Shown piece after piece: positions 1 to 64,000 of a stretch of DNA of 64,000 nucleotides; position 1 is the stretch's first letter; every line of letters starts with the position of its first letter. The notes under the pieces are model-generated. The model saw nothing but the letters and a program-made list of their open reading frames with translations, ran no database searches and had not been told where the DNA came from. The DNA lies in NCBI GenBank assembly GCA_022449545.1, contig JAKUPN010000009.1, positions 6,764 to 70,763 of the forward strand. Direction: 5' to 3'. Source of the stretch: Alphaproteobacteria bacterium (GTDB taxonomy: Bacteria > Pseudomonadota > Alphaproteobacteria > UBA6615). Both the position numbers and the translations under genes were made by a program.

Positions 1-691
1 CACGAAGTCTTCCACTAAGGTTGTTCATATACTCACTCATTAATGGTTTTAATGACGCATCTATAGCTGCAGAAGACGCACGGCGGTATTCACGTAAACT
101 AGGATTCAGGGCATGGGATAAAGTAAAAGGGATACCAGGAAGGTGTTTTTGAAGAAGTTCACCAACTCGCAATTCATGATCTGAGTTTACTATCGACCAT
201 AAGAGACAAACAGCAACAGATTCTACCTGTTCCTCCTTAAGCAAATCAATTATCTGTATAATTTTTTCTTCATTCAAAGGGGTCATTTCAGAACCGTCAG
301 CCAGAATCCTACCAGGCACTTCGAATGTTAATGCTCTCGGAAGATATGGTTCAGGAAAGGGAACAGTAAAATTAAATGGTTCCATCCGACCCCCTTCACG
401 AAACACAAGAATATCTCTGTGTCCTTCCGTGCTTAGGAATGCGGTTTTAGCGGTATTACCGGTGACTATGGCATTAATCGCGTGAGTAGTGCCATGAATA
501 AATAGTTCCCCTTTAGACAAGAGTTCACCTAAATCAGTTTTATATTCATGCGCAGCATTCTCTAGAGTATTCATGAGTCCGCGAATTGGATCATCAGGTG
601 TCGTTGCAGCCTTAAACATTCGTAACTTCCCATCGTCTTCCTCAACGATTAGATCGGTGAATGTTCCCCCTGTATCTACTGCGAACCGCAT
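1..691 (-). CDS. Hydantoinase/oxoprolinase family protein, A-type ATP-binding subunit (N-terminal part; runs off the window)
   Basis: Not in the ORF track. Manual translation from ATG at 691 gives MRFAVDTGGTFTDLIV...FIHGTTHAINAIVTG...EGHRDILVFREGGR, carrying the DxGGTFTD and HGTT motifs of the HyuA/OplA family. Confidence 0.9.
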   Translation of the reverse strand, partial: MRFAVDTGGTFTDLIVEEDDGKLRMFKAATTPDDPIRGLMNTLENAAHEYKTDLGELLSKGELFIHGTTHAINAIVTGNTAKTAFLSTEGHRDILVFREGGRMEPFNFTVPFPEPYLPRALTFEVPGRILADGSEMTPLNEEKIIQIIDLLKEEQVESVAVCLLWSIVNSDHELRVGELLQKHLPGIPFTLSHALNPSLREYRRASSAAIDASLKPLMSEYMNNLSGRLR

Positions 692-780
692 ATTTTGGCC
701 TTTCTGAATGTGACTTAATGTTTATAAAAGGTAATCCTCTAAGAAATTAGCTGTAACGATGCAGGAAAGAAATCACTTAA

Positions 781-1569
781 TTAAGCCTGCAAAAAAGATA
801 ACAACTCGGACACGAATATATCTCTTGATTGTATTTGCGGACAATGACCGCAACCCGGAATTTCAATTAGCATTGATTTCTGTATACCGTTTTTTAAAGC
901 GTAAGACATGATAGGCGGTGTTGTCTCGTCTTCAAGACCAACCATAACCATCGTCTCATTATTTATCTTGATCAGATCACCAGCCATATCAGCATCAGCT
1001 AAAGCTCTTGCTGTTGAGGCAAAAGCGACAGGATTGCAAGTTGCCAAGATCGCTTTTCTTTTCTCCACTATTTCTGGATTTTCCTTAATGTAGTTTTGGG
1101 GAAACATCCTTGCCATTGCAGCATCAAGAACCACTTCCATTCCTGCTGTCTCAACCCGATTAGCCAAAAGACGTAATGGAGTTTTATCAGTCTCAGAAAA
1201 AGCTGGCCCAGTGTCAGCTAATATTAATTTACCAATCCTTGTGCCGTAACGAATAGCTAGCGCCACGGCAATAAAACCGCCAGCACCATTACCCAGTACG
1301 GCTGTATCATTTGGCAGATCTAAACTATTCATAAAAACATGTATGAAATCGGCTAAATCAAATAACTCCGGATTAGTTAGATCTAATTCAGGGGTATCCC
1401 CATAACCCGGAAGATTAGGTAAAGTTAGGCGATATTCTTTTGAAAGCTCATCTAAAATAAGTTCAAAAACAGTACGGTCAGACAGAAGAGAATGAAGTAG
1501 CATTATATCAGGCCCCTCACCAATCTGTATAAAATCCACCTTCGAAATATCAAAATTTTCTTTATTCAT
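781..1569 (-). CDS. Alpha/beta-fold hydrolase (PcaD/RutD-like) lacking the canonical Ser nucleophile
   Basis: LLHSL, LPGYG, VGLED and GCGHCP motifs; the nucleophile elbow reads GNGAGG. Confidence 0.85.
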   Translation of the reverse strand: MNKENFDISKVDFIQIGEGPDIMLLHSLLSDRTVFELILDELSKEYRLTLPNLPGYGDTPELDLTNPELFDLADFIHVFMNSLDLPNDTAVLGNGAGGFIAVALAIRYGTRIGKLILADTGPAFSETDKTPLRLLANRVETAGMEVVLDAAMARMFPQNYIKENPEIVEKRKAILATCNPVAFASTARALADADMAGDLIKINNETMVMVGLEDETTPPIMSYALKNGIQKSMLIEIPGCGHCPQIQSRDIFVSELLSFLQA

Positions 1570-1807
1570 AAAAATCCAAAAATTAGTTTAAATTGTAAAG
1601 CCTATAAATATTAACCCGTTATTGGTGTATATTATCAGTTAATAACAAAAAATTGCCTATATTTTAATTTATTTGTAATTCATATACTTGTTAGATTGAA
1701 TAATATTCTTATAGTAAGCATCAATATTGCTGTTAGTGAGAGTTATATCGTTTAAAATCTCTCTGCAGCGATAAACATTTGAAGCGTTAGTAATGAGGGA
1801 GGAAATA

Positions 1808-1852
1808 ATGGGATACGATTTAAGGGCTAGCATTCTAGATAACACTTTCTAG
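1808..1852 (+). other. Possible 14-aa uORF or gene remnant (MGYDLRASILDNTF) behind a strong Shine-Dalgarno
   Basis: GAGGGAGG-AAATA-ATG at 1795-1810, TAG at 1850-1852; lies upstream of an ABC operon that has no binding protein. Confidence 0.25.
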
Positions 1853-1986
1853 TAAAAGAAATTTATTTAATTTTTATTAATGATATGCATTAGTTATGTA
1901 AAAATAACTATCTTGACTATAATAAACAAAATCTAGGCAAATAGAGATTTTACTCATTAAGTGTCTTAGGTATGTGAGGCTTTAAA

Positions 1987-2988
1987 ATGACTGCTGAACA
2001 GACAATTGGCGAAAATTTACCACTGACAGGGCGTGCTGCTTCAAGAGCGCAGGGTATTAGACGGTTTAAGTGGACAGTTTTAACTCCATTTTTTGCATTG
2101 CTGATATTTATATTAATGCCCGCTTTAATCGCTCAAGTCTTCTTTTCTTTAAATCACTTTTCAATATTTGATGCAGGTGATGACGATACTTGGCGCTCAT
2201 ATCTGAATGCATCAGAATGGATTGGCTTAGAGTTATTTATAGAAGTTTTTAATGATGAAAGATTCTGGAACGCTTGTATAAGGTCCCTCTTATTTGCCAG
2301 TGGTTCGACTCTAGGATGCTTCATAATTGGTTTTGGCTTGGCACTGTTGATGTACCGCCCTTTCAGAGGCCAGGCTCTATATTACATTTTCTTCATCCTT
2401 CCTATGCTCACAGTTCCAATCGTCATAGCTTACACAGGAGAAATGATACTCTACCAAAATGGCCCATTAAATGATGTTCTATCGCGAATAACAGGATTGA
2501 GAGTTGATGCCCAATTCCTGTATAAAAAAGAAATAGCGCTAACAACCATAGCATTCCTTGAAGTTTGGAATTGGACGCCGTTTAGTTTTATAATCATGAT
2601 GGCAGGACTCGCAGCTTTACCCCAAGAACCCCAAGAAGCAGCTAAGATACTTGGAGCGAGTAAGTGGAGGATATTCTGGGAAATTCAATTGCCATTGCTA
2701 AGGCCCGTAATTCTTCTCTGCTTAATACTTCGTTTTCTCGAATCTATGGCAGAATTTCCAAAAACATGGGGACTCTTACAAGGAGGCCCTGGATCGGCGA
2801 CCGAAACAATACCAGTCTATATCTTCATAACTACATGGCAATATTTTGATATTTCCTATGGAGCGGCTCTATCCTATGTAGTTCTTGTCTTAATGGTGGC
2901 TATTGTTGCTGGAGGAATTTACTTCCTGCAGAGAGAGAAAAAGAATCTGGACGAAATGTACTTCTCCAGACCTCAGCAATCAGAATAA
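1987..2988 (+). CDS. Carbohydrate (CUT1) ABC transporter permease, MalF-type
   Basis: Multiple TM segments; EAA loop EAAKILGASKWRIFWEIQLPLL; GGPGSATET motif. Confidence 0.92.
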   Translation: MTAEQTIGENLPLTGRAASRAQGIRRFKWTVLTPFFALLIFILMPALIAQVFFSLNHFSIFDAGDDDTWRSYLNASEWIGLELFIEVFNDERFWNACIRSLLFASGSTLGCFIIGFGLALLMYRPFRGQALYYIFFILPMLTVPIVIAYTGEMILYQNGPLNDVLSRITGLRVDAQFLYKKEIALTTIAFLEVWNWTPFSFIIMMAGLAALPQEPQEAAKILGASKWRIFWEIQLPLLRPVILLCLILRFLESMAEFPKTWGLLQGGPGSATETIPVYIFITTWQYFDISYGAALSYVVLVLMVAIVAGGIYFLQREKKNLDEMYFSRPQQSE

Positions 2989-3002
2989 GGGAAGTTATTA
3001 TT

Positions 3003-3923
3003 ATGGCTATGACAATGTCACAAAAGCGAAGTACATTTTCTGTTTTTCGCTATTTTGTACTGACAATATGGTTACTTATTGTTGCTTTTCCTATGTTCTG
3101 GATGGTGGGCACCTCTTTTAAGCCAGACAAAGAATGGTTTGCCTGGCCCCCTGTCTACATAACTGAAAACGCAACGATGAGAAATTACTTAATCGTGTGG
3201 GCTAATATCAATGAGTACACTAAAGCTGATGGCGCACACATCGATGAAAAAACTGGAGAATTATCCCAATACACTCAATCACTGCAAAGACCTTGGGTTG
3301 CATTACGCAACAGCACTATAATTGCAGGAATAGCAACAACATTTGCAGTTTTATTTGGAGGAGTTCTAGCATATGGAGTATCTAGGCATAATATAATATC
3401 TGAAGGAAAAATGTTTCAGCTATTAATGTTAAGAATGGTGCCACCCATAGTATTGATAGCGCCGATATCATTATGGTACCGCCAAATAGGACTGTTGGAC
3501 ACTATAACTGGGCTTGTGCTTTTATATTTTTTGACCTCTCTGCCCTACGCAGTTTGGATGTGTAAAAGTTTTATTGATGAGGTCCCAAGAGAAATGGAAC
3601 AAGCCGCTGAAATATTAGGAGCAAGTCGGTGGAGAACTATCTGGGAAATTGTTTTACCACTGGTTAGATCTGGGCTAGTCGCAACTTTCTTGTTTATTCT
3701 TATACTAACCTGGAGTGAGTATCTGCTAGCACTTCTTCTTTCAAAAGCGGAAGTTCTTACACTACCTGTGGAACTATCTAAATATCAAGGATCAACAGAA
3801 GGAAGAGTTTATGGGCGACAGGCTGCACTATCTGTCGGCATAACTATTCCTCTAATATTTGTTGGTTTGATAATACGCAAACATTTGGCCCGAGGCTTTA
3901 GCTTCGGTATGGTAAGGAGGTAA
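3003..3923 (+). CDS. Carbohydrate (CUT1) ABC transporter permease, MalG-type
   Basis: FPMFWMVGTSFK; EAA-like loop MEQAAEILGASRW; WSEYLLA motif. Confidence 0.92.
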   Translation: MAMTMSQKRSTFSVFRYFVLTIWLLIVAFPMFWMVGTSFKPDKEWFAWPPVYITENATMRNYLIVWANINEYTKADGAHIDEKTGELSQYTQSLQRPWVALRNSTIIAGIATTFAVLFGGVLAYGVSRHNIISEGKMFQLLMLRMVPPIVLIAPISLWYRQIGLLDTITGLVLLYFLTSLPYAVWMCKSFIDEVPREMEQAAEILGASRWRTIWEIVLPLVRSGLVATFLFILILTWSEYLLALLLSKAEVLTLPVELSKYQGSTEGRVYGRQAALSVGITIPLIFVGLIIRKHLARGFSFGMVRR

Positions 3924-3929
3924 CAAGCT

Positions 3930-5003
3930 GTGTCTCGAATTGAACTTAAGGACCTTAGAAAGGAATTCGGCAGCGTTGTGGCTGTAAAGGATTTAAACCT
4001 AACAATTGAAGATGGAGAATTTATTGTTCTAGTTGGTCCATCAGGTTGTGGCAAAACCACAACACTTCGCATGATTGCTGGCTTTGAAGACCCAACAGCA
4101 GGTGAAATTAAACTTGATGGCTCTATAGTTAATGATCTCGAACCCCGAGATAGAGACCTAGGAATGGTTTTCCAAAGCCATGCTCTTTTCCCGCATAAAA
4201 ATGTCGCAGATAATATTGTATTCGGTCTTAGAATGAAAAATGTCGGCAAAGAAGAGCAATTGCAAAAGCTACAAGAAGTATCAGATTTAGTCAGAATCTC
4301 TCATCTTTTAACGAAAATGCCCGCTCAATGCTCTGGCGGTGAATCACAGAGAATAGCATTGGCCAGAACACTTGTTACAGAGCCATCAAATTTTCTACTT
4401 GATGAACCTTTATCTAGCCTTGATGCAAAGTTGCGTCGTGAACTAAGAGCAGAATGCGATCGATTGCATGCGGAGCTACAGAAAACATTCGTATATGTCA
4501 CTCATGATCAAGAAGAAGCCATGACACTAGCCGACAGAATAGTCGTTATGGATCAGGGGGTAATTGTTCAAATGGGATCACCCATCGATATATATAGTGA
4601 TCCTGTTTCCTATTTTGTTGCTGACTTTTTTGGCAACCCAGCTATGAACTTGATCCCGGGGGAATTTGTACAGAATGGATCAGGAATTGAGTTTAAAAGT
4701 GATCAATTCAACGTCCCCTTAAATGAAAAATTTAGTAGCGTTCCCATAGGATCAGGCACTTTTGGCATTCGGCCCGAGAACGTTAAAGTGGTGTCTTCAT
4801 CAAATGGTTCTGATAGAAAAATTGGCTTGGTAGAACCACTGGGTAAAGACACGCTATTATATTTTGAGACTGACTCTGATCGACCCTTTGTTGCAGTTGT
4901 TGATGGAACAGAGAATCATACTGCAGGAAGTCCCGTCGAACTCAACTTTCCCCAGGAAAACATATTCCTCTTTGATTCAAACGGAGATAGAATTCGAGCC
5001 TAG
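3930..5003 (+). CDS. Carbohydrate ABC transporter ATP-binding protein (MalK-like)
   Basis: Walker A GPSGCGKTT, signature CSGGESQR, LLDEPLS, YVTHDQEEA, C-terminal GIRPE/TOBE region. Confidence 0.95.
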   Translation: MSRIELKDLRKEFGSVVAVKDLNLTIEDGEFIVLVGPSGCGKTTTLRMIAGFEDPTAGEIKLDGSIVNDLEPRDRDLGMVFQSHALFPHKNVADNIVFGLRMKNVGKEEQLQKLQEVSDLVRISHLLTKMPAQCSGGESQRIALARTLVTEPSNFLLDEPLSSLDAKLRRELRAECDRLHAELQKTFVYVTHDQEEAMTLADRIVVMDQGVIVQMGSPIDIYSDPVSYFVADFFGNPAMNLIPGEFVQNGSGIEFKSDQFNVPLNEKFSSVPIGSGTFGIRPENVKVVSSSNGSDRKIGLVEPLGKDTLLYFETDSDRPFVAVVDGTENHTAGSPVELNFPQENIFLFDSNGDRIRA

Positions 5004-5016
5004 ACTTTTTATTTGG

Positions 5017-5055
5017 AAAAGACGCTGCTGTACAAATAGTATTTCAGCGTCTTTT
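5017..5055. terminator. Probable bidirectional intrinsic terminator
   Basis: Perfect 11-bp inverted repeat AAAAGACGCTG / CAGCGTCTTTT between convergent genes, with A/T tracts on both sides. Confidence 0.7.
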
Positions 5056-5071
5056 ATTTTAAATTGGAAGA

Positions 5072-6031
5072 TTACATTCGAGGGACGTCTTTTACGGGAT
5101 ATCTTGTGTATTGAGAAACCCAATCAAAACCCACTAAATCAACATATAAATTCATTAACTTTTCTGTTACCGGACCAGGAACCCCGCCCTCTGCAAAAGT
5201 ACGTCCATTAATACTTCTACAAGGACAAATACAAAAACTTGTTGAGGTTATAAAGGCTTCATCAGAATTATAAGCATCGTATAAATCGTAATCTTTTTCG
5301 ATACAAGGTAATGAAATCTTTTTTGCTAGTTCTTTAACTGTCTGTCTACTAATACCCGGAAGCACAAATCTTTCCTGGGGTGTATAAAGACATCCATCTG
5401 ATACAAAGAATACATTACTACCCCGACCCTCAGCTATGTTTCCATTGTGGTCTAACATAAGCGCAAATGCATTAGGATCCTGAGCAGATACCTCCTCATC
5501 CGCCATAATTAGGTTAAGGTAATTATGTGTTTTTGCTCTAGGGCTTAGCATATCAGGAGAATTACGGCGCACAGATGATACAATCATATCAATTCCATCT
5601 CTGTATAACCGAGATCTTGTCGAAAGAGGTAAGGGTAAACACTCAATTATGACTGTGGGGCCAGTATATGAAGGCCAGGCCGTTCTCTCATTCGGGTCAA
5701 TAATACCCCGTGTTATTCTTTGTGAAACCCAATAATCTTCATCCTTCGCAATTAGAGGTAAATTTAATTCGAGAACTTTTTCAGTAATTTCAGTGACTTC
5801 ATTAACGCTTAAACCAGGATCGATTCCTACATAACGAAGCGAACGAAAAAGACGTTCTACATGCTCCTCCAATTTAAATATTTTATGCCCAAAAGTTCGT
5901 GTAGTATCGAACACTGCATCTCCATACTTAACTCCACGATCGCGAAATGGCAGTTTTGCCTCATTTTCGGGAATATATTCTCCATTTAGATAAACAATTC
6001 TCTGGTTAGGGATGGTCACGGAAGCCCTCAA
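5072..6031 (-). CDS. PLP-dependent class IV aminotransferase (branched-chain / D-amino acid aminotransferase-like)
   Basis: YLNGEY, YGDAVFD, AKTHNYLN (PLP Lys), EGRGSNVF, LPGISR, EAFITST. Confidence 0.9.
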   Translation of the reverse strand: MRASVTIPNQRIVYLNGEYIPENEAKLPFRDRGVKYGDAVFDTTRTFGHKIFKLEEHVERLFRSLRYVGIDPGLSVNEVTEITEKVLELNLPLIAKDEDYWVSQRITRGIIDPNERTAWPSYTGPTVIIECLPLPLSTRSRLYRDGIDMIVSSVRRNSPDMLSPRAKTHNYLNLIMADEEVSAQDPNAFALMLDHNGNIAEGRGSNVFFVSDGCLYTPQERFVLPGISRQTVKELAKKISLPCIEKDYDLYDAYNSDEAFITSTSFCICPCRSINGRTFAEGGVPGPVTEKLMNLYVDLVGFDWVSQYTRYPVKDVPRM

Positions 6032-6106
6032 TATTTATTATCATTAACTAACGTTATACCAAGTGAGACAGCACCGTGCTAAGGTTTTCTTTAGGGAGAA
6101 AAGAAA

Positions 6107-8440
6107 ATGACTAAATATGGAGTAGGACAACCTGTTCTTAGAACTGAGGATCCACGTTTACTTAAAGGGGTCGGCAAGTTTAACGATGATTATTCAATCG
6201 ATGACATGTCATACGGATATGTTCTTAGATCCCCGTATCCCCATGCAGAAATAATCTCTATCGATACCTCGAAAGCTAAGAATAGCCCTGGAGTTCTCGA
6301 TGTTTTTATTGGGGAAGACCTACATGAAGACGAAATAGGTGGATTCCCAGGACCCCCTCCGTTTTTTGCCGATCTTACAAAACCTGATGGCTCGCCACTT
6401 AGTTATCCGCCCCAATACGCATTAACATCCGATCGTGTTCGTTACGTTGGAGATCCAGTAGCGTTTATTGTTGCAGACACTTTAGAGAATGCGAAGGATG
6501 CAGCTGAAACTATTGAAATTGACTACAACGAATTACCCTCTGTGGTGGATACTTCTGAAGCAATGGATGAAGGGGCAGCTCAATTGTGGGAAGAGGTCCC
6601 AAATAACTTCTTATTTCAAGCACAAGTAGGCGATAAAGAAAAAACTGAAAAAGCATTCAATGAAGCCACCCACGTGGTTCATGTAGGTTTGACAAATAAT
6701 AGAATAGTACAAAACTCTATGGAAGTTAGAGGTGCGGTTGGTAGTTATGATCCCAAAAAAGAAAAATACACCTTGTACACGTCAAATCAAAACCGCCATA
6801 TGCTTCGTGACTGGATAGCAAATAGTTTTCTAAAATGCGACCCTCAAATGCTACAGGTTCTAGTGGATGACGTTGGTGGCGGGTTCGGCATGAAGACTCA
6901 CGCCTATCATGAGCAGGTTCTTGTTCTATACGCAGCTAAAAAACTTGGAACAAACATTAAATGGATAAGTGATCGAACCGAGGCATTTCTGAGTGATCTG
7001 CACGGACGAGATCATTTATCAGAATGTTATTTAGCCTTAGATGAGAATGGAAAATTTTTAGGAGTTAAAGTTGAAACAATTGCTGCTATTGGAGCTTATT
7101 CATGCTCAGCAGGTGTTGCGATACCTACCCAGGTAGGCCCAAAAATACTAACCAATGTTTACGATATCCCTACAGCTGATGTGAGCGTCAAATGTGTCAT
7201 GACTAACACAGCTCCCGTAGGCCCTTATAGAGGCGCTGGGCGCCCTGAGGCGATTTATGTAATGGAAAGACTGGTTGACGTTGCAGCAATAGAATTAGGT
7301 ATAGACCCTGTTGAATTGAGAAGAAGGAACTTAATAAAACCAGAACAACTACCTTATACAAATGCCATGGGAACAACTTATGATAGCGGAGAGTTTGAAG
7401 AAAACATGAACGCAACCATGTCGCTTGGTGATTGGAATAACTATGAAGAACGACGTCAAAGCTCACTAGACAATGGACGCCTCAGAGGTATAGGAATTTG
7501 CCAATACATAGAAACTACAGCAGGTAACCCGACCGAAAGCGCTGAAGTGGAAATAAAAGATAATAAGGTAGTGGTAAAAGTTGGAACCCAGCCAATGGGG
7601 CAAGGACATGATACATCTTTTATGCAACTTGTCTCCGAGAAACTTGGTGTCGATTTTGAGGATGTGATTATTGATACTAGTGATAGTGATAACTTACCAA
7701 GTGGTGGGGGCAGCCACGGCTCGAGAACTAGCCAAATTGGCAGTATAGCGACCATTAATTCTTCGGATAAAATGATTGCTAAGGGCAAGCTCATAGCTGG
7801 AGAAATTCTAGAGACCGCCCCGGCAGATATAGAATATAATAATGGAGCATTTAGTATCGCAGGTACCGACAGAGAAATATCTCTCTTTGACGTTGGACGT
7901 GAAGCTATTTCTTCTGTATCTCTGCCTGAAGAACTAAAGGGACCCCTTTCCGGTTCTGACACTCACACTATTGAAAACTGGAACTATCCGAATGGATGTC
8001 ACCTCTGCGAACTTGAAATCGATAAAGACACAGGTGAAATAGAGATCCTTAACTATTGCGCTGTGGACGATTTTGGAAGAGTAATAAACCCTCTACTGGT
8101 CGCTGGACAAGTTCACGGAGGGGTAGCACAGGGGCTAGGACAAGCCATACTAGAAAATACAGTGTATGACAAAAATTCAGGTCAATTAATAACAAGTTCT
8201 TTTATGGATTATACAATGCCACGAGCTGATGATTTACCTTTAATGAATATAGACACCAACGAAGTACTGTGCAAAACAAACATACTGGGAGTTAAGGGGT
8301 CTGGGGAAGCAGGAGCTTTGGTCGCTCCGCCTGTCATTATTTCAGCGATTGTTGATGCTCTGAAAGACTACGGCATAACGCATATAGACATGCCTGCCAC
8401 ATCAGAAAAGTTGTGGGAAATAATGCACAAACGTAGTTGA
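6107..8440 (+). CDS. Xanthine dehydrogenase-family molybdopterin-binding large subunit (CoxL form II-like)
   Basis: RTEDPRLL, VGGGFGMK, PYRGAGRPE, GQGHDT, GQVHGGVAQGLG, KGSGEAG. Confidence 0.93.
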   Translation: MTKYGVGQPVLRTEDPRLLKGVGKFNDDYSIDDMSYGYVLRSPYPHAEIISIDTSKAKNSPGVLDVFIGEDLHEDEIGGFPGPPPFFADLTKPDGSPLSYPPQYALTSDRVRYVGDPVAFIVADTLENAKDAAETIEIDYNELPSVVDTSEAMDEGAAQLWEEVPNNFLFQAQVGDKEKTEKAFNEATHVVHVGLTNNRIVQNSMEVRGAVGSYDPKKEKYTLYTSNQNRHMLRDWIANSFLKCDPQMLQVLVDDVGGGFGMKTHAYHEQVLVLYAAKKLGTNIKWISDRTEAFLSDLHGRDHLSECYLALDENGKFLGVKVETIAAIGAYSCSAGVAIPTQVGPKILTNVYDIPTADVSVKCVMTNTAPVGPYRGAGRPEAIYVMERLVDVAAIELGIDPVELRRRNLIKPEQLPYTNAMGTTYDSGEFEENMNATMSLGDWNNYEERRQSSLDNGRLRGIGICQYIETTAGNPTESAEVEIKDNKVVVKVGTQPMGQGHDTSFMQLVSEKLGVDFEDVIIDTSDSDNLPSGGGSHGSRTSQIGSIATINSSDKMIAKGKLIAGEILETAPADIEYNNGAFSIAGTDREISLFDVGREAISSVSLPEELKGPLSGSDTHTIENWNYPNGCHLCELEIDKDTGEIEILNYCAVDDFGRVINPLLVAGQVHGGVAQGLGQAILENTVYDKNSGQLITSSFMDYTMPRADDLPLMNIDTNEVLCKTNILGVKGSGEAGALVAPPVIISAIVDALKDYGITHIDMPATSEKLWEIMHKRS

Positions 8441-8464
8441 TTAACGATTATTCTTTCGAGCTAA

Positions 8465-9193
8465 CTAAGCACCGAGATAATAACTCTTAACCATATCGTT
8501 GTCAGCGAGATCCTGCGCGTCCTTACTTGCAAACGCAATCTCTCCATGAACGATTATATAGCCTCTATCAGCAATTTTAATCGCTTGATTGAAGTTTTGC
8601 TCTGCCATCAAAATTGTTACATTACGGCTTTCACTTAACTCACCAATTTTTTCAATCATTTGAGCAACGAGAATAGGAGCTAAACCCACGGAAGGCTCAT
8701 CAATCAAAAGAAGCTTAGGAACACTCATCATGGCCCTGGCAACAGCAAGCATCTGCTGCTCACCACCGCTCATACTGCCCGCTTTCTGTTCTCGTCTTTC
8801 TGCTAGACGAGGAAAGAGTTCAAAACAAAATTCTATACTTTCATCTATCCGTTCTCTTGCAGCTTTGCGGTACGCACCTAACATAAGGTTTTGCTCAACT
8901 GTCAACAACGGAAACAGTCTTCTACCCTCAGGCACCATGGCTATTCCATGATCAACAATCTGCTTGGGGCTATCAGAAATAAGGTCAATCTCTGCCCCTT
9001 CATCTTTAAATGTAATGCTTCCCGCAGTAGGCTTTATTAGTCCTGCCACACAACGCATCAACGTACTCTTTCCATTACCATTCGTCCCGAGAAGCGCGAC
9101 TATGCTTCCGTCTGCAACTTCTAGAGACACTTCATGAAGAACACTAACATTGCCATATCCGGCAACTAAATCTTTTATGATCAGCTCAGCCAT
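8465..9193 (-). CDS. livF: Branched-chain amino acid-type (HAAT) ABC transporter ATP-binding protein
   Basis: GTNGNGKST, VPEGRRLF, MSGGEQQMLA, LLIDEPSVGLAP. Confidence 0.9.
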   Translation of the reverse strand: MAELIIKDLVAGYGNVSVLHEVSLEVADGSIVALLGTNGNGKSTLMRCVAGLIKPTAGSITFKDEGAEIDLISDSPKQIVDHGIAMVPEGRRLFPLLTVEQNLMLGAYRKAARERIDESIEFCFELFPRLAERREQKAGSMSGGEQQMLAVARAMMSVPKLLLIDEPSVGLAPILVAQMIEKIGELSESRNVTILMAEQNFNQAIKIADRGYIIVHGEIAFASKDAQDLADNDMVKSYYLGA

Positions 9194-9195
9194 TT

Positions 9196-9921
9196 TTAGA
9201 CACCTAGATAGGCTCTTTCCACGCCTTTATCTTTTTGAATTATGTCAGGAGTACCTTCTGCTATTAATTGCCCAGCATCCAAGCAAATAACCCGTTGTGA
9301 AAATTGCATCACAGCTCTCATGATATGCTCGATCATAATAATAGTCATACCCTGTTCATTAAAGTTTATTAATATTTGTGTTACTTCATCGACTTCGTTG
9401 CCTGTTAGTCCCGCCATAGCTTCATCAGAAATGAGTAACTTAGGTTTTGCTGCAATAGCTCTAGCCAATTCTAATTTTCGCAATTCGATCTGCGTTAAAC
9501 CAGAGGTCTCTTCATCAGCCTTTTCAGCCATACCCATAGTTTCAAGTATAGACATTGCTTCATCTCTAATTTCGGCCTGAGGTCTTCCAGAAGCGCTAAC
9601 AAATTCAAGTGGAATTTTGAGATTATCAATTATAGTCATACTGTGAAACGGACGAGGTATTTGAAACGTCCGTGTTATACCAGCGGCAGTCCTTAGATGT
9701 GCCTTCATACCCTGAAGATCTTGTCCATCAAAAATAATACTACCGCCATCATTTGTAAGAGTACCCGATATACAATTTATCAGAGTAGTTTTACCTGATC
9801 CATTAGGCCCAATAAGACCAAACCTTTCTCCAGATTTTACCTCTGTTGTCACTTCTGACAGAGCTGTAAAACCACCGAAGTTTTTAGTTACTGAATCAAC
9901 CTTCAAAAGAGCTTCAGCCAT
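9196..9921 (-). CDS. livG: HAAT ABC transporter ATP-binding protein
   Basis: FGGFTAL, GPNGSGKTT, RTFQIPRPF, LELARA, IEHIM, AYLG. Confidence 0.9.
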   Translation of the reverse strand: MAEALLKVDSVTKNFGGFTALSEVTTEVKSGERFGLIGPNGSGKTTLINCISGTLTNDGGSIIFDGQDLQGMKAHLRTAAGITRTFQIPRPFHSMTIIDNLKIPLEFVSASGRPQAEIRDEAMSILETMGMAEKADEETSGLTQIELRKLELARAIAAKPKLLISDEAMAGLTGNEVDEVTQILINFNEQGMTIIMIEHIMRAVMQFSQRVICLDAGQLIAEGTPDIIQKDKGVERAYLGV

Positions 9922-9934
9922 TTCTTAAAGCACC

Positions 9935-10909
9935 TTATTTATTTTTTTTCATAAACCAGCCAACAATACCATGTGGAGCTATTGTAACAAATATGACTAA
10001 CAACAGACCTATGATCAATAAATTGATCTCAGACGAAATAGTCACAATAGCAACCTGTTGGACAGTTCCTAATAAAATTGAACCAACCACCGGTCCAATC
10101 CAAGTGAAAGTTCCACCAATCATTGGCATAGCCAATGAGTTCACAGCAAACTCCAAATTAAAAGCCGTGGGCGGATCAACGAATGTGAGATAACTCGGGA
10201 AGACTGCTCCCGCAACTCCCATAAGAGAACCACTTATAACTGTTGCAATTAGTTTAAGTTTTAAGGTCGGTACCCCCATGCATTCGGCAGCCTCTTCATT
10301 ATCTTTGATCGCGTTTAGTCCACGACCTAGTTTGCCAAATTCAACCGTTCTTGCAATCCAGACACTCATAATTGCTAGAGCGCCCATAAGGAAGAATAAA
10401 AATTCCTTATTATTATAGAAAATACCGCCACCTTTTCTATCGACAATTGTTATACCTAGAAGTTCTGGTGTGCGGGGCGGCAAAATTGATACGCCTGCAG
10501 CTCCACCTACGTAGTCCCAGTTGTTAACAAATGTTTCCAGAACAATTGCGATTGCCAATGTCGCAATGGCAAAATAAACCCCCTTCAACCTGAGGGTTAT
10601 ATACCCAATCCCAAGACCTAGAAGACCCGCTAAAGCTCCAGCAACTATGATCTGTTCTATAATACCAGCTCCGTAGAACTGGATCATAGCTATAGCTACG
10701 TAGGTTCCTAAGCCAAGGAAGCCCGCGGTTCCAAAGTTTATGTAACCGCCATATCCACCTAATATATTCCATGCGGTTGAGATGAGTACATATTGTAGGA
10801 TAGCGAAGCCTGCAAAATAATAAAATCTATTGAGCTCTACTTGAGTAATTAGGAAGCAGGCTAACAACGCCACCACACATCCAATTTCAAACCTATAGCG
10901 CATTAACAT
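9935..10909 (-). CDS. livM: HAAT ABC transporter permease
   Basis: WNILGGYGG, LRLKGVYFAIATL, AIKDNEEAAECMGV. Confidence 0.9.
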   Translation of the reverse strand: MLMRYRFEIGCVVALLACFLITQVELNRFYYFAGFAILQYVLISTAWNILGGYGGYINFGTAGFLGLGTYVAIAMIQFYGAGIIEQIIVAGALAGLLGLGIGYITLRLKGVYFAIATLAIAIVLETFVNNWDYVGGAAGVSILPPRTPELLGITIVDRKGGGIFYNNKEFLFFLMGALAIMSVWIARTVEFGKLGRGLNAIKDNEEAAECMGVPTLKLKLIATVISGSLMGVAGAVFPSYLTFVDPPTAFNLEFAVNSLAMPMIGGTFTWIGPVVGSILLGTVQQVAIVTISSEINLLIIGLLLVIFVTIAPHGIVGWFMKKNK

Positions 10910-11805
10910 TACCTTGTATCTCCGGTGCCAAATAACCCGGTCGGTTTAAACGCCAAAACTCCCAATAATATTCCGAAGGAGACCGCCGGTGCCCAAGATG
11001 GGCCAAAGAAGGTTGATACTAAACTCTCAGCTATGCCCAATATTAAAGCGCCCACTAGAGTGCCAGGTATTGAGCCTAGCCCCCCCAGAACAACAATTGC
11101 GAAAACGTTACCAATAAAGAAACGTCCAACCGCTGGCTCTATGGGAATAACTATAATCATAAGCGCCCCAGCCAAACCGCAGGTTGCTAGCCCAAGAGCA
11201 AATGCGATCCGCTTGATCATAACCGGATCGGCTCCCATCAAGGATAAAGCCATCATATCTTGATGCACAGCACTAGTTGCACGACCAAAATATGAACTAT
11301 TGAGATAGTAGGAAATTCCTAAAGTCATGAGACCTGCGATAACAAATGCAGCAAGCAACCTATATGGAATTGAGAACGTCATACCCGTCACAATCGCTGT
11401 AAATGATTCCCCTATATACGGAGCATTTACGAGCCTATGGTCAACGCCAAAGATCATAATCATTACGACCTCTGCTATGAAGAGTAATCCAAAGAAGAAA
11501 GCTAATCCTCTTAAAGCTTCAGCACTCTGTCGTTCAAAGAATTGATAGTAGAGGGAATAAATTCCCATCCCCAACAAGAAAAATACAGGAGTTAATATTA
11601 AGCCAGCTACAATAGGGTCTATTCCAAGCAAGTCATTCAATAAAAATGTACAGAATGCCGCCCCAACTATAAGAGTCGGATGGGCGATATTTACTGCATC
11701 AAGTAGACCAAAGCATATAGAAAGACCTATCGACAACGCAGCAAAAAAGCCTCCCAACAAAATACCGGCTATAAGTGCATTGATTAGCAATTCTAAGAAT
11801 TCCAC
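10909..11805 (-). CDS. livH: HAAT ABC transporter permease
   Basis: GLSICFGLLDAVNIAH, VVLGGLGSIPG, KPTGLFG; GTG start. Confidence 0.9.
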   Translation of the reverse strand: MEFLELLINALIAGILLGGFFAALSIGLSICFGLLDAVNIAHPTLIVGAAFCTFLLNDLLGIDPIVAGLILTPVFFLLGMGIYSLYYQFFERQSAEALRGLAFFFGLLFIAEVVMIMIFGVDHRLVNAPYIGESFTAIVTGMTFSIPYRLLAAFVIAGLMTLGISYYLNSSYFGRATSAVHQDMMALSLMGADPVMIKRIAFALGLATCGLAGALMIIVIPIEPAVGRFFIGNVFAIVVLGGLGSIPGTLVGALILGIAESLVSTFFGPSWAPAVSFGILLGVLAFKPTGLFGTGDTR

Positions 11806-11844
11806 AGCGCCTCACTTATTAAATAATTAAAGTCTCAAAGGAGA

Positions 11845-11871
11845 CCGGGGGGCTATAGAAATAGCCCCCGG
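11845..11871 (-). terminator. GC-rich hairpin between the binding-protein gene and the permeases (partial terminator or mRNA stabiliser)
   Basis: GGGGGCTAT-AGAA-ATAGCCCCC 9-bp stem, extendable by CC/GG across one bulge; a small GTCTC/GAGAC hairpin is adjacent. Confidence 0.65.
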
Positions 11872-11883
11872 CCAATTCGAATA

Positions 11884-13155
11884 CTAACGTAGCGAATTAT
11901 AAGTTTGTGGAGTTCCGGTTTTAATATCCAATGGATACATAATTTTCCGGGTTCCAGGTCTAGCAAATTGTTGCAAATCATTATTTTTAATATTCTGATA
12001 TTGAACAACAATCGTTCGTGTTTCAGACCACTCGCCGAGTGGGGTAAATTTAATCTTACCTACAACGGAAGTGAATTCTGTAGCATGAATATATTTCGCT
12101 ATTGCTTCGTGATCTATTTTACCCACTGCATTTACAGCTTGGCCTAATACATCAAGATAAGCATACGCCCATGGCACTAGGTAGTAGCCTAAGGCATCAG
12201 TTTTAAGACCTTCAGTCTTAACCTTATTTTGATATTTTGCGATTAATTCTGTAGCTCCAGGATATAATGCCATTGTGGGCTCTGGAACGTAGAAGTCATA
12301 GTTTAGAATTCCATTCAAGTTAGGTCCTAAACCAGCCATTAGACCAGAAAACTGAAGGCCTACCATTCCACCGCCTACAGCTTTTGCCTTTGTACCAACT
12401 TCTGCTAATGCACGAACTAAACCAGCTGATCCGTTTGGATAAGAAGCGATGTAAAATACATCAGGCTTTTTAGCATTAACGGCTCTTACTATAGGAGTGA
12501 AGTCGGCCGTCTTGGGCGGATAGTTCTCATTATAAACTATCTTTAGTCCCATATTTTTCGCATTCTTAACAGCGCCTTCTTTCAAGTTACGCGCAAATTC
12601 TGCGTCAGCTGATAGTAATGCAATCGTCTTGGGTTTGAATGTTTTAAGTGCCTCAAACCAGTTGTATGAGAAACCGACCGCTGGATCAGGTCCAGCAGGT
12701 AAAATCTGAAAATACTTATCATATTTCCACTTTTTATTGTTGTTCATACCGAAGAGACCCATAAATACAACGTCTCTATCAATTGCAACTGGCATAGCAG
12801 GTGCTATTAGATTGGTACCATAGCCGCTAACTATAAAGTCAACTTTATCAACGTCGAGCAGCTTAGCATAAATGCCAGGTACGTTTTTAGGGTTAGTCTG
12901 ATCATCATAATAGACAAGCTCCACTTGTCTTCCAATCATTCCACCTTTTGAATTTATGTCGTCTCGCCATATCTTCATAGCTTCAAGTGCCTGCTTACCA
13001 CCACCGGCAAGAGCGCCTGTTAACGCCATACTAAATCCAACCTTTATCGGCTTCGCCTGAGCGGAAGGCGAAAAGGCCGTTGTCAGCGTGAATGCAGCTG
13101 CAAACAAAACACCTAGCAACATCGTGCTTACGCGAAATTTAAGAATTCGGCTCAT
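11884..13155 (-). CDS. HAAT (LivK-like) ABC substrate-binding protein; start re-assigned to ATG 13155
   Basis: SD AGGGAGG precedes MSRILKFR; signal peptide ending AQA; IKVGFSMALTG, YYDDQTNP, SGYGTN motifs. Confidence 0.9.
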   Translation of the reverse strand: MSRILKFRVSTMLLGVLFAAAFTLTTAFSPSAQAKPIKVGFSMALTGALAGGGKQALEAMKIWRDDINSKGGMIGRQVELVYYDDQTNPKNVPGIYAKLLDVDKVDFIVSGYGTNLIAPAMPVAIDRDVVFMGLFGMNNNKKWKYDKYFQILPAGPDPAVGFSYNWFEALKTFKPKTIALLSADAEFARNLKEGAVKNAKNMGLKIVYNENYPPKTADFTPIVRAVNAKKPDVFYIASYPNGSAGLVRALAEVGTKAKAVGGGMVGLQFSGLMAGLGPNLNGILNYDFYVPEPTMALYPGATELIAKYQNKVKTEGLKTDALGYYLVPWAYAYLDVLGQAVNAVGKIDHEAIAKYIHATEFTSVVGKIKFTPLGEWSETRTIVVQYQNIKNNDLQQFARPGTRKIMYPLDIKTGTPQTYNSLR

Positions 13156-13490
13156 TAATAGCCCCTCCCTGTTAGTTAGCCACACAGTGTACTGACTGAG
13201 CCTGAGTGGCCCCTGTAAATGTATTAAATTAAACTTTGTAACATAATCAACGGTAGCTAATTTAAAGCCAGCCCTAATACAAAGGACCGACTTTTTGCAA
13301 TACAATTCAAGTTTTTCAGTTTAATGATGCATGGAATTATGCAATTGGGCAAGCCTTATAGAGATATTTTTTGTAATAATAGATTAATATGAACTGCGAT
13401 TATTGCACTATTTCCTTCTACATCTTAGGCTAAACAAGCGAAATCTATCAATTTTAATGAATGTTTTTAATAAATTAGGATTAGTTAAAA

Positions 13491-14357
13491 ATGCCTCAAT
13501 ACAAATTAAATGATCGCATTATCATAGTAACCGGTGCCGGAAGAGGACTCGGCCGTGCGATGACGGAAGCTCTAACCGAGGCAGGAGCTAATGTGATAGC
13601 TGCTGCTCACATAAGCAATGATTTTGCTGATCTTAAAGAATCGTGCAAGGAAAATCCGGGAGAGGTTTATTGCCACGAAGCAGATATCAGAAATGCTGAT
13701 GAATGTGACAAAATTATATCTGTTGCAAAAGATGTTTATGGAGGACTTCATGGATTGGTAAATAACGCCGGCTTAACGTTTACATATATTTGGCCTGATA
13801 TGTTCCGACGAAAAGAATGGACAGAACACCAGCATTTTCCTGCTTTCTATGAAGCTAAAGACGAAATAATAGAAAATGTTATGACTACAAATTTTATAGG
13901 AGCTGATAGGCTAGCCAGACGAGCCGCACCAATAATGATAGAACAGGGCTGGGGGCGAATAATAAATGTCACCACTATGTATACCACAATGACAAGACGC
14001 GGAGCTTCACCATATGGCCCCTCTAAAGCTGCATTAGAATGTGCAACTGAGATTTGGCATCAAGACCTAGAAGGTACTGGAGTTACAGTTAATATACTTA
14101 ATCCCGGTGCAGGTGCTGCTACTCCTGGCATGGCGGAAGAGATGAAACAAATGAGCAGAGAAGCTGATACACCAATACTTATTGAACCAGAACAATATAA
14201 GGCACCTATCGTTTGGTTGATGTCAGACGCAACCGATGGGATAAGTGGTATGAGGTATGATGCTAAACCGTGGGATGATTCTAAACCCAGCCCTCAGGAA
14301 GGTGAAAGAATAGGCGCGAAAGCTGGCGTATTACTCTATTCTAAATCAGATTACTAA
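13491..14357 (+). CDS. Short-chain dehydrogenase/reductase
   Basis: TGAGRGLG, NNAG, YGPSK catalytic motif. Confidence 0.92.
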   Translation: MPQYKLNDRIIIVTGAGRGLGRAMTEALTEAGANVIAAAHISNDFADLKESCKENPGEVYCHEADIRNADECDKIISVAKDVYGGLHGLVNNAGLTFTYIWPDMFRRKEWTEHQHFPAFYEAKDEIIENVMTTNFIGADRLARRAAPIMIEQGWGRIINVTTMYTTMTRRGASPYGPSKAALECATEIWHQDLEGTGVTVNILNPGAGAATPGMAEEMKQMSREADTPILIEPEQYKAPIVWLMSDATDGISGMRYDAKPWDDSKPSPQEGERIGAKAGVLLYSKSDY

Positions 14358-14412
14358 ACACTTTACCAACTTAATCCCTTTTAAAATAAGCCCTATAAAA
14401 GGGCCCAAATTT

Positions 14413-15588
14413 TTGGGTCCATTAACGTTACTTATCCTGACACAATCAATGATTTCTTGGGGTGTTTTTGCTCCCCCTGTAGTTGCAATGCAGGCGCTAC
14501 CAGATATCGGCCTTAATCCTATATGGATTGGAGGCCAACCAAGCATTGTTTTTATAGCAGCCATGATAATTGGAGTTTTGGCAAGTTCCTGGGTTGCTAA
14601 AATTAATCCGATGCGTGCAACTCAGATTTTTGTGTTTTGCACAGCCGTCGGTGTAATCCTTATATCTACTGGCCATATAGTTTCTTTTATTGTTGGGTCT
14701 GCTTTAATTGGAACAGCCTTGGGGCCAGCAACTCCCGCAAGCTCACATATACTAGCAAGGGTCACACCAGAGAATTTACAACCTCTCGTGTTCTCAATAA
14801 GACAGTCCTCGGTCCCATTAGGAGGCGTTTTAGCAGGAGTAATAACTCCATTATTGATGGAACAATGGGGTTGGCAAATATCCCTTATGACTATTGCTAT
14901 CCCCTGCCTAGTCTCTATAGCGATAGTAGAAATTTGGGTTAAATCATATAATGTTCATGCCATATCTCAGGACAAACATTCAATAAATTTTATAGAACCA
15001 ATAAAATTAGTTTTATCCATTCCATCCCTTAAATGGCTAACTCTGGGAATGATGCCACTTGTCATAGCGCAATACTCGTTAACAACGTTTATCGTAATTT
15101 ACCTGCAAAAAGATATTAATCTTTCAGTCATAACTGCTGGTTGGGTTTTAGGAATAGCTCAAGCAGCAGGTGCTGGCGGTAGAATATTATTTGGTTTATT
15201 AGCAGTTAAATTTGCACACCCGTTAATAGTCTTAATTTGTCTATCCGCTTTAGCATCTATTTCTTCAATCCTAACATCATTGCAAACCGAATATTGGGCC
15301 TTAGGAATAATCTTTTTAGTTGGTGCTATATTTGGTGCCAGTGCTGCTGGATGGAATGGAGTTTTTCTTGCGGAAACTGCCAGGCAATCACCCGGCGGAA
15401 CTGTGAGTAAGGTAACAGGTGGAGTTACGTTTTTTATTTTTGGCGCATTAGTATTAGGTCCTGCAGGATTCGCCTTTCTAATTGAACAAACTAGTTTTGC
15501 ATTCTCATATACACTGATTGGCATCACTCTTATTATAAGTATTTATAGTTTCATTAGGTGTTACAAAGAAATCAAATCAAAGAAATGA
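14413..15588 (+). CDS. MFS transporter
   Basis: About 12 hydrophobic segments; TPASSHIL, FSIRQSSVPLGG, GWNGVFLAE; TTG start uncertain. Confidence 0.88.
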   Translation: MGPLTLLILTQSMISWGVFAPPVVAMQALPDIGLNPIWIGGQPSIVFIAAMIIGVLASSWVAKINPMRATQIFVFCTAVGVILISTGHIVSFIVGSALIGTALGPATPASSHILARVTPENLQPLVFSIRQSSVPLGGVLAGVITPLLMEQWGWQISLMTIAIPCLVSIAIVEIWVKSYNVHAISQDKHSINFIEPIKLVLSIPSLKWLTLGMMPLVIAQYSLTTFIVIYLQKDINLSVITAGWVLGIAQAAGAGGRILFGLLAVKFAHPLIVLICLSALASISSILTSLQTEYWALGIIFLVGAIFGASAAGWNGVFLAETARQSPGGTVSKVTGGVTFFIFGALVLGPAGFAFLIEQTSFAFSYTLIGITLIISIYSFIRCYKEIKSKK

Positions 15589-15611
15589 AGAATTTGTATA
15601 ATACGTGAACA

Positions 15612-17168
15612 CTATATGCGACGACCCTGATCTTTCCAAAAATGATCCCTTATATCCTTTTTGCGCACTTTACCCACGGCACTCCTAGGCAATTCATCCC
15701 AAAACTCTATGGTTTTAGGAGTTTTAACACCACCTAGCTCTTCCCTACACAGCTCAATAATTTCCGACTCTTCAAGATCGCTTCCAGATTTCAATTCTAT
15801 AACTGCAGTAACAGCCTCGCCCCATTTGTCATCCGGTATACCAATAACCGCGCAATCCTGGACTGATGGATGAGTCCAGATAACCTGTTCTATTTCACTA
15901 GGATAAATATTAAAGCCACCGGAAATTATCATATCTTTTTTTCTATCGACAATATAAATATAGCCATCCTCATCCTTGTGACCAATATCACCTGTGCGAT
16001 GCCAACCATTACTTGTGGTCACTTCTTCAGTCGCTTCCTTATTTTTATAATAACCAGCCATCACCAAACGCCCACGGACTACAATCTCTCCGCTTTCACC
16101 GGGCGGTAAGATCTTTTCATCATCATCCATGATCTCAACAGGGGTTAAAATAGAGGGCTGACCACAGCTAGACAATCGATGCACCTTATTTGTTTCTAAA
16201 GCTTCAATATGGTCTTCAGGAGAAAAAAAAGTACAAATCATTGGAGCTTCGGCTTGTCCATAGGTCTGTGTCATTACCGGACCAAAAACATCTATGGCCT
16301 CCCTCAGTTTTTCAACAGACATCGGTGCCGCAGCGTAAATAAAATACTCAAGTGAAGAATAATCGTAATTACGTACATCGGGATGAGCTAACATAATGTA
16401 TATTGCCGTTGGAGGCAGAAATAAATGAGTAACATCATAGGTCTCAATTTTTTCCATTAAGCCTGGTAGCTCCACTCCATTCATAATGACATTAGTTGCC
16501 CCATACCCCATCATACTTAGCGCGACACACCCAGCCGCATGAGTCATAGGAGCTGCACATAAGTGCACGGGCGGTTTTTTTAGAGGCAGATGAACCATCC
16601 ATTCAGAAACAAGTGTTTCAAATACATCATTCGTCCATAATATACCTTTTGGTTGGCCTGTTGTTCCACCAGAAGAGAATATTCCGCAAATATCCGATGG
16701 ATCGTCTGGATATGGTTCAACTTCACCGTGATGGTTAAAAATGAAATCATCTAGCGATGGATCATCCGACACAACTTTGTCCAAGCAAACAAAATTCTTT
16801 ATCCCAGGACATTCATTTTTTATTACCTGAACGTTCTCTTCGAATGAAGAATGATAAAAAAGAAACTCAGCATCATTATGATTTAATATAAAACAATTTT
16901 CTTTTATTGCATTTCTTGCATTTAAGGGGACCCAGACACCACCAGCTCTATATAAGCCTAATAATGATTCAAAAGCACCAGGATGATTCGGACTGTATAT
17001 AGCTGCGTTTTGTTTATACTCAAACCCCACTGAGTGCATAGCCAAAGCAATTCGATGAGATTTTATTTGTTTCTCACGATATGTAGGTTCGTATCCATTT
17101 TCGGAAACCATAAAAGCCCTTTTTGGGTAAAGAAGCGCACCTCTGTCAAAAAAATCAATTACCCTCAT
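15612..17168 (-). CDS. Acyl-CoA synthetase / AMP-binding enzyme (class I adenylate-forming)
   Basis: SSGGTTGQPKG, YGQAE, TGDIG, DRKKDMIISGGFNIYPSEIE, LPRSAVGK. Confidence 0.93.
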   Translation of the reverse strand: MRVIDFFDRGALLYPKRAFMVSENGYEPTYREKQIKSHRIALAMHSVGFEYKQNAAIYSPNHPGAFESLLGLYRAGGVWVPLNARNAIKENCFILNHNDAEFLFYHSSFEENVQVIKNECPGIKNFVCLDKVVSDDPSLDDFIFNHHGEVEPYPDDPSDICGIFSSGGTTGQPKGILWTNDVFETLVSEWMVHLPLKKPPVHLCAAPMTHAAGCVALSMMGYGATNVIMNGVELPGLMEKIETYDVTHLFLPPTAIYIMLAHPDVRNYDYSSLEYFIYAAAPMSVEKLREAIDVFGPVMTQTYGQAEAPMICTFFSPEDHIEALETNKVHRLSSCGQPSILTPVEIMDDDEKILPPGESGEIVVRGRLVMAGYYKNKEATEEVTTSNGWHRTGDIGHKDEDGYIYIVDRKKDMIISGGFNIYPSEIEQVIWTHPSVQDCAVIGIPDDKWGEAVTAVIELKSGSDLEESEIIELCREELGGVKTPKTIEFWDELPRSAVGKVRKKDIRDHFWKDQGRRI

Positions 17169-17206
17169 AACTAATATTCTCCAAAGTGTTCTAGAACGAA
17201 ATTAGT

Positions 17207-18442
17207 TTACTGCCGACTGAGAATACTCAAACACGCCACTGCCTCTTCGATCCCATGGAATCCGCCTCCATTTTCTGCAATAGCTATCTTTGCATCTTCT
17301 ACCTGTCTTTTTCCCGCTTCACCTCTCAGCTGCAAAACAAGCTCATATATCTGAGCTAACCCAGTTGCGCCAACAGGATGTCCCTTAGATTCCAATCCGC
17401 CTGAAGGATTAACAGGAATACTGCCACCCAAAGTGGTGGCGCCGGATAATGTCATCGGTCCTCCCTCACCAAAATCACAGAAACCTAGATTCTCTATTTG
17501 CTGAATTTCAGCAAAGGCAGTGGCATCATGTACTTCCGCAACGTCCATATCGGATGGCTCGAAACCAGTTTCTTCATATGCCTGCATGGCAGCTAAATGT
17601 GTTACGTGCTTATCCGCCTGTTCGGGTTTTCGATCACTTCCAGTTCGAAGTACAGTCGTTTCAAGCTTAATAGCTCTTGTCTGATCAAACCGCCCAAGAT
17701 CTTCTTCTCTACACAATATGGCAGCCGCCGCCCCATCTGAAATAGGAGAACACATAGGTAATGTTAGCGGCCAGCTTATTTTTCTCGCAGACATTACCTC
17801 TTCGACTGAAATAGGGTTTCTGTACTGTGACAATGGGTTATATTGTGAATGATAATGATTTTTAGAGGCTACAGCAGCAATTTGCTCATAAGAGGTTCCG
17901 TAGGTTTTCATATGGTATTTTGCTAATGCTGCGTATACATCCATAAATATACTACGTTCACCAGAATCATGACTTCCTTCCGGATCATCAATGCCCGCAC
18001 CTAACTCAAGTAACAAAGCAGACGCCGCTTTGCTGTTATGAACATCCCACCCTCCATCAAAAACACTAAACATTTTTTCTCTATCTTCGTGGAACATCTT
18101 TTCAACACCTATGGCTAGGGCAACCCCCCCTCGCCCAGCTTTAAGCCAGGTCGAAGCCATATCTAGAGCAGTGGAAGCACTTGCGCATGCATTCTCAACG
18201 TTAATCACTGGTATACTTTCGATTCCCATAGACCTGAGAGCAATTTCTCCAGGAATGGTTGCCTGACCTTCTAGAACTGATTGTGCCGCGTTAGCAAAGT
18301 AAGCCACCTCAATATCTTCTAGAACAGCTTTGGCATCCCCCAAAGCATCATTAACAACAATATTCGTCATCTCCTTAATGGATCGATTAAGATACTTTCC
18401 GAAGGAAGTCATACCGACACCAACAACATAAATATTAGTCAT
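17207..18442 (-). CDS. Thiolase family protein (SCP2-thiolase type)
   Basis: ENACASAS, EVHDA, NPSGGLESKGHPVGATG, ENGGG. Confidence 0.92.
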   Translation of the reverse strand: MTNIYVVGVGMTSFGKYLNRSIKEMTNIVVNDALGDAKAVLEDIEVAYFANAAQSVLEGQATIPGEIALRSMGIESIPVINVENACASASTALDMASTWLKAGRGGVALAIGVEKMFHEDREKMFSVFDGGWDVHNSKAASALLLELGAGIDDPEGSHDSGERSIFMDVYAALAKYHMKTYGTSYEQIAAVASKNHYHSQYNPLSQYRNPISVEEVMSARKISWPLTLPMCSPISDGAAAAILCREEDLGRFDQTRAIKLETTVLRTGSDRKPEQADKHVTHLAAMQAYEETGFEPSDMDVAEVHDATAFAEIQQIENLGFCDFGEGGPMTLSGATTLGGSIPVNPSGGLESKGHPVGATGLAQIYELVLQLRGEAGKRQVEDAKIAIAENGGGFHGIEEAVACLSILSRQ

Positions 18443-18516
18443 CTCTTAATTCTCTTTTTTGTAAAAATGAAAAGAACTCAAAATAACAGATCTGATAAAA
18501 TTTAATGTTTATTCAA

Positions 18517-19494
18517 TTATGGAATAAGAATACTAATACCCGTAGTTTTTCGTGATTCAACATCTTTATGAAGTTGCACAACATCTTTCATCGGATAGCG
18601 CTGATTTATATTGAGCTTTATCTTCCCACTCCTAATCATTGAAAATACTCTTTTTGCGCTATGTAACCTATCTTGTGGCGATGCAGCATAATTAAAAAGA
18701 GAAGCTCTCACAATAAATGGGGCACGCCCCATAAATCTAGGCTCATTAAGATTAACTGGGGGTATAGGACCTGACGCTCCGCCAAAGCTAGCTAGTAATC
18801 CTCTATCTCTAAGACATGAAAGAGAAGTTTCCCAAGTGTCTTTTCCTACGGGGTCATAAATAACATCTACGCCTTTTTTCTTAGTCAATCGCATCACCTG
18901 CTTGACTACATCCTGCCGAGATGTGTTTATAGAGTAGTGAGCGCCAGCCTTAATAATTTCTTTACATTTTGAGGCAGAAGATGCGGTACCTATGACAATT
19001 GCCCCCATAGACTTAGCCCACTGACAAAGCATCAGCCCTACACCTCCGGCTGCTGAATGCATAAGGACCACTTCTCCCTTTCGGATTTTATGAACACGCT
19101 CAACGAGCATTTCAACAGTCATCCCCTTGAGATGAGTAGCAGCTGCTTCCTCATCAGAAACACCTCTTGGAATTGGGATACATATAGTTGAAGGAACATT
19201 CTGGGCATCAGAGTAAGTTCCTACTTTGCCTATATAGACTACGCGCTGTCCTAATTTTACATTTTTAACGCCCCTGCCAACTGCTTCAACAATACCCGAT
19301 GCTTCTGAACCAATTCCAGTTGGCATTTCTAACGGATAACGACCTGATCGATGATTACAATCTATAAAGTTAAACCCTACCGCAGTGTGGCGAACTGTAA
19401 CTTCATTTCTTCCAGGTTTAGGTAAATCTATGGTTTTCCATTTCATTACCGAGGGGCCCCCATGTTTGGCTATTTGTATGGCTTTAATTTGCAT
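18517..19494 (-). CDS. qor: NADPH:quinone oxidoreductase (zeta-crystallin-like MDR); start re-assigned to ATG 19494
   Basis: GFNFID, GSEASG, LKGMT, HSAAGGVG, VIYDPVGKDT, RKTTG. Confidence 0.88.
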   Translation of the reverse strand: MQIKAIQIAKHGGPSVMKWKTIDLPKPGRNEVTVRHTAVGFNFIDCNHRSGRYPLEMPTGIGSEASGIVEAVGRGVKNVKLGQRVVYIGKVGTYSDAQNVPSTICIPIPRGVSDEEAAATHLKGMTVEMLVERVHKIRKGEVVLMHSAAGGVGLMLCQWAKSMGAIVIGTASSASKCKEIIKAGAHYSINTSRQDVVKQVMRLTKKKGVDVIYDPVGKDTWETSLSCLRDRGLLASFGGASGPIPPVNLNEPRFMGRAPFIVRASLFNYAASPQDRLHSAKRVFSMIRSGKIKLNINQRYPMKDVVQLHKDVESRKTTGISILIP

Positions 19495-19516
19495 TTTTAT
19501 TTCCTTATTTATTTTA

Positions 19517-20269
19517 TTATCCGGAAGTTCGCCCAGCATCTACCTTCAGCAAGGTTCCGGTCATATGAGGGGCCTCGTCACTAAGAGCAAAAGATACTAG
19601 AGCGGCCAATTCATCTGGCTCAACCAACTCGTCCATTGGCACATATTTTAGTCCTCTTGAGGCATACTCAGGCCCACCAACCATCAAAGCTTGCGTTCTG
19701 GTTACTCCTGGCACAACAGTGTTACACCTAATTTTATCTTCTGCTAGTTCTATAGCCAAAGCACGCATTAGTTGATGCACGCCTCCTTTGCTAGCCGTAT
19801 AGGGTATCATTCCCGGTATTGGTCTTATGGCTGTCGACGATCCAGTGGCTAACAATGAGCCCCCTTCTCCTTGAGCAAGTAATACTTTAAGTGTTTCCTG
19901 AAGAGTTAGGAATACACCGGTCAAATTAACATCCAATACTCGATTCCAGTCTTCCAGATCCATTTCAGCAAAAGAGGTTTGCTTTACAAAAGCCCCAGCA
20001 TTTGCAACTACACCATCCAAACGACCGAACCTATCAACAGTTGCAGCCACCATGTCCCTAACCTGTTCCTGATTGGTGACGTCAGTAGGTTTTGCAAAAC
20101 CTTCTCCAGAATAATTTGACATAGTGGATACAGTGTCATTAAGTCCATCGCTATTAAGTCCGGCAACAACCACTTTTGCACCATCGCGTGCTGCTCGAAG
20201 CGCAATAGCCTGACCAATTCCCGACTCACCACCAGTAACCATAAAGACTTTACCAGTTAAATCACTCAT
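19517..20269 (-). CDS. Short-chain dehydrogenase/reductase
   Basis: TGGESGIG, ANAG, YTASK. Confidence 0.92.
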   Translation of the reverse strand: MSDLTGKVFMVTGGESGIGQAIALRAARDGAKVVVAGLNSDGLNDTVSTMSNYSGEGFAKPTDVTNQEQVRDMVAATVDRFGRLDGVVANAGAFVKQTSFAEMDLEDWNRVLDVNLTGVFLTLQETLKVLLAQGEGGSLLATGSSTAIRPIPGMIPYTASKGGVHQLMRALAIELAEDKIRCNTVVPGVTRTQALMVGGPEYASRGLKYVPMDELVEPDELAALVSFALSDEAPHMTGTLLKVDAGRTSG

Positions 20270-20421
20270 TGTTTCCCCTCTTGTTCGCTATTAATAGCCA
20301 TCCAACTTGTAGCTGTATTATCTTTTCTACTTGAAACTAGAATAGTATTTAATAAAACAACACTTAATTATATAATTAAAACTCTTGATAATATCAAAAT
20401 ATTCAAAATTGGACCTTCCTA

Positions 20422-21309
20422 ATGACTAATTCCTGGGCAAATGAACCAAATGGACACTTACTTATAGATGCGGAGTGGCTCAATAATCACATTGACGACC
20501 CGAATTTACGCATATTTGACTGCACAACTCGTTTAATCCCTGACGATAAATTAGGCTACCGTATCGAGGACGCTCGCGACAACTGGGCTGCAGGCCATAT
20601 ACGTGGCTCTGGATACCTCAACTGCCAAAGCGATATGTGTGATACCAATAGCAAATTTCGATTCATGCTATCCGCCCCTCATGAATTTGCTAGATCAGTT
20701 GGCTCGCTAGGAATAGGTGATAATACAAAAGTGGTCTTGTATAGTACCGCGGAGTTGTTTTGGTCTACGCGAGCTTGGTGGGCTCTCTATGCAAACGGTT
20801 TTGATAATGCAGTCATTTTAAATGGTGGATTACAAGAATGGATTAATTTGGGACATCCAATTAGCACAGATCCGTGCACATATCCTGAAACTACGTTTAC
20901 CCCAAAGAGACGGAATGAAGTCATCGTAGATAAAAACCAAGTTCTTTCATCCATAGGTGATCAAAAAATATGCCTTATAAATGCTTTAAGTGAAGAACAG
21001 TATCGGGGCACAGGTGGAATGGTTTTCGGTCGCCCGGGACATATTCCTGGTTCAGGTAATGCTCCATATTCTGCTCTAGCAAACTTCTCAACGGGCACCC
21101 TAAATGATCCTGATACAGTTAAGAGCACGCTTGAAAAATCAGGAGCTATAAAAGACGACAAAATCGTTAATTATTGCGGCGGCGGCATTTCAGCCACTAT
21201 TGGTTTTTTTGCCCAAAAACTTTTAGGTTATGAGAACATCGCTTTGTACGATGCATCTATGCAAGAATGGGGTTTCGACAAAACGCTACCAATTGAGACC
21301 AGCAAATAA
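20422..21309 (+). CDS. Two-domain rhodanese / sulfurtransferase (SseA-like)
   Basis: GHIRGS, LNGGLQEW, GHIPGS, active-site YCGGGISA, YDASMQEW. Confidence 0.92.
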   Translation: MTNSWANEPNGHLLIDAEWLNNHIDDPNLRIFDCTTRLIPDDKLGYRIEDARDNWAAGHIRGSGYLNCQSDMCDTNSKFRFMLSAPHEFARSVGSLGIGDNTKVVLYSTAELFWSTRAWWALYANGFDNAVILNGGLQEWINLGHPISTDPCTYPETTFTPKRRNEVIVDKNQVLSSIGDQKICLINALSEEQYRGTGGMVFGRPGHIPGSGNAPYSALANFSTGTLNDPDTVKSTLEKSGAIKDDKIVNYCGGGISATIGFFAQKLLGYENIALYDASMQEWGFDKTLPIETSK

Positions 21310-21375
21310 ATAGTTAGAAATATAATATAAAATTACTCTTAAAAAGAGAGATTCATAACGAAATGGTTCATTAAA

Positions 21376-22332
21376 ATGTCTCTACCAAATTCATTTCTTA
21401 ATCGTTTATCTCTACCCGTGGTTGCTGCTCCAATGTTTCTTGTATCAGGCCCTGAAATAGTTATCTCATGTTGTAAAGCTGGAATAGTAGGAACTTTTCC
21501 TGCCCTTAATCAACGATCAACTGAAGGACTGAATGAATGGATAGAGCAAATTAAAGATTCGACAGACGATAATGATGCACCATTCGGAATTAATTTAATT
21601 GTTCATAAAACTAATCCACGCGTTGAAGCAGACCTTCAATCTTGTGTTCATCACAAAGTACCGCTGATTATAACTTCATTGGGAGCGGTCGCAGATTTAG
21701 TTGATGAAGTGCATTCCTATGGAGGGCTTGTGTTTCATGACGTAACCACTGTTCGTCATGCCCAAAAAGCGACAGAAGCAGGTTGTGACGGATTAATACT
21801 TGTTTGCGCCGGAGCAGGAGGACACGCTGGAATATTAAGTCCGTTCGCCCTACTGCCTGAAATAAGAAAATTCTTTGAAGGAACAATATTACTTGCTGGA
21901 TCACTTTCAGATGGTCGTTCCATTGCAGCAGCTCAAATGCTAGGTGCTGACCTAGCCTATTTAGGGACCAGATTTATAGCCACAAAAGAAAGTCATGCAG
22001 CAGAAAAGTTTAAACAAATGATAGTGGCTAGCTCTGCAAAAGACATCATTCATACCCCTGCTATATCCGGAATACCCGGAAGCTTTCTTAGGCCTAGCAT
22101 CGTAGCCGCAGGTTTCAATCCAGACCAGCTTCCTGAGAAAGGCACAGATCAGGCTGAGTTTGGAGACAATATGCAAGAGGAACGAAAAGCCTGGCGAGAT
22201 GTTTGGTCAGCAGGACAAGGCGTAGGCCAAATAGATGATATCTTAAATGTAGCCGAACTAGTTAAAAAACTTAAATCAGAATACAGACAAAGTATCGCAG
22301 ACTTCGATCTGACTATTTCAAATTACAGTTAA
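21376..22332 (+). CDS. Nitronate monooxygenase family FMN-dependent oxidoreductase
   Basis: APMFLVS, GAGGHAG, GTRFIAT, WSAGQGVG. Confidence 0.9.
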   Translation: MSLPNSFLNRLSLPVVAAPMFLVSGPEIVISCCKAGIVGTFPALNQRSTEGLNEWIEQIKDSTDDNDAPFGINLIVHKTNPRVEADLQSCVHHKVPLIITSLGAVADLVDEVHSYGGLVFHDVTTVRHAQKATEAGCDGLILVCAGAGGHAGILSPFALLPEIRKFFEGTILLAGSLSDGRSIAAAQMLGADLAYLGTRFIATKESHAAEKFKQMIVASSAKDIIHTPAISGIPGSFLRPSIVAAGFNPDQLPEKGTDQAEFGDNMQEERKAWRDVWSAGQGVGQIDDILNVAELVKKLKSEYRQSIADFDLTISNYS

Positions 22333-22384
22333 TTGAATTATTAAAACCTAACTATTATATTTTAATTTTTTGAAGCTTTAGTAT

Positions 22385-23041
22385 TTATTTTTCTGGAGGA
22401 ACTTCATTTGGGTGCAGTTTGTCAGGCTGTAAATAAGGAGCTGTCATTTCAAATATTTCTTGAGTTCTGCAATACCTAGGACCACCTAAGCGTCCAACTG
22501 GAGCTAGTTTATAAGGGTCTATATATTTATCCTCAATAATTAAATCTTCTCGAACATGCCAACAGAGTATTTTACCAATAACTAGATGCGTAACCCAGTC
22601 ACTTCCAAAATCTATAATTCTATCAAACTCACATTCCATAGCTACCGGTGCATTGGCAATACGAAAAGCGTCAACGAAGTCAGATGATACTGTTTCCAGA
22701 TTTCCTTTTGAAAACTCATCCTCATCAGGAGAAAAGTTTGCTGAAGTTGCGTTCATTTTTTCTTCCCAGCCATTCACAACTGTATGAATAACATACCCTT
22801 TCGTATCAGTAATATTCTTCGCTGTATCCTTCATACGACGCTCTCTTTCACCAACCGAAATAGATACCATTGGTGGATAATGAGATACCATTGTAAAAAA
22901 ACTAAACGGAGCTAGATTAGGAACACCTTTATTACTAATAGAACTAACCCAAGCAATGGGTCTAGGAACAATAGAACCAATCAACATGCGATACGCCTGT
23001 TGATGATCAATCATGTCAGCCTTAAACGTACGATAACTCAT
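22385..23041 (-). CDS. Flavin reductase-like FMN-binding protein; start ATG 23041 overlaps the upstream TGA (ATGA)
   Basis: VPRPIAWVSS, NLAPFSFF, KDT, GRLGG. Confidence 0.9.
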   Translation of the reverse strand: MSYRTFKADMIDHQQAYRMLIGSIVPRPIAWVSSISNKGVPNLAPFSFFTMVSHYPPMVSISVGERERRMKDTAKNITDTKGYVIHTVVNGWEEKMNATSANFSPDEDEFSKGNLETVSSDFVDAFRIANAPVAMECEFDRIIDFGSDWVTHLVIGKILCWHVREDLIIEDKYIDPYKLAPVGRLGGPRYCRTQEIFEMTAPYLQPDKLHPNEVPPEK

Positions 23042-23691
23042 TTTACTTCCCACCCATTAATTTCTAATGTCGTTATACCCTTACGTAACTCTTTCATCAT
23101 CTCCAGTTCACGAGCATCTCGATCTTTTGCTGAAGTAATCACTTCTTTTATTCTGTCATTAGGTATGACTACAACTCCATCGAAATCTCCTATCACTAAA
23201 TCACCTGCCTCGACAATTACATCCCCAATTGGCAGTGATTCTGCTATAGCACCCTTAAATTCTGGATTTTTTTCAGTTCCTCGCATACAAGTACCCCTTG
23301 AAAAAACTGGAAAACCCATTTCAATCATTGCCTTTCCATCTCGAACACAACCATTAATGACCAAACCAGCGACACCTCGTGATTGAGCAGATACAGACAT
23401 AACTTCTCCCCAATAACCTGCCTCATAAAATCCGCTCATATCAGCCACCAAAATATCGCCTGGACGAGCTTCAGCTAAAGCATAATGTAGCCATAAATTA
23501 TCTCCTGGCGCCCCTTTAACAGTAAAAGCAGGGCCACACAAACCTAACGAAGAATTCAGAGGTTTTATTGCGGATGGTAATGATCCAATTTTTCCAGCGG
23601 CTTCATGAATTGACGAAGTAGAAATTGATCTCGCTTCATCAATTATTTCTGGAGTCGGTCGTTTAAAGTCTGTAGAAAAAATACTACCCAT
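23038..23691 (-). CDS. RraA/HMG-CHA aldolase family (LigK/GalC-like 4-hydroxy-4-methyl-2-oxoglutarate aldolase)
   Basis: GPAFTV, GDNLWLH, YWGEVM, GCVRD, GDLVIGDFDGVVV. Confidence 0.88.
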   Translation of the reverse strand: MGSIFSTDFKRPTPEIIDEARSISTSSIHEAAGKIGSLPSAIKPLNSSLGLCGPAFTVKGAPGDNLWLHYALAEARPGDILVADMSGFYEAGYWGEVMSVSAQSRGVAGLVINGCVRDGKAMIEMGFPVFSRGTCMRGTEKNPEFKGAIAESLPIGDVIVEAGDLVIGDFDGVVVIPNDRIKEVITSAKDRDARELEMMKELRKGITTLEINGWEVK

Positions 23692-23825
23692 TTCTCAATT
23701 CCTATTCGTGTTCTGAAATATTACTTAGTACATTTTTAAAATTTCCGTTCTTTAAAGCAATTATCTACTATGCTCTATAAGAAAACTGTTAACTTATCTT
23801 AAACTTAAACCTCGGACTATAAAAC

Positions 23826-25055
23826 ATGACTGGCATACTATCTGGACTACGTATAATAGAAGGTTCAGCCTTCGTTGCCGCCCCTCTTTGCGGAATGACC
23901 ATTGCACAAATGGGGGCAGATGTAATTCGCTTTGATCTCCCAAGCGGAGGAATAGATTATCGTCGATGGCCAAAATCAGATAATGGAACAAGTATCTATT
24001 GGGCAAGTATGAATAAGGGAAAAAGATCTTTAGCTGTCGATTTTCGTCGTCCAGAAGGACAAGAGTTATTAACAGAACTTATTACTGCCCCAGGTAAAGA
24101 AAACGGTATTTTATCTACAAATTTTCCAATGAGAGACTGGCTTGATTATGAGACTTTAAAGAAAAGACGAGCCGATCTGATAGCCATGAATATAATTGGC
24201 AACCCTGATGAAAGTGTAGCTGTCGACTATACTGTGAACGCAGCGGTGGGTTTTCCTTTAGTAACAGGTTCAGGTAACAATAAAAGTCCTGTAAATCATG
24301 TTTTTCCTGGGTGGGACGTAGCCACAGGGTATGCGGCTGCGATGGGTGTTTTAGCTGCTGAGAGATATCGAAACAGAACTGGCAAAGGCCAACAAATAAA
24401 GCTTTCTCTTTCAGATGTTGCCTTCTCAACTGTTGGTAACCTTGGATATATTGGGGAAGTCCAAATTAATAAAGAAGAACGACCAAATATTGGAAACAGC
24501 ATATATGGAAGTTACGGCGAGGATTTTGCTACAAAGGACGGGCGAAGGGTAATGATTATTGCTGTGTCTGTTTCACAATGGAGGAAACTATTAGATGCTA
24601 CTGAGTGTCACGATTCCATAAGCAATGTTGAAAAAGAGATGGGTCTAGACTTCAACCTAGAAGAACATCGATTTGAAGCACGCAGAGAAATAGGAAGTAT
24701 TATTGGTCCTTGGTGTAAGAGTCGTAACCTTAGTGATATACGCAAGATTTTTGAGGAAAATAACGTCTGCTGGGGACCATTCCAAAGTTTCAGTCAAATG
24801 GTAAATGAAGATCCCAGATGTTCTACAAAAAATCCTTTATTTGCCGAAATGGACCAGCCCGGGTTGGGAAAATATTTAATTCCAAGGATCCCTCATCAAT
24901 TCAGTGAAATCGAGCATAAACATACAAGAGCTCCTCGATTAGGAGAGCACACAATCCAGATACTTGCTGACGAAATCGGTCTGAGTCAGAGTAAGATTGG
25001 TGAACTACATGATTCAGGGATTATATATGAAGCAGAAAATGAAAAAAAACGCTAA
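23826..25055 (+). CDS. mct: Mesaconyl-CoA C1-C4 CoA transferase (2-methylfumaryl-CoA isomerase), family III CoA transferase
   Basis: GILSGLRIIEGSAFVAAPLCGMTIAQMGADVIRFD..GGIDYRRWP, TNFP, VDYTVN and NHVFPGWD match my recollection of Chloroflexus Mct rather than generic CaiB; adjacent to meh. Confidence 0.85.
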   Translation: MTGILSGLRIIEGSAFVAAPLCGMTIAQMGADVIRFDLPSGGIDYRRWPKSDNGTSIYWASMNKGKRSLAVDFRRPEGQELLTELITAPGKENGILSTNFPMRDWLDYETLKKRRADLIAMNIIGNPDESVAVDYTVNAAVGFPLVTGSGNNKSPVNHVFPGWDVATGYAAAMGVLAAERYRNRTGKGQQIKLSLSDVAFSTVGNLGYIGEVQINKEERPNIGNSIYGSYGEDFATKDGRRVMIIAVSVSQWRKLLDATECHDSISNVEKEMGLDFNLEEHRFEARREIGSIIGPWCKSRNLSDIRKIFEENNVCWGPFQSFSQMVNEDPRCSTKNPLFAEMDQPGLGKYLIPRIPHQFSEIEHKHTRAPRLGEHTIQILADEIGLSQSKIGELHDSGIIYEAENEKKR

Positions 25056-25890
25056 AATAAGTTATGGTGACTGGACACCATATGTAGAGAGTTCAACAGA
25101 ACAAATTGACCTAACTCAGGTCAGAAAACTCGCAGGGGTTCTAAATATTGATGAGACCGCTTTTGAGGTTGAAAACGATCTCCCTCCTATGTGGCATTGG
25201 TTGTTCTTTTTACATCGCGCAGCCACAGAAAATATTGGGGAAGATGGGCATCCAAAACGGGGAGGCTTTTTCCCGCCTATTGAACTACAGAGACGCATGT
25301 TTGCAGGAGAACAAATCATTTTTCACTCTCCACTAAAAATAGGACTTCCAGCTACTCGCACTGGAACAATAATCAACCTAGAAAAAAAAGTAGGACGAAA
25401 AGGGCCCATGATCCTTTTGAGCGCCCATTACCAGATTAAACAGAATGAAGTACTTTGCATCGAAGACACTCATAACATTGTTTACTTAGATAATAATGAT
25501 CCTACTCCGACGCCTGGGGGAGATTCTTATGTGCCCCCAAACAATAAATGGTATAAGAAACACAAAGCAGATCCAGTATTTTTATTCCGCTACTCTGCTC
25601 TAAGTTTTAACAGTCATAGAATACACTATGATAGAGATTATGCAGTTAATGTAGAAAAGTACCCGGGACTTATAGTCCATGGTCCACTTACCGCACTTTT
25701 ATTATCTGAACTTGTAAGGTCTAAAATAAATAAACCGATGAAGTCATTTAGTTTTCGTGGTCAGGCACCCATATTTGAACCTTGGCCCTTTTATGCAATA
25801 GGAACTCCCTCAAAAGATGGCGAAATCAATCTTGAGGCCGTTCGTAATGACTCGGTCGTCGCTATGACAGCAACAGCCAAATTTGATTAG
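25039..25890 (+). CDS. meh: Mesaconyl-C4-CoA hydratase (double hot-dog, Meh/Ich family); likely start ATG 25039
   Basis: LPPMWHWLFF, DGHPKRGGFFPP, RRMFAG, LFRYSALSFNSHRIHYD, VHGPL. Confidence 0.82.
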   Translation: MKKNAKISYGDWTPYVESSTEQIDLTQVRKLAGVLNIDETAFEVENDLPPMWHWLFFLHRAATENIGEDGHPKRGGFFPPIELQRRMFAGEQIIFHSPLKIGLPATRTGTIINLEKKVGRKGPMILLSAHYQIKQNEVLCIEDTHNIVYLDNNDPTPTPGGDSYVPPNNKWYKKHKADPVFLFRYSALSFNSHRIHYDRDYAVNVEKYPGLIVHGPLTALLLSELVRSKINKPMKSFSFRGQAPIFEPWPFYAIGTPSKDGEINLEAVRNDSVVAMTATAKFD

Positions 25891-25899
25891 GTAATAATA

Positions 25900-27585
25900 A
25901 TGATTATTTCCCAGCATTCTCTCAATCCAATTGAATCAAAATTGGCACTAAAATTATGTCAAGAGGCAATGGTTTCTGCTGAGTCACATTTGCAGAATTT
26001 AAAATCATCAACAAGTGGTCTGGCTACTAAAGGTGGTAAAATTGATTCTGAATTTCTTCTAAGCAATCAATATGCAGTGCACGGATTTGCTTGGATGGCA
26101 ACCTATATCATTGCCTTAAAGCAATTATTATCTTGGGCAGAAAAGCTTAGTTCCGATGAACGATTAGGAGATTTGGAAACTTTAATTTTACAATGTGGTT
26201 TTGGCGGCTACTTGAAGCAGTTACGTCATGGAATCGCCATGAGCCAAGATGAGTTTGCTAGACCTGGTGATCTTGGGATTGAAAGGACTGAGGATTTATA
26301 TACCTCCACTATAGATCAGCTTATCAGTCAAGGAGATAGTATCTATGTCAGGTCGCAAATCGCTAAAATTCTCTGTGAAAATATTGGCACAGGTAATTTT
26401 GGAGCCCTAGGATTAAACGAAACTTACACTATAATTCGTGAACAGTTTTCTAGATTCTCTGATGATCGAATAGCACCAGCTGCTCAGAGATGGCATATTA
26501 ATGATGAATTGATTCCGTTAGAAATAATTGAAGAAATGAGTGATTTAGGCGTTTTTGGTCTCACGCTCCCTGAAGAGTATCAAGGACTGGGAATGGATAA
26601 AGTATCTATGTGCGTTGTTACCGAAGAATTATCACGTGGATACATAGGTGTGGGTTCCTTAAGTACTAGATCAGAAATTGCAGCAGAGCTTATTAGGTTT
26701 AACGGTACTGGCGAACAAAAAGAACATTATTTAGCAGCAATATCTTCTGGAAAAATTCTTCCCACCGCAGTTTTTACGGAGCCGAACCATGGTTCAGATT
26801 TAGCTCACATAAGAACACGCGCAGAACGAAATGGTAATTCTTACGTGATAACGGGAAATAAAATATGGATTACACATGGAGCGCGATCGGATCTAATGAC
26901 ATTACTTGCTCGAACCAATGCTGACGATTCAGGGTATGGCGGACTAAGCATGTTTTTAGCCGAAAAACCCAGAGGAAGCATTGAAAATCCCTTCCCGGCT
27001 AAAGGAATGAGTGGAAGTGAAATTAAAGTCCTCGGGTATAGAGGAATGAAAGAATATGAAATTGCCTTCGACGGATTTGAAATTAGTAAAACTTCTCTTT
27101 TAGGGGGAGCTGAAGGAAATGGTTTTAAGCAGCTTATGTCTAGCTTTGAAACTGCACGTATTCAAACTGCTGCTCGAGCAGTTGGCGTAGCACAGAATGC
27201 GTTAGAGTTATCATTGAAATATGCAAATGATCGATCTCAGTTTGGCAGTAGTATAGTGAACTTTGACCGTGTTGCAGGAAAAATAGGTTGGATGGCAGTA
27301 GAAACTATGATTGTTCGACAATTGACTTACTTTGCTGCTCGTCAGAGAGACGCTGACCAAAGATGTGACATAGAAGCAGGTATGGCAAAATTATTGGCTG
27401 CCAGAGTTGCATGGTCAAATGCAGATAATGGCCTCCAAATACACGGTGGTAATGGTTACGGAGAAGAGTTTGTTATTTCTAGGTTACTTTGTGATGCTCG
27501 TATTCTAAATATATTTGAAGGTGCCGCTGAAATTCAAGCTGGCATCATTGCTCGTGGACTTCTTAATCGTCCGAATAGGCCGTAA
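25900..27585 (+). CDS. mcd: (2S)-methylsuccinyl-CoA dehydrogenase
   Basis: 561-aa ACAD with N-terminal extension (HGFAWMATY), EELSRGYIGVGSLSTRSEIA, LPTAVFTEPN, GSEIKVLGYRGMKEY, ILNIFEGAAEIQ; these are Mcd-type signatures. Confidence 0.88.
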   Translation: MIISQHSLNPIESKLALKLCQEAMVSAESHLQNLKSSTSGLATKGGKIDSEFLLSNQYAVHGFAWMATYIIALKQLLSWAEKLSSDERLGDLETLILQCGFGGYLKQLRHGIAMSQDEFARPGDLGIERTEDLYTSTIDQLISQGDSIYVRSQIAKILCENIGTGNFGALGLNETYTIIREQFSRFSDDRIAPAAQRWHINDELIPLEIIEEMSDLGVFGLTLPEEYQGLGMDKVSMCVVTEELSRGYIGVGSLSTRSEIAAELIRFNGTGEQKEHYLAAISSGKILPTAVFTEPNHGSDLAHIRTRAERNGNSYVITGNKIWITHGARSDLMTLLARTNADDSGYGGLSMFLAEKPRGSIENPFPAKGMSGSEIKVLGYRGMKEYEIAFDGFEISKTSLLGGAEGNGFKQLMSSFETARIQTAARAVGVAQNALELSLKYANDRSQFGSSIVNFDRVAGKIGWMAVETMIVRQLTYFAARQRDADQRCDIEAGMAKLLAARVAWSNADNGLQIHGGNGYGEEFVISRLLCDARILNIFEGAAEIQAGIIARGLLNRPNRP

Positions 27586-27597
27586 TGAATCATTATT

Positions 27598-28398
27598 ATG
27601 AATAAGACCGAAATATTAATTTTTGATACAGTTACCAAACTAGGACCTGAATCCTCTAAGAATGTTGTAATAGCTGGATCACACGGTGGTGTATACGCCG
27701 GCTTTGAAGCCGCCACTGCACAAGTTCGTGGCATTATACTTCATGACGCTGGAGTAGGTCTCGATAATGCGGGAATTGGATCTTTAAAATATTTAGATAA
27801 ATTAGAAATAGCAGCTGCAGTTGTAGACTACCGCACAGCAGTTATTGGTGATGGTCAAAGTCTAGCTAATAACGGTAGAATCAGTTTTGTAAATAATGCC
27901 GCCGCAAAATCAGGATGTGCCGTTGGTCAAACCTCAATAGAATGTGCAAATGAAATGAAATTATCTCCTTTTATTTCAATGCCAGTGCCAGTTTATGAAG
28001 AAGCGCGTTTTACTATTCGAGATGGAAGTGATGGGATTATAGTAAGAGGATGCGATTCAGTTTCTTTAGTAAAAGAAGAAGATGAAGATACAGTGGTCAT
28101 AACTGCATCACATGGTGAAGTTCTTGCATCCTCACCAACGTGGGGAAACCGTCCTTTGGTTTTAGCAGCTGTGTTCAACGATGCTGGCTCTAATTCGGTT
28201 AGCCGCTTACCAGACCTGGACAAGCTAGGCATCCCGGCTGCCACGGTTTCATATTCAAGCGCAAAGATTGGCGATGCGAGATCAACATATAATGATGGTA
28301 TAATCTCTCATTTTAATGAGAGTGCTATAGATTTAAATCTCAAAGTTGGTATGACTACTATCGAATTTGTCGACGAGATTAATAAAAATACTAGCTAA
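27598..28398 (+). CDS. Conserved-looking hypothetical protein made of two tandem homologous domains
   Basis: Both halves carry SHG...(H/N)DAG...LDKL.I.AA.V.Y..A.IGD...G.IS..N..A...VG.T.IE; 12 nt downstream of mcd. Confidence 0.8.
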   Translation: MNKTEILIFDTVTKLGPESSKNVVIAGSHGGVYAGFEAATAQVRGIILHDAGVGLDNAGIGSLKYLDKLEIAAAVVDYRTAVIGDGQSLANNGRISFVNNAAAKSGCAVGQTSIECANEMKLSPFISMPVPVYEEARFTIRDGSDGIIVRGCDSVSLVKEEDEDTVVITASHGEVLASSPTWGNRPLVLAAVFNDAGSNSVSRLPDLDKLGIPAATVSYSSAKIGDARSTYNDGIISHFNESAIDLNLKVGMTTIEFVDEINKNTS

Positions 28399-29371
28399 AG
28401 AATGATTTTGATTTATTTATTATTTGTTCTTCAGATATCATATATTCAGCCTCGAGAGGTATTGAAAAAGGTATAGGGATACGAGCCCCACCCATACGCT
28501 TCACAGGTGCTTTGAGTATATTGAATAAATGTTCGCTTACTTCCGAAGAAATTTCACCGCCGAATCCACCTACCTTCACTGCCTCATGCACAATCATGAG
28601 TCGGCCTGTTTTTTTAACTGAATTAAAAACGGAATCTTTATCCCAAGGCCATAGTGTCCTTAAATCAATCACTTCAACAGATATACCTTCATCAGCAAGG
28701 CTTAAAGCGGCCTTCTTGACAACGTTAACCATAGCGGACCAGGTTACGATTGTAAGATCACTGCCAGTAAGTACTTTTCTAGCTATGCCTAGAGGAATAG
28801 GATCTTAATCATTTTATTCACCTTCTCCTTCAGCACCCCATAACCCTTTGTGCTCCATATAAACAACGGGATCGTCACAACGAATTGCAGCCTTAAGCAA
28901 ACCACGATTATCAGCAGGAGTTGCTGGCGTTACAACTACTAGACCTGGTACGTGTGTGTACCAAGCCTCGGGAGACTGGGAGTGTTGAGCGGCTATGCCA
29001 CCCCGAATACCTATGGGCATACGAGCGATCATTGGAACTCTCGCCTGCCCTCCAAACATATAACGAGCTTTAGCAGCCTGATTAACCAGTTCATCGACCG
29101 CACACATTGCAAAGTCAGAAAAGCGTAACTCAGCAATAGGACGGGTACCAGCCAGAGCAGCACCAATTGCCGCCCCCATAATAGTTGCTTCCGAAATTGG
29201 TGTATCGACAATTCTATCAGCGCCAAATTCAGCCTGTAGATCTTTATATTGTCCACCCATACCACCTTCAAATCCTAAATCTTCTCCCAAAGCCCAGACG
29301 GTAGAATCACGTTCCATCTCCTCTTTAAGAGCTAGCCTTGCGGCTTCGGCATAAGTCATCTTTGTCATCAA
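28391..29371 (-). pseudogene. 2-oxoacid/acetoin dehydrogenase E1 beta subunit interrupted by two in-frame TAA codons (pseudogene or sequence error)
   Basis: The two track ORFs are in one frame: ...WGAEGEGE*ND*DPIPLGIARKVLTGSDLTIVTWSAMV...; stops at 28814-28816 and 28805-28807; DTPISE, AQHSQS, EVIDLRTL motifs. Confidence 0.8.
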
Positions 29372-30363
29372 TTCGCTCCTTCCGCCGGTGAACCGACATC
29401 TTGAACGTCAGTGAATGCATCAGACACATCAGGCCAAGGCGCCTCATGCGCATCAGAAACATAATTGGCTATCAATTCTTTAGCCTGATCTTTGGCTTTA
29501 TCAATTTCTTCTATAGAAACTCCTTGATCCTTCAACCAAGTTTCTGTTCTAGGCATTGGCTCATTTTTTAATGCACTTTCAACTTCACTTGGATTTCGAT
29601 AAAGAGCTTCATCATGAGCATAGTGTCCTTTAAGTCTGTAGGTCATTGCTTGAATTAATTGTGGACCACTTCCTGCACGGATTTCATCGACAACTCTTGC
29701 AGCTGTGCTATCCACTAATAAGAGATCATTGCCATCAATAGTGATTGCTGGAATCCCATAGCTTTTTGCCCGAGCTTCAATTCCATCTCCTGCAGTAACA
29801 GTTTTCGTAGTCGTAGTTGCAGCAATTTGATTATTCTCACAAACGAATAAAACTGGCAATTCGTATACCTTTGCCCAGTTTAGAGCTTCCATGAATGGAC
29901 CCCTGTTGATACCACCGTCACCTATAAAGTTTACTATAATCTTATCTTGTTTGAGTAACTTTATCGCCTGCGCAGCACCTACCGAAATTGTACACCCATC
30001 AGCTATTACCCCATTTGCACCAAGCATTCCAACGGAGAAGTCAGCAATATGCATTGAGCCTCCCTTTCCCCCGCTGGTGCCTCCTACTCGTCCAAACAAT
30101 TCTAACATCATTGCCCTAGGATCAGCCCCTTTGGCGATAGAGTGACCATGACCTCTATGATAGCTAGTGAGCAGGTCATCATTACGCAAATTTTCACAGA
30201 TTCCTACAGCGATAGCCTCTTCACCAATATATTGATGGACAGATCCTCTTACATTTCCCGCATGAAAATTCTCTGCAGCAGCTTCCTCAAATGCTCTAAT
30301 AAGAAGCATTTTTTTATACATATTAAATATTCTAGCCGGCTCATTCGTTTGGACTTGCGCCAC
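29368..30363 (-). CDS. ThDP-dependent dehydrogenase E1 alpha subunit (acetoin/pyruvate dehydrogenase-like)
   Basis: HRGHGH, GKGGSMH, GDG...ENN ThDP motif, TYRLKGH. Confidence 0.92.
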   Translation of the reverse strand: MAQVQTNEPARIFNMYKKMLLIRAFEEAAAENFHAGNVRGSVHQYIGEEAIAVGICENLRNDDLLTSYHRGHGHSIAKGADPRAMMLELFGRVGGTSGGKGGSMHIADFSVGMLGANGVIADGCTISVGAAQAIKLLKQDKIIVNFIGDGGINRGPFMEALNWAKVYELPVLFVCENNQIAATTTTKTVTAGDGIEARAKSYGIPAITIDGNDLLLVDSTAARVVDEIRAGSGPQLIQAMTYRLKGHYAHDEALYRNPSEVESALKNEPMPRTETWLKDQGVSIEEIDKAKDQAKELIANYVSDAHEAPWPDVSDAFTDVQDVGSPAEGAN

Positions 30364-30496
30364 TCTTTTTTCTCCTTCTTAATACAATATCTATAGCATT
30401 GGCTTACGGCTAATTACTGTTAGTATTACTCGGCAGATCCATCAGGTAAAGATAAACTAGACATGAAAACTCCATAAGAGAGAAAATGGTGACAAT

Positions 30497-32260
30497 ATGA
30501 ATAAAAAGACCACTGAGACACTTAGCGGAGATAACGTGCGCCTCGAGATGTCGGGTGGCGAAGTTCTTGCAGAAATGTTCAAACGTCACAAAGTAGGACC
30601 GATGTTTGGAATGGCGGGGTTTCAGCTACTACCATTCTATGACGCAGTGCGTAATCTGAGCATGGATCATACTTTAATTGCAGATGAAAGAAGCGGAGCA
30701 TTTATGGCTGATGCCTGGGCTAGAGTCACCTGTCGACCAGGCGTATGTGATGCTACACTGGGCCCAGGAGCTACAAACCTGTTAACCGCGCTTACAGAAT
30801 CTTTAAATGCGGGAATTCCAGTCATAGCAATGATTGGAGATACTAATCGTGTTCATTCTTGGAAAAACATGACACAAGAGACAAACCAAGTTGAAATGCT
30901 TCGCCCAGCTGTAAAAGAAGTCATTAGAGTAGAAGTCGGCACACGTATTCCCGAGCATGTTAGATACGCATATACGGTGGCAACATCAGGTCGACCAGGG
31001 CCAGTTCTCTTAGACGTGCCAGAAGATATATGTCATGGAGTATTTGAATTCGATGCTGACGACTTATTTATAGATGAATCAACAATAACTTCGCCAGCTA
31101 TTAGAACGCGACCTAGCTTGGAAGACATTAAAAAATCTGCTTCGTTACTTTCCAAGGCTAAAAGACCAATAATTCTTGCCGGTGGTGGTGTCCATATATC
31201 GCAAGCTCAAGAAGCTCTAACCGCATTTGCAACGGAACAGTCAATTCCAGTAGCTCACACTTTATCTGGCAAGGGATCAATAGCTTGCACCGACAAACTT
31301 TCTTTGGGCCTATTTGGTAGATATGATCGCACTGCTAATCAGGTCATCGATAATAGTGACTGTATTTTAGTAGTCGGTTGCAAACTTGGCGAAATAGCAA
31401 CCAAACGTTACACTATACCACGCCCTGGTATCCCAATAATACACCTAGATATCTATCCTGAAGAAATAAGCAGATGGGCTAAGACAGATATACGGCTTTG
31501 GGGTGATGCACGAGAGAGCCTTAATGAATTGCGTGAAGCGCTTTCCGCAAACTCTGAAAATACTAGAAAGAAAAGAGATTCATACATTAATGAACTTACA
31601 AAAGGCAAAGATAAATGGAGGGCAGATGTAAATGCACGCCTAACGTCTAAAGAAGAACCAGTTAATATGGCTCGCTTGTGTCATGAGTTAAACAATGTTT
31701 TACCCGCAGATTCAATATTAGTTGCCGATGGTGGTTTTGCAGCTCACTGGACAGGGCTACTGTATGATACAAAACAATCAGGCAGAGGTTTTATAGTAGA
31801 CAGAGGGATGGCATCAATAGGATATGGTGTCGCTGGTGGTATTGGAGCACAATTAGCGGCTCCTGAAAAATCGGTTTTTTCCCTGACAGGTGACGGCGGA
31901 TTAAATATGACTCTGGGTGATTTAGAAACGGCAGCGCGTCTAAAGGTCCCCCTCACCATGATCGTAGTCAACAATGCGGCCTCAGGATATATAAAGGCTT
32001 TACAGCACGCTATGTTTAGTGGCCGTTATCAGTCTTCAGATCTATCAGATTTGAACTATGCAGATATAGCTGAATCACTTGGATGTAAGGGGATAAGAGT
32101 TACTAAACCAAACAAATTAGCTGAAGCCTTTAAAGAAGCACTATCAGAACGCAATTTGCCTACCCTGATAGATGTAGTTGTTACGCGAGACGCAGCACAA
32201 ATGCTTCCAGGGGTCGATAACCGATCAGCACCAATCAAAAAAGGCGACCGAATTGCCTAA
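30497..32260 (+). CDS. ThDP-binding enzyme, acetolactate synthase / decarboxylase superfamily
   Basis: DERSGAFMADAWAR, GPGATN, GRPGPVLLDVPED, GDGG...NN motif. Confidence 0.92.
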   Translation: MNKKTTETLSGDNVRLEMSGGEVLAEMFKRHKVGPMFGMAGFQLLPFYDAVRNLSMDHTLIADERSGAFMADAWARVTCRPGVCDATLGPGATNLLTALTESLNAGIPVIAMIGDTNRVHSWKNMTQETNQVEMLRPAVKEVIRVEVGTRIPEHVRYAYTVATSGRPGPVLLDVPEDICHGVFEFDADDLFIDESTITSPAIRTRPSLEDIKKSASLLSKAKRPIILAGGGVHISQAQEALTAFATEQSIPVAHTLSGKGSIACTDKLSLGLFGRYDRTANQVIDNSDCILVVGCKLGEIATKRYTIPRPGIPIIHLDIYPEEISRWAKTDIRLWGDARESLNELREALSANSENTRKKRDSYINELTKGKDKWRADVNARLTSKEEPVNMARLCHELNNVLPADSILVADGGFAAHWTGLLYDTKQSGRGFIVDRGMASIGYGVAGGIGAQLAAPEKSVFSLTGDGGLNMTLGDLETAARLKVPLTMIVVNNAASGYIKALQHAMFSGRYQSSDLSDLNYADIAESLGCKGIRVTKPNKLAEAFKEALSERNLPTLIDVVVTRDAAQMLPGVDNRSAPIKKGDRIA

Positions 32261-32281
32261 AATATTATTTAAGAGGAAGAG

Positions 32282-33283
32282 ATGAAAGCCAAAAACTCTA
32301 CCAATTATCCTGATCGCATACTAGAAATGTACAAAACAATGACTCTTATTCGTGCCTTTGAAGAGATTGCTGAAGAAGCCTTTGATGCTGGATTAGTTAA
32401 TGGTTCAATTCATCAATATATAGGCGAAGAGGCCATAGGAACGGCAGTATGTGCAAACCTAAAAAGAAGCGATTATATTCTCTCAAATCATCGTGGACAT
32501 GGGCATGCTATAGCAAAAGGTGCTGACCCTGAGGCAATGATGAAAGAACTATTGGGAAGAGAAGGAGGGACAAGTGGCGGCAAAGGAGGATCAATGCACA
32601 TAGCTGACTTTTCTGTTGGAATGTTGGGAGCGAATGGAGTGCTTGCTGACGGCCTAACTATGGGAGTAGGAGCCGCACAAGCTTTAGTTTTAAGAGAAGA
32701 GAACGCAATAGTTGCCGTGTTTGTAGGAGATGGCACAACGAATCGCGGCCCCTTCTACGAGGCTCTTAATTGGGCTATGATTTATAAACTGCCAATTCTT
32801 TTTGTTTGTGAAAATAATACTTATGCATCTTCCACAGCAACACAAACTGTAACCGCTGGACCTGGACCAGTTGCACGCGCAGAAGCTTTCGGCATGCCTG
32901 CTTTTGATGTGGATGGAAACGATGTCTGCGCCGTGGATGAAATAGCTGGCACATTAATTGAAAAAATACGTAATGGTCATGGCCCTCATTTTCTTCACGC
33001 ACGGACTTATCGGATCAAAGGACATATCTCCCGAGATAAAATGCTTTATAGACCAGAGGGGGAAACAGAGGCTCATTTAGTAAATGAACCTCTTCTAAAA
33101 TGCAAAGATTGGATGATTAAAAACGGTATCAAACAAAAGGAAATTGATGATATTAGCAGCATGGCTTATGAGCAAATTAAGGAAGCTCTTGAAGCAGCTA
33201 AGAATGCACCCTTTCCCGACAAAACACTCACCTATACAGATGTGCAGGATCTAGGCAATCCATATCTTGGAGGCAGCTCATGA
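32282..33283 (+). CDS. ThDP-dependent dehydrogenase E1 alpha subunit (second paralog)
   Basis: HRGHGH, GKGGSMH, GDG...ENN, TYRIKGH. Confidence 0.92.
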   Translation: MKAKNSTNYPDRILEMYKTMTLIRAFEEIAEEAFDAGLVNGSIHQYIGEEAIGTAVCANLKRSDYILSNHRGHGHAIAKGADPEAMMKELLGREGGTSGGKGGSMHIADFSVGMLGANGVLADGLTMGVGAAQALVLREENAIVAVFVGDGTTNRGPFYEALNWAMIYKLPILFVCENNTYASSTATQTVTAGPGPVARAEAFGMPAFDVDGNDVCAVDEIAGTLIEKIRNGHGPHFLHARTYRIKGHISRDKMLYRPEGETEAHLVNEPLLKCKDWMIKNGIKQKEIDDISSMAYEQIKEALEAAKNAPFPDKTLTYTDVQDLGNPYLGGSS

Positions 33284-34269
33284 CTAATAACAAAATGACC
33301 CATGCCTCAGCAGTACGTGAAGGACTAGCTGAAGAAATGAGGCGAGATCCATTAGTTTGGGCATTAGGTGAAGATCTAAGCACGGCTCATGGAGGAACAA
33401 GCGCTGATCAATATCGTGGATTAATAGACGAATTTGGAGAAAAGCGAATTGTAAATACGCCAATTTCTGAAAATACTATAATGGGTGCCGCTGTGGGAGC
33501 TGCAGTAGCTGGAACAAGACCCGTTGCAGATTTACGAATGGCCGATTTTGCAATGTGTGCAGTTGACGAACTTGTTAATCAAGCCGCTAAAATTCGATAC
33601 ATGTTTGGTGGACAAGCAAGAGTCCCCCTAGTGGTACGCCAAGCAATAGGAGTACGTAAAGGTGGGGCAGCTCAACACTCACAATCAACAGAAGCATGGT
33701 ATATTCATACCCCTGGTCTAGTAGTTGTAGCTCCCGCAACAGCAGCTGATGCTAAGGGATTGATGAAATCTGCAATACGAGCTGACGACCCAGTTGTATA
33801 TATGGAGCATAAAGATCTTTGGATGGCTGAGGGTGAAGTTTCAGAAGACCCGGAAGAATTAGTCGAAATTGGTAAAGCAAGCATAATGAAATCGGGAAGT
33901 GACCTAACTCTTGTTTCTTGGTCAAAAATGGCTCTACTTTCTCTGGAAGCCGCCAAAATCCTTGAAGTGGATAATATTTCAGTCGAGGTTATAAACTTGC
34001 GCAGTCTCTGGCCCTGGGACAAAGACTTGGTCTATAAATCGGTCTCCAAAACGGGACGTCTCCTAGTGGCACAAGAATCAGTTCAAGTAGCAGGGTTTGG
34101 AGCAGAAATTTCTGCTGACGTGACAGAAAATCTAAATGATCAACTAAAAACTCATGTCCGTCGCATAGGAGCGCCAAGAACTCCTGTTCCTTATGCGGAA
34201 ACAATGGAAAACGAATATCGTGTAACAACAGAACGCATTATTGAAAAAGTAAAAGAACTGATGAGTTAA
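33280..34269 (+). CDS. ThDP-dependent dehydrogenase E1 beta subunit (intact paralog)
   Basis: LGED, NTPISE, NQAAK, AQHSQS, EVINLRSL; ATGA overlap with the alpha gene. Confidence 0.92.
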   Translation: MTNNKMTHASAVREGLAEEMRRDPLVWALGEDLSTAHGGTSADQYRGLIDEFGEKRIVNTPISENTIMGAAVGAAVAGTRPVADLRMADFAMCAVDELVNQAAKIRYMFGGQARVPLVVRQAIGVRKGGAAQHSQSTEAWYIHTPGLVVVAPATAADAKGLMKSAIRADDPVVYMEHKDLWMAEGEVSEDPEELVEIGKASIMKSGSDLTLVSWSKMALLSLEAAKILEVDNISVEVINLRSLWPWDKDLVYKSVSKTGRLLVAQESVQVAGFGAEISADVTENLNDQLKTHVRRIGAPRTPVPYAETMENEYRVTTERIIEKVKELMS

Positions 34270-34278
34270 AAAACCCCT

Positions 34279-34950
34279 CTATTGAAAAATAGATTTAAGT
34301 TTTCTTACTGCACACTCCGGAGCCGTAAGAATGGGACGTTCTGCTATAGTAGAAATTTTTTTGGCTACTCCCCCCATGGAAAATTGACCTAGCATTAAAC
34401 TATCGCACTCAGTTACTTTTTCTGCAGCTTCAATTATCAATGAATCTGAGCCTTCTTCGTCACCATCTAGTATTTTCTGAAACGCTCCTTCTGCAACCTG
34501 AGATGTAATAGAAAAATCAAGAGATCTTTCGTCAGTATATCTAATAATATCATTCGTTAGAAAACCAAGGGATGATTGGGCACTTGTCACTACACCCAAC
34601 CTTGGTCCGTGCTTAAGCCCTTCTTCAATCATAGCTTCAAATGAAGTTAATATTGGAATATCAAAACCCTTTCTTCCTTCTTCAACTAATGGACCAAAAA
34701 CTGAACCACAAAATATTATACCATCAGCGCCAGTCGTCTTGCTGTAGCTGAAAAGCTCAGCAATTCTCGCATAGGCCTCATCAGGATACTCTGGGCTTAC
34801 TGAGAAATCGGGATTAACAAAATCAGCATATAACGATTCATCTAACAAACACACTGATGATGCCTCAGGCCACAAAACTGAAAAAGCCTCCCTAACAGCT
34901 GGAAAAGCTACATCAACAGGAGAAATTATTCCTATTCTGATGCGTGACAT
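34279..34950 (-). CDS. Asp/Glu/hydantoin racemase superfamily protein
   Basis: LLDESL, GADGIIFCGSVFG, LMLGQFSM, PILTAP. Confidence 0.75.
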   Translation of the reverse strand: MSRIRIGIISPVDVAFPAVREAFSVLWPEASSVCLLDESLYADFVNPDFSVSPEYPDEAYARIAELFSYSKTTGADGIIFCGSVFGPLVEEGRKGFDIPILTSFEAMIEEGLKHGPRLGVVTSAQSSLGFLTNDIIRYTDERSLDFSITSQVAEGAFQKILDGDEEGSDSLIIEAAEKVTECDSLMLGQFSMGGVAKKISTIAERPILTAPECAVRKLKSIFQ

Positions 34951-34985
34951 TTCAAAATATCTCCAAAAATAATGAGTGACTTTAC

Positions 34986-35306
34986 TTACTGCATTGGTGA
35001 AAAAGAAACTGGCTTGAGAATTTTATTTTCCATTTTCACTAAAAGCTCTGATGCCTTTAGCTCTTCAATATATTCAAGCCATCCTGGATCCTTATACATC
35101 TCCGTTCGACGCCTCTCTCGTTCACCTTGGTTTTCATAACGCCATAAATGAACGATTTGGCTTAGATCTCCAACATCACATGTAAACATACCAATAAAGT
35201 CTTCAAGATATTTCATCTGATATGGTAAAGCCATTCTTTCCCAAAGAGACAAAAAATCTCCCGTGCGAGCAGCTTTCGTATAATAAGTACGATGATCAAT
35301 AATCAT
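34986..35306 (-). CDS. NIPSNAP family protein
   Basis: DHRTY, HLWRY...R..R...DPGW, ILKPVSFSP. Confidence 0.9.
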   Translation of the reverse strand: MIIDHRTYYTKAARTGDFLSLWERMALPYQMKYLEDFIGMFTCDVGDLSQIVHLWRYENQGERERRRTEMYKDPGWLEYIEELKASELLVKMENKILKPVSFSPMQ

Positions 35307-35433
35307 AATGCCTCCTCCCTTAGAAGGGTAATCTCATTAAAAAACTTCATAACTTAGAGAGCCAGAAGCAAATTTCACTAGTTGAAATATGATAATAAAT
35401 AAAACATAAGCAGTCGTACTAGCTGTCTTTTAC

Positions 35434-36210
35434 TCAATCTTTGTATGAGGGATCAATTTGATCTAAACGACGCAAAAAACCGGGCCAATCAGCACTTCCA
35501 CGACCAGAATCATGTGACTTCCTTTGTGCTTTATATGTTTTTAGTACTTCTTCTGAAGGCAAACTAAATTTTGCTCCGGTTGCCTGAAGTCGTAATTGTA
35601 GTTCACAAGCATCCGCTATATCACGCATACGAACAAACGCATCCCTCACAGATTTTCCGCATGTTACCACACCGTGATTACGCATTAACAAAACGTTTTT
35701 ATCTCCGATATTACTGGCAATACGTGCGCGTTCTTCTAAATTTTCTGTTATACCCTCATAGTCGTGATAGCCGATATCTCCGATAAATCGCATTGCAGTC
35801 TGAGACACTGGAAGTAAACCATCAGTTTGATTGGCTACAGCTATACAGGCTGGTATATGTGTATGATAACAACAGTTCACATCCTTCCGATCTTTCAGAA
35901 GCCCTCCGTGCAAGGTAAACCCAGGTCTATTGACATGCACTGACTCATCGACATCTTTCTGAGTCATATCAACTTTAACAAGATTTGATGCGCTAACTTC
36001 ATTGTAAAGAAGTTCATGGGCTTTAATTAAAAAATAGTTTGGTTCATCAGGAACCCTCATAGATATATGATTATAGATACTATCTGCCCAACCATATTCA
36101 TGCGCCAACCTATAAGCAGCAGCAAGATCAACTCTTGCCGTCCATTCAGACTCCCCAGCCTGATGACGTAATGAGGGTATATCCCTCAGGTTATCAACAT
36201 TAGCATTCAA
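35434..36210 (-). CDS. Class II aldolase/adducin family protein
   Basis: RVDLAAAYRL, NHIS, HTH, YHDYEG, LMRNHG. Confidence 0.92.
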   Translation of the reverse strand: MNANVDNLRDIPSLRHQAGESEWTARVDLAAAYRLAHEYGWADSIYNHISMRVPDEPNYFLIKAHELLYNEVSASNLVKVDMTQKDVDESVHVNRPGFTLHGGLLKDRKDVNCCYHTHIPACIAVANQTDGLLPVSQTAMRFIGDIGYHDYEGITENLEERARIASNIGDKNVLLMRNHGVVTCGKSVRDAFVRMRDIADACELQLRLQATGAKFSLPSEEVLKTYKAQRKSHDSGRGSADWPGFLRRLDQIDPSYKD

Positions 36211-36277
36211 CTTTTTACTTCCAAAGAAAATTGATTTTTATATTTAATCAGGCTTAGAAAAGTATAATTATTCAATA

Positions 36278-37678
36278 TCAGACACGTAGAACTTTTCCAG
36301 GATTCATAATATTTTCTGGATCCAAGGCTTTTTTTATACTTCTCATTAAGCTAACTGCCTCCCCGTGTTCAGCAATCAGGAAATCTATTTTTCCTGCTCC
36401 AATACCATGCTCTCCGGTGCATGTGCCCCCCATGGCTAAAGCCCTTTTAACTATTCGATCATTGCAATCTTTCGCTCTTTTCATTTCTTCTTCATCATCT
36501 ATATCAACCAGAAATATACTATGAAAATTTCCATCCCCTACATGCCCAACAATGGGTGCATCAAAGCCGGATTCTTTCGTATCCAGTTCAGTCTCTGAGA
36601 TACATTCAGCTAACTGAGATATAGGAACACAAACATCAGTAGAAATACCCTGTTTACCTGGAGCTTGCGCAATACAAGCATGATAGACATCGTGCCTCGC
36701 CTGCCACAAATTGTTACGCTCTTCTGTTGAACTGGCCCACTGAAACGCTGACCCACCAAACTCATCAATAATAGCCCGTACTTGGTTAGTCTGTTCCTCC
36801 ACATTGGCTTCACTTCCATGAAACTCATAAAAAAGAGTAGGTTTGGATTCATACTGATCTAGCTTTGAATACTGAATAGTCCAATCCATCATTAAAGAAT
36901 CTAAAAGCTCTATTCTCGCAACTGGAATGCCGGACTGTATTGTTAATATAACACTATCAACGGCATCAGCGGTTGAAGGAAATTGGCACACTGCAGAAGT
37001 TATTTTTTCTGGAATTCCATGAAGTTTAAGATGAACTTCAGTTATAACTCCCAGTGTCCCTTCCGAGCCAATGAAAACTCGAGTTAAGTCATAGCCAGCA
37101 GAAGATTTCTTTGCCCTGCCACCCGTCCTCACTATTCTACCATCAGCGGTAACTACTGTAAGGCCGATGACATTCTCACGCATAGTTCCGTATCGGACAG
37201 CATTCGTACCACTAGCTCTTGTGGCGGCCATTCCACCAATGGAAGCATCTGCGCCAGGATCAATGGGAAAGAAAAGACCTGTATCTCTTAGATGTTCATT
37301 CAATTGTTTTCTGGTTACACCAGCTTGAACACGACAATCAAGATCTTCAGGGTTGACCTCTATTACTGCATTCATCTGCATTAGGTCTATAGTAATTCCA
37401 CCATGAAGCGCCGTTACATGTCCCTCAACCGAAGTGCCTGTTCCAAATGGAATTACTGGAGTGCTATAGTTCGCACAAATTTTTACAATTTCAGCAACTT
37501 CTTCAGTTGAATTCGGAAAACAAACGGCATCAGGAGGAAAGGCAGCAAAATAATCTTCTCCATGACCGTGATGTTCCCGAACAGCCATAGTAGTCGTAAT
37601 TCTATCTCCTAGCAAATTGCCCAAATCTTCAATTACTTCTGGGTTTACTTCCCTAGGTACTTTAGCAACATCCGACAT
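36278..37678 (-). CDS. FAD-linked oxidase, D-lactate dehydrogenase (cytochrome) / GlcD family
   Basis: GTSVEGH, FPIDPGADASIGGM, SSAGYDL, GHVGDGNFH, GEHGIG, NPGK. Confidence 0.92.
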   Translation of the reverse strand: MSDVAKVPREVNPEVIEDLGNLLGDRITTTMAVREHHGHGEDYFAAFPPDAVCFPNSTEEVAEIVKICANYSTPVIPFGTGTSVEGHVTALHGGITIDLMQMNAVIEVNPEDLDCRVQAGVTRKQLNEHLRDTGLFFPIDPGADASIGGMAATRASGTNAVRYGTMRENVIGLTVVTADGRIVRTGGRAKKSSAGYDLTRVFIGSEGTLGVITEVHLKLHGIPEKITSAVCQFPSTADAVDSVILTIQSGIPVARIELLDSLMMDWTIQYSKLDQYESKPTLFYEFHGSEANVEEQTNQVRAIIDEFGGSAFQWASSTEERNNLWQARHDVYHACIAQAPGKQGISTDVCVPISQLAECISETELDTKESGFDAPIVGHVGDGNFHSIFLVDIDDEEEMKRAKDCNDRIVKRALAMGGTCTGEHGIGAGKIDFLIAEHGEAVSLMRSIKKALDPENIMNPGKVLRV

Positions 37679-37774
37679 AACAGATTCACCTTTATTTGTT
37701 TATATCATAACAAGTTCTACTAGTGGGTATTATAAAAAACATAGCCTCATGTATAATAAACAAGCAAATAATAA

Positions 37775-38809
37775 TTAATCGAGTGTAGGGTCAAGTATCA
37801 CCTTCCCTATACCGGAACGGCTATCAACTAATGCATGGGCTTCTGCTGCTTCACTTAACGGCATCACTCGGTCTATTAGTGTTTTTATCTCTTGTTCCCC
37901 TGCTAATTTAAGTGCCTTATCTAATCCCCCCGGCTGTTCACGTGGCTCGCCAATAATTTGAAGCTGAAAAAGATAGAGTTTCCAAAGGTCCAGAGACACT
38001 TGACCTCCGGCGTGTGCCCCAGCAGTCACAAGTTTTCCTTCCCTACCAAGACTGTTAAAAGCACCGTTAAAAAGATCAGGGTCACCTATGTTTTCACAAA
38101 CTAGTTTCACTCCCTGCCCCTCCGTTATTCGGGAAACTTCCTCTGCCAAATCTTGTGATCTATAATTAACACCAAAATCTGCTCCCACCGACATCGCAGC
38201 CTCAACTCTCACATCTGCACCAGCTGCGGCTATTACGTTAGCACCATTTAGTTTTGCCACCTGTACGGCAGCACTACCCAAACCTCCAGCAGCTCCCATA
38301 ACTAGCACCCAATCATTTTCAGAAATATTTCCAATACCCTCTACTTGATTAATGGCGGTGGCTAAATGTCTTCCGATTACAGTCGCATCATAGAATTCTA
38401 AGTTATCTGGAATTGAATGGACTACAGAATCAGGAACTTTAACATATTCGGCATAACCACCCCAGACATTTACCCCAAGAAAATCAACACCTCCTACTCC
38501 TGGTAACTTCACTGCTGACGGATCATCCGAAGGAACAAAAAGACTACAATAAACACGATCACCAATTTTACAATTTTCTACTTCCTGACCTACTCGCTCA
38601 ATTACACCAGAAGGATCAACTCCAAGCACATGAGGAAGCGGAGGAGTGCGAGCATAATTATTAGCTCGCACTTCTAGATCAAGAGTTCGATTAACCGACA
38701 CAGCCTGTACTTTTACTAAAACATCATTTAGCCCGAGCTCCGGTGTTGGTATTTCCTCGTACTTAAGAACTTCTGGCCCACCAAACTCATGCATAACTGC
38801 AGCTTTCAT
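37775..38809 (-). CDS. MDR superfamily oxidoreductase (quinone oxidoreductase-like)
   Basis: MKAAVMHEFGGPEVL, GGYAEY, GAAGGLG, GKVIL. Confidence 0.88.
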   Translation of the reverse strand: MKAAVMHEFGGPEVLKYEEIPTPELGLNDVLVKVQAVSVNRTLDLEVRANNYARTPPLPHVLGVDPSGVIERVGQEVENCKIGDRVYCSLFVPSDDPSAVKLPGVGGVDFLGVNVWGGYAEYVKVPDSVVHSIPDNLEFYDATVIGRHLATAINQVEGIGNISENDWVLVMGAAGGLGSAAVQVAKLNGANVIAAAGADVRVEAAMSVGADFGVNYRSQDLAEEVSRITEGQGVKLVCENIGDPDLFNGAFNSLGREGKLVTAGAHAGGQVSLDLWKLYLFQLQIIGEPREQPGGLDKALKLAGEQEIKTLIDRVMPLSEAAEAHALVDSRSGIGKVILDPTLD

Positions 38810-38890
38810 TTCCTACCCCTGTTATAATTGTTTTGTTATAACCTTTTCGAACGAAGACTATTAATTTCCAAGTAATAGTGAAAGTAAATG

Positions 38891-38917
38891 TGAACTGAGG
38901 ATACTAACCTCAGTTCA
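38891..38917 (-). terminator. Hairpin downstream of the CocE/NonD gene (probable terminator or stabiliser)
   Basis: Perfect 10-bp inverted repeat TGAACTGAGG / CCTCAGTTCA with a 7-nt loop, 13 nt after the stop. Confidence 0.65.
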
Positions 38918-38930
38918 AAGAAACTAATCA

Positions 38931-40700
38931 TTACTTCGGTGGTATAATTGGCAACAGAACATATGGTGACTTCTCTTCATCAACATGGAGGGTTACAGAG
39001 TTATCAAAAACGTCCATAGGTCTATTAACCGGATCATCGTGTAAAAAAGGACCAACTCCGGTAAAGGTATTTTTCATGTTAGACAATCCGGTGTTTGGCT
39101 CGCCCGGATAAACATAATCACATCCTCTTATTGATAAAGCAAAACGATAACCTTCAGGAACTACGATCCCTGTCGCATGTATTTCTATATCTAGTTCATA
39201 TACATCGCCTGGAACTAATTCCTCTATTTCATCATGCGTATGATAAGGAGCCCATTTTTCAGACTTATCTGGATCTATCTTACGATGAGACGCTCTTAAC
39301 CAACCCGAGGCAACGGGTGTATGAGGATCAAGTGCTCCTCTAAATGTTACCTCTTTTAGGTCAGACTGAAACACACGAAGTATAACAAAAATATCTGCAT
39401 CTTTTGTATCAGAAGAAGCGAATAACTTAACAGCCATTGGTCCACAAATTTCAGTTTCACTCTCAACAGGACTAGAAACAAATGTTAGTCCATCACCCAT
39501 CGCTTTATATGACATCTCAGACTTTTCTGTAATAGGAGTTGTCGATAAAACCTGCCCCTCAGGAAGTAGAAAATATTTTGTCCAGTCAGTTCTTGGCAGA
39601 GGCCAATCTTCTTCATCACGGAGAACAAACTTCTCACCTGGGTGACGTACATTTAAAGAGACCCTTGGCTGCTCACTCCATCCAGTGTCATCGTCCTTGA
39701 GATATTTATCAAAAAACCGCCACTGAATATCATTTCCATAGTCAGTATAGTATAGTGACCAATGCTCTAATCCATGTACTTCTAAATATTTATCTTTAGA
39801 AGCTGAATACATAAATCCATTGAAATTACCTCTGGGATGTAGTGGAGCGCCTCCCCAATTTCCGCAACTTAAGATTGGAACTTCAATTTTAGAAAAATCA
39901 ATATAGCGTTCAGCATAAAATTCATCATCTAGTTGATGCGCACTTAATGTTCCATGTAAATCAAATCGATTTTTTATTAACTGATCATCAGATAGGGTAA
40001 CTGGCCCAGCAGCTAATTCCCCATTTGCGCGTGAAGTATACCCTCGATCACCATAACCATGTTGAATCTGCATAATTTGCATATCATACCAATGCTTGGC
40101 GAATGTAGAGTAAATACCTCCGTGATAAGCACCTTCTCTATAATAATCTGCCGACCCCTCCCAAGGACATATCGCTGCTAAATGCTTCGGCTGTTCAGCT
40201 GCTACCATCCATTGATTAATAGCATAGTAAGAGATTCCGCTTAATCCAACCTTACCATTAGACCAACTTTGGACACCTCCCCATTCTATGCATTCAGCAA
40301 AATCTAGGGTTTCTCGTCTGGCAAAAACTTCAAGATAACCAGGTGAACGACCAGCCCCTCTAGAGTCAACACGAACCAAGGCATATCCTTTTGGAACCCA
40401 TTTTTCTGGATCTGCAACTTCCCAAGCCTGATGAATATTGGTCGATCCGGCTGGCACATCAGGATGATTTTGACACATTAAATCCCAACAAGTTTTATAT
40501 AGTTCCTCAAAATGCAAATCTTTTCCATATGGGCCATAGGACATTATAACGGGATACTTACCATTATCATCAGGTCTATAAACATTTGCCCTGAGCACCA
40601 CCCCATCATTCATTTCAATTGGCACATCCCAATCTATTCGCATTCCTTCACGAACTTCGGTTCTAAATATATCATCGACGCCAGTTTTTATGTCGTCCAT
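38931..40700 (-). CDS. CocE/NonD family hydrolase (peptidase S15-like); likely start ATG 40700
   Basis: DGVVLRANVYRP, PYGK, DSRGAGRSPG, nucleophile GISYYA, GWLRASHR; SD GGGGAG before MDDIK. Confidence 0.92.
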   Translation of the reverse strand: MDDIKTGVDDIFRTEVREGMRIDWDVPIEMNDGVVLRANVYRPDDNGKYPVIMSYGPYGKDLHFEELYKTCWDLMCQNHPDVPAGSTNIHQAWEVADPEKWVPKGYALVRVDSRGAGRSPGYLEVFARRETLDFAECIEWGGVQSWSNGKVGLSGISYYAINQWMVAAEQPKHLAAICPWEGSADYYREGAYHGGIYSTFAKHWYDMQIMQIQHGYGDRGYTSRANGELAAGPVTLSDDQLIKNRFDLHGTLSAHQLDDEFYAERYIDFSKIEVPILSCGNWGGAPLHPRGNFNGFMYSASKDKYLEVHGLEHWSLYYTDYGNDIQWRFFDKYLKDDDTGWSEQPRVSLNVRHPGEKFVLRDEEDWPLPRTDWTKYFLLPEGQVLSTTPITEKSEMSYKAMGDGLTFVSSPVESETEICGPMAVKLFASSDTKDADIFVILRVFQSDLKEVTFRGALDPHTPVASGWLRASHRKIDPDKSEKWAPYHTHDEIEELVPGDVYELDIEIHATGIVVPEGYRFALSIRGCDYVYPGEPNTGLSNMKNTFTGVGPFLHDDPVNRPMDVFDNSVTLHVDEEKSPYVLLPIIPPK

Positions 40701-40969
40701 ATCAGCTCCCCCTGAATTATAACCCAAAGTAAAAGTGTTCCAAGCATGCCTTATTAGGCTTGAAGTTGCATATAAAAGCTAGTCTAAGGCAAATTATTTT
40801 GTCCAGAAAAATACAATAAATATCTTTCTTCACCAAAAACTTTTGGTAATAGATAACTAATATTCATTATATGCTTATAAATAAATCATCATACACACAT
40901 TTAATCTGATTGTCAGAAACCGATATGGTAGTATTTGATCGGCAAGACATTGAGGGGGGAGTCATAATA

Positions 40970-41728
40970 ATGGATATATCATCAATTAAGAATCAAATTG
41001 CAGTCATACCTGGAGGAGCTGCGGGAATCGGACTTGCTTGTGCACAAAGATACTCTGCAGAAGGTGCAAAAGTAGCCATTATTGATCGCGATCAAAAAAA
41101 TGGAATGGCAGCTTTAGCTACATTGGAAGAAAAAGGTGGAGAAGCTATGTTTACTCCAGCCGAATGCACATCAGAATCGGAAATGGACTCAGCTATAGCA
41201 GAAGTGACTAAGAAGTGGGGTAAAGTTGACATACTCGCGAATTGTGCCGGGGGATTTCATTCGGCCCCCCCAATTGAAGAAGTCGATGCTATAAAATGGA
41301 GCCACGGAATAGAATGGAATCTTTCTGGCGTATATATACCAATAAGATCAGTTGTCCCTATTATGAAATCAAATAAATATGGTCGGATCGTCAGCATAGG
41401 TTCAGCGGCAGGAAGAACGGCAGCTCTTATTGCATCCATAGACTACTCAGCAGCTAAAGCTGCTGTAGGAGGCCTTTCAAGAAGATTAGCTATAGAGTTA
41501 GCCCCCCATGGAATAACAGTAAATACTGTTGCACCCGGAACAGTGATGACCCCACGTATAGCTGTTTTACACTCGTCTCGTATGAAACAACTAGAAAAAG
41601 CAATGCCCGTAGGAAGATTAGGCGAACCAGAAGAGATAGCGCATGCAGTTTGGTATCTTTCAACTCCTGGTGCAGCATTCACAACTGGCGCAATCCTTGA
41701 TGTGAATGGAGGATCCTGGACTGGCTGA
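40970..41728 (+). CDS. Short-chain dehydrogenase/reductase (FabG-like); likely start ATG 40970
   Basis: GGAAGIG, NCAG, YSAAK, VAPG, DVNGG; SD GAGGGGGGAG upstream. Confidence 0.92.
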   Translation: MDISSIKNQIAVIPGGAAGIGLACAQRYSAEGAKVAIIDRDQKNGMAALATLEEKGGEAMFTPAECTSESEMDSAIAEVTKKWGKVDILANCAGGFHSAPPIEEVDAIKWSHGIEWNLSGVYIPIRSVVPIMKSNKYGRIVSIGSAAGRTAALIASIDYSAAKAAVGGLSRRLAIELAPHGITVNTVAPGTVMTPRIAVLHSSRMKQLEKAMPVGRLGEPEEIAHAVWYLSTPGAAFTTGAILDVNGGSWTG

Positions 41729-41769
41729 GTGTCAATTATTAAATTATTTAGAATATTAAATACTGCTAA

Positions 41770-42147
41770 TTATATTCTAGTATCGTCCTCTAAACGGCGA
41801 GCAAAACTTATTTCGTGTCCATCAGGATCACGAATATGAAAATACCTCTCTCCCCAAGGGGCATCTTTCGGTCTCGAAAGAGGAAACAGTCCTAGTGATA
41901 ATGCTCGTTCATACATAACATCAACATTAGAGACGTAGATAATTATTCTTCCCCAATCTTTATGCTCATTTTCGTCTGAGCAAAGCGATAAATTTAGATA
42001 TCCAGAACCAATAGAAAAACTAGAAAATGAAGTTGATTCACCTCCATAAAGAAGCTGAAAACCCAGGGAGTTGTAAAACTTGACTGCACCTGACATGTTT
42101 TTTGTGAATAAAGTTATGGCACTTATTGATTCAATATTTGTCGACAA
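41770..42147 (-). CDS. VOC / glyoxalase family protein
   Basis: FYNSLGF, PKDAPWGERYFHIRDPDGHEISF. Confidence 0.9.
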   Translation of the reverse strand: MSTNIESISAITLFTKNMSGAVKFYNSLGFQLLYGGESTSFSSFSIGSGYLNLSLCSDENEHKDWGRIIIYVSNVDVMYERALSLGLFPLSRPKDAPWGERYFHIRDPDGHEISFARRLEDDTRI

Positions 42148-42151
42148 GATA

Positions 42152-43144
42152 TCAACTAACCTTAATTAACTTTCCTGTTCTAGACGATTCTATTATTGCG
42201 TCTGTTACAGAGACAACATGTATTATTTGATCATGACTAATAGGAAACGGTTCTTGTTCTAGGATAGACCTAGAAAATGCCTCTAATTCTTCCCTTAAGG
42301 TTTCAACATCCATGTCATAATCCCCAAAATCAATATCTTCATTTTCACCCCTAATAGGTCTGAACTGAAACTTATTATAAGACCGCGTTCGAATCTCAGA
42401 TGTCCCTGCTGTTCCATATACAGCAAATCTATTATCGGGAGGTGCAGAAAGTAAGGTTAATAGAAACCCGGTCATGCCATTCTTAAATGTAAGAGTAACA
42501 ACAGTTGTATCATCAATTTTTTGATCCACAACCTGACGAACGCTTTGACAAAAAACAGTTAAAATCTCTCCGAACAACTCAACCATGTGGTCAATTTGAT
42601 GCACTCCCATTGGAGTTATTCCTCCCGCAGGCCACTCCAACTCACTGAAACGCCAATCATCTTCAGACATCCAGGATGTCGCTGGTATAGCAGCCATTGC
42701 CTCCACGTGAAGAGGAGTGCCTAGTTTACCACAAGAAATTAGTTTCCTCATTTTTTTCATAGAAGGATGGAAGCGACGGTTATAGCCTACTCCAACCTGT
42801 AAACCTGCTTCTTTGATCTCAGAGATAGCAAACTCACATTCTAATTTATTCATAGTGAACGGTTTCTCACAAAAGATATGCTTATTGGCTCTGACTGCTT
42901 TACCTATCTGTTCCGAATGTAATGTATGAGGAGTTGCTAATACAATGGCTTCTATATTTTCCTCCTTTAACATTTCATCATAACTTTCAAAAATTTTCAG
43001 TCCAAAGTCATTTGAAAATTGAGTTACTCTCTCCGGATGTCTCACTGAACCCGCCACAAAGTTTATAGAGGCATCGGTATTATTTACTGACCTAACAAGG
43101 TTTTGTCCCCACCAACCGAGGCCTAATATGCCTGCTTTAATCAT
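42152..43144 (-). CDS. Gfo/Idh/MocA family oxidoreductase; likely start ATG 43144
   Basis: GLGWWG, ATPHTLH, CEKP, GYNRRF, MGVHQID. Confidence 0.92.
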   Translation of the reverse strand: MIKAGILGLGWWGQNLVRSVNNTDASINFVAGSVRHPERVTQFSNDFGLKIFESYDEMLKEENIEAIVLATPHTLHSEQIGKAVRANKHIFCEKPFTMNKLECEFAISEIKEAGLQVGVGYNRRFHPSMKKMRKLISCGKLGTPLHVEAMAAIPATSWMSEDDWRFSELEWPAGGITPMGVHQIDHMVELFGEILTVFCQSVRQVVDQKIDDTTVVTLTFKNGMTGFLLTLLSAPPDNRFAVYGTAGTSEIRTRSYNKFQFRPIRGENEDIDFGDYDMDVETLREELEAFSRSILEQEPFPISHDQIIHVVSVTDAIIESSRTGKLIKVS

Positions 43145-43165
43145 TATATAATTACCCAATTTGTT

Positions 43166-44158
43166 TTATGAAACATGAACTAATTCTTTTGTTTTAGAAG
43201 ACTGAATTATTGATTCCAAAACAGCTACAGCATGAATAATTTGTTCCTGTGGAATTGGGTGTTCTTCTCTATTCTCAACCGCTGCTGCAAATGCTTCCAG
43301 TTCTAAGTTTAAAGCGTCCATTTCAATATTAAAATCTCCATAATCAATGTCTTCTATTTCTCCATTCATAGGGGTTATTTGGAGTTTATTATATGATCTT
43401 TGAGTTACATGAGCTGCAGCGTCAGTCCCATGAATGGTTAAACTCAAACTCATTTGTGCAGCGACCATAACTGCTATGTAACCAGTCATACCATTTTCAA
43501 ATTGAAGTAAGACAGAGGTTGTATCATCTATGTCTGCCTTTACAACCCGGTTTACGCTCTGACAAAAAACAGACTTCACTCTTCCGAATAAATCTATCAT
43601 TCCGTCTATCAAGTGAATGCCCATGGGAGTCATGCCTCCTGCAGGCCACTCATTTCGATCAAAACGCCAAGTGTCAGGTGGTAACATTATCCCCGCGGGC
43701 ACTGATTCCGTCGCTTCTACATGCAAAGGAATTCCAAATTCTCCACTGGCTAACATTTTTCGTAAATTTGTCATAACTGGGTGAAAGCGTCTATTGTGTC
43801 CGACAACCACTGTCAGGTTAGCTTTATTTGCTTCTGTTATTACTTTTTCCGCATCACTTTTATTCATTGTAAAAGGTTTCTCACAGTAAATATGTTTCCC
43901 AGCTGAAACTGCATTCATCATCTGCTCAGCATGTATTGAGTGAGGAGTGGCTAGAACGACGCTATCTATATCTGCTTCGGATAGCATTTGATCATAACTA
44001 CTGTACATTTCGAGATGATTTTTTTGGGAAAACTCAACAACTTTATCGGGGTGTCGAACAGCGCCAGCGCTAAATTTTATTGATTCACTTTTATCCTGAA
44101 CTGAATTAACAAGATTTTGTCCCCACCATCCTAGACCAACTATACCGGCATTAATCAT
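43166..44158 (-). CDS. Gfo/Idh/MocA family oxidoreductase (tandem paralog)
   Basis: GLGWWG, ATPHSIH, CEKP, GHNRRF, MGIHLID. Confidence 0.92.
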   Translation of the reverse strand: MINAGIVGLGWWGQNLVNSVQDKSESIKFSAGAVRHPDKVVEFSQKNHLEMYSSYDQMLSEADIDSVVLATPHSIHAEQMMNAVSAGKHIYCEKPFTMNKSDAEKVITEANKANLTVVVGHNRRFHPVMTNLRKMLASGEFGIPLHVEATESVPAGIMLPPDTWRFDRNEWPAGGMTPMGIHLIDGMIDLFGRVKSVFCQSVNRVVKADIDDTTSVLLQFENGMTGYIAVMVAAQMSLSLTIHGTDAAAHVTQRSYNKLQITPMNGEIEDIDYGDFNIEMDALNLELEAFAAAVENREEHPIPQEQIIHAVAVLESIIQSSKTKELVHVS

Positions 44159-44310
44159 CTTTTACTTCCTTCCATTGAAATCAGAACTTGCAAACATAAT
44201 TTAAAATATTTTCTAGTAAAAGCCTTATGTTAAACTGAGCTTTTATTCTAAGATTATAACTGCATAGGGCTGTAGCATTTAAATCAAGCTCAAATATTAG
44301 GAGATATCTT

Positions 44311-45207
44311 ATGAATCTAAAAGTGGGCGTCAGCGGTTTAGGAATTATGGGGGGAGCATTTGCTGTGAATCTAGTCAAGAACGGGTTTCAGGTAACTGGC
44401 TACGACCCTAACAGTAAAAGAAAACAAAAATTTAAAAAATCAGGTGGGAAAATTGCTAGAAGCAATAAAGAGTTGGCCATGAAGTCAGATGTTATTATTA
44501 CCTCATTGCCGACAGCATCTGTTTTAGATGAGGTCATACAAGGTAGATCTGGAATTGTTTCAAGTGGCAAAAAAAATCTAGTTTTACTTGAAGCCAGTAC
44601 TGTAAGTTTTGCAGAAAAAGAGAGAAATCGTTCTGCTTTAAAACTAATTAATGGCACGATGTTAGATACGCCTGTCAGTGGCGCCGGTAGACAGGCTGAA
44701 GCGGGCGAGATATCAATAATGATCAGCGGACCAAAGTCAGCCTATAACAAAATTAAGTCAATATTACCAGGATTTACAAAAATACACTACTATGTAGGAA
44801 CCTTTGGTGAGAGCACAAAGTTAAAGCTTTTGATTAACATGTTAATTTCTGTTCATGGAGCGGCTTTTGCAGAAGCCATAACTCTGGCTAGGGCATCTGG
44901 GGTTAATTTAAAAACGTTTCAAGAAGTACTAAAACCTTCTGCAGGAAACTCAAGAGTAATTGAATACCGTGGTCCATTGATGATTGACGATGAGTATTCA
45001 GACTTAAATGTTAAAACAGCTGATTTAACAATAATGATGAAAGACAATGAGTTAATCGAACAATATGCTAAAGACTACCGTGTGCCAGTGCCAGTATTTC
45101 TTAATAGCATGTCACTAACCTACGCTGCCTTATCACAGGGGTATGGTGATCATGACCCTGGAGTGATAACTCGGATTTGTGAACAAATGGCAGGAATACC
45201 GAGATAA
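44311..45207 (+). CDS. Beta-hydroxyacid dehydrogenase (3-hydroxyisobutyrate dehydrogenase family)
   Basis: GLGIMG, DTPVSG, catalytic Lys in KLLINML, KD motif. Confidence 0.9.
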   Translation: MNLKVGVSGLGIMGGAFAVNLVKNGFQVTGYDPNSKRKQKFKKSGGKIARSNKELAMKSDVIITSLPTASVLDEVIQGRSGIVSSGKKNLVLLEASTVSFAEKERNRSALKLINGTMLDTPVSGAGRQAEAGEISIMISGPKSAYNKIKSILPGFTKIHYYVGTFGESTKLKLLINMLISVHGAAFAEAITLARASGVNLKTFQEVLKPSAGNSRVIEYRGPLMIDDEYSDLNVKTADLTIMMKDNELIEQYAKDYRVPVPVFLNSMSLTYAALSQGYGDHDPGVITRICEQMAGIPR

Positions 45208-45273
45208 ATAATCTTCAATGAGAAGCGTCCAAAGTTAATTTTAAATTTATTGTTAATTCATTGGGAGAGTTTT

Positions 45274-46149
45274 ATGAATCTCACGGTTGGTGTCATAGGA
45301 CTAGGTAATATCGGAAATGGAGTTGCAAAAAACATATCTAAAAAAGGATATAAGGTTCTTGGGTTTGATATCGACCCCAATCGTATGGACGAGTGTATAG
45401 CTATATCGGTAAACAGCATTGAAAAGATTGCTTCCCAAAGCCATTTTCTTTTAGTGGCAGTTGCAACGCTGGAAGCATACGAAGAAGTGATGAAAATTAT
45501 ATCCATAAATGCATCTGATAAGCTTATCGTCGGTGACTTATGCACCTTTTCAGAAAAAACAAAGAAACAATCCTGTCTTATGCTAGCCGAGAATGGAATC
45601 GTCCTAATTGATTGCCCAGTATCAGGAGCCCGACCACAATCTCAAGCAGGAAAACTTTCAATGACCGTTAGTGGGAAGAAACCTGCTTTTGACAAAGTAG
45701 AAACCATTCTTAATAGCTTTTGTAGATCAGTAATTTACGTTGGTGAATTTGGAGTTAGTATTAAAATAAAATACATTCTAAATCTAATGATCGCCATTCA
45801 TAATTTAACTTGTGCAGAAGCCTTTGTAATGGCCGAAAAAGTGGGTGTTGATTTAGAGCTCTTTGTCAAAGTAGTTAAAAATAGTAGCGCACATTTAGAG
45901 ATTTTTGATACGCGTGCTGATAAGTGGATCACTGGAAACTATGATAAAGATATAACCGCAGCACTAGGGATAACATTGAAGGACAAATTAGTTATTCAAG
46001 AATTTGCCGCAGAACACAACATTCCAACACCCTTATACAAAGTGGCAGGGAAATATTATGATGAAGCAGCTATGCGTGGATGGAACGAGAAGGACGCAGC
46101 AGTTATCCTTAAACTGTTAGAAGAAAAAACGGGAATAACCAGGGATTAA
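45274..46149 (+). CDS. Beta-hydroxyacid dehydrogenase (tandem paralog); likely start ATG 45274
   Basis: GLGNIG, DCPVSG, KYILNL, LKD; SD GGGAG upstream. Confidence 0.9.
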   Translation: MNLTVGVIGLGNIGNGVAKNISKKGYKVLGFDIDPNRMDECIAISVNSIEKIASQSHFLLVAVATLEAYEEVMKIISINASDKLIVGDLCTFSEKTKKQSCLMLAENGIVLIDCPVSGARPQSQAGKLSMTVSGKKPAFDKVETILNSFCRSVIYVGEFGVSIKIKYILNLMIAIHNLTCAEAFVMAEKVGVDLELFVKVVKNSSAHLEIFDTRADKWITGNYDKDITAALGITLKDKLVIQEFAAEHNIPTPLYKVAGKYYDEAAMRGWNEKDAAVILKLLEEKTGITRD

Positions 46150-46235
46150 TAAATCAATATTTTTTATATTTTCTAGAAATCGTAGACTAAGATTGTTCAA
46201 ACATAACTCTGTAATTATTAAACCATTTGGGACAT

Positions 46236-47273
46236 ATGATGGACATAAAAATGATAACTGAGGAGATAACTGGACCTGGAGCTTGGCTGGGTCCAGAAAT
46301 CCAGAACGATCAGAGCTGGTTAATGAACCTTGATGAGGACGATATTAACGAAATAGAAGCCGCTTTAAGTTTAATCAAGGAATCGAAAATAAAAATACCA
46401 TTTCCTGCCAGTTCTTTTGATATACCTAACTTACGAAAAAAAATAAGGTCTTTAGCTCACTCAATCAATCAGGGCGCTGGCATCGTGCTACTGCGTGGAC
46501 TACCCCGCGATAAATATAGTGATATAGACTGTGAGATTATATATTGGGGTATTTGCATACAAATTGGTACCCCAGTTTCGCAAAATTCAAGAGGTCATTT
46601 GTTGGGACATGTTCGTGATGAAGGACGTGATATCAACGACCCTAATGCCCGTCCATATCAAACATCGAGTAAAATGGATTTTCATTGTGATCTTATGCCC
46701 GTAGATATATTAGGACTCTTCTGTTCAAGAGCAGCAAAAAGTGGTGGTGAGAGTTATGTGATAAGTGCCGAAACCTTACATAATGTCATACTAGCTGAAC
46801 GTGCTGACTACCTAGAAGCTCTCTACCAACCCCTTAATATTGACTGGGCGGGCGAAGAACCAGAAGGCACTGATCCTTGGTATTCCATGCCAATGTTTAG
46901 TGTTGCAGATGGAAAAATTACATCCCGTATAACGAGTCGCAGGTTTGTACAAATGGTAACGCGTCACGGAAAGTTTCTAGCAGCAACAAAAAAACAACTT
47001 GAAGCAATAGACTTCGCTCAACAGGTGGCTCAAAGACCAGAGCTAAGACTAAAAATGGTGCTCAAAGAAGGAGACATGCAGTTTCTAAGTAATCATAGGA
47101 CTTTGCACGGACGCTCGTCCTTCACAGATGATGAGACAAACAGCAAAAGACACCTAATGAGAATGTGGATCAGCTTGAATGACAAAGAAAGAAGACCTCT
47201 GTCCCATTTACTTGATGAGCGTTACAGCTGGGTAAAAAATGGAGGCATTCCCCAAAAAACAAATTTAATATAA
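46236..47273 (+). CDS. TauD/TfdA family Fe(II)/2-oxoglutarate-dependent dioxygenase
   Basis: GPGAW, SQNSRG, HxD motif FHCD, distal LHGR, RHLMRMW; start could be 46227-46251. Confidence 0.9.
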   Translation: MMDIKMITEEITGPGAWLGPEIQNDQSWLMNLDEDDINEIEAALSLIKESKIKIPFPASSFDIPNLRKKIRSLAHSINQGAGIVLLRGLPRDKYSDIDCEIIYWGICIQIGTPVSQNSRGHLLGHVRDEGRDINDPNARPYQTSSKMDFHCDLMPVDILGLFCSRAAKSGGESYVISAETLHNVILAERADYLEALYQPLNIDWAGEEPEGTDPWYSMPMFSVADGKITSRITSRRFVQMVTRHGKFLAATKKQLEAIDFAQQVAQRPELRLKMVLKEGDMQFLSNHRTLHGRSSFTDDETNSKRHLMRMWISLNDKERRPLSHLLDERYSWVKNGGIPQKTNLI

Positions 47274-47352
47274 TTTTAGGAGTTACTTTAACCTATGTTT
47301 TAAAGCAAACTATTAGTGTCTCGATTTTATTCTTAATTAAAGGAAATATTAT

Positions 47353-48045
47353 ATGACTAAATATCACCTTGTTAGCTCGTTCACCTGACCTTGGGTGCAG
47401 CGCGCCGTGATCATAATGCGTGCGAAGAAAGTTCAATTTGACGTGACGTATATTAACTTACTGGATAAACCCAAATGGTTTTTAGACATTTCACCCCATG
47501 GTAAAGTGCCTCTGCTAATGGTGGAGAATAGAGTTCTATTTGAATCGAACGCGATTGCTGAATACCTAGATGAAGTAGTTCCTCCACAATTACATCCAGT
47601 TGATCCCATTAAAAAAGCACATAACAGAGCCTGGACAGATTTCGTACCCGAATTTGCTAAAGTCCTTGGAGCCATAGGATATTCAAAAAGCCTAGATGAG
47701 ATGAATGAAGCCCTATTAAATGCCCCTAAAGTTCTCGCGAAAATTGAGGAAGCACTGATAAACCAGGATGAGGACGGTCCATTTTTTAATGGAAAAAAAC
47801 TCTGTTTGGTAGACGCAGCTTATGCTCCTTTCCTACAACGATATAGGCTTATCGATAAAATGCTCAATAATAACGTCTTAAAGAATTTCCCACATATTAA
47901 CTCTTGGACCGATAATCTGCTTTCTGATGAAAGGGTTATTTTAGCTGTACCAGATAATTTTGAGGAAGAATTCCTTGCCTCTCTCATACGCAGAAAAACG
48001 TATGCCTCTTCATTTATCAAAGATTCGAACTTAGCGGCAGAATAA
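47353..48045 (+). CDS. Glutathione S-transferase (omega-like Cys-GST) with probable selenocysteine at residue 12, 230 aa
   Basis: SD AAGGA, then ATG 47353: MTKYHLVSSFT-TGA-PWVQRAVI... in frame with the track ORF (KPKWFLDISPHGKVP, LFESNAIAEYLDE). The TGA sits at the Cys position of the CP(Y/W)VQR motif. Confidence 0.85.
47389..47424 (+). promoter_or_regulatory. Putative bacterial SECIS hairpin
   Basis: GC-rich stem just 3' of the TGA: GCGCGC(47400-05)/GCGTGC(47418-23), or the alternative CGCGC/GTGCG plus CGT/ATG with a G-initiated apical loop GATCATA about 20 nt after the TGA; folded by eye. Confidence 0.55.
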
Positions 48046-48063
48046 CCATTCCTGAGTTAGAGA

Positions 48064-48765
48064 ATGATTTCTTACAAGATACATAATCCACATGGATATA
48101 GAGCTGAAGACCCCCGTTTTGGTCTTTCGGGCGAAGAGTTAAAAAATTATTATTTATCACAGCCAACGCAATTTTACGTTAAGTGCATTTACAAGCAAGA
48201 ATCAAAAAATTCATTAACTCAGGCATCATCCGCCCATGAGCTAAATATTAAATTATTACTTAATGACATCCAATTCGTGGGCCCTCTTTTGTCCGAAGAC
48301 AATGATACAGAAATAGGCATGATGTATATAATGAATATGCCGAATCGTAATTCTGTCGAGGCGTTTCTTAAAAAAGATGAATGTTATAAACTAGGACTAA
48401 TAGAAAAAATAGAAATTTATAGATTTATTAACAGTAAAAAACACCGATTTGGAGATCGTTCACCTGATACCCAAATGCAATTGTTTGTCTGTGAATGTCT
48501 AGATAAAAAGAATATAAGTGACCTTCGCTCTAAAACCTCAGAGGCACACCATAATTACCAGGGGCAGATTATAAATAACTATTTCGCACACGGCCCTTTA
48601 AGAAGTGATGATGGAGTTAATTTGATAGGCAGTTTATTTATTATAGAGGTAGAAAATATGAAAGCGGCCAAAAAGTTGGTGGCCTCTGAACCCTTTACAA
48701 AAGCGGGCGTTTTTAAAACCACCACAATAACAGGCTGGCGTTACAGTCACTTTCTAAAATCATAA
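48064..48765 (+). CDS. Tandem two-domain YciI family protein
   Basis: Two repeats of AH...GPL.S.D....IG...I...(D/E)..Y/F.K.G: GPLLSEDNDTEIGMMYI and GPLRSDDGVNLIGSLFI. Confidence 0.8.
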   Translation: MISYKIHNPHGYRAEDPRFGLSGEELKNYYLSQPTQFYVKCIYKQESKNSLTQASSAHELNIKLLLNDIQFVGPLLSEDNDTEIGMMYIMNMPNRNSVEAFLKKDECYKLGLIEKIEIYRFINSKKHRFGDRSPDTQMQLFVCECLDKKNISDLRSKTSEAHHNYQGQIINNYFAHGPLRSDDGVNLIGSLFIIEVENMKAAKKLVASEPFTKAGVFKTTTITGWRYSHFLKS

Positions 48766-48778
48766 ATAATAGAAATTC

Positions 48779-49708
48779 TTAATCACCAACCCTGGATTCT
48801 GAAACAGGTATTCTCTCTTCTCCTCTTATAGCTTCACGCCTCGCAATATAGGTTGTGCCAATAACAATTATTCCACCGCCAATCCAGGTCCAGATATCAG
48901 GAAATTCTGAGAACATAAAATAGCCTACTAAAGCTGCCCATATCATTCGGGTAAAAATTGCCGGTTCTACGACACTAATATCTGCTAATTTATAGGCTTG
49001 TACAAAAAGAAGATGCCCGATAACTCCAAAAAATCCTATAAGAGCTAGAAACATTAACTGATATAAGTTGGGAGTTTGCCAAACAAAAATAGCTGGCACG
49101 AGTGTTATAGGAAGCATTAACAAAGTTAAAAGACCAACAATTTGGGCTGCTGATTCAGTATTCGATAGTACCTTGGCCATTAATTTAGAACTCGAAACAG
49201 TTAAAGCCGCAAATAATATTAACCATGTACCAACCCCAATCTCTGAAAAACCAGGTCGAACTATTATTAGTCCTCCTATAAGAGCTATGACAACACCGGC
49301 CCAACGCCTTATTCCGACAGTTTCCGACAGGAATATAATAGCTAAAATTGTTACAAAAACAGGACTTAACAGCCCTAGGGCAGTTGCATCCGCAACGGGC
49401 ATAAGGCTTAAGGCCGTAAACCAAGCTAATAAGGATATGGAGTTTAAACCTGCCCGAGTAATATGCAGAAATGGACGAGTAGTCCTCAGGCTTCTAAAGC
49501 CTTTCTTCATAATCCACGGGGCAAATATTAAAACACCAAATAAATTACGAAAGAATGCAGCTTCAAATGGGTGTATGCCTTCTGAGGTAGTAACATACCT
49601 TATAACATTGTGCATCAAGGCAAAAAGAGCTGCAGCAAATACCACTAGCAAGAATGCATATACTGTCGGATCCATTTTTGAAGCTATAGAATGGAACTTC
49701 CTAATCAT
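48779..49708 (-). CDS. DMT / EamA family transporter
   Basis: About 10 TM segments; FFRNLFG, LSETVGIRRW, IIVRPG, EFPDIWTWIG. Confidence 0.92.
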   Translation of the reverse strand: MIRKFHSIASKMDPTVYAFLLVVFAAALFALMHNVIRYVTTSEGIHPFEAAFFRNLFGVLIFAPWIMKKGFRSLRTTRPFLHITRAGLNSISLLAWFTALSLMPVADATALGLLSPVFVTILAIIFLSETVGIRRWAGVVIALIGGLIIVRPGFSEIGVGTWLILFAALTVSSSKLMAKVLSNTESAAQIVGLLTLLMLPITLVPAIFVWQTPNLYQLMFLALIGFFGVIGHLLFVQAYKLADISVVEPAIFTRMIWAALVGYFMFSEFPDIWTWIGGGIIVIGTTYIARREAIRGEERIPVSESRVGD

Positions 49709-49731
49709 AGCTGATGTAGAAAAATAAAATA

Positions 49732-52071
49732 TTAGTCAGAACTGTTTTGTATCGTTTGCCAAACACGATAGGGAGTAGCAGGCATGTCAATGTTAGAAAC
49801 TCCAAATTCAGAAAGCGCATCAATGACAGCGTTCATTACTGCCGGTAATGCTCCACTGCAACCTGCTTCACCAGCACCCTTGGCTCCTAGCACGTTAGAT
49901 GTCGCTGGGTCAGGATGATCATCAAATGTAATGTCTGGTATTTCTACTGCTCGTGGTAATTGGTAATCCATATAAGAACCTGTTAGCAACTGGCCATCAT
50001 CGGAATAAACGACTTCTTCCATAAGGGCCTGGCCGATACCTTGGACAATCCCTCCATGTACCTGACCCTCTGCCAAGAGTGGGTTCACAATAGTACCAAA
50101 ATCATCCACCACACTGTATCTATCTACACGAGTAAACCCTGTTTCTGGATCAACTTCTACCTCGCAAATGTGTATTCCATTAGGAAATGACGAAGGTGCA
50201 GTCTCATGCACCAATTCTGTATCTAGGCTATCAGGAAACTGGTGGTCACCGGCGTTATCTTTTGCCTGTTTGGCAACTTCAAATATTCCCACAGACTTAT
50301 CTGTTCCAGCAACATGAAAACTTCCTTCATTATACTCAATATCTTCAACACTTGCTTCCAAGATATAGCTAGCAATCTGGCACCCTTTTTCTATAACTTT
50401 TTCGGCTGTTTCATAGATAGCCCCTGATTCAGCAATAACTGATCGTGATCCACCAGTACCTCCTCCAATTATTAATTGATCACTATCTCCCTGCAGAAGA
50501 TCAATTTTATCAAATGGTACACCTAAACGCGCTGAAAGAATTTGTGCAAAAGTAGAACGATGACCTTGTCCGTAATCTAGTGTCCCGCTAACAATTGTAA
50601 TACGGCCATCATCGCCAAATCTTAGGCCTCCCATTTCTTTTCCCGAAGGAGCCGAAACTTCGACATAAGCACAAACACCGAACCCTCGCTTCATTCCTCG
50701 CTCCTGAGACTCAGATCGGCGTTTATTAAAGCCAAGTAAATCAGAAGCATCCAATGCTTTATCAAACATTGGATCAAAATCCCCGCTATCATAGATTTGA
50801 CCACTGGCTGCAGTGAATGGCATTGCCTCTTTAGAAACTAGATTTCTCCGTCGTAAATCAATCGGGTCTATTCCCATCTCCCGTGACGCGGTATCGACCA
50901 ATCTTTCCATAATAAAATTGCCCTCCGGTCGACCGGCACCACGATAGGCTCCTACATAATTGGTATTAGTGAAAACACACTGCATATTTACGTCAATGGC
51001 AGGAGTTCTATACATACATGTAAGATTTTTGCCGACATTGACTGTTTGTGCGTGTGGGCCAGTTCCGGTTAGGTACCCTCCCATGTTAGCTAGTCCATGC
51101 ACCCGAGCGGCTAAAAATATTCCATTCTCATCTAGCGCTAGTTCAGCAAAATACTCACTGCCACGGCCCATGTGATCAGAAACCATACTTTCAGTTCGAT
51201 CTGCAGTCCACTTAACCGGACACGAGAGATTTTTAGAAGCAAGCATAACAACTGGATACTCATTGTAAGGAAGTGATTTCATACCAAAGGAACCACCTAC
51301 ATCATTTGTAATAACTCGGATATTTTCAGGTTCTTCTTTGATAATACCAGCAAGAAGGTTTCGCATCCCAAAAACACCTTGGCAACCGGTATAAACAGTA
51401 TACCTTTGTGTTTTAAGATCGTAATTTCCAATGAACGACCTTGGCTCCATTGCCGACACAAAAACCTGATTGTTTTTAAGCTTTATACTAGTAACGTGAC
51501 TTGCATTTTCAAAAGCGTTACTGGTTGCTTCAGCGTCTCCCATCTGAAAATCAATGCATACATTTCCAGGTGCTTCTTGATGCAATTGTAACGCCTCATC
51601 AGAAGTAGAGCTAGAAACATCAACACTTGCTGACAATTCTTCAATATCAATAACAACTAGCTCAGCCGCATCACGGGCTTCAGAGATTGTTTTGCCTATT
51701 ACTGCAACTATCGGTTCTCCGACATTTCTAACTCGATCTGTTGCCAATATTGGTCGTGGGGGTTTAATGAGTGCTGAACCGTCGCGGCTTTTCAATGGCA
51801 AATTATTTGGTAATGTACCATAACCTGCTTCATTAATATCATTGCACGTGTACACAGCTAATATACCAGGAGAAGATTTGGCTGCGTCTGTGTCTATGGA
51901 GACAATATTTCCGTGGGCAACATGTGATCGTACAAAAATAATATACGCTTGATCCTGTAGATTCATGTCATCTGTGTATTGGCCTCTCCCACGAAGAAGA
52001 CGAGGGTCTTCATTCCGGGTTACAGGCTGACTGACTGCATATGGTCCTGAGCCAAATACGGGTACATCCAC
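49732..52071 (-). CDS. Xanthine dehydrogenase-family molybdopterin-binding large subunit (CoxL form II-like); likely start GTG 52071
   Basis: RNEDPRLL, VGGSFGMK, AYRGAGRPE, GQGHRS, GQVHGG, KGAGEAG; SD AAGGA before the GTG. Confidence 0.92.
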   Translation of the reverse strand: MDVPVFGSGPYAVSQPVTRNEDPRLLRGRGQYTDDMNLQDQAYIIFVRSHVAHGNIVSIDTDAAKSSPGILAVYTCNDINEAGYGTLPNNLPLKSRDGSALIKPPRPILATDRVRNVGEPIVAVIGKTISEARDAAELVVIDIEELSASVDVSSSTSDEALQLHQEAPGNVCIDFQMGDAEATSNAFENASHVTSIKLKNNQVFVSAMEPRSFIGNYDLKTQRYTVYTGCQGVFGMRNLLAGIIKEEPENIRVITNDVGGSFGMKSLPYNEYPVVMLASKNLSCPVKWTADRTESMVSDHMGRGSEYFAELALDENGIFLAARVHGLANMGGYLTGTGPHAQTVNVGKNLTCMYRTPAIDVNMQCVFTNTNYVGAYRGAGRPEGNFIMERLVDTASREMGIDPIDLRRRNLVSKEAMPFTAASGQIYDSGDFDPMFDKALDASDLLGFNKRRSESQERGMKRGFGVCAYVEVSAPSGKEMGGLRFGDDGRITIVSGTLDYGQGHRSTFAQILSARLGVPFDKIDLLQGDSDQLIIGGGTGGSRSVIAESGAIYETAEKVIEKGCQIASYILEASVEDIEYNEGSFHVAGTDKSVGIFEVAKQAKDNAGDHQFPDSLDTELVHETAPSSFPNGIHICEVEVDPETGFTRVDRYSVVDDFGTIVNPLLAEGQVHGGIVQGIGQALMEEVVYSDDGQLLTGSYMDYQLPRAVEIPDITFDDHPDPATSNVLGAKGAGEAGCSGALPAVMNAVIDALSEFGVSNIDMPATPYRVWQTIQNSSD

Positions 52072-52217
52072 GGCTTTTTCCTTTTTTAAAGTTGATAAGG
52101 ATTGCAACTGTCTAAGATAATCATATCTTCGCCAAAAACTCGACAAATATAGACTTATTTATCGTATCAGTCGTGACTTGGTAATATTATTAAATTATAG
52201 AATTCAAATGTCTACAG

Positions 52218-53273
52218 CTATTCTGCTGCCTGTACAACTGGACCTTCTTTATCTAGAAAATGCGGCATAACCTCCTCGGCAAACTGTTGTAAGGCCTCAG
52301 TGGATCCACTTAGATCATGAGCTAAAATATTTCTAACTCCAAGGTCATAAAGCTTTTGAACCCTTTCGCCCATTTCCTGAGAATTTCCTATAATTGCACC
52401 TGCCTCGGAAATAAGATCAGGATCACCACGATCTTTCCAACGTGAATCAGCTACGGGATTGAACGATTTTGCCTGAAACTTTTTATCTGTGGCCAAAACC
52501 TGCACTTCAGTAATAAACTTGCCTCTCAGAACGTGTGCTTCTTTTCGCTTATTATCATTATTGGCAACCATAAGCCCTCGTGTAACAGCAACTGAGTATG
52601 GATCAAACTCTCTTCCTTGATTCTCTACCTCATCACGATAATAATTTATTCTCTCTCCTATCGCTTCAAAAGGGGACATTTGATCTAACAATAAATTAAA
52701 GCCACTTTTTGCCGCTTTTCTTATTGAGGCTTCACTGCCAGCCCCCACCCACATAGGAGGGTAGGGTTTTTGAACAGTAGGAGGTTCAACTATGATCTGA
52801 TTAAACTCCCATCTATCAGATTTATAAGACCACCTATCTGTTTCTTCATAGGACCTTTTTATAATAGCGATAGACTCCTGAAATATTTCTTCCGCATCTT
52901 CTACCTTAATACCAAACCCAGCAAATTCATTAGCTCTATATCCTCGACCAATACCAAAATCATAGCGCCCCTTAGATATTTGATCGAGGGTCGCTACCTG
53001 CTCAGCCAGTAAGATTGGATTAAACCATGGGACAACAACAACCGCGCTACCAAGTCGAATTTTGGAAGTAATTCCTGCTAAGTAGCAAAGATAATTCAAT
53101 GTTGCTGATAGTTGCGAAAATCCAGTGAAGTGATGTTCAACTAACCACGCACTGCTATAACCCAACTTCTCAGCAAGTTGAATATATTCACCATATTCAT
53201 GATAACCAAGAGCTGCTTCAGTAATAACCTCTCCTGGAACTGCCTGTGCACCACCAAACAAACCAAATTTCAT
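52218..53273 (-). CDS. LLM class (luciferase-like) flavin-dependent oxidoreductase
   Basis: MKFGLF, AEKLGYSSAWLVEHHF, LAEQVATLD, GIGRGY, PVVQ, FAEEVMP. Confidence 0.92.
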   Translation of the reverse strand: MKFGLFGGAQAVPGEVITEAALGYHEYGEYIQLAEKLGYSSAWLVEHHFTGFSQLSATLNYLCYLAGITSKIRLGSAVVVVPWFNPILLAEQVATLDQISKGRYDFGIGRGYRANEFAGFGIKVEDAEEIFQESIAIIKRSYEETDRWSYKSDRWEFNQIIVEPPTVQKPYPPMWVGAGSEASIRKAAKSGFNLLLDQMSPFEAIGERINYYRDEVENQGREFDPYSVAVTRGLMVANNDNKRKEAHVLRGKFITEVQVLATDKKFQAKSFNPVADSRWKDRGDPDLISEAGAIIGNSQEMGERVQKLYDLGVRNILAHDLSGSTEALQQFAEEVMPHFLDKEGPVVQAAE

Positions 53274-53500
53274 AATACTGCCCCAATAATTCTATAACCA
53301 ATATATATAACTGACAGGATCTAAAGATAATAATAATTTATAATTATAAACTTTATATGATTTAATAATATCTCAAAATATTGCTCATACGAGAAGGTAA
53401 AAAATAAATAGTTCTTAAACACGTTTTTATACAACAACTTTTTATAATAAGTGAAAAGAATTTGTTAATTAATCATTAAGAAAATTTATATAGTGCTCTT

Positions 53501-54370
53501 TTAACGATGCCGTTTCACAAAACCGAAGGTAAGTCCGCGTACGAGGTGCTTTCTTATAAACAAACCAATAATAACTAGAGGCAAAGTCGCACCGATTGAT
53601 AAAGCCGCTTGAATACCGTAGGCGCCCCCTCCTCCAAACCGATTAAGATACATTGGTAATGTAGACACATCAGCCTTGGAAAGTATTAAAGCCAAAAAGA
53701 ACTCACTCCAATTCAAAATAAAAAGAAACAAGAAAGTTACAGCTAAGCCAGGCTTCAAAAGAGGAAGAATTATCTCGACAATCACCTGAAATCTGCGGGC
53801 TCCTAATACCTCTGCTGCCTGTTCATACTCAAGTGGAATATCGTCAACGAAACTTTTTAAAACCAATAAAGCAAAAGGAATTGTTGTTATAATATACAAT
53901 AATATAAGACCAATCCTTGAATCTTCCAAACCTATAAAAGAATACCAAAGCAAAAGAGGACCAGCAATAACAAAGGGCGGTACCAGTCTCAGTAATAAAG
54001 TTGCTATTAATTGGGTGTCCGTCAGTATTTTATAACGAGAAGCAGCATATGCAACTATAGCACCAAAAAAAGTAGCAAATAATGAGGCACTAAACGCTAT
54101 AATTAGTGAGTTTATAAAAGCATCCCATGGGCCTATAGATTCTGTATAACGTCCTGCACTAAAAACACCAGAGATCCAAACAAGATAGTAGTTCAAAAAG
54201 TTAGGATCTTCTGACCACCAGACCGGAGGCCAAGTAATCCATTCATGCGAAGCCTTAAGTGAAGTGGAGACTATCCAAAAAAGTGGAAAAGCCACTATTA
54301 ACAACCACACAGTAAGAATAAAATAACGCAAAAATTCAAATAAGGATTTCCGCTTAAATCGGGATATCAT
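53501..54370 (-). CDS. Orphan carbohydrate ABC permease (MalG-type), paralog of 3003..3923
   Basis: FPLFWIVSTSLK, YEQAAEVLGA, WSEFFLAL, RKHLVRGLTFG. Confidence 0.9.
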   Translation of the reverse strand: MISRFKRKSLFEFLRYFILTVWLLIVAFPLFWIVSTSLKASHEWITWPPVWWSEDPNFLNYYLVWISGVFSAGRYTESIGPWDAFINSLIIAFSASLFATFFGAIVAYAASRYKILTDTQLIATLLLRLVPPFVIAGPLLLWYSFIGLEDSRIGLILLYIITTIPFALLVLKSFVDDIPLEYEQAAEVLGARRFQVIVEIILPLLKPGLAVTFLFLFILNWSEFFLALILSKADVSTLPMYLNRFGGGGAYGIQAALSIGATLPLVIIGLFIRKHLVRGLTFGFVKRHR

Positions 54371-54397
54371 TCCACCTATCCTGAAACTATGGCTAGC

Positions 54398-55627
54398 TTA
54401 TGGATTTAAACCAGTATAGCGCAAAATATAAATTCCATGATTTTTATCAGACACATAGATGTTCCCTCGTTTGTCAACAATGACATCCTCTGTCTGAGCC
54501 ACTAGCTTAGTAGCTGGTAATAGGCCTCTTCTTTCTTTGGGATCAGGTGGAACAAAATAGCCTACCTCTTGGGGCAGTCTTTCATCTGAAATATCATAAA
54601 TTCTCAACCCGCCATTAAAATAAGTCACAAAAGACAGGTCTTCACCTTGGTAAAGAATATCCTGATGCTGGGGTTGGTGTTGATTATGGGGGCCAAAGCG
54701 CCCTCCCCTTTCACAAAAGTTTTTATAAGGAGCTTCTTCCGGAGGAACCGGTAGTGGGAATAAAGATATAAGATGAGGATTTTTCTCATCACTTATATCA
54801 ACCATACCACAGTAACCAAGAGGTTCTTCACAATTTTCTTTTATTGCTTCAGAATTAACAATAACCAAATCTCTTCCATTTAGAGGAAGAGCTGTATGTA
54901 CAGAGATAAAATTCACAAAGGGGGGTGAAAAAGGCAAGTCACTTACCATAGTCGGCTGAGTTTTATCAGAAATATCTAAAATGACAAATCCCCCTGCACC
55001 GTATGGAAGGAAAGCACGATCACCTTTAATGTATGCTCCTCCGTGCAGCATGGTTCCCAACCGAGGTCCGTCTTCACCTCCTGCAATCCATTGTCCAGGT
55101 CTCCACCAACGTCCAACTTCAACTGGGTTGCTTGGATCTATTATGTCTACTATCTGCAATATTTGACCTATGTAACCTTCTGGTAGCCCTGTAGCATATA
55201 CATATCTCCCACCATCATAATAATTTCTATGTGTTCCATCTCCACCTGTTTTAAAATGACCTATAAGTTTAGGATCCTCCGGATCATCGAGACCCCAGAT
55301 CAAAAACCCCTCCCCATTTGGTTCACCAGGTGTATTACCCCAACCCTCCATTATCTTTTCCTGAGAAGTAATCATAAGACCATCAGCAATTTGAACTTGA
55401 AGTGTCCAAGTGTTAGATGGTCCTTCGATAAATCTAACAAATCTAGGGTTGGCCGGATCTGTCACCTCAACAATAGAAAAGCCTGGGTGCCAGAACTTAG
55501 CGGTATATAAATACCAGCGGTCGCCAGACTTATGCAAAGCTAGCTTGAAACCTGGTCTACCCTCTAGATCGCAATATCCAATTTTTTCTACATTTAAAGA
55601 AAAACTATCTCCCGAAGGATAGGTCAT
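54398..55627 (-). CDS. LVIVD-repeat (beta-propeller) protein of unknown function
   Basis: Repeated IVEVTDPANP, IVDIIDPSNP, ILDISDKTQP, MVDISDEKNP, IYDISDERLP; GGRFGPHN. Confidence 0.85.
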   Translation of the reverse strand: MTYPSGDSFSLNVEKIGYCDLEGRPGFKLALHKSGDRWYLYTAKFWHPGFSIVEVTDPANPRFVRFIEGPSNTWTLQVQIADGLMITSQEKIMEGWGNTPGEPNGEGFLIWGLDDPEDPKLIGHFKTGGDGTHRNYYDGGRYVYATGLPEGYIGQILQIVDIIDPSNPVEVGRWWRPGQWIAGGEDGPRLGTMLHGGAYIKGDRAFLPYGAGGFVILDISDKTQPTMVSDLPFSPPFVNFISVHTALPLNGRDLVIVNSEAIKENCEEPLGYCGMVDISDEKNPHLISLFPLPVPPEEAPYKNFCERGGRFGPHNQHQPQHQDILYQGEDLSFVTYFNGGLRIYDISDERLPQEVGYFVPPDPKERRGLLPATKLVAQTEDVIVDKRGNIYVSDKNHGIYILRYTGLNP

Positions 55628-55751
55628 GACATGCCCTCTGTTATAAGATTCATATTTAAAATCACATATTTTATCATCTTTAGCACTAGTACGTGACTAA
55701 TAAATTTCATAAGGGTCTAGATTATTTGCGTTTATCAGTCAAAAATATCAA

Positions 55752-56501
55752 ATGACTTCAAATATAGATGATCATAGACGACCACGTTATCAAATCATAG
55801 CTGATGATCTGATTACTGAAATAACCTCTAATAGGATTACGGTAGGTTCTAGCTTACCTACAGAAAAAGAATTATGTCGTTATTACGAGGTCAGCAGATA
55901 TACTGTTCGTGAAGCACTCAGAGTTCTTAGAGAAATGGGGCTTATTAGCATTCGTCGTGGCTCAGGAACAAAAGTTTTATCTGCAAAACCCAAGGATGCT
56001 TACGTACAGTCAGTAAATAGTCTTTCAGAATTATTAAGGTATCCAGAAACTAGGTTCTCTCTAAAAAAATCAGGCATGGCCATGATCGACAGGAACCTTG
56101 CCAATACTCTTAATATAAAAAAAGAAGTTTGGTTTCAGATAAGTGGTATCCGCCGTTCAAATTCTTCAAATACTCCTATTTGTTGGCAAGACGTTTACGT
56201 TTTACCAGAATATGAAGATGCTGCAAGACGAGTACCTTTCAGCCATCATGCTGTGCATCAAATTATTGAATTACGCCATGGATCATTAATAGAAGAAGCA
56301 CAACTAAACATATTTGCAAGCCAGATAGACCGTCCTTTAGCAAGACATCTTGAGGTTCAAGAAGGTTCTTCTGCTATGACAATAATTCGTCTCTATCATG
56401 ATAATAAAGGACGTTTATTTGAAATAACTAGAAGTATTCACCCAGAGGGACGTTTCGTTTATTCGCTGCACATGAAACATGACAAACAAAACAGGGAATA
56501 A
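55752..56501 (+). CDS. GntR family transcriptional regulator (HutC/UTRA subfamily)
   Basis: LPTEKELC, VSRYTVREAL, RRGSGT wHTH; C-terminal UTRA-like domain. Confidence 0.92.
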   Translation: MTSNIDDHRRPRYQIIADDLITEITSNRITVGSSLPTEKELCRYYEVSRYTVREALRVLREMGLISIRRGSGTKVLSAKPKDAYVQSVNSLSELLRYPETRFSLKKSGMAMIDRNLANTLNIKKEVWFQISGIRRSNSSNTPICWQDVYVLPEYEDAARRVPFSHHAVHQIIELRHGSLIEEAQLNIFASQIDRPLARHLEVQEGSSAMTIIRLYHDNKGRLFEITRSIHPEGRFVYSLHMKHDKQNRE

Positions 56502-56511
56502 AAAATATTTA

Positions 56512-57612
56512 TTATTTGAATGCAGCCAGTTCATTAACAATATCTTCGTCAACCTCAACACCAAGACCTGCTCCATCAGGTAAGATTGCTAGTCCAGAAT
56601 CAACAACAATTGGGTTTCGAACAAGATCTTTTGCGACATACTGTTTAGTGATACTCAGCCCCCAATTTAATGAAGGAGCAGCAGCAGAAATATGAAGAAC
56701 TGCAGCACTTGATATACTTGACTCCGCAACCTTTCCAGCCATATTCACATTCATGCCTAACTCATCACAAACACAAGCGGCCTCATAGGCACGAGTTATG
56801 CCACCCAACTTGATCATTTTCAAGCTACCACCTTTTGCAGCTGACATTTCCTTATGAGTTTTTATATCCCTTACACTGTGCAGCCCTTCATCGGCCCCAA
56901 TATCAATCTTAGAGTGTCTTTGAACCAGGGCCATACCATCTAAATCAGAGCCTAATATTGGCTGTTCAACAAAGTCTAAGCTCTCACCAACGTTTTCAAC
57001 AAACTCGACTGCCTTCTCGCGACTCCAGCCTTGATTTGCATCAGCAGAAAGCTGCACCCCACTGTTAACTAGGTCACGAATACGAATAGAACGTTCGACA
57101 TCTTCTTCTACTGGATTAGATCCAACTTTTATTTTGAAAGATTTAAAGCCCTCTTCTAATTTCTGACTACCATCCCTGAGATCATCTTCCAGCTTTCCTG
57201 ATGCTAGCATCCATAAAACTGGCATCTTCGTTCTTTTTACGGTTCCCAATAATTCAGCAACAGTTTTTTGTTGGGCCTTTCCGGCTATGTCGTAAAATGC
57301 CATTTCCAATAAGGTCTTAGCACTTGCATTGCCATAAAGTCTAAAATCCATCAGAGAGAGATTCTCAGCAAACTCGGATGGGTCTCGACCTACGAAAAAT
57401 GGGGTTAAATAGTTTATAGCCGCAACCATACTTTCAATAGTTTCGCCGGTCATGCCAGGAGCTGCTGAAGCTTCTCCCCATCCAACTAAACCATTATCAG
57501 TACTCACCTTTACAAGAACATTATCGCTTGAATTGAAAACAAATCCTGCCATCTTTAGAGGTTTGGTCATCGGTAAAGAAATAGGAATCGCTTTGATATT
57601 AGATATTTTCAT
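56512..57612 (-). CDS. Enolase superfamily enzyme, muconate cycloisomerase (MLE) subgroup
   Basis: GWGEA, KIKVG (KxK), metal ligands DANQ / EQP / DEG, KMIKLGG, GLGVEVD. Confidence 0.9.
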   Translation of the reverse strand: MKISNIKAIPISLPMTKPLKMAGFVFNSSDNVLVKVSTDNGLVGWGEASAAPGMTGETIESMVAAINYLTPFFVGRDPSEFAENLSLMDFRLYGNASAKTLLEMAFYDIAGKAQQKTVAELLGTVKRTKMPVLWMLASGKLEDDLRDGSQKLEEGFKSFKIKVGSNPVEEDVERSIRIRDLVNSGVQLSADANQGWSREKAVEFVENVGESLDFVEQPILGSDLDGMALVQRHSKIDIGADEGLHSVRDIKTHKEMSAAKGGSLKMIKLGGITRAYEAACVCDELGMNVNMAGKVAESSISSAAVLHISAAAPSLNWGLSITKQYVAKDLVRNPIVVDSGLAILPDGAGLGVEVDEDIVNELAAFK

Positions 57613-57649
57613 AATATTTCCTAATGTTTTACTTTAACTTAGAATTAAA

Positions 57650-58582
57650 CTATTTGCCTACAAGCTTATCAAGTGATCGAGGTTTTGGTTCTATAATTTC
57701 TTGACCAGAATCAGAGGCTAAATATTTTGATAAGTCTTTCAATCTGGAACTTGCTTGGTCACGAACTTTTTCTACGTCTATTCCACTCCAATCGTAAAAT
57801 CCTTTGCCGTCACTTAAACCCCCTTCTCCGCGATTAACCATGTTTTGTATCATCTGATTTGGGGTATCAATGGGATGTAACTCAGGAACAATAGATCTCT
57901 GAGCATCAGCGTGAATCCTTAACCCACTAATATCTTTCTGTTGTATTAGTCCGTTCAGACACATACGAGGGCCGAGCATTTTTCGTGCAGACATATCAAT
58001 ATCTGCAGGACTGGCAACACCATTCTCAATTAAATTGTAGCACTCATGCAATATAATATGCTGAAGTCTATTTATTAAAAATCCAACAACCGGTTGGTAA
58101 AGAACAACTGTTTCTTTCCCAGTTTCATTAAGTACTTTGGACACCAAATCGATATCTTCTTTTGGACAGCTTGGACCCGCCATCACCTCTACAACAGACG
58201 TAGTTTCTGCTGGCATAAAGTAATGCAACCCTAGAAATCTTTTGGGATAAACTAAGTCGCTAGCAAGCTTAATCAAATCTAGACCCGAAGTTCCGGATGA
58301 AATAAGCGGTGCACCCTTATACTTATCTTCAACGAGACGATACACCTCCTTTTTATCCTCAAGGTTCTCAGGCACGAACTCTATAACTAAATCAGGCAAT
58401 GCGTCAGGTAATTTTTCATAAAATGCTATTCGCTCGTCGGTTCCACTAAGTTGCTTACCTCTAGACGAAACAACTGAAACTTTAAAATTAGCTTTTACGA
58501 AGGTATTGGCAACAGCTTTACCCATTACCCCATAACCAAAAATTAGAATATTTTTTATTACTAAAGTGTTTGGAGGACTCAT
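57650..58582 (-). CDS. 3-hydroxyacyl-CoA dehydrogenase family protein
   Basis: GYGVMG, EFVPE...K, GLHYFMP, GFLINRLQ, GKGFYDW. Confidence 0.88.
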   Translation of the reverse strand: MSPPNTLVIKNILIFGYGVMGKAVANTFVKANFKVSVVSSRGKQLSGTDERIAFYEKLPDALPDLVIEFVPENLEDKKEVYRLVEDKYKGAPLISSGTSGLDLIKLASDLVYPKRFLGLHYFMPAETTSVVEVMAGPSCPKEDIDLVSKVLNETGKETVVLYQPVVGFLINRLQHIILHECYNLIENGVASPADIDMSARKMLGPRMCLNGLIQQKDISGLRIHADAQRSIVPELHPIDTPNQMIQNMVNRGEGGLSDGKGFYDWSGIDVEKVRDQASSRLKDLSKYLASDSGQEIIEPKPRSLDKLVGK

Positions 58583-58620
58583 TTATTTTCCTAATGTAAA
58601 ATTAAGAAGTATCATTTTAT

Positions 58621-59544
58621 TTAACTATGACCGTACATTGTTTTCCCCGCTATTGGGAAATCAACTTGCATAATATTTCCATTCAAAGAGTCAGTAATAA
58701 ATAGCTGTTTATTGTCAGGCCCTCCAAAGGCAATATTTGTCATAAGACGATGCTCACTGCCAGCATGTATTAGATGAGTTGGCAAACCATTATTATCAAA
58801 GCGCCAGATACCAACTCCCAAGTGACATACCAGTAAGCCATCCTCAGAGTCTGTTTCAATTCCATCAGGACCCGCATGACCACCAGATAATTGTATAGCA
58901 ACTCCCGTCTTGGATACATTACCATCAGCCATAAGCGGCAGTCTCCAAATTTGCTGAGTACGAGTAACAGCAACAAAACACTGATTTTCTGATATATTTA
59001 AAGTTATTCCGTTAGGGCTGGGTATGTTCACTGCGAGACGATCCAGGCTACCATCTGCTCCCCATCTAAATACTCTTCCTGTGGGATCAACAACCCCTGT
59101 CTGCCCTTGATCAGTAAAATAAAGGTCTCCATCTTTACTAAAATGAAGATCATTTGTTCCTTTAAACCCCTCACTAAATACAGACCCTAAAACAGTTGTT
59201 ACACTGCCGCTTTCAGGGTTGACTTCCATTATTCCATATTTGTAACAAGCAACAAATATTCTTCCATCTTTATGAATTTTTAAACCATTAGGCCACCCAT
59301 CATATTCAGCAACGAGTTCAATATCTCCTCCCGGAGGAATTCTAAATATGCGTCCAAACGGTATATCAGTGAAATATAGATTACCTTGTCTATCAAATGA
59401 TGGTCCCTCGAGAAAACACTCAACCTCAGCCCCTTGTCGATTTGGATCAGACCAATCAGAACGACGACGATCACGAAACTTTTCTGGTAATGGCTGAAAG
59501 ACCTTAGCTTCTATTAATTCTAATTCTTTAAATGGGTTTAGCAT
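58621..59544 (-). CDS. SMP-30/gluconolactonase family protein
   Basis: LEGPSF, PNGL, NDL, YFTD, PNGI, PDGI, TNIAFGG. Confidence 0.92.
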   Translation of the reverse strand: MLNPFKELELIEAKVFQPLPEKFRDRRRSDWSDPNRQGAEVECFLEGPSFDRQGNLYFTDIPFGRIFRIPPGGDIELVAEYDGWPNGLKIHKDGRIFVACYKYGIMEVNPESGSVTTVLGSVFSEGFKGTNDLHFSKDGDLYFTDQGQTGVVDPTGRVFRWGADGSLDRLAVNIPSPNGITLNISENQCFVAVTRTQQIWRLPLMADGNVSKTGVAIQLSGGHAGPDGIETDSEDGLLVCHLGVGIWRFDNNGLPTHLIHAGSEHRLMTNIAFGGPDNKQLFITDSLNGNIMQVDFPIAGKTMYGHS

Positions 59545-59737
59545 TCCAGAAAACTCCCGATAATTAATTTTAAATAATGAATTTAAGTAAATATAAACTG
59601 CATATTGTTGGCGAGAAAAAAACTCTTTATATGTTGGGACAAGTTATACAATCTAGCAAATGAATACAAATATCTGTTAATTAAACTTCGGTAAATTAGT
59701 TAAATAATAAGATTATATGTTTAGGAGGAAATTATTT

Positions 59738-60613
59738 ATGTCAAATATGCCCACATCAGACGATTTCAATGACATTCTTTTTGAAGTCAAGAACAACGTT
59801 GCCTGGATAACAATTAACCGACCAAAGTCCCGAAACGCGTTTCGTGAACACACTCTGGATGAACTAATAATGGCGTTCAAGTCTACTAGAAATGACCCAT
59901 CAATAGCATGTGCAGTAGTAACTGGTGCTGGTGATGTTTCATTCTCAGCTGGTGGAGATTTTGGCGCAATGATGAAGCTGAATTGGGCTAATGCCTATCA
60001 TTGGAATGATAGAATGCTTGGAACAGCCATGACCATCCGTGGGCTGCCCATTCCCGTAATTGCCATGGTAAATGGTTGGTGCATGGGCGGAGGACATGAG
60101 CTTGCCCTTTGGTGCGATATGGTTATTGCTTCCGACAATGCAATGTTTGGTCAATCAGGCGCCAAAGTAGGAGCTTGTCCAACTGTTGGTGCAACACAAT
60201 ACATCCCTAGAATGATTGGCGAACGACTAGCCCGAGAAATGATATTCTTAGCTCGAACATTCACTGCCGAAGAAGCAGTTAGCATAGGACTGATTAATAA
60301 AGTAGTTCCTCAAGGAGACCTTCGAGCAGAGACCGAAAAATGGTGTGAAACAATTAAGTCGCACAGCGGACAGACAATTAGAATGACAAAAAAATCTTTG
60401 AATCACGAATCAGACGAACTCTATGCTTCATGGCAGCATGGCATGGAATTACTTGCTCATGTTTGGGGAAGTCCTGAGGCTAATGAAGGCATGGAAGCTT
60501 TTCTTGAAAAACGCAAGCCAAACTTTATGCAGTTTCGGATGAAGAATAAGAAAGCTGTAGATCAATATCTTGATGATTTTAATAATAATCGGAATCAAAC
60601 AAAACCTGAATAA
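59738..60613 (+). CDS. Crotonase superfamily enzyme of the MenB/BadI/Oah subgroup (possible beta-ketoacyl-CoA ring hydrolase); likely start ATG 59738
   Basis: INRP..RNAFR, FSAGGD, GGGHEL, FGQSGAKVG, EANEGMEAFLEKRKPNF; SD AGGAGG. Confidence 0.85.
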   Translation: MSNMPTSDDFNDILFEVKNNVAWITINRPKSRNAFREHTLDELIMAFKSTRNDPSIACAVVTGAGDVSFSAGGDFGAMMKLNWANAYHWNDRMLGTAMTIRGLPIPVIAMVNGWCMGGGHELALWCDMVIASDNAMFGQSGAKVGACPTVGATQYIPRMIGERLAREMIFLARTFTAEEAVSIGLINKVVPQGDLRAETEKWCETIKSHSGQTIRMTKKSLNHESDELYASWQHGMELLAHVWGSPEANEGMEAFLEKRKPNFMQFRMKNKKAVDQYLDDFNNNRNQTKPE

Positions 60614-60662
60614 GGTATAAGAACTTATTAGGATCAACAAAAACTTATAGAAAAGTACTAAT

Positions 60663-61865
60663 ATGAAGAAAATTTCTGAGCCCGGTGTCCTCAATAATAT
60701 TTTGGTCATAGATTTAACTAGAGTTTTAGCCGGCCCTTTCTGCACAATGTTATTAGGAGACATGGGCGCAGATGTGATCAAGGTCGAACAACCGGGCAGA
60801 GGAGATGATACTAGAAGCTGGGGGCCACCATTTGTCGGAGATGAATCTGCTTACTTTTTGGGAGCCAATCGTAACAAGAGAGGCATTACACTCAACCTCA
60901 AACACCCTTCTGGCCAAAAAGTGCTGAAGGAACTTTTACAAAAAGCAGACGTAGTTATTGATAATTTTAAGTTAGGAACATTATCAAAATTAGGTTTCGA
61001 TGATGAATGGTTTAAAATTAATGCACCCCAGATTATTCGCTGCTCGATACTAGGTTACGGATCAACTGGCCCTCGAGCAGGTTTACCTGGTTATGATTTT
61101 CTATTGCAAGCAGAAAGTGGTTTAATGAATATAACGGGTGAGTCAGACGGAGACCCAATGAAACTTGGAGTAGCCATCGTTGATCTCTGTACGGGATTAT
61201 ATGCACTATCAACAATTTTAGGCGCTATTAATGCCCGACATTCATCAGGCTTAGGCCAATCAATAGAAGTTTCACTTTACGATACTGGTGTATCATTATT
61301 GGCCAATGTTGCTTCAAACTTTCTTATATCCGGAAAGACAGCTGGCCGTTACGGTAATGGCCACCCTAATATCGTACCATATAACGCCTACCCTACTAAA
61401 GACGGTATGATTGCCCTTTCAATAGGAAATGATATGCAGTTTGCGAACTTTTCAAATGCTGTTGGAAAAACAAGCTGGTCTGAAGATGATAGATTTAAAA
61501 GAAATAGAGATAGAGTGGAAAACCGCGGAGCATGTGACGGTATGATTTCGGATTTATTTCAAACGAATACAACCAATTTTTGGTTAGAAAAACTACAAAC
61601 AGCAGAAGTGTCTTGTGCTCCAATAAATACCGTCGAACAAGCGCTAACAGCAACACACACAATCGCAAGAGAGCTCGTTACTACAACAAAACACACAACA
61701 GAGGGTGAGATAAAAATACCCGGTATTCCATTTCGTTTTTCACACAATCCCGCAACTATAAGAAAACCTCCTCCATCACTCGGAGAACACACAGATGAGG
61801 TATTGGAAGAGCTCGGTAGATCTATAGAAGAAATATCAGAGTTAAGAGACTCAGGAGCTATTTAG
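60663..61865 (+). CDS. CaiB/BaiF family III CoA transferase
   Basis: DLTRVLAGPFCTMLLGDMGADVIKVE, GDDTR, NRNKR, GYD, LGEHT. Confidence 0.93.
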   Translation: MKKISEPGVLNNILVIDLTRVLAGPFCTMLLGDMGADVIKVEQPGRGDDTRSWGPPFVGDESAYFLGANRNKRGITLNLKHPSGQKVLKELLQKADVVIDNFKLGTLSKLGFDDEWFKINAPQIIRCSILGYGSTGPRAGLPGYDFLLQAESGLMNITGESDGDPMKLGVAIVDLCTGLYALSTILGAINARHSSGLGQSIEVSLYDTGVSLLANVASNFLISGKTAGRYGNGHPNIVPYNAYPTKDGMIALSIGNDMQFANFSNAVGKTSWSEDDRFKRNRDRVENRGACDGMISDLFQTNTTNFWLEKLQTAEVSCAPINTVEQALTATHTIARELVTTTKHTTEGEIKIPGIPFRFSHNPATIRKPPPSLGEHTDEVLEELGRSIEEISELRDSGAI

Positions 61866-61921
61866 CATAAATAAATATACCAAAGTATTTAATCTAGAAA
61901 CGCTAGTTATTAAACATCAAA

Positions 61922-63205
61922 TTATTGTTTTATTTCATCTATAGGTTTTAACTGATTTTCTGTGTTCGTGTCTGATGATGGAGTAACATCTTCAACTTTA
62001 CGATAAATTAATAAAACAATAACCAAACCAATGGCCAAAACTGCAAACATAACTCTGTAGGCCGATGAAGGACTCCGACCAATTTCATCAACAGCAAACA
62101 TATCAATGATTGAACCGGTCAAGATCTGCATAAGAAAAACACCAGACCATGTACATAAATTTATAGCAGTAAAAACTCGTCCACTATATTCATCAGGAAA
62201 CAAACTGCGTACGTGCGCAAATAAAGGCCCAGCCATAGCAGCAGTCACTGCAAACGTAATCAATAAAGCAGTAACAATAAATGTCGATGAACTACCGTTA
62301 ATTGCCAACAAAGCAGTTGCTCCAGCAAAAACTAACAAACCACCGGTAACAACACCTCGTCGGGTATCAAACATGCGATCTAATGGACCATAAACGAGAG
62401 CCCCGACTATCCATGCAACAGAAACTAAAAATATAATATTTCCTCGTTCTACAATATTCAAAGAAAATACATCATTTAAGTATGGGCCAATCCATAAATT
62501 ACGAACTGTTATTAATGTACCAAAAGTAGTCGATGTAACTGCAGCAAATAAATAAATTCGTTTATCAAGAAGCACATATTTTAACCCATATATCACTTCC
62601 AATAAGGATTCCGATTTTATCTTTTTTTGCTGATCAGGAGGACGGTCACGAACAAATAATAATAAAGAAATAGCTGCAAGAAAGGTAATAACACCAACTA
62701 CCTTCAAAGACGTTCTCCATCCATAACCGTCGACAGCTAATGCAAAAGGTGAAGCAGAAAGCAACATCCCTATCCCTCCAACAGCTACAGATACAGCCGT
62801 TGCTGTAGCAAGTCTATCTCTTGAAAACCACCTAGAAAGCAGCACTATTACTCCCATAAAAACTGGAGCTGCCCCACAACCAATAAGAAATAAACCAACC
62901 CTAAGCATAAATACATTGTTAGCGGAAGCAAAAACAAAAGTACCCAAAGCAGCAAAAAGCATGAAACTAAACATTGAGAATCTAGGACCAAAACGATCTA
63001 GAAGCACTCCCACTGGAAGCTGCATCAATGCAGCCCCCAAAAATATTGCAGCTGGCAAACTTGCTAGCTGTCCAGGGGTTAAATCAAGTTCTGTTCGAAG
63101 GTCTGGTGCTATAAGCGCTGGCGCAGATCGTAAAAAATGAGCAAGTATGAACGCTAAACTTACTGCTGGGATCATACCTAATACAATTCGAGTTCGTTTG
63201 TTCAA
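61922..63205 (-). CDS. MFS transporter
   Basis: QLPVGVLLDRFGPR motif A; about 12 TM segments. Confidence 0.92.
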   Translation of the reverse strand: MNKRTRIVLGMIPAVSLAFILAHFLRSAPALIAPDLRTELDLTPGQLASLPAAIFLGAALMQLPVGVLLDRFGPRFSMFSFMLFAALGTFVFASANNVFMLRVGLFLIGCGAAPVFMGVIVLLSRWFSRDRLATATAVSVAVGGIGMLLSASPFALAVDGYGWRTSLKVVGVITFLAAISLLLFVRDRPPDQQKKIKSESLLEVIYGLKYVLLDKRIYLFAAVTSTTFGTLITVRNLWIGPYLNDVFSLNIVERGNIIFLVSVAWIVGALVYGPLDRMFDTRRGVVTGGLLVFAGATALLAINGSSSTFIVTALLITFAVTAAMAGPLFAHVRSLFPDEYSGRVFTAINLCTWSGVFLMQILTGSIIDMFAVDEIGRSPSSAYRVMFAVLAIGLVIVLLIYRKVEDVTPSSDTNTENQLKPIDEIKQ

Positions 63206-63286
63206 TTTTTTTCTTCATAGAAAATTGTCTTATGATTCATTTACGGAAATTTTCAGTCTATATAAAATAAAAAGATTCATTAAAAA

Positions 63287-63706
63287 TCATAAACCTGTAT
63301 TTCTTCGCCATTTAATTATTGCTGTGGTTGTACCATCATCTAATAACCCAGTAAAAACCATACGATCTCCATGATAATCTACCGATCGATCACGTTTAGT
63401 TCCTACCCATACAGGGTTAGAACCAGTATCAATTTCATGAGTGACCACATTATCTTTAAGACTCCACTTGCCAGAGTAAGTCATAAAGCTATCAAAAGCT
63501 TCCGCTTTCTCAATCTCACTTGCACTATTAGTTAATGGCTTCCGCGCGCCTTTTTCTGTTATAGCCACCATATAGCCGTCAGGTGTATAGATAATTCTAC
63601 CTTTAGGACTATTACCCAGCGTTGGAGTTTTATTACCCTCATCATCTTCAATGTATGTTTCTTCTAGTGTCCAAACACCCACGATGTCATCAGGTTTAAT
63701 ACCCAT
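63287..63706 (-). CDS. Lipocalin-like domain protein (Lipocalin_5 type)
   Basis: IVGVWTL, G.I.YTPDGYM, YSGKW, NPVWVG..R. Confidence 0.8.
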   Translation of the reverse strand: MGIKPDDIVGVWTLEETYIEDDEGNKTPTLGNSPKGRIIYTPDGYMVAITEKGARKPLTNSASEIEKAEAFDSFMTYSGKWSLKDNVVTHEIDTGSNPVWVGTKRDRSVDYHGDRMVFTGLLDDGTTTAIIKWRRNTGL

Positions 63707-63865
63707 ATTAATTCTTTCTATTATATAAATATTTCAGCTTATGATCTGAAAGTTAATTGGAATCAGACAATTAGCAAATAATAAAACTCTATTTTCCTTA
63801 TACTAAATTATTTGAAACCATATTGATATTAACTTCAAAACCCAATTGCTTTTCAAAATATCTTA

Positions 63866-64000
63866 TTACCCTGATGCGTCAATAAGGTTTCCTTCAGGAT
63901 CCAAACTCAGTCCTGTCGTAGCAGCCTCTTTGACTATATTTTTTGGCCTAGTTACTGTCGAATTTTCTGCACCAGATATCATTACCAATAAATGTGCATA
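63866..64000 (-). CDS. C-terminal end of an unidentified protein entering from beyond the window
   Basis: Open frame of 44 codons from the edge (YAHLLVMISGAENSTVTRP...DPEGNLIDASG) ending in TAA TAA. Confidence 0.5.
   Translation of the reverse strand, partial: YAHLLVMISGAENSTVTRPKNIVKEAATTGLSLDPEGNLIDASG

What the first reader, a model, noticed from the sequence alone, without database searches (positions are those of the whole stretch)
23826..27585. mct-meh-mcd operon: natural hybrid of the ethylmalonyl-CoA pathway and the 3-hydroxypropionate bicycle
Seen: three tightly coupled genes (overlap, then a 9-nt gap) with Mct-, Meh- and Mcd-type signatures. Known: Mcd (ethylmalonyl-CoA pathway) makes mesaconyl-C1-CoA, which normally goes to Mch and Mcl. 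Mct and Meh (Chloroflexus 3-HP bicycle) convert mesaconyl-C1-CoA to the C4 ester and then to (S)-citramalyl-CoA, which is cleaved to acetyl-CoA and pyruvate. Inference: this operon routes methylsuccinyl-CoA to pyruvate plus acetyl-CoA. If ccr/epi/ecm exist elsewhere, the net reaction is acetyl-CoA + CO2 -> pyruvate without ferredoxin-dependent pyruvate synthase. As I recall, the same enzyme sequence forms a module of the synthetic THETA CO2-fixation cycle, so this could be a natural counterpart. The simpler alternative is catabolism of methylsuccinate, mesaconate or other C5-dicarboxylates.
Basis: partly seen in the sequence, partly recalled or inferred. Interest (0 to 1): 0.82.

Follow-up and report, generated by a model that had tools for sequence, protein, structure and literature searches.

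The report
Natural methylsuccinyl-CoA to citramalyl-CoA operon
A marine alphaproteobacterium carries a compact operon that joins an enzyme known from acetate assimilation to two enzymes known from a green-bacterial CO2-fixation cycle, most likely to burn a branched five-carbon acid to acetyl-CoA and pyruvate rather than to fix CO2.

Summary
Window 23826-27585 encodes three tightly packed genes, with a fourth of unknown function (27598-28398) 12 nt behind them.

- The first is a close relative of the intramolecular mesaconyl-CoA C1-C4 transferase (Mct).
- The second is an Ich/Meh-type mesaconyl-C4-CoA hydratase.
- The third is a full-length (2S)-methylsuccinyl-CoA dehydrogenase (Mcd). Every substrate-defining residue I checked is conserved.

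The CO2-fixing reading is refuted.
- The 96%-complete genome has no crotonyl-CoA carboxylase/reductase (Ccr), no ethylmalonyl-CoA mutase (Ecm) orthologue, no mesaconyl-CoA hydratase (Mch) and no isocitrate lyase.
- None of 24 family relatives has Ccr or Mch, yet 15 of them carry both Mct and Mcd.

With no Mch, mesaconyl-C1-CoA can only leave through Mct. A RipC/Ccl-like lyase elsewhere in the genome co-occurs with the operon and could finish the route to acetyl-CoA plus pyruvate.

In two other lineages the same genes sit inside catabolic clusters: an itaconate/methylsuccinate-type cluster in Azospirillum rugosum, and an acid-activation cluster in G071. In 301 alphaproteobacterial genomes, Mct occurs in 19 of 31 that have Mcd but no Ccr, against 8 of 87 that have both.

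Best reading: an apparently undescribed catabolic route for methylsuccinyl-C1-CoA. It uses the same reaction sequence as the synthetic THETA module. The source of the substrate remains open.

The parts
23826..25055 (+). mct: mesaconyl-CoA C1-C4 (intramolecular) CoA-transferase family, 409 aa
   Evidence: PDB 7xkg E 6e-146 and 8apq E 8e-140; the next family scores E 6e-28. TIGR04253 scores 488.7 bits, below its equivalog cut-off of 725 but about 4 times any other transferase model. Asp165, Arg47, Arg75, Asn100/Phe101 and Arg104 of the Roseiflexus enzyme align to D164, R47, R74, N99/F100 and R103. Arg314' aligns to N313 (with passages of PMC9196870).
25027..25890 (+). meh/ich: mesaconyl-C4-CoA (itaconyl-CoA) hydratase type, double hot-dog, about 287 aa; the start may be 25027 or 25039
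   Evidence: PDB 8khg/8huc itaconyl-CoA hydratase E 5e-58. It is 49-50% identical to the hydratase beside Mct in Roseiflexus and Caldilineaceae loci L113 and L124. Pfam gives only weak MaoC (E 0.007) and FAS1_DH_region (E 0.16) hits.
25900..27585 (+). mcd: (2S)-methylsuccinyl-(C1)-CoA dehydrogenase, 561 aa, with the N-terminal extension
   Evidence: PDB 6es9 E 1e-195 over residues 16-555. PdMCD residues R252, R376, R421, E535, A285, F287, S248, T418, E380 and W318 align to identical residues R257, R381, R426, E540, A290, F292, S253, T423, E385 and W323 (alignment, read against passages of PMC5798300).
27598..28398 (+). orf266: conserved fourth gene of unknown function, with two similar halves
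   Evidence: No Pfam, NCBIfam or PDB sequence hit. It follows mcd in 6 of the 18 relative loci fetched, and lies further off in 2 more. AF2 model pLDDT is 82.7. Foldseek finds nothing at E <= 0.001. The best VIA-align hit is 1qw2_A (TA1206, unknown function), Z 7.3, rmsd 2.7, 76 residues.
23038..23691 (-). RraA-like / HMG-CHA aldolase-type gene, divergent neighbour; link to the operon unknown
   Evidence: PF03737 E 1e-40; NF006731 166 bits, below its cut-off of 179. It lies upstream of mct in 12 of 18 relative loci.

Best explanation
The operon encodes three consecutive steps.
1. Mcd oxidises (2S)-methylsuccinyl-C1-CoA to mesaconyl-C1-CoA.
2. Mct moves the CoA within the molecule to give mesaconyl-C4-CoA.
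3. The Meh/Ich hydratase makes (S)-citramalyl-CoA.

A RipC/Ccl-like lyase encoded elsewhere (G000:C1:215238-216095) then gives acetyl-CoA plus pyruvate. The organism lacks Ccr, Ecm and Mch, so this is not part of the ethylmalonyl-CoA pathway and not a CO2-fixing route. It is most likely catabolic, funnelling methylsuccinate, or methyl-branched dicarboxylic acids that end as the C1 thioester, into central metabolism. The Pseudomonas-type pathway cannot use that ester.

Basis of each step: the gene identities, the conserved active-site residues, the absence of the alternative enzymes and the co-occurrence patterns are shown by tool results. The substrate specificity of each enzyme, the direction of flux, the role of the lyase and the origin of the substrate are inferred.
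For: Enzyme identities and residues:
- See the parts list.

No alternative route for mesaconyl-C1-CoA:
- PF01575 finds only frames of 161 aa or less in the genome.
- A full-length Mch from a Ccr-bearing relative finds nothing in the own genome and 0 of 24 family genomes. It does find the 4 Ccr-bearing genomes.

No ethylmalonyl-CoA pathway or glyoxylate cycle:
- Ccr is not found in the own genome or in 0 of 24 family relatives.
- No isocitrate lyase is found.

Functional coupling:
- Of 18 relative loci fetched around Mct, 13 hold Mcd on the same strand; in 6 of them Meh lies between the two.
- In the family, 15 of 24 genomes have both Mct and Mcd and 7 have neither. The 2 discordant genomes are 85% and 61% complete.

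Last step:
- The RipC/Ccl-like lyase scores 259 bits on NF038242 and E 1e-52 against 3qll.
- It has an orthologue of at least 58% identity in 12 of the 16 Mct-bearing family genomes, plus one partial match, and in 0 of the 8 without Mct.

Catabolic context elsewhere:
- Azospirillum rugosum L118 has CitE-type lyase, Ich-type hydratase, family-III CoA-transferase and a 389-aa ACAD on one strand, with LysR, a DctP binding protein, Mct and full-length Mcd on the other.
- G071 has ACAD, ADP-forming acyl-CoA synthetase, hydrolase, CaiB transferase, Mct, Meh and Mcd on one strand.

Class-wide sample of 301 genomes (hand tally):
- Mct occurs in 19 of 31 genomes with Mcd but no Ccr, 8 of 87 with Mcd and Ccr, and 10 of 183 without Mcd.

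Literature:
- Gonner et al. 2025 (sections 12 and 14 and passages read) call methylsuccinyl-C1-CoA a dead end for C. necator. Their text never mentions Mct.
Against: - No CoA-transferase, ligase, transporter or regulator for methylsuccinate sits next to the operon in this family, so the origin of the substrate is unknown.
- Mct scores below the NCBIfam equivalog cut-off (488.7 against 725). Arg314', proposed from simulations to discriminate the C4 ester, is Asn here.
- The lyase scores below its cut-off (259 against 375). It is unlinked, and it is not found in 3 of the 16 Mct-bearing relatives (G006, G009, G018).
- 12 of the 31 genomes with Mcd but no Ccr have no Mct, so Mcd has still other contexts.
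- 63 of the 80 best Mct loci in the species collection have neither Meh nor Mcd within 8 kb.
- Related genomes are not independent, so the co-occurrence counts overstate the support.
- The genome is 95.9% complete in 47 contigs, so absences are not proven.
- No activity was measured.
Confidence: 0.65

Rival explanations
1. One reading: the operon is the exit of a Ccr-dependent ethylmalonyl-CoA route, giving net acetyl-CoA + CO2 -> pyruvate, a natural THETA-like carboxylation.
For: The order of reactions equals the THETA methylsuccinyl-CoA module. Methylmalonyl-CoA epimerase is present at 152.6 bits, above its cut-off.
Against: Ccr is not found in the own genome (best 83.6 bits against 378.55) or in 0 of 24 family genomes. 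True Ecm genes, which lie next to ccr in G034, G025 and G032, are only 35-39% identical to the one spare mutase and differ in their motifs. In the 4 Ccr-bearing relatives, Mcd lies next to or near ccr in three (G025, G032, G034; on a different contig in G028), all four have Mch, and none has Mct.
Confidence: 0.03
2. Glyoxylate assimilation as in the second half of the 3-hydroxypropionate bi-cycle: glyoxylate + propionyl-CoA -> beta-methylmalyl-CoA -> mesaconyl-C1-CoA -> Mct -> Meh -> acetyl-CoA + pyruvate, with Mcd as a side entry.
For: An Mcl1-type malyl-CoA/beta-methylmalyl-CoA lyase is present (5ugr E 3e-128). Partial bi-cycles of this kind have been proposed for a gammaproteobacterial symbiont (passages of PMC6593406).
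Against: Mch, which this route needs, is not found in the own genome or in 0 of 24 family genomes. The route gives no role to Mcd, yet Mcd is the most constant partner of Mct here. Malate synthase G is present for glyoxylate.
Confidence: 0.08
3. In this family the substrate is made by the split B12-dependent acyl-CoA mutase on the same contig. It would act on ethylmalonyl-CoA as a non-orthologous Ecm, or on glutaryl-CoA, whose thioester shift would give exactly 2-methylsuccinyl-C1-CoA.
For: Orthologues of the mutase (79% identity or more) occur in 10 of 24 family relatives, and all 10 carry Mct. The Arg that I recall as the carboxylate-binding Arg207 of methylmalonyl-CoA mutase is kept (ARGTWIF). 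The Tyr before the catalytic His is Ala, which could make room for a larger substrate. The mutase sits in an operon with a CaiB transferase, a crotonase, a 2OG oxygenase and MeaB.
Against: It lies about 60 kb from the operon. None of the 10 genomes checked from other families that have Mct and Mcd but no Ccr has an orthologue (best 42-46% identity), and 4 of those 10 have no mutase hit at all at E <= 1e-90. Six Mct-bearing family genomes also lack it. The reaction is my own chemical reasoning and no such enzyme is known to me.
Confidence: 0.1
4. Salvage or proofreading: the operon clears methylsuccinyl-C1-CoA or mesaconyl-C1-CoA made as by-products of the many promiscuous CaiB-type transferases of this organism, and is not a growth pathway.
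For: The genome holds many family-III CoA-transferases (10 candidates in the first look; two more within or near the window). There is no dedicated transporter or regulator next to the operon.
Against: In Azospirillum rugosum and G071 the same genes sit in clusters with a binding protein, a regulator and activating enzymes.
Confidence: 0.1

Closest known systems
Second cycle of the 3-hydroxypropionate bi-cycle of Chloroflexus/Roseiflexus (Mch-Mct-Meh-Mcl)
   Same: [quoted passage not shown] Identity is about 52% to Roseiflexus Mct loci and 49-50% to the neighbouring hydratase.
   Different: Here mesaconyl-C1-CoA would come from oxidation of methylsuccinyl-CoA by Mcd, not from beta-methylmalyl-CoA by Mch, which is not found. 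There are no Smt genes beside the operon. The host is a heterotrophic alphaproteobacterium.
Ethylmalonyl-CoA pathway (Ccr-Epi-Ecm-Mcd-Mch-Mcl1)
   Same: The Mcd is of the same family and has the same active-site residues as Paracoccus Mcd. It is 59-62% identical to the Mcd of the four Ccr-bearing relatives.
   Different: Ccr, Ecm and Mch are not found. The Mcds of this family form their own clade (13 rows, SH-aLRT 99) apart from those of three of the four Ccr-bearing genomes, in a quick tree only. The Azospirillum Mct-linked Mcd does not join that clade.
Pseudomonas/Cupriavidus itaconate-methylsuccinate cluster (Ict, Ich, Ccl, C4-specific Mcd, Msi; Gonner et al. 2025, PMC12290011)
   Same: [quoted passage not shown]
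   Different: That pathway uses a roughly 380-aa ACAD acting on the C4 ester and needs no Mct. Its authors call the C1 ester a dead end. Here a 561-aa C1-type Mcd plus Mct would open exactly that dead end. No Ict, Msi or Ccl lies in the operon.
Methylsuccinyl-CoA module of the synthetic THETA cycle (Mcd/Mco-Mct-Meh-Ccl)
   Same: The order of reactions is identical (passages of bioRxiv 10.64898/2026.01.16.699985).
   Different: The synthetic module is assembled from enzymes of different organisms and fed by Ccr/Ecm. Here the genes form one natural operon with no Ccr.

Membership tests
[quoted passage not shown] | Sequence groups with characterised Mct and not with intermolecular family-III transferases | tested here: met
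   7xkg E 6e-146 and 8apq E 8e-140, against the best other transferase at E 6e-28. TIGR04253 scores 488.7 bits against 121.6 for the next model.
[quoted passage not shown] | Score above the NCBIfam equivalog cut-off (725 bits) | tested here: not met
   488.7 bits. The model appears to be tuned to close relatives of the Chloroflexi enzymes (my reading).
[quoted passage not shown] | Catalytic Asp165 and Arg47, and CoA-binding Arg75, Asn100, Phe101 and Arg104 (Roseiflexus numbering) | tested here: met
   They align to D164, R47, R74, N99, F100 and R103. Arg314' aligns to N313, and Ser132/Glu133 to V131/A132 (passages of PMC9196870).
[quoted passage not shown] | Intramolecular transfer with no free-acid co-substrate | not testable with these tools
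   Needs an enzyme assay.
Mcd ((2S)-methylsuccinyl-CoA dehydrogenase, EC 1.3.8.12) | N-terminal extension of about 170 aa before the ACAD core | tested here: met
   The ACAD Pfam domains start at residue 174. The alignment to 6es9 covers residues 16-555.
Mcd ((2S)-methylsuccinyl-CoA dehydrogenase, EC 1.3.8.12) | Three arginines for the carboxylate (R252, R376, R421), catalytic E535, and the methyl pocket A285/F287 | tested here: met
   All are identical: R257, R381, R426, E540, A290 and F292 (read against passages of PMC5798300).
Meh / Ich (mesaconyl-C4-CoA / itaconyl-CoA hydratase) | Full-length similarity to a characterised member | tested here: met
   8khg E 5e-58 over residues 12-262. Whether it also isomerises itaconyl-CoA cannot be told.
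Meh / Ich (mesaconyl-C4-CoA / itaconyl-CoA hydratase) | Match to NCBIfam RipB_Ich (NF038241) | tested here: not met
   No NCBIfam hit at E <= 0.01. NF038241 is a 175-position profile on which a full-length Mch scored only 112 bits, so it probably models a different fold type; I did not check what it models.
Ethylmalonyl-CoA pathway | Crotonyl-CoA carboxylase/reductase present | tested here: not met
   Best 83.6 bits against a cut-off of 378.55; 0 of 24 family genomes.
Ethylmalonyl-CoA pathway | Ecm and Mch present | tested here: not met
   There are two mutases: an MCM (1262.6 bits) and a split one 35-39% identical to true Ecm. Mch is not found.
3-hydroxypropionate bi-cycle (second cycle) | Mch plus a trifunctional Mcl alongside Mct and Meh | tested here: not met
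   Mch is not found. An Mcl1-type lyase is present, but on another contig.
(S)-citramalyl-CoA lyase (RipC/Ccl, NF038242) | Score above the cut-off (375 bits) | tested here: not met
   259.1 bits, still the best model for this protein. 3qll E 1e-52. The substrate is untested.

The most novel reading that the evidence does not exclude
In this family the operon may be the lower half of a new B12-dependent pathway. The co-occurring split acyl-CoA mutase keeps the carboxylate-binding Arg and has a Tyr-to-Ala change next to the catalytic His. It would convert glutaryl-CoA (or ethylmalonyl-CoA made without Ccr) into 2-methylsuccinyl-C1-CoA, which Mcd, Mct, Meh and Ccl then take to acetyl-CoA plus pyruvate. 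That would be a non-decarboxylating alternative to glutaryl-CoA dehydrogenase for lysine or glutarate breakdown.
Probability: 0.07. Interest if true: 0.85.

Novelty: new variant of a known kind. Interest (0 to 1): 0.6.

Why it matters
All three enzymes are known, but only from an acetate-assimilation pathway (Mcd) and a CO2-fixation cycle (Mct, Meh). Joined in one operon, in organisms that have neither pathway, they define a route that the literature I could search treats as purely synthetic (the THETA module) or does not consider. The 2025 study of methylsuccinate degradation calls the C1 thioester a dead end.

The combination is not rare. It occurs in 19 of 301 sampled alphaproteobacterial genomes from at least 11 families, and also in Azospirillum rugosum (a species genome in the reference collection) and a gammaproteobacterial MAG.

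It matters in three ways:
- It offers ready-made, co-evolved enzyme sets for synthetic CO2-fixation designs.
- It corrects the habit of reading Mcd as a marker of the ethylmalonyl-CoA pathway and Mct as a marker of the 3-HP bi-cycle in metagenome annotation.
- It points to methyl-branched dicarboxylic acids as substrates of marine heterotrophs.

Tried and rejected
Function of orf266:
- No hit in Pfam, even at E 5, or in NCBIfam or PDB sequences.
- The protein-atlas search gave only hypothetical clusters, with DUF1805 on a minority of members.
- Foldseek against the PDB found nothing at E <= 0.001.
- VIA-align's best hit was 1qw2_A at Z 7.3, which is within the usual background. No function is assigned.

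Other checks that led nowhere:
- The promoter and terminator scan found 15 promoter-like sites against 14.4 expected, which is uninformative.
- No tRNA or Rfam family lies in the window.
- The split E1-beta looked like a recoding site. It is two TAA codons, and 7 relatives have the gene intact, so I read it as a pseudogene.

Corrections and limits:
- My first attempt to read Ecm from locus L041 picked a wrong frame. I redid it properly.
- The careful Mcd tree did not finish in 300 s, so only the quick tree is used.
- From 41 genomes I first thought that Mcd always comes with either Ccr or Mct. The 301-genome sample shows 12 genomes with Mcd and neither, so I dropped the rule.
- An ACAD in the own genome (C5:42230-43375) is 68.6% identical to the short ACAD of the Azospirillum cluster. 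Its neighbours (a TAXI-TRAP transporter, another ACAD, a Zn-dehydrogenase) do not show that it is a C4-type Mcd.

Literature:
- Five full-text searches for a natural Mcd-Mct route listed no paper whose title or abstract start describes one. I opened five of the listed papers (outline, named sections or term passages) and none describes it.
- Supplements were not seen. Supplementary Fig. 3 of PMC12290011 may bear on this.

Full report
**What is there**

The window has about 40% G+C. It comes from a 2.25-Mb, 47-contig genome estimated 95.9% complete. Four ORFs lie head to tail on the + strand:
- 23826-25055 (409 aa);
- a second gene ending at 25890, whose likely start is the ATG at 25027 or 25039, so it overlaps gene 1;
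- 25900-27585 (561 aa), after a 9-nt gap;
- 27598-28398 (266 aa), after a 12-nt gap.

No + strand terminator-like site lies between them, and the promoter scan is at chance level. It did not list the fourth gene.

**Gene 1 is an Mct-family transferase**

- Among solved structures its best matches are the intramolecular mesaconyl-CoA transferases of Roseiflexus (7xkg, E 6e-146) and Chloroflexus (8apq, E 8e-140). The next protein, a succinate-hydroxymethylglutarate CoA-transferase, scores E 6e-28.
- NCBIfam TIGR04253 scores 488.7 bits. That is below its equivalog cut-off of 725, but four times the next transferase model.
- I read the residue-by-residue alignment against passages of Min et al. 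2022 (PMC9196870). Catalytic Asp165 and Arg47, and the CoA-binding Arg75, Asn100, Phe101 and Arg104, are all conserved.
- Arg314', which that paper's simulations tie to binding of the C4 ester, is Asn313 here.
The intramolecular mechanism itself cannot be shown by computation.

**Gene 2 is an Ich/Meh-type double hot-dog hydratase**

- It matches solved itaconyl-CoA hydratase at E 5e-58 over residues 12-262.
- It is 49-50% identical to the hydratase next to Mct and two Smt-like transferases in Roseiflexus and Caldilineaceae loci (L113, L124).
- Pfam sees only faint MaoC and FAS1-dehydratase signals.

**Gene 3 is an Mcd**

- It aligns over residues 16-555 with Paracoccus Mcd (6es9, E 1e-195), including the N-terminal extension that marks this enzyme.
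- Schwander et al. 2017 (PMC5798300, passages) name a set of residues as making the enzyme specific for (2S)-methylsuccinyl-CoA. All are identical here: three arginines for the carboxylate, the catalytic Glu, the Ala/Phe pair that forms the methyl pocket, and their supporting Ser, Thr, Glu and Trp.

**Gene 4 (orf266) has no assignable function**

- It has no family in Pfam, NCBIfam or PDB sequences. It has two similar halves.
- It folds with mean pLDDT 82.7.
- Its best structural neighbour is a Thermoplasma protein of unknown function, at Z 7.3, which is within the usual background.
- It follows mcd in 6 of the 18 relative loci fetched.

**What the rest of the genome says**

| Gene | Result |
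|---|---|
| Ccr | not found (best 83.6 bits, cut-off 378.55) |
| Isocitrate lyase | not found |
| Mch | not found: PF01575 hits only frames of 161 aa or less, and a 348-aa Mch from a Ccr-bearing relative finds nothing |
| B12 mutases | two: a fused methylmalonyl-CoA mutase (1262.6 bits), and a split enzyme (547 + 150 aa) 64 kb from the operon |
| Epimerase | present (152.6 bits) |
| Malate synthase G | present |
| Mcl1-type lyase | present (5ugr, E 3e-128) |
| CitE-like lyases | two; one is best described by the RipC/Ccl model (259 bits, cut-off 375; 3qll E 1e-52) and sits beside an acyl-CoA ligase and an ABC transporter |

True Ecm genes, taken from beside ccr in three relatives, are 35-39% identical to the split mutase. 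They have different motifs: RTYAGH, SRGTYIF and SYH, against RQYSGF, ARGTWIF and GAH in the split enzyme.

The route to pyruvate plus acetyl-CoA remains possible.

**Relatives**

The nearest named record is a MAG titled 'Alphaproteobacteria bacterium MarineAlpha12_Bin1'. Among 24 genomes of the same family:
- Mct is found in 16 and Mcd in 16. Both occur in 15 and neither in 7. The two discordant genomes are 85% and 61% complete.
- Ccr is found in 0 of 24 and full-length Mch in 0 of 24.

The four class-level relatives that do have Ccr all have Mcd and Mch and no Mct; Mcd lies next to or near ccr in three of them (G025, G032, G034) and on a different contig in G028.

Of the 18 loci fetched around Mct, 13 hold Mcd downstream on the same strand, and 6 of those have Meh in between. 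Twelve have the RraA-like gene divergently upstream. Genera without Meh in the operon have a 38-40%-identical homologue elsewhere.

The RipC/Ccl-like lyase has an orthologue (58% identity or more) in 12 of the 16 Mct-bearing family genomes, plus one partial match, and in none of the 8 without Mct.

These genomes are related to one another, so the counts are descriptive and not statistical.

**Beyond the family**

Mct-like genes of about 50% identity or more are very common. They come from Actinomycetota, Chloroflexota, Pseudomonadota and other phyla.

Among the best 80 loci, 63 have neither Meh nor Mcd within 8 kb, and 6 have a full-length Mcd. Four of those 6 are from this family. The other two are Azospirillum rugosum and a gammaproteobacterial MAG. 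Two further 'Mcd' hits in that table are ordinary ACADs at 40% identity.

The Azospirillum locus is the most telling. One strand carries a CitE-type lyase, an Ich-type hydratase, a family-III CoA-transferase and a 389-aa ACAD. Gonner et al. 2025 describe this gene set as the Pseudomonas-type itaconate/methylsuccinate cluster. The other strand carries LysR, a DctP binding protein, Mct and Mcd.

In G071, from another family, one strand reads ACAD, ADP-forming acyl-CoA synthetase, hydrolase, CaiB transferase, Mct, Meh, Mcd. Both are catabolic layouts with activating enzymes.

**Class-wide sample**

I tallied 301 alphaproteobacterial genomes by hand. Mcd is found in 118, Ccr in 93 and Mct in 37.

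| Genome group | Genomes with Mct |
|---|---|
| Mcd present, Ccr absent | 19 of 31 |
| Mcd and Ccr both present | 8 of 87 |
| Mcd absent | 10 of 183 |

The 19 come from at least 11 families. Twelve genomes have Mcd with neither Ccr nor Mct, so the association is strong but not a rule.

A quick tree places the family's Mct-linked Mcds in one clade (13 rows, SH-aLRT 99), apart from those of three of the four Ccr-bearing genomes. The Azospirillum Mct-linked Mcd falls near the Ccr-linked ones, so the pairing seems to have arisen more than once (quick search only).

**How it most likely works**

Mcd makes mesaconyl-C1-CoA. With no Mch, the only enzyme at hand for that product is Mct. Meh then gives (S)-citramalyl-CoA, and the RipC/Ccl-like lyase, or possibly the Mcl1-type lyase, cleaves it to acetyl-CoA and pyruvate.

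Gonner et al. 2025 (PMC12290011; sections 12 and 14 and passages) showed three things about the Pseudomonas/Cupriavidus pathway:
- it uses a short ACAD specific for the C4 ester;
- its transferase makes only that ester;

The operon described here would open that dead end. In Azospirillum and G071, which also carry a short ACAD, the two branches may handle the two regio-esters or the two enantiomers. That last point is inference.

**Where the substrate comes from in this marine family is open**

- No transferase, ligase or transporter lies in the operon.
- The split mutase co-occurs with it in 10 of 10 relatives that have the mutase. It keeps the Arg that I recall as the carboxylate ligand of methylmalonyl-CoA mutase.
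- By my own reasoning, a thioester shift in glutaryl-CoA would give exactly 2-methylsuccinyl-C1-CoA.
- Against this, none of the 10 genomes checked from other families that have Mct and Mcd but no Ccr has this mutase, and four have no mutase hit at all. I keep the idea as the most novel reading, at low probability.

**Is it known?**

- Full-text searches listed no paper whose title or abstract start describes a natural Mcd-Mct-Meh route.
- I opened five of the listed papers (PMC12290011, PMC6593406, PMC8262859, PMC8307300, PMC9196870), by outline, named sections or term passages only. None describes such a route.
- The THETA literature treats the sequence as a synthetic module.
- The library lacks most subscription journals and I could not see supplements, so the claim is limited to those searches.
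That is another AI note and not independent evidence, but it fits what I tested here.

**Verdict**

The enzymes are ordinary members of known families, but their combination and context form a new variant. It is most likely a catabolic route for methylsuccinyl-C1-CoA that mirrors a module designed in the laboratory.

Noticed in passing
window 28391-29371 (- strand): The E1-beta gene of a TPP-dependent dehydrogenase pair carries two in-frame TAA codons three codons apart (GEGE*ND*DP). The same gene is intact in 7 relatives, so it looks like a recent pseudogene or an assembly error. A second intact E1 alpha/beta pair lies at 32282-34269.
   Followed up: yes
G000:C47:about 91900-98000, same contig, outside the window (locus L135:13635-19665): An operon of 2OG-Fe(II) oxygenase, crotonase, split B12 acyl-CoA mutase (547 + 150 aa), CaiB-type transferase and MeaB. 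The mutase is neither MCM (40% identity) nor Ecm (35-39%). It keeps the carboxylate-binding Arg but has Ala where MCM and Ecm have Tyr before the catalytic His. Its substrate is unknown.
   Followed up: partly
loci L054-L128: Mct-like genes of about 50-57% identity to the window's are widespread far beyond 3-HP bi-cycle organisms, for example in Pseudonocardiales, Solirubrobacterales, Acidimicrobiales and Leptospiraceae. Most have no Meh or Mcd within 8 kb. What they do there is unexplained.
   Followed up: no
G000:C33:1-2062 (locus L003): An Mcl1-type malyl-CoA/beta-methylmalyl-CoA lyase lies next to a BhcA-like aspartate-glyoxylate aminotransferase on a 2-kb contig, in a genome without Mch, Ccr or isocitrate lyase. 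It is possibly part of glyoxylate or glycolate assimilation.
   Followed up: no
window 1-64000: The window is dense in paralogous catabolic families: two xanthine-dehydrogenase-type molybdoenzymes, luciferase-like monooxygenase, enolase-superfamily, several SDRs, crotonases, CaiB transferases, and ABC and MFS transporters. This is the profile of a heterotroph living on diverse small organic acids.
   Followed up: no
G000:C5:42230-43375 (locus L159:9228-10376): An ACAD 68.6% identical to the short ACAD of the Azospirillum rugosum itaconate-type cluster lies beside a TAXI-TRAP transporter and a second ACAD. It may be a C4-type methylsuccinyl-CoA dehydrogenase, but this is untested.
   Followed up: partly
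locus L033 (G009:C7:164000-182000): In this relative an Old-Yellow-Enzyme-type flavin reductase sits between the Mct-Mcd pair and the Meh gene. In the window an NMO/FabK-like flavoenzyme (21376-22332) and a flavin reductase (22385-23053) are conserved neighbours. A link to ene-reduction of itaconate or mesaconate is conceivable but untested.
   Followed up: no

What the first reader, a model, noticed from the sequence alone, without database searches (positions are those of the whole stretch)
47353..48045. Hidden selenoprotein: GST with UGA at the catalytic cysteine plus a SECIS-like hairpin
Seen: SD (AAGGA) and ATG at 47353 give MTKYHLVSSFT-TGA-PWVQRAVI, in frame with the 216-aa track ORF, which starts at a GTG and lacks the first beta strand and active site. 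A conspicuously GC-rich stem-loop follows the TGA in an otherwise AT-rich gene. Known: omega-like Cys-GSTs carry CP(Y/W)VQR at this position, and bacterial Sec insertion uses a hairpin just 3' of the UGA. Sec-GSTs have, to my recollection, been predicted in marine metagenome selenoproteome surveys, so the family is not wholly new, but it is rare, poorly characterised and usually mis-annotated. Inference: a U-P-W-V-Q-R selenoenzyme acting as a thiol-transferase or deglutathionylase. TGA is a normal stop elsewhere in the window (8438-8440, 41726-41728), so this is not a code change.
Basis: partly seen in the sequence, partly recalled or inferred. Interest (0 to 1): 0.85.

Follow-up and report, generated by a model that had tools for sequence, protein, structure and literature searches.

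The report
Selenocysteine glutathione transferase gene, known family
The apparent stop codon near the start of this glutathione-transferase gene is almost certainly read as selenocysteine at the enzyme's catalytic site, but this kind of selenoprotein has been listed from ocean metagenomes since 2005, so the main news is that databases cut the gene short.

Summary
ATG 47353 and TGA 47386-47388 lie in frame with the 216-aa GTG ORF. Read through, the gene gives a complete 230-aa GST with U12 in a U-P-W-V-Q-R motif.

The TGA sits at the same codon in all 28 orthologs from related genomes and in 52 of the 80 best loci from a species-wide genome collection. The other 28 loci have TGC or TGT.

The genome carries selA, selB, a selD fusion and tRNA-Sec.

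A 6-bp GC stem starts 11 nt after the UGA. Its energy is not exceptional. It is, however, frozen at synonymous sites in TGA forms only.

Independent metagenome assemblies carry the same TGA.

GST is listed as a selenoprotein family in Zhang et al. 2005, in Zhang and Gladyshev 2008, and in reviews of 2022 and 2026. This scan had already found it in other genomes.

Enzyme function is inferred, not shown. Interest is low to moderate.

The parts
47340..47344 (+). Shine-Dalgarno-like AAGGA, 8 nt before the ATG
   Evidence: Read directly. Not tested further.
47353..48045 (+). Full coding sequence of the Sec-GST: 230 codons plus a TAA stop, with Sec at codon 12
   Evidence: Translated. Pfam gives GST_N_2 at 3.7e-17 (profile positions 1-69 of 70 start at residue 11) plus GST_C families. 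The AF2 model has pLDDT 93.1, with strand beta-1 at residues 4-9, i.e. upstream of the TGA.
47386..47388 (+). UGA codon read as selenocysteine (U12), at the position of the catalytic Cys of Cys-type GSTs
   Evidence: The same codon is TGA in all 29 loci examined and in 52 of 80 loci. It is TGC or TGT in the other 28. It aligns to the CPF Cys of DHAR1 and TDR1.
47400..47423 (+). Putative bacterial SECIS hairpin. The stem is 47400-47405 paired with 47418-47423. The loop 47406-47417 begins C-G-U-G-A-U. The hairpin starts 11 nt after the UGA.
   Evidence: Stem pairs form in 98.2% of cells in 64 distinct TGA sequences, against 82.1% in 27 Cys sequences. Synonymous sites are frozen in TGA forms only. 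The exact stem is the MFE fold in 60 of 65 TGA forms against 7 of 27 Cys forms, and the loop motif occurs in 62 of 65 against 2 of 27.
48064..48765 (+). Downstream YCII-domain gene, 18 nt after the GST stop. It is a conserved neighbour within the window's taxonomic family.
   Evidence: Pfam YCII at 7.1e-17. tblastn finds it next to the GST in 30 of 108 loci, including all 23 loci L021-L043.

Best explanation
This is one gene, 47353-48045, for a 230-residue glutathione-transferase-fold enzyme whose catalytic residue is selenocysteine.

During translation, SelB carrying Sec-tRNA(Sec) is recruited by a small hairpin that starts 11 nt after the UGA (47400-47423). The UGA at 47386 is then read as Sec instead of stop. 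The genome supplies all the machinery: selA, selB, a selD fusion and tRNA-Sec with anticodon UCA.

The protein is a monothiol, Cys-type GST, similar to the omega, DHAR and lambda classes. Sec12 sits at the N-cap of helix alpha-1 in a U-P-W-V-Q-R motif.

By analogy with those enzymes, the selenolate would attack a glutathionylated or disulfide substrate, or dehydroascorbate. That would form an enzyme Se-S-glutathione intermediate, which a second GSH resolves to GSSG.

What is shown here: the codon, its conservation, the Sec/Cys pairing, the machinery, the fold, and the Sec-specific constraint on the RNA. What is inferred: actual Se insertion, the SelB contact, and the chemistry and substrate.
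For: 1. Position-exact conservation. All 29 loci (own copy plus 28 relatives, 54-89% identical) have TGA at the same codon. The N-terminal M..KYHL[IV]SSFT and the following PWVQRAVI are conserved, and nothing is conserved upstream of the ATG.

2. Sec/Cys pairing. Of the 80 best loci in genome contigs, 52 have TGA, 17 TGC and 11 TGT. Of the 120 listed database homologs, 41 are full-length with Cys at that residue and 79 begin downstream of it.

3. Machinery. selA scores 598 bits, selB 450, selD 292 and tRNA-Sec 72.5, all above curated cut-offs and all on contig C12. ARAGORN calls tRNA-SeC with anticodon tca.

4. Co-occurrence. 28 of 30 genomes with the TGA form have selB over the cut-off. The two exceptions are 85% and 77% complete. 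Only 4 of the other 31 genomes have selB.

5. RNA constraint specific to TGA forms. Codon counts in 65 distinct TGA sequences against 27 Cys sequences are:
- R17 CGC: 61/65 against 14/27
- A18 GCC: 62/65 against 8/27
- V19 GTG: 62/65 against 7/27
The nearby fourfold sites P13 and V15 vary freely. In this 40% GC genome CGC, GCC and GTG make up only 11%, 17% and 15% of their codon families.

6. Shared motif. The 9-mer GCGCGCCGT occurs 4 times in the 2.25-Mb genome. Two of those occurrences lie exactly 11 nt after an in-frame TGA: this gene and the PrdB-like selenoprotein gene.

7. Fold. The AF2 model (pLDDT 93.1) places residues 4-9, upstream of the TGA, as strand beta-1 and U12 just before helix 13-24. 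Foldseek matches tau, omega and DHAR GSTs at TM 0.72-0.81. phmmer against PDB sequences gives TDR1, DHAR1 and GSTO1, with their CPF Cys aligned to U12.

8. Not an error. Contigs from three DNA runs of different studies cover 47386-47388 with no difference listed.
Against: There is no direct evidence of selenium insertion or of translation past the UGA.

The hairpin's stability is unremarkable: z-scores of 0.40 and 0.36, and 12.85% of synonymous recodings fold as well.

The stem is almost invariant, so covariation says little. One pair shows a change on both sides, and 21 of 500 shuffles reach the observed score. Part of the stem comes for free from the protein sequence, because two R-A dipeptides encoded as CGC-GCN are self-complementary. 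Cys forms still pair in 82.1% of cells.

The unpaired loop as drawn is 12 nt, larger than the 'small apical loop' described for bacterial SECIS elements in PMC1088965.

Rfam gave no match in the window.

The only RNA run holds one 151-nt contig at the 3' end of the gene, 47909-48059, which does not show that the gene is transcribed.
Confidence: 0.93

Rival explanations
1. Translation stops at the UGA. The functional product is the N-terminally truncated GST that gene callers annotate, starting at GTG 47395 or at the ATG of M22. The 11 upstream codons are a leader peptide or non-coding.
For: Public gene calls take this form. 79 of the 120 listed homologs are 202-217 aa and begin after the position. 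NCBI names such 209-212 aa proteins 'glutathione S-transferase family protein'.
Against: The 11 upstream residues are conserved as protein and form strand beta-1 of the thioredoxin fold. Cys homologs have the same N-terminus uninterrupted. A truncated product would lack both beta-1 and the catalytic residue. GST_N_2 profile position 1 aligns at residue 11.
Confidence: 0.03
2. A nonsense mutation (pseudogene) or an assembly or sequencing error at a Cys codon.
For: A single base separates TGA from TGT or TGC. The window comes from a metagenome-type assembly of 47 contigs.
Against: The TGA is at the same codon in 81 loci, giving 65 distinct sequences, across many genera. No other stop or frameshift occurs in the gene. 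Contigs from three different studies carry the TGA.
Confidence: 0.01
3. The UGA is decoded as a standard amino acid (Trp, Gly or Cys) through a changed genetic code or a suppressor tRNA, not as Sec.
For: Read-through alone cannot tell Sec from other residues. Cys is tolerated at this site in homologs.
Against: TGA ends 9 of the 53 long ORFs in the window. No suppressor is needed, since a full Sec system is present. The TGA form tracks selB across genomes. The downstream RNA is constrained only in TGA forms.
Confidence: 0.02

Closest known systems
GST / GST-like prokaryotic selenoprotein family. Sources seen as passages: Zhang, Fomenko and Gladyshev 2005, PMC1088965 (4 Sargasso sequences, COG0625); Zhang and Gladyshev 2008, PMC2398784 (12 Sec sequences and 1,036 Cys homologs in GOS); reviews PMC9312934 and PMC13188914 (PF13409, one Sec).
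   Same: A GST-domain protein (COG0625 / PF13409) from marine bacteria with one in-frame UGA, Cys-containing homologs and a hairpin downstream of the UGA. The reviews state that the function is uncharacterised.
   Different: I could not see the published sequences, because the figures are not held and the supplements are closed. The representative accessions named in the reviews did not turn up among the clusters I looked up. Identity of subfamily (the U-P-W-V-Q-R motif) is therefore likely but untested. This copy is a new, unannotated member in a 40% GC alphaproteobacterial genome.
Cys-type GSTs with solved structures: omega class (human GSTO1, 1eem), plant DHAR (5el8), lambda (4pqh) and Leishmania TDR1 (4ags).
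   Same: They share the two-domain GST fold (TM 0.72-0.81). They are the best sequence matches in the PDB (E 2.7e-24 to 3e-17). The catalytic Cys of the C-P-F motif aligns with U12, and the following Q/E-R is conserved. The V-P and E-S positions are invariant in the family alignments. Their role in GSH binding is recalled, not tested.
   Different: Identity is only about 20-26%. The catalytic residue is Sec instead of Cys, and the motif has P-W-V instead of P-F-A/S. There is no N-terminal extension: query residue 8 aligns with GSTO1 residue 28, and beta-1 starts at residue 4. It works like these enzymes but is not a member of the omega class proper.
E. coli fdhF-type bacterial SECIS (recalled from the literature of Bock and colleagues, as summarised in PMC1088965).
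   Same: The hairpin lies inside the coding region and starts 11 nt after the UGA, with G-U near the 5' side of the loop. The 11-nt spacing and the GU determinant of fdhF are recalled, not taken from a call.
   Different: The sequence is different, the unpaired loop is larger (7-12 nt depending on inner pairs), and no bulged U is evident. SelB binding was not tested.

Membership tests
Bacterial selenoprotein gene (UGA read as Sec) | In-frame UGA aligned with Cys in homologs, with protein conservation on both sides | tested here: met
   TGA in 81 loci and TGC/TGT in 28 at the same codon. The flanks are conserved.
Bacterial selenoprotein gene (UGA read as Sec) | SECIS stem-loop immediately 3' of the UGA with a guanosine in the apical loop | tested here: met
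   A 6-bp stem starts 11 nt after the UGA, with loop C-G-U-G-A-U. It is conserved at synonymous sites in TGA forms only. Caveat: the energy alone is not significant and there is almost no covariation.
Bacterial selenoprotein gene (UGA read as Sec) | selA, selB, selC and selD present in the same genome | tested here: met
   All four score above curated cut-offs on contig C12. The tRNA-SeC anticodon is tca.
Bacterial selenoprotein gene (UGA read as Sec) | Selenium shown in the protein | not testable with these tools
   Needs 75Se labelling or mass spectrometry.
GST-like selenoprotein family of Zhang et al. 2005/2008 | GST domain (COG0625 / PF13409) with a single Sec | tested here: met
   PF13409 at 3.7e-17, with one recoded codon. 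Family listing.
GST-like selenoprotein family of Zhang et al. 2005/2008 | Sequence orthology to the published members | not testable with these tools
   The published sequences are in figures and supplements that I could not see. The review accessions were not among the 10 clusters read.
Omega-class GST | Catalytic Cys at the N-terminus of helix alpha-1 in a C-P-[FWY] motif | tested here: met
   U12-P13-W14 lies directly before helix 13-24 and aligns to C-P-F of GSTO1, DHAR1 and TDR1. Sec stands in place of Cys.
Omega-class GST | N-terminal extension of about 20 residues before beta-1 (feature recalled) | tested here: not met
   Beta-1 starts at residue 4. Query residue 8 aligns with residue 28 of the 241-aa GSTO1 chain.
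GST superfamily | Thioredoxin-like N-domain plus all-helical C-domain | tested here: met
   AF2 pLDDT 93.1 with beta-alpha-beta-alpha-beta-beta-alpha followed by helices. Foldseek gave at least 500 PDB GST matches at E <= 0.001.

The most novel reading that the evidence does not exclude
In this GST ortholog group selenocysteine, not cysteine, is the prevailing and possibly ancestral state, and the Cys forms are derived. The SECIS core UGA-N11-GCGCGCCGU is shared letter for letter with the unrelated PrdB-like selenoprotein of the same genome, and both encode R-A-V in the same register. This would mean that SelB of this alphaproteobacterial clade reads a sequence-specific core that constrains, or was recruited from, the protein sequence. 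The conserved GST-YCII gene pair might then mark a specific, still unknown glutathione-dependent pathway.
Probability: 0.2. Interest if true: 0.45.

Novelty: new member of a known kind. Interest (0 to 1): 0.27.

Why it matters
The practical value is annotation. The gene should be called from 47353 with Sec at codon 12.

Public databases hold many N-terminally truncated 'GST family proteins' that lack their catalytic residue. 79 of the 120 nearest database proteins begin after the site, and NCBI names such proteins as. NCBIfam has no model specific to this family.

Scientifically, no natural Sec-GST has been characterised biochemically, according to the reviews seen and a search listing that named none. 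The Sec/Cys pair is abundant here, so it is a good system for asking what selenium buys a monothiol GST. The existence of the family is not news.

Tried and rejected
- **Folding energy as evidence for the hairpin.** Dinucleotide shuffles and synonymous recodings show the energy is ordinary, so I rely on comparative constraint instead.
- **Covariation.** The stem is nearly invariant, which makes the test uninformative.
- **Rfam and ARAGORN on the window.** No matches.
- **Transcription.** The single RNA run holds only a 151-nt contig at 47909-48059 with 3 differences. This is no proof of expression and says nothing about the UGA.
- **Link to the accessions named in the reviews.** They were not among the 10 clusters read.
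- **Full-text search for the Cys-form motif.** 0 papers.
- **Search for biochemical work on natural Sec-GSTs.** 47 papers held at least 4 of the 5 terms. I saw the listing of 12, and none was on this topic.
- **Other selenoprotein genes in the window.** A crude scan gave 28 in-frame-TGA candidates. By eye, none besides 47386 looked like a gene.
- **Promoter and terminator scan.** Nothing above the shuffle expectation.
- **Gene tree.** The careful search did not finish in the time allowed. Only the quick tree was used, with a midpoint root for drawing only, so the direction of Sec/Cys change is tentative.
- **Neighbouring genes as a clue to function.** The TauD-like neighbour is conserved in only 5 of 108 loci and the dehydrogenase neighbour in 15 of 108, so they give no usable clue.

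Full report
**What is in the sequence**

One search shows AAGGA at 47340-47344, ATG at 47353 and TGA at 47386-47388. An open frame then runs to TAA at 48043-48045. Under table 11 the ORF list has only the 216-aa GTG-started piece, 47395-48045.

Read with TGA=U, the stretch 47353-48045 gives 230 residues with one recoded codon, U12, in the context T-U-P-W-V-Q-R. Pfam matches the read-through protein to these families:
- GST_N_2 (3.7e-17, profile 1-69 of 70 starting at residue 11)
- GST_N_3
- GST_N
- four GST_C families

The N-terminal domain is therefore complete only if the 11 codons before the TGA are included.

TGA is an ordinary stop elsewhere in the window.

**Is the TGA real and conserved?**

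A six-frame search of 60 related genomes plus the window's own found 28 full-length orthologs (54-89% identical). Each has exactly one TGA inside. Paralogs at 30-38% identity mostly have no stop.

In all 29 loci (the own copy included) the TGA is at the same codon. The preceding M..KYHL[IV]SSFT and the following PWVQRAVI are conserved, and conservation stops at the ATG.

An even sample of 401 genomes of the class gave 12 orthologs at E <= 1e-55. Ten carry the TGA and two (43-45% identical) do not.

A scan of one genome per species found 314 relatives. Of the 80 kept, 52 have TGA, 17 TGC and 11 TGT. One of the two search patterns spelled Cys, so these proportions are not unbiased.

Among the 120 nearest proteins in the large protein database, 41 are full-length with Cys at this residue. 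The other 79 are 202-217 aa and start after it. NCBI names such truncated calls 'glutathione S-transferase family protein'.

Contigs from three DNA runs of different studies cover the codon, and no difference is listed there. Error and pseudogene readings are excluded.

**Machinery**

The same genome (2.25 Mb, 96% complete) has all four components on contig C12 within about 8 kb:
- selA, 598 bits
- selB, 450 bits
- selD, 292 bits, inside a 762-aa fusion with a pyridine-nucleotide-disulfide oxidoreductase domain
- tRNA-Sec, 72.5 bits

ARAGORN calls the tRNA as tRNA-SeC with anticodon tca.

Across the 61 genomes, 28 of the 30 that carry the TGA form have selB above the cut-off. The two exceptions are 85% and 77% complete. 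Only 4 of the other 31 have selB. Related genomes are not independent, so this is a pattern and not a statistical test.

**The hairpin**

The stem is 47400-47405 (GCGCGC) paired with 47418-47423 (GCGUGC). It starts 11 nt after the UGA, and the loop begins C-G-U-G-A-U.

Its energy is unremarkable:
- z = 0.40 and 0.36 against dinucleotide shuffles
- 12.85% of 2000 synonymous recodings fold as well

Part of the pairing is free, because R-A encoded as CGC-GCN is self-complementary and occurs twice. Cys forms still pair in 82.1% of cells.

The case rests on a contrast between forms. In 65 distinct TGA sequences the codons of R17, A18 and V19 are almost fixed, while in 27 Cys sequences they vary:

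| Codon | TGA forms | Cys forms |
|---|---|---|
| R17 CGC | 61/65 | 14/27 |
| A18 GCC | 62/65 | 8/27 |
| V19 GTG | 62/65 | 7/27 |

In the same TGA sequences the fourfold sites of P13 and V15 use all four codons.

Other measures point the same way:
- The exact 6-bp stem is the MFE fold of the 24-nt segment in 60 of 65 TGA forms against 7 of 27 Cys forms.
- The loop motif occurs in 62 of 65 against 2 of 27.
- Stem cells pair at 98.2% in TGA forms.
- The three TGA sequences that depart from the motif change together, to G-G-U-C.
- In this 40% GC genome the codons used are minor ones, with CGC at 11%, GCC at 17% and GTG at 15% of their families. GC3 is 0.78 in codons 16-24 against 0.34 elsewhere.

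A quick gene tree puts the Cys forms inside the diversity of the TGA forms, with 3 changes at the least. The frozen sites are therefore not explained by recent common ancestry (quick tree, midpoint root only).

**A shared motif in the genome**

The 9-mer GCGCGCCGT occurs four times in the whole genome. Two occurrences lie exactly 11 nt after an in-frame TGA. One is this gene. The other is a PrdB-like selenoprotein gene (V-U-P-Q-C) beside the sel genes.

In relatives the pattern recurs at the orthologs of these two families and at a second PrdB-like paralog. Both families encode R-A-V in that register. Whether this reflects a SelB preference or coincidence is open.

**What the protein is**

The AF2 model (pLDDT 93.1, pTM 0.89) has beta-1 at residues 4-9 and U12 directly before helix 13-24, followed by the usual GST helical domain.

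Foldseek finds tau, omega and DHAR GSTs at TM 0.72-0.81. By sequence the best solved relatives are the Cys-type enzymes TDR1, DHAR1 and GSTO1, whose C-P-F cysteine aligns with U12. The V-P and E-S positions are invariant in the family alignments.

It lacks the N-terminal extension of omega GSTs. It therefore works like an omega/DHAR-type monothiol GST but is not an omega-class member.

The likely chemistry is selenolate attack on a glutathionyl-substrate, a disulfide or dehydroascorbate, followed by an Se-SG intermediate that is resolved by GSH. This is inference from those families.

**Context**

- Upstream lie a TauD-family dioxygenase gene and two 3-hydroxyisobutyrate-dehydrogenase-like genes.
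- Downstream, 18 nt after the stop, lies a YCII-domain gene.
- Only the YCII neighbour is widely kept: 30 of 108 loci, including all 23 loci L021-L043.

**Known or new**

GST is listed among the new selenoprotein families of the Sargasso Sea: 4 sequences, COG0625, Cys homologs widespread (PMC1088965; passages, section 8 and outline seen). The GOS survey lists 12 Sec sequences and 1,036 Cys homologs (PMC2398784, passage).

It appears as 'GST-like' in reviews of 2022 and 2026. The 2026 review says that nearly all such proteins are functionally uncharacterised (PMC9312934 and PMC13188914, passages).

I could not see the published sequences, because the figures are not held and the supplements are closed. 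Subfamily identity is therefore likely but not shown. NCBIfam has no model specific to this family.

Earlier notes of this scan report the same kind of gene in several other genomes, and the sel cluster and PrdB-like gene in this genome. My own calls agree with them.

**Verdict**

This is a genuine, mis-annotated selenoprotein gene and a new member of a known family.

Noticed in passing
G000 contig C12, locus L130:2438-3691 (+), outside the window: A PrdB/GrdB-like gene is split by an in-frame TGA (V-U-P-Q-C motif). It lies beside the selD fusion, tRNA-Sec, selB and selA. Its UGA is followed, after 11 nt, by the same 9-mer as in the GST gene.
   Followed up: partly
G000 contig C12, locus L130:1649-2341 (+): A Cys-type GST paralog (T-C-P-F-A-Q-R, 33% identical to the Sec-GST) sits next to the sel gene cluster. 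Paralog hits lie within about 10-30 kb of selB in several relatives too.
   Followed up: partly
G000 contig C12, locus L130:3719-6007 (-): selD is fused to an N-terminal pyridine-nucleotide-disulfide oxidoreductase domain, giving a 762-aa ORF.
   Followed up: no
window 48064-48765 (+): A 233-aa YCII-domain protein gene lies 18 nt downstream of the GST. The pair is conserved in all 23 loci L021-L043 of the window's taxonomic family, and the YCII protein shows a weak internal repeat in tblastn.
   Followed up: partly
window 47374-47412: In two metagenome runs, short contigs of other organisms align only to this 39-nt stretch around the UGA and the 5' half of the hairpin, with 2 differences. They then diverge into another species' Sec-GST flanks. 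This shows how strongly this nucleotide block is conserved between organisms in one sample.
   Followed up: no
window 49732-52146 (-) and L130:38-1609 (+): Molybdopterin-binding subunits of the xanthine dehydrogenase / aldehyde oxidase family lie near both the Sec-GST and the sel cluster. No link was tested.
   Followed up: no
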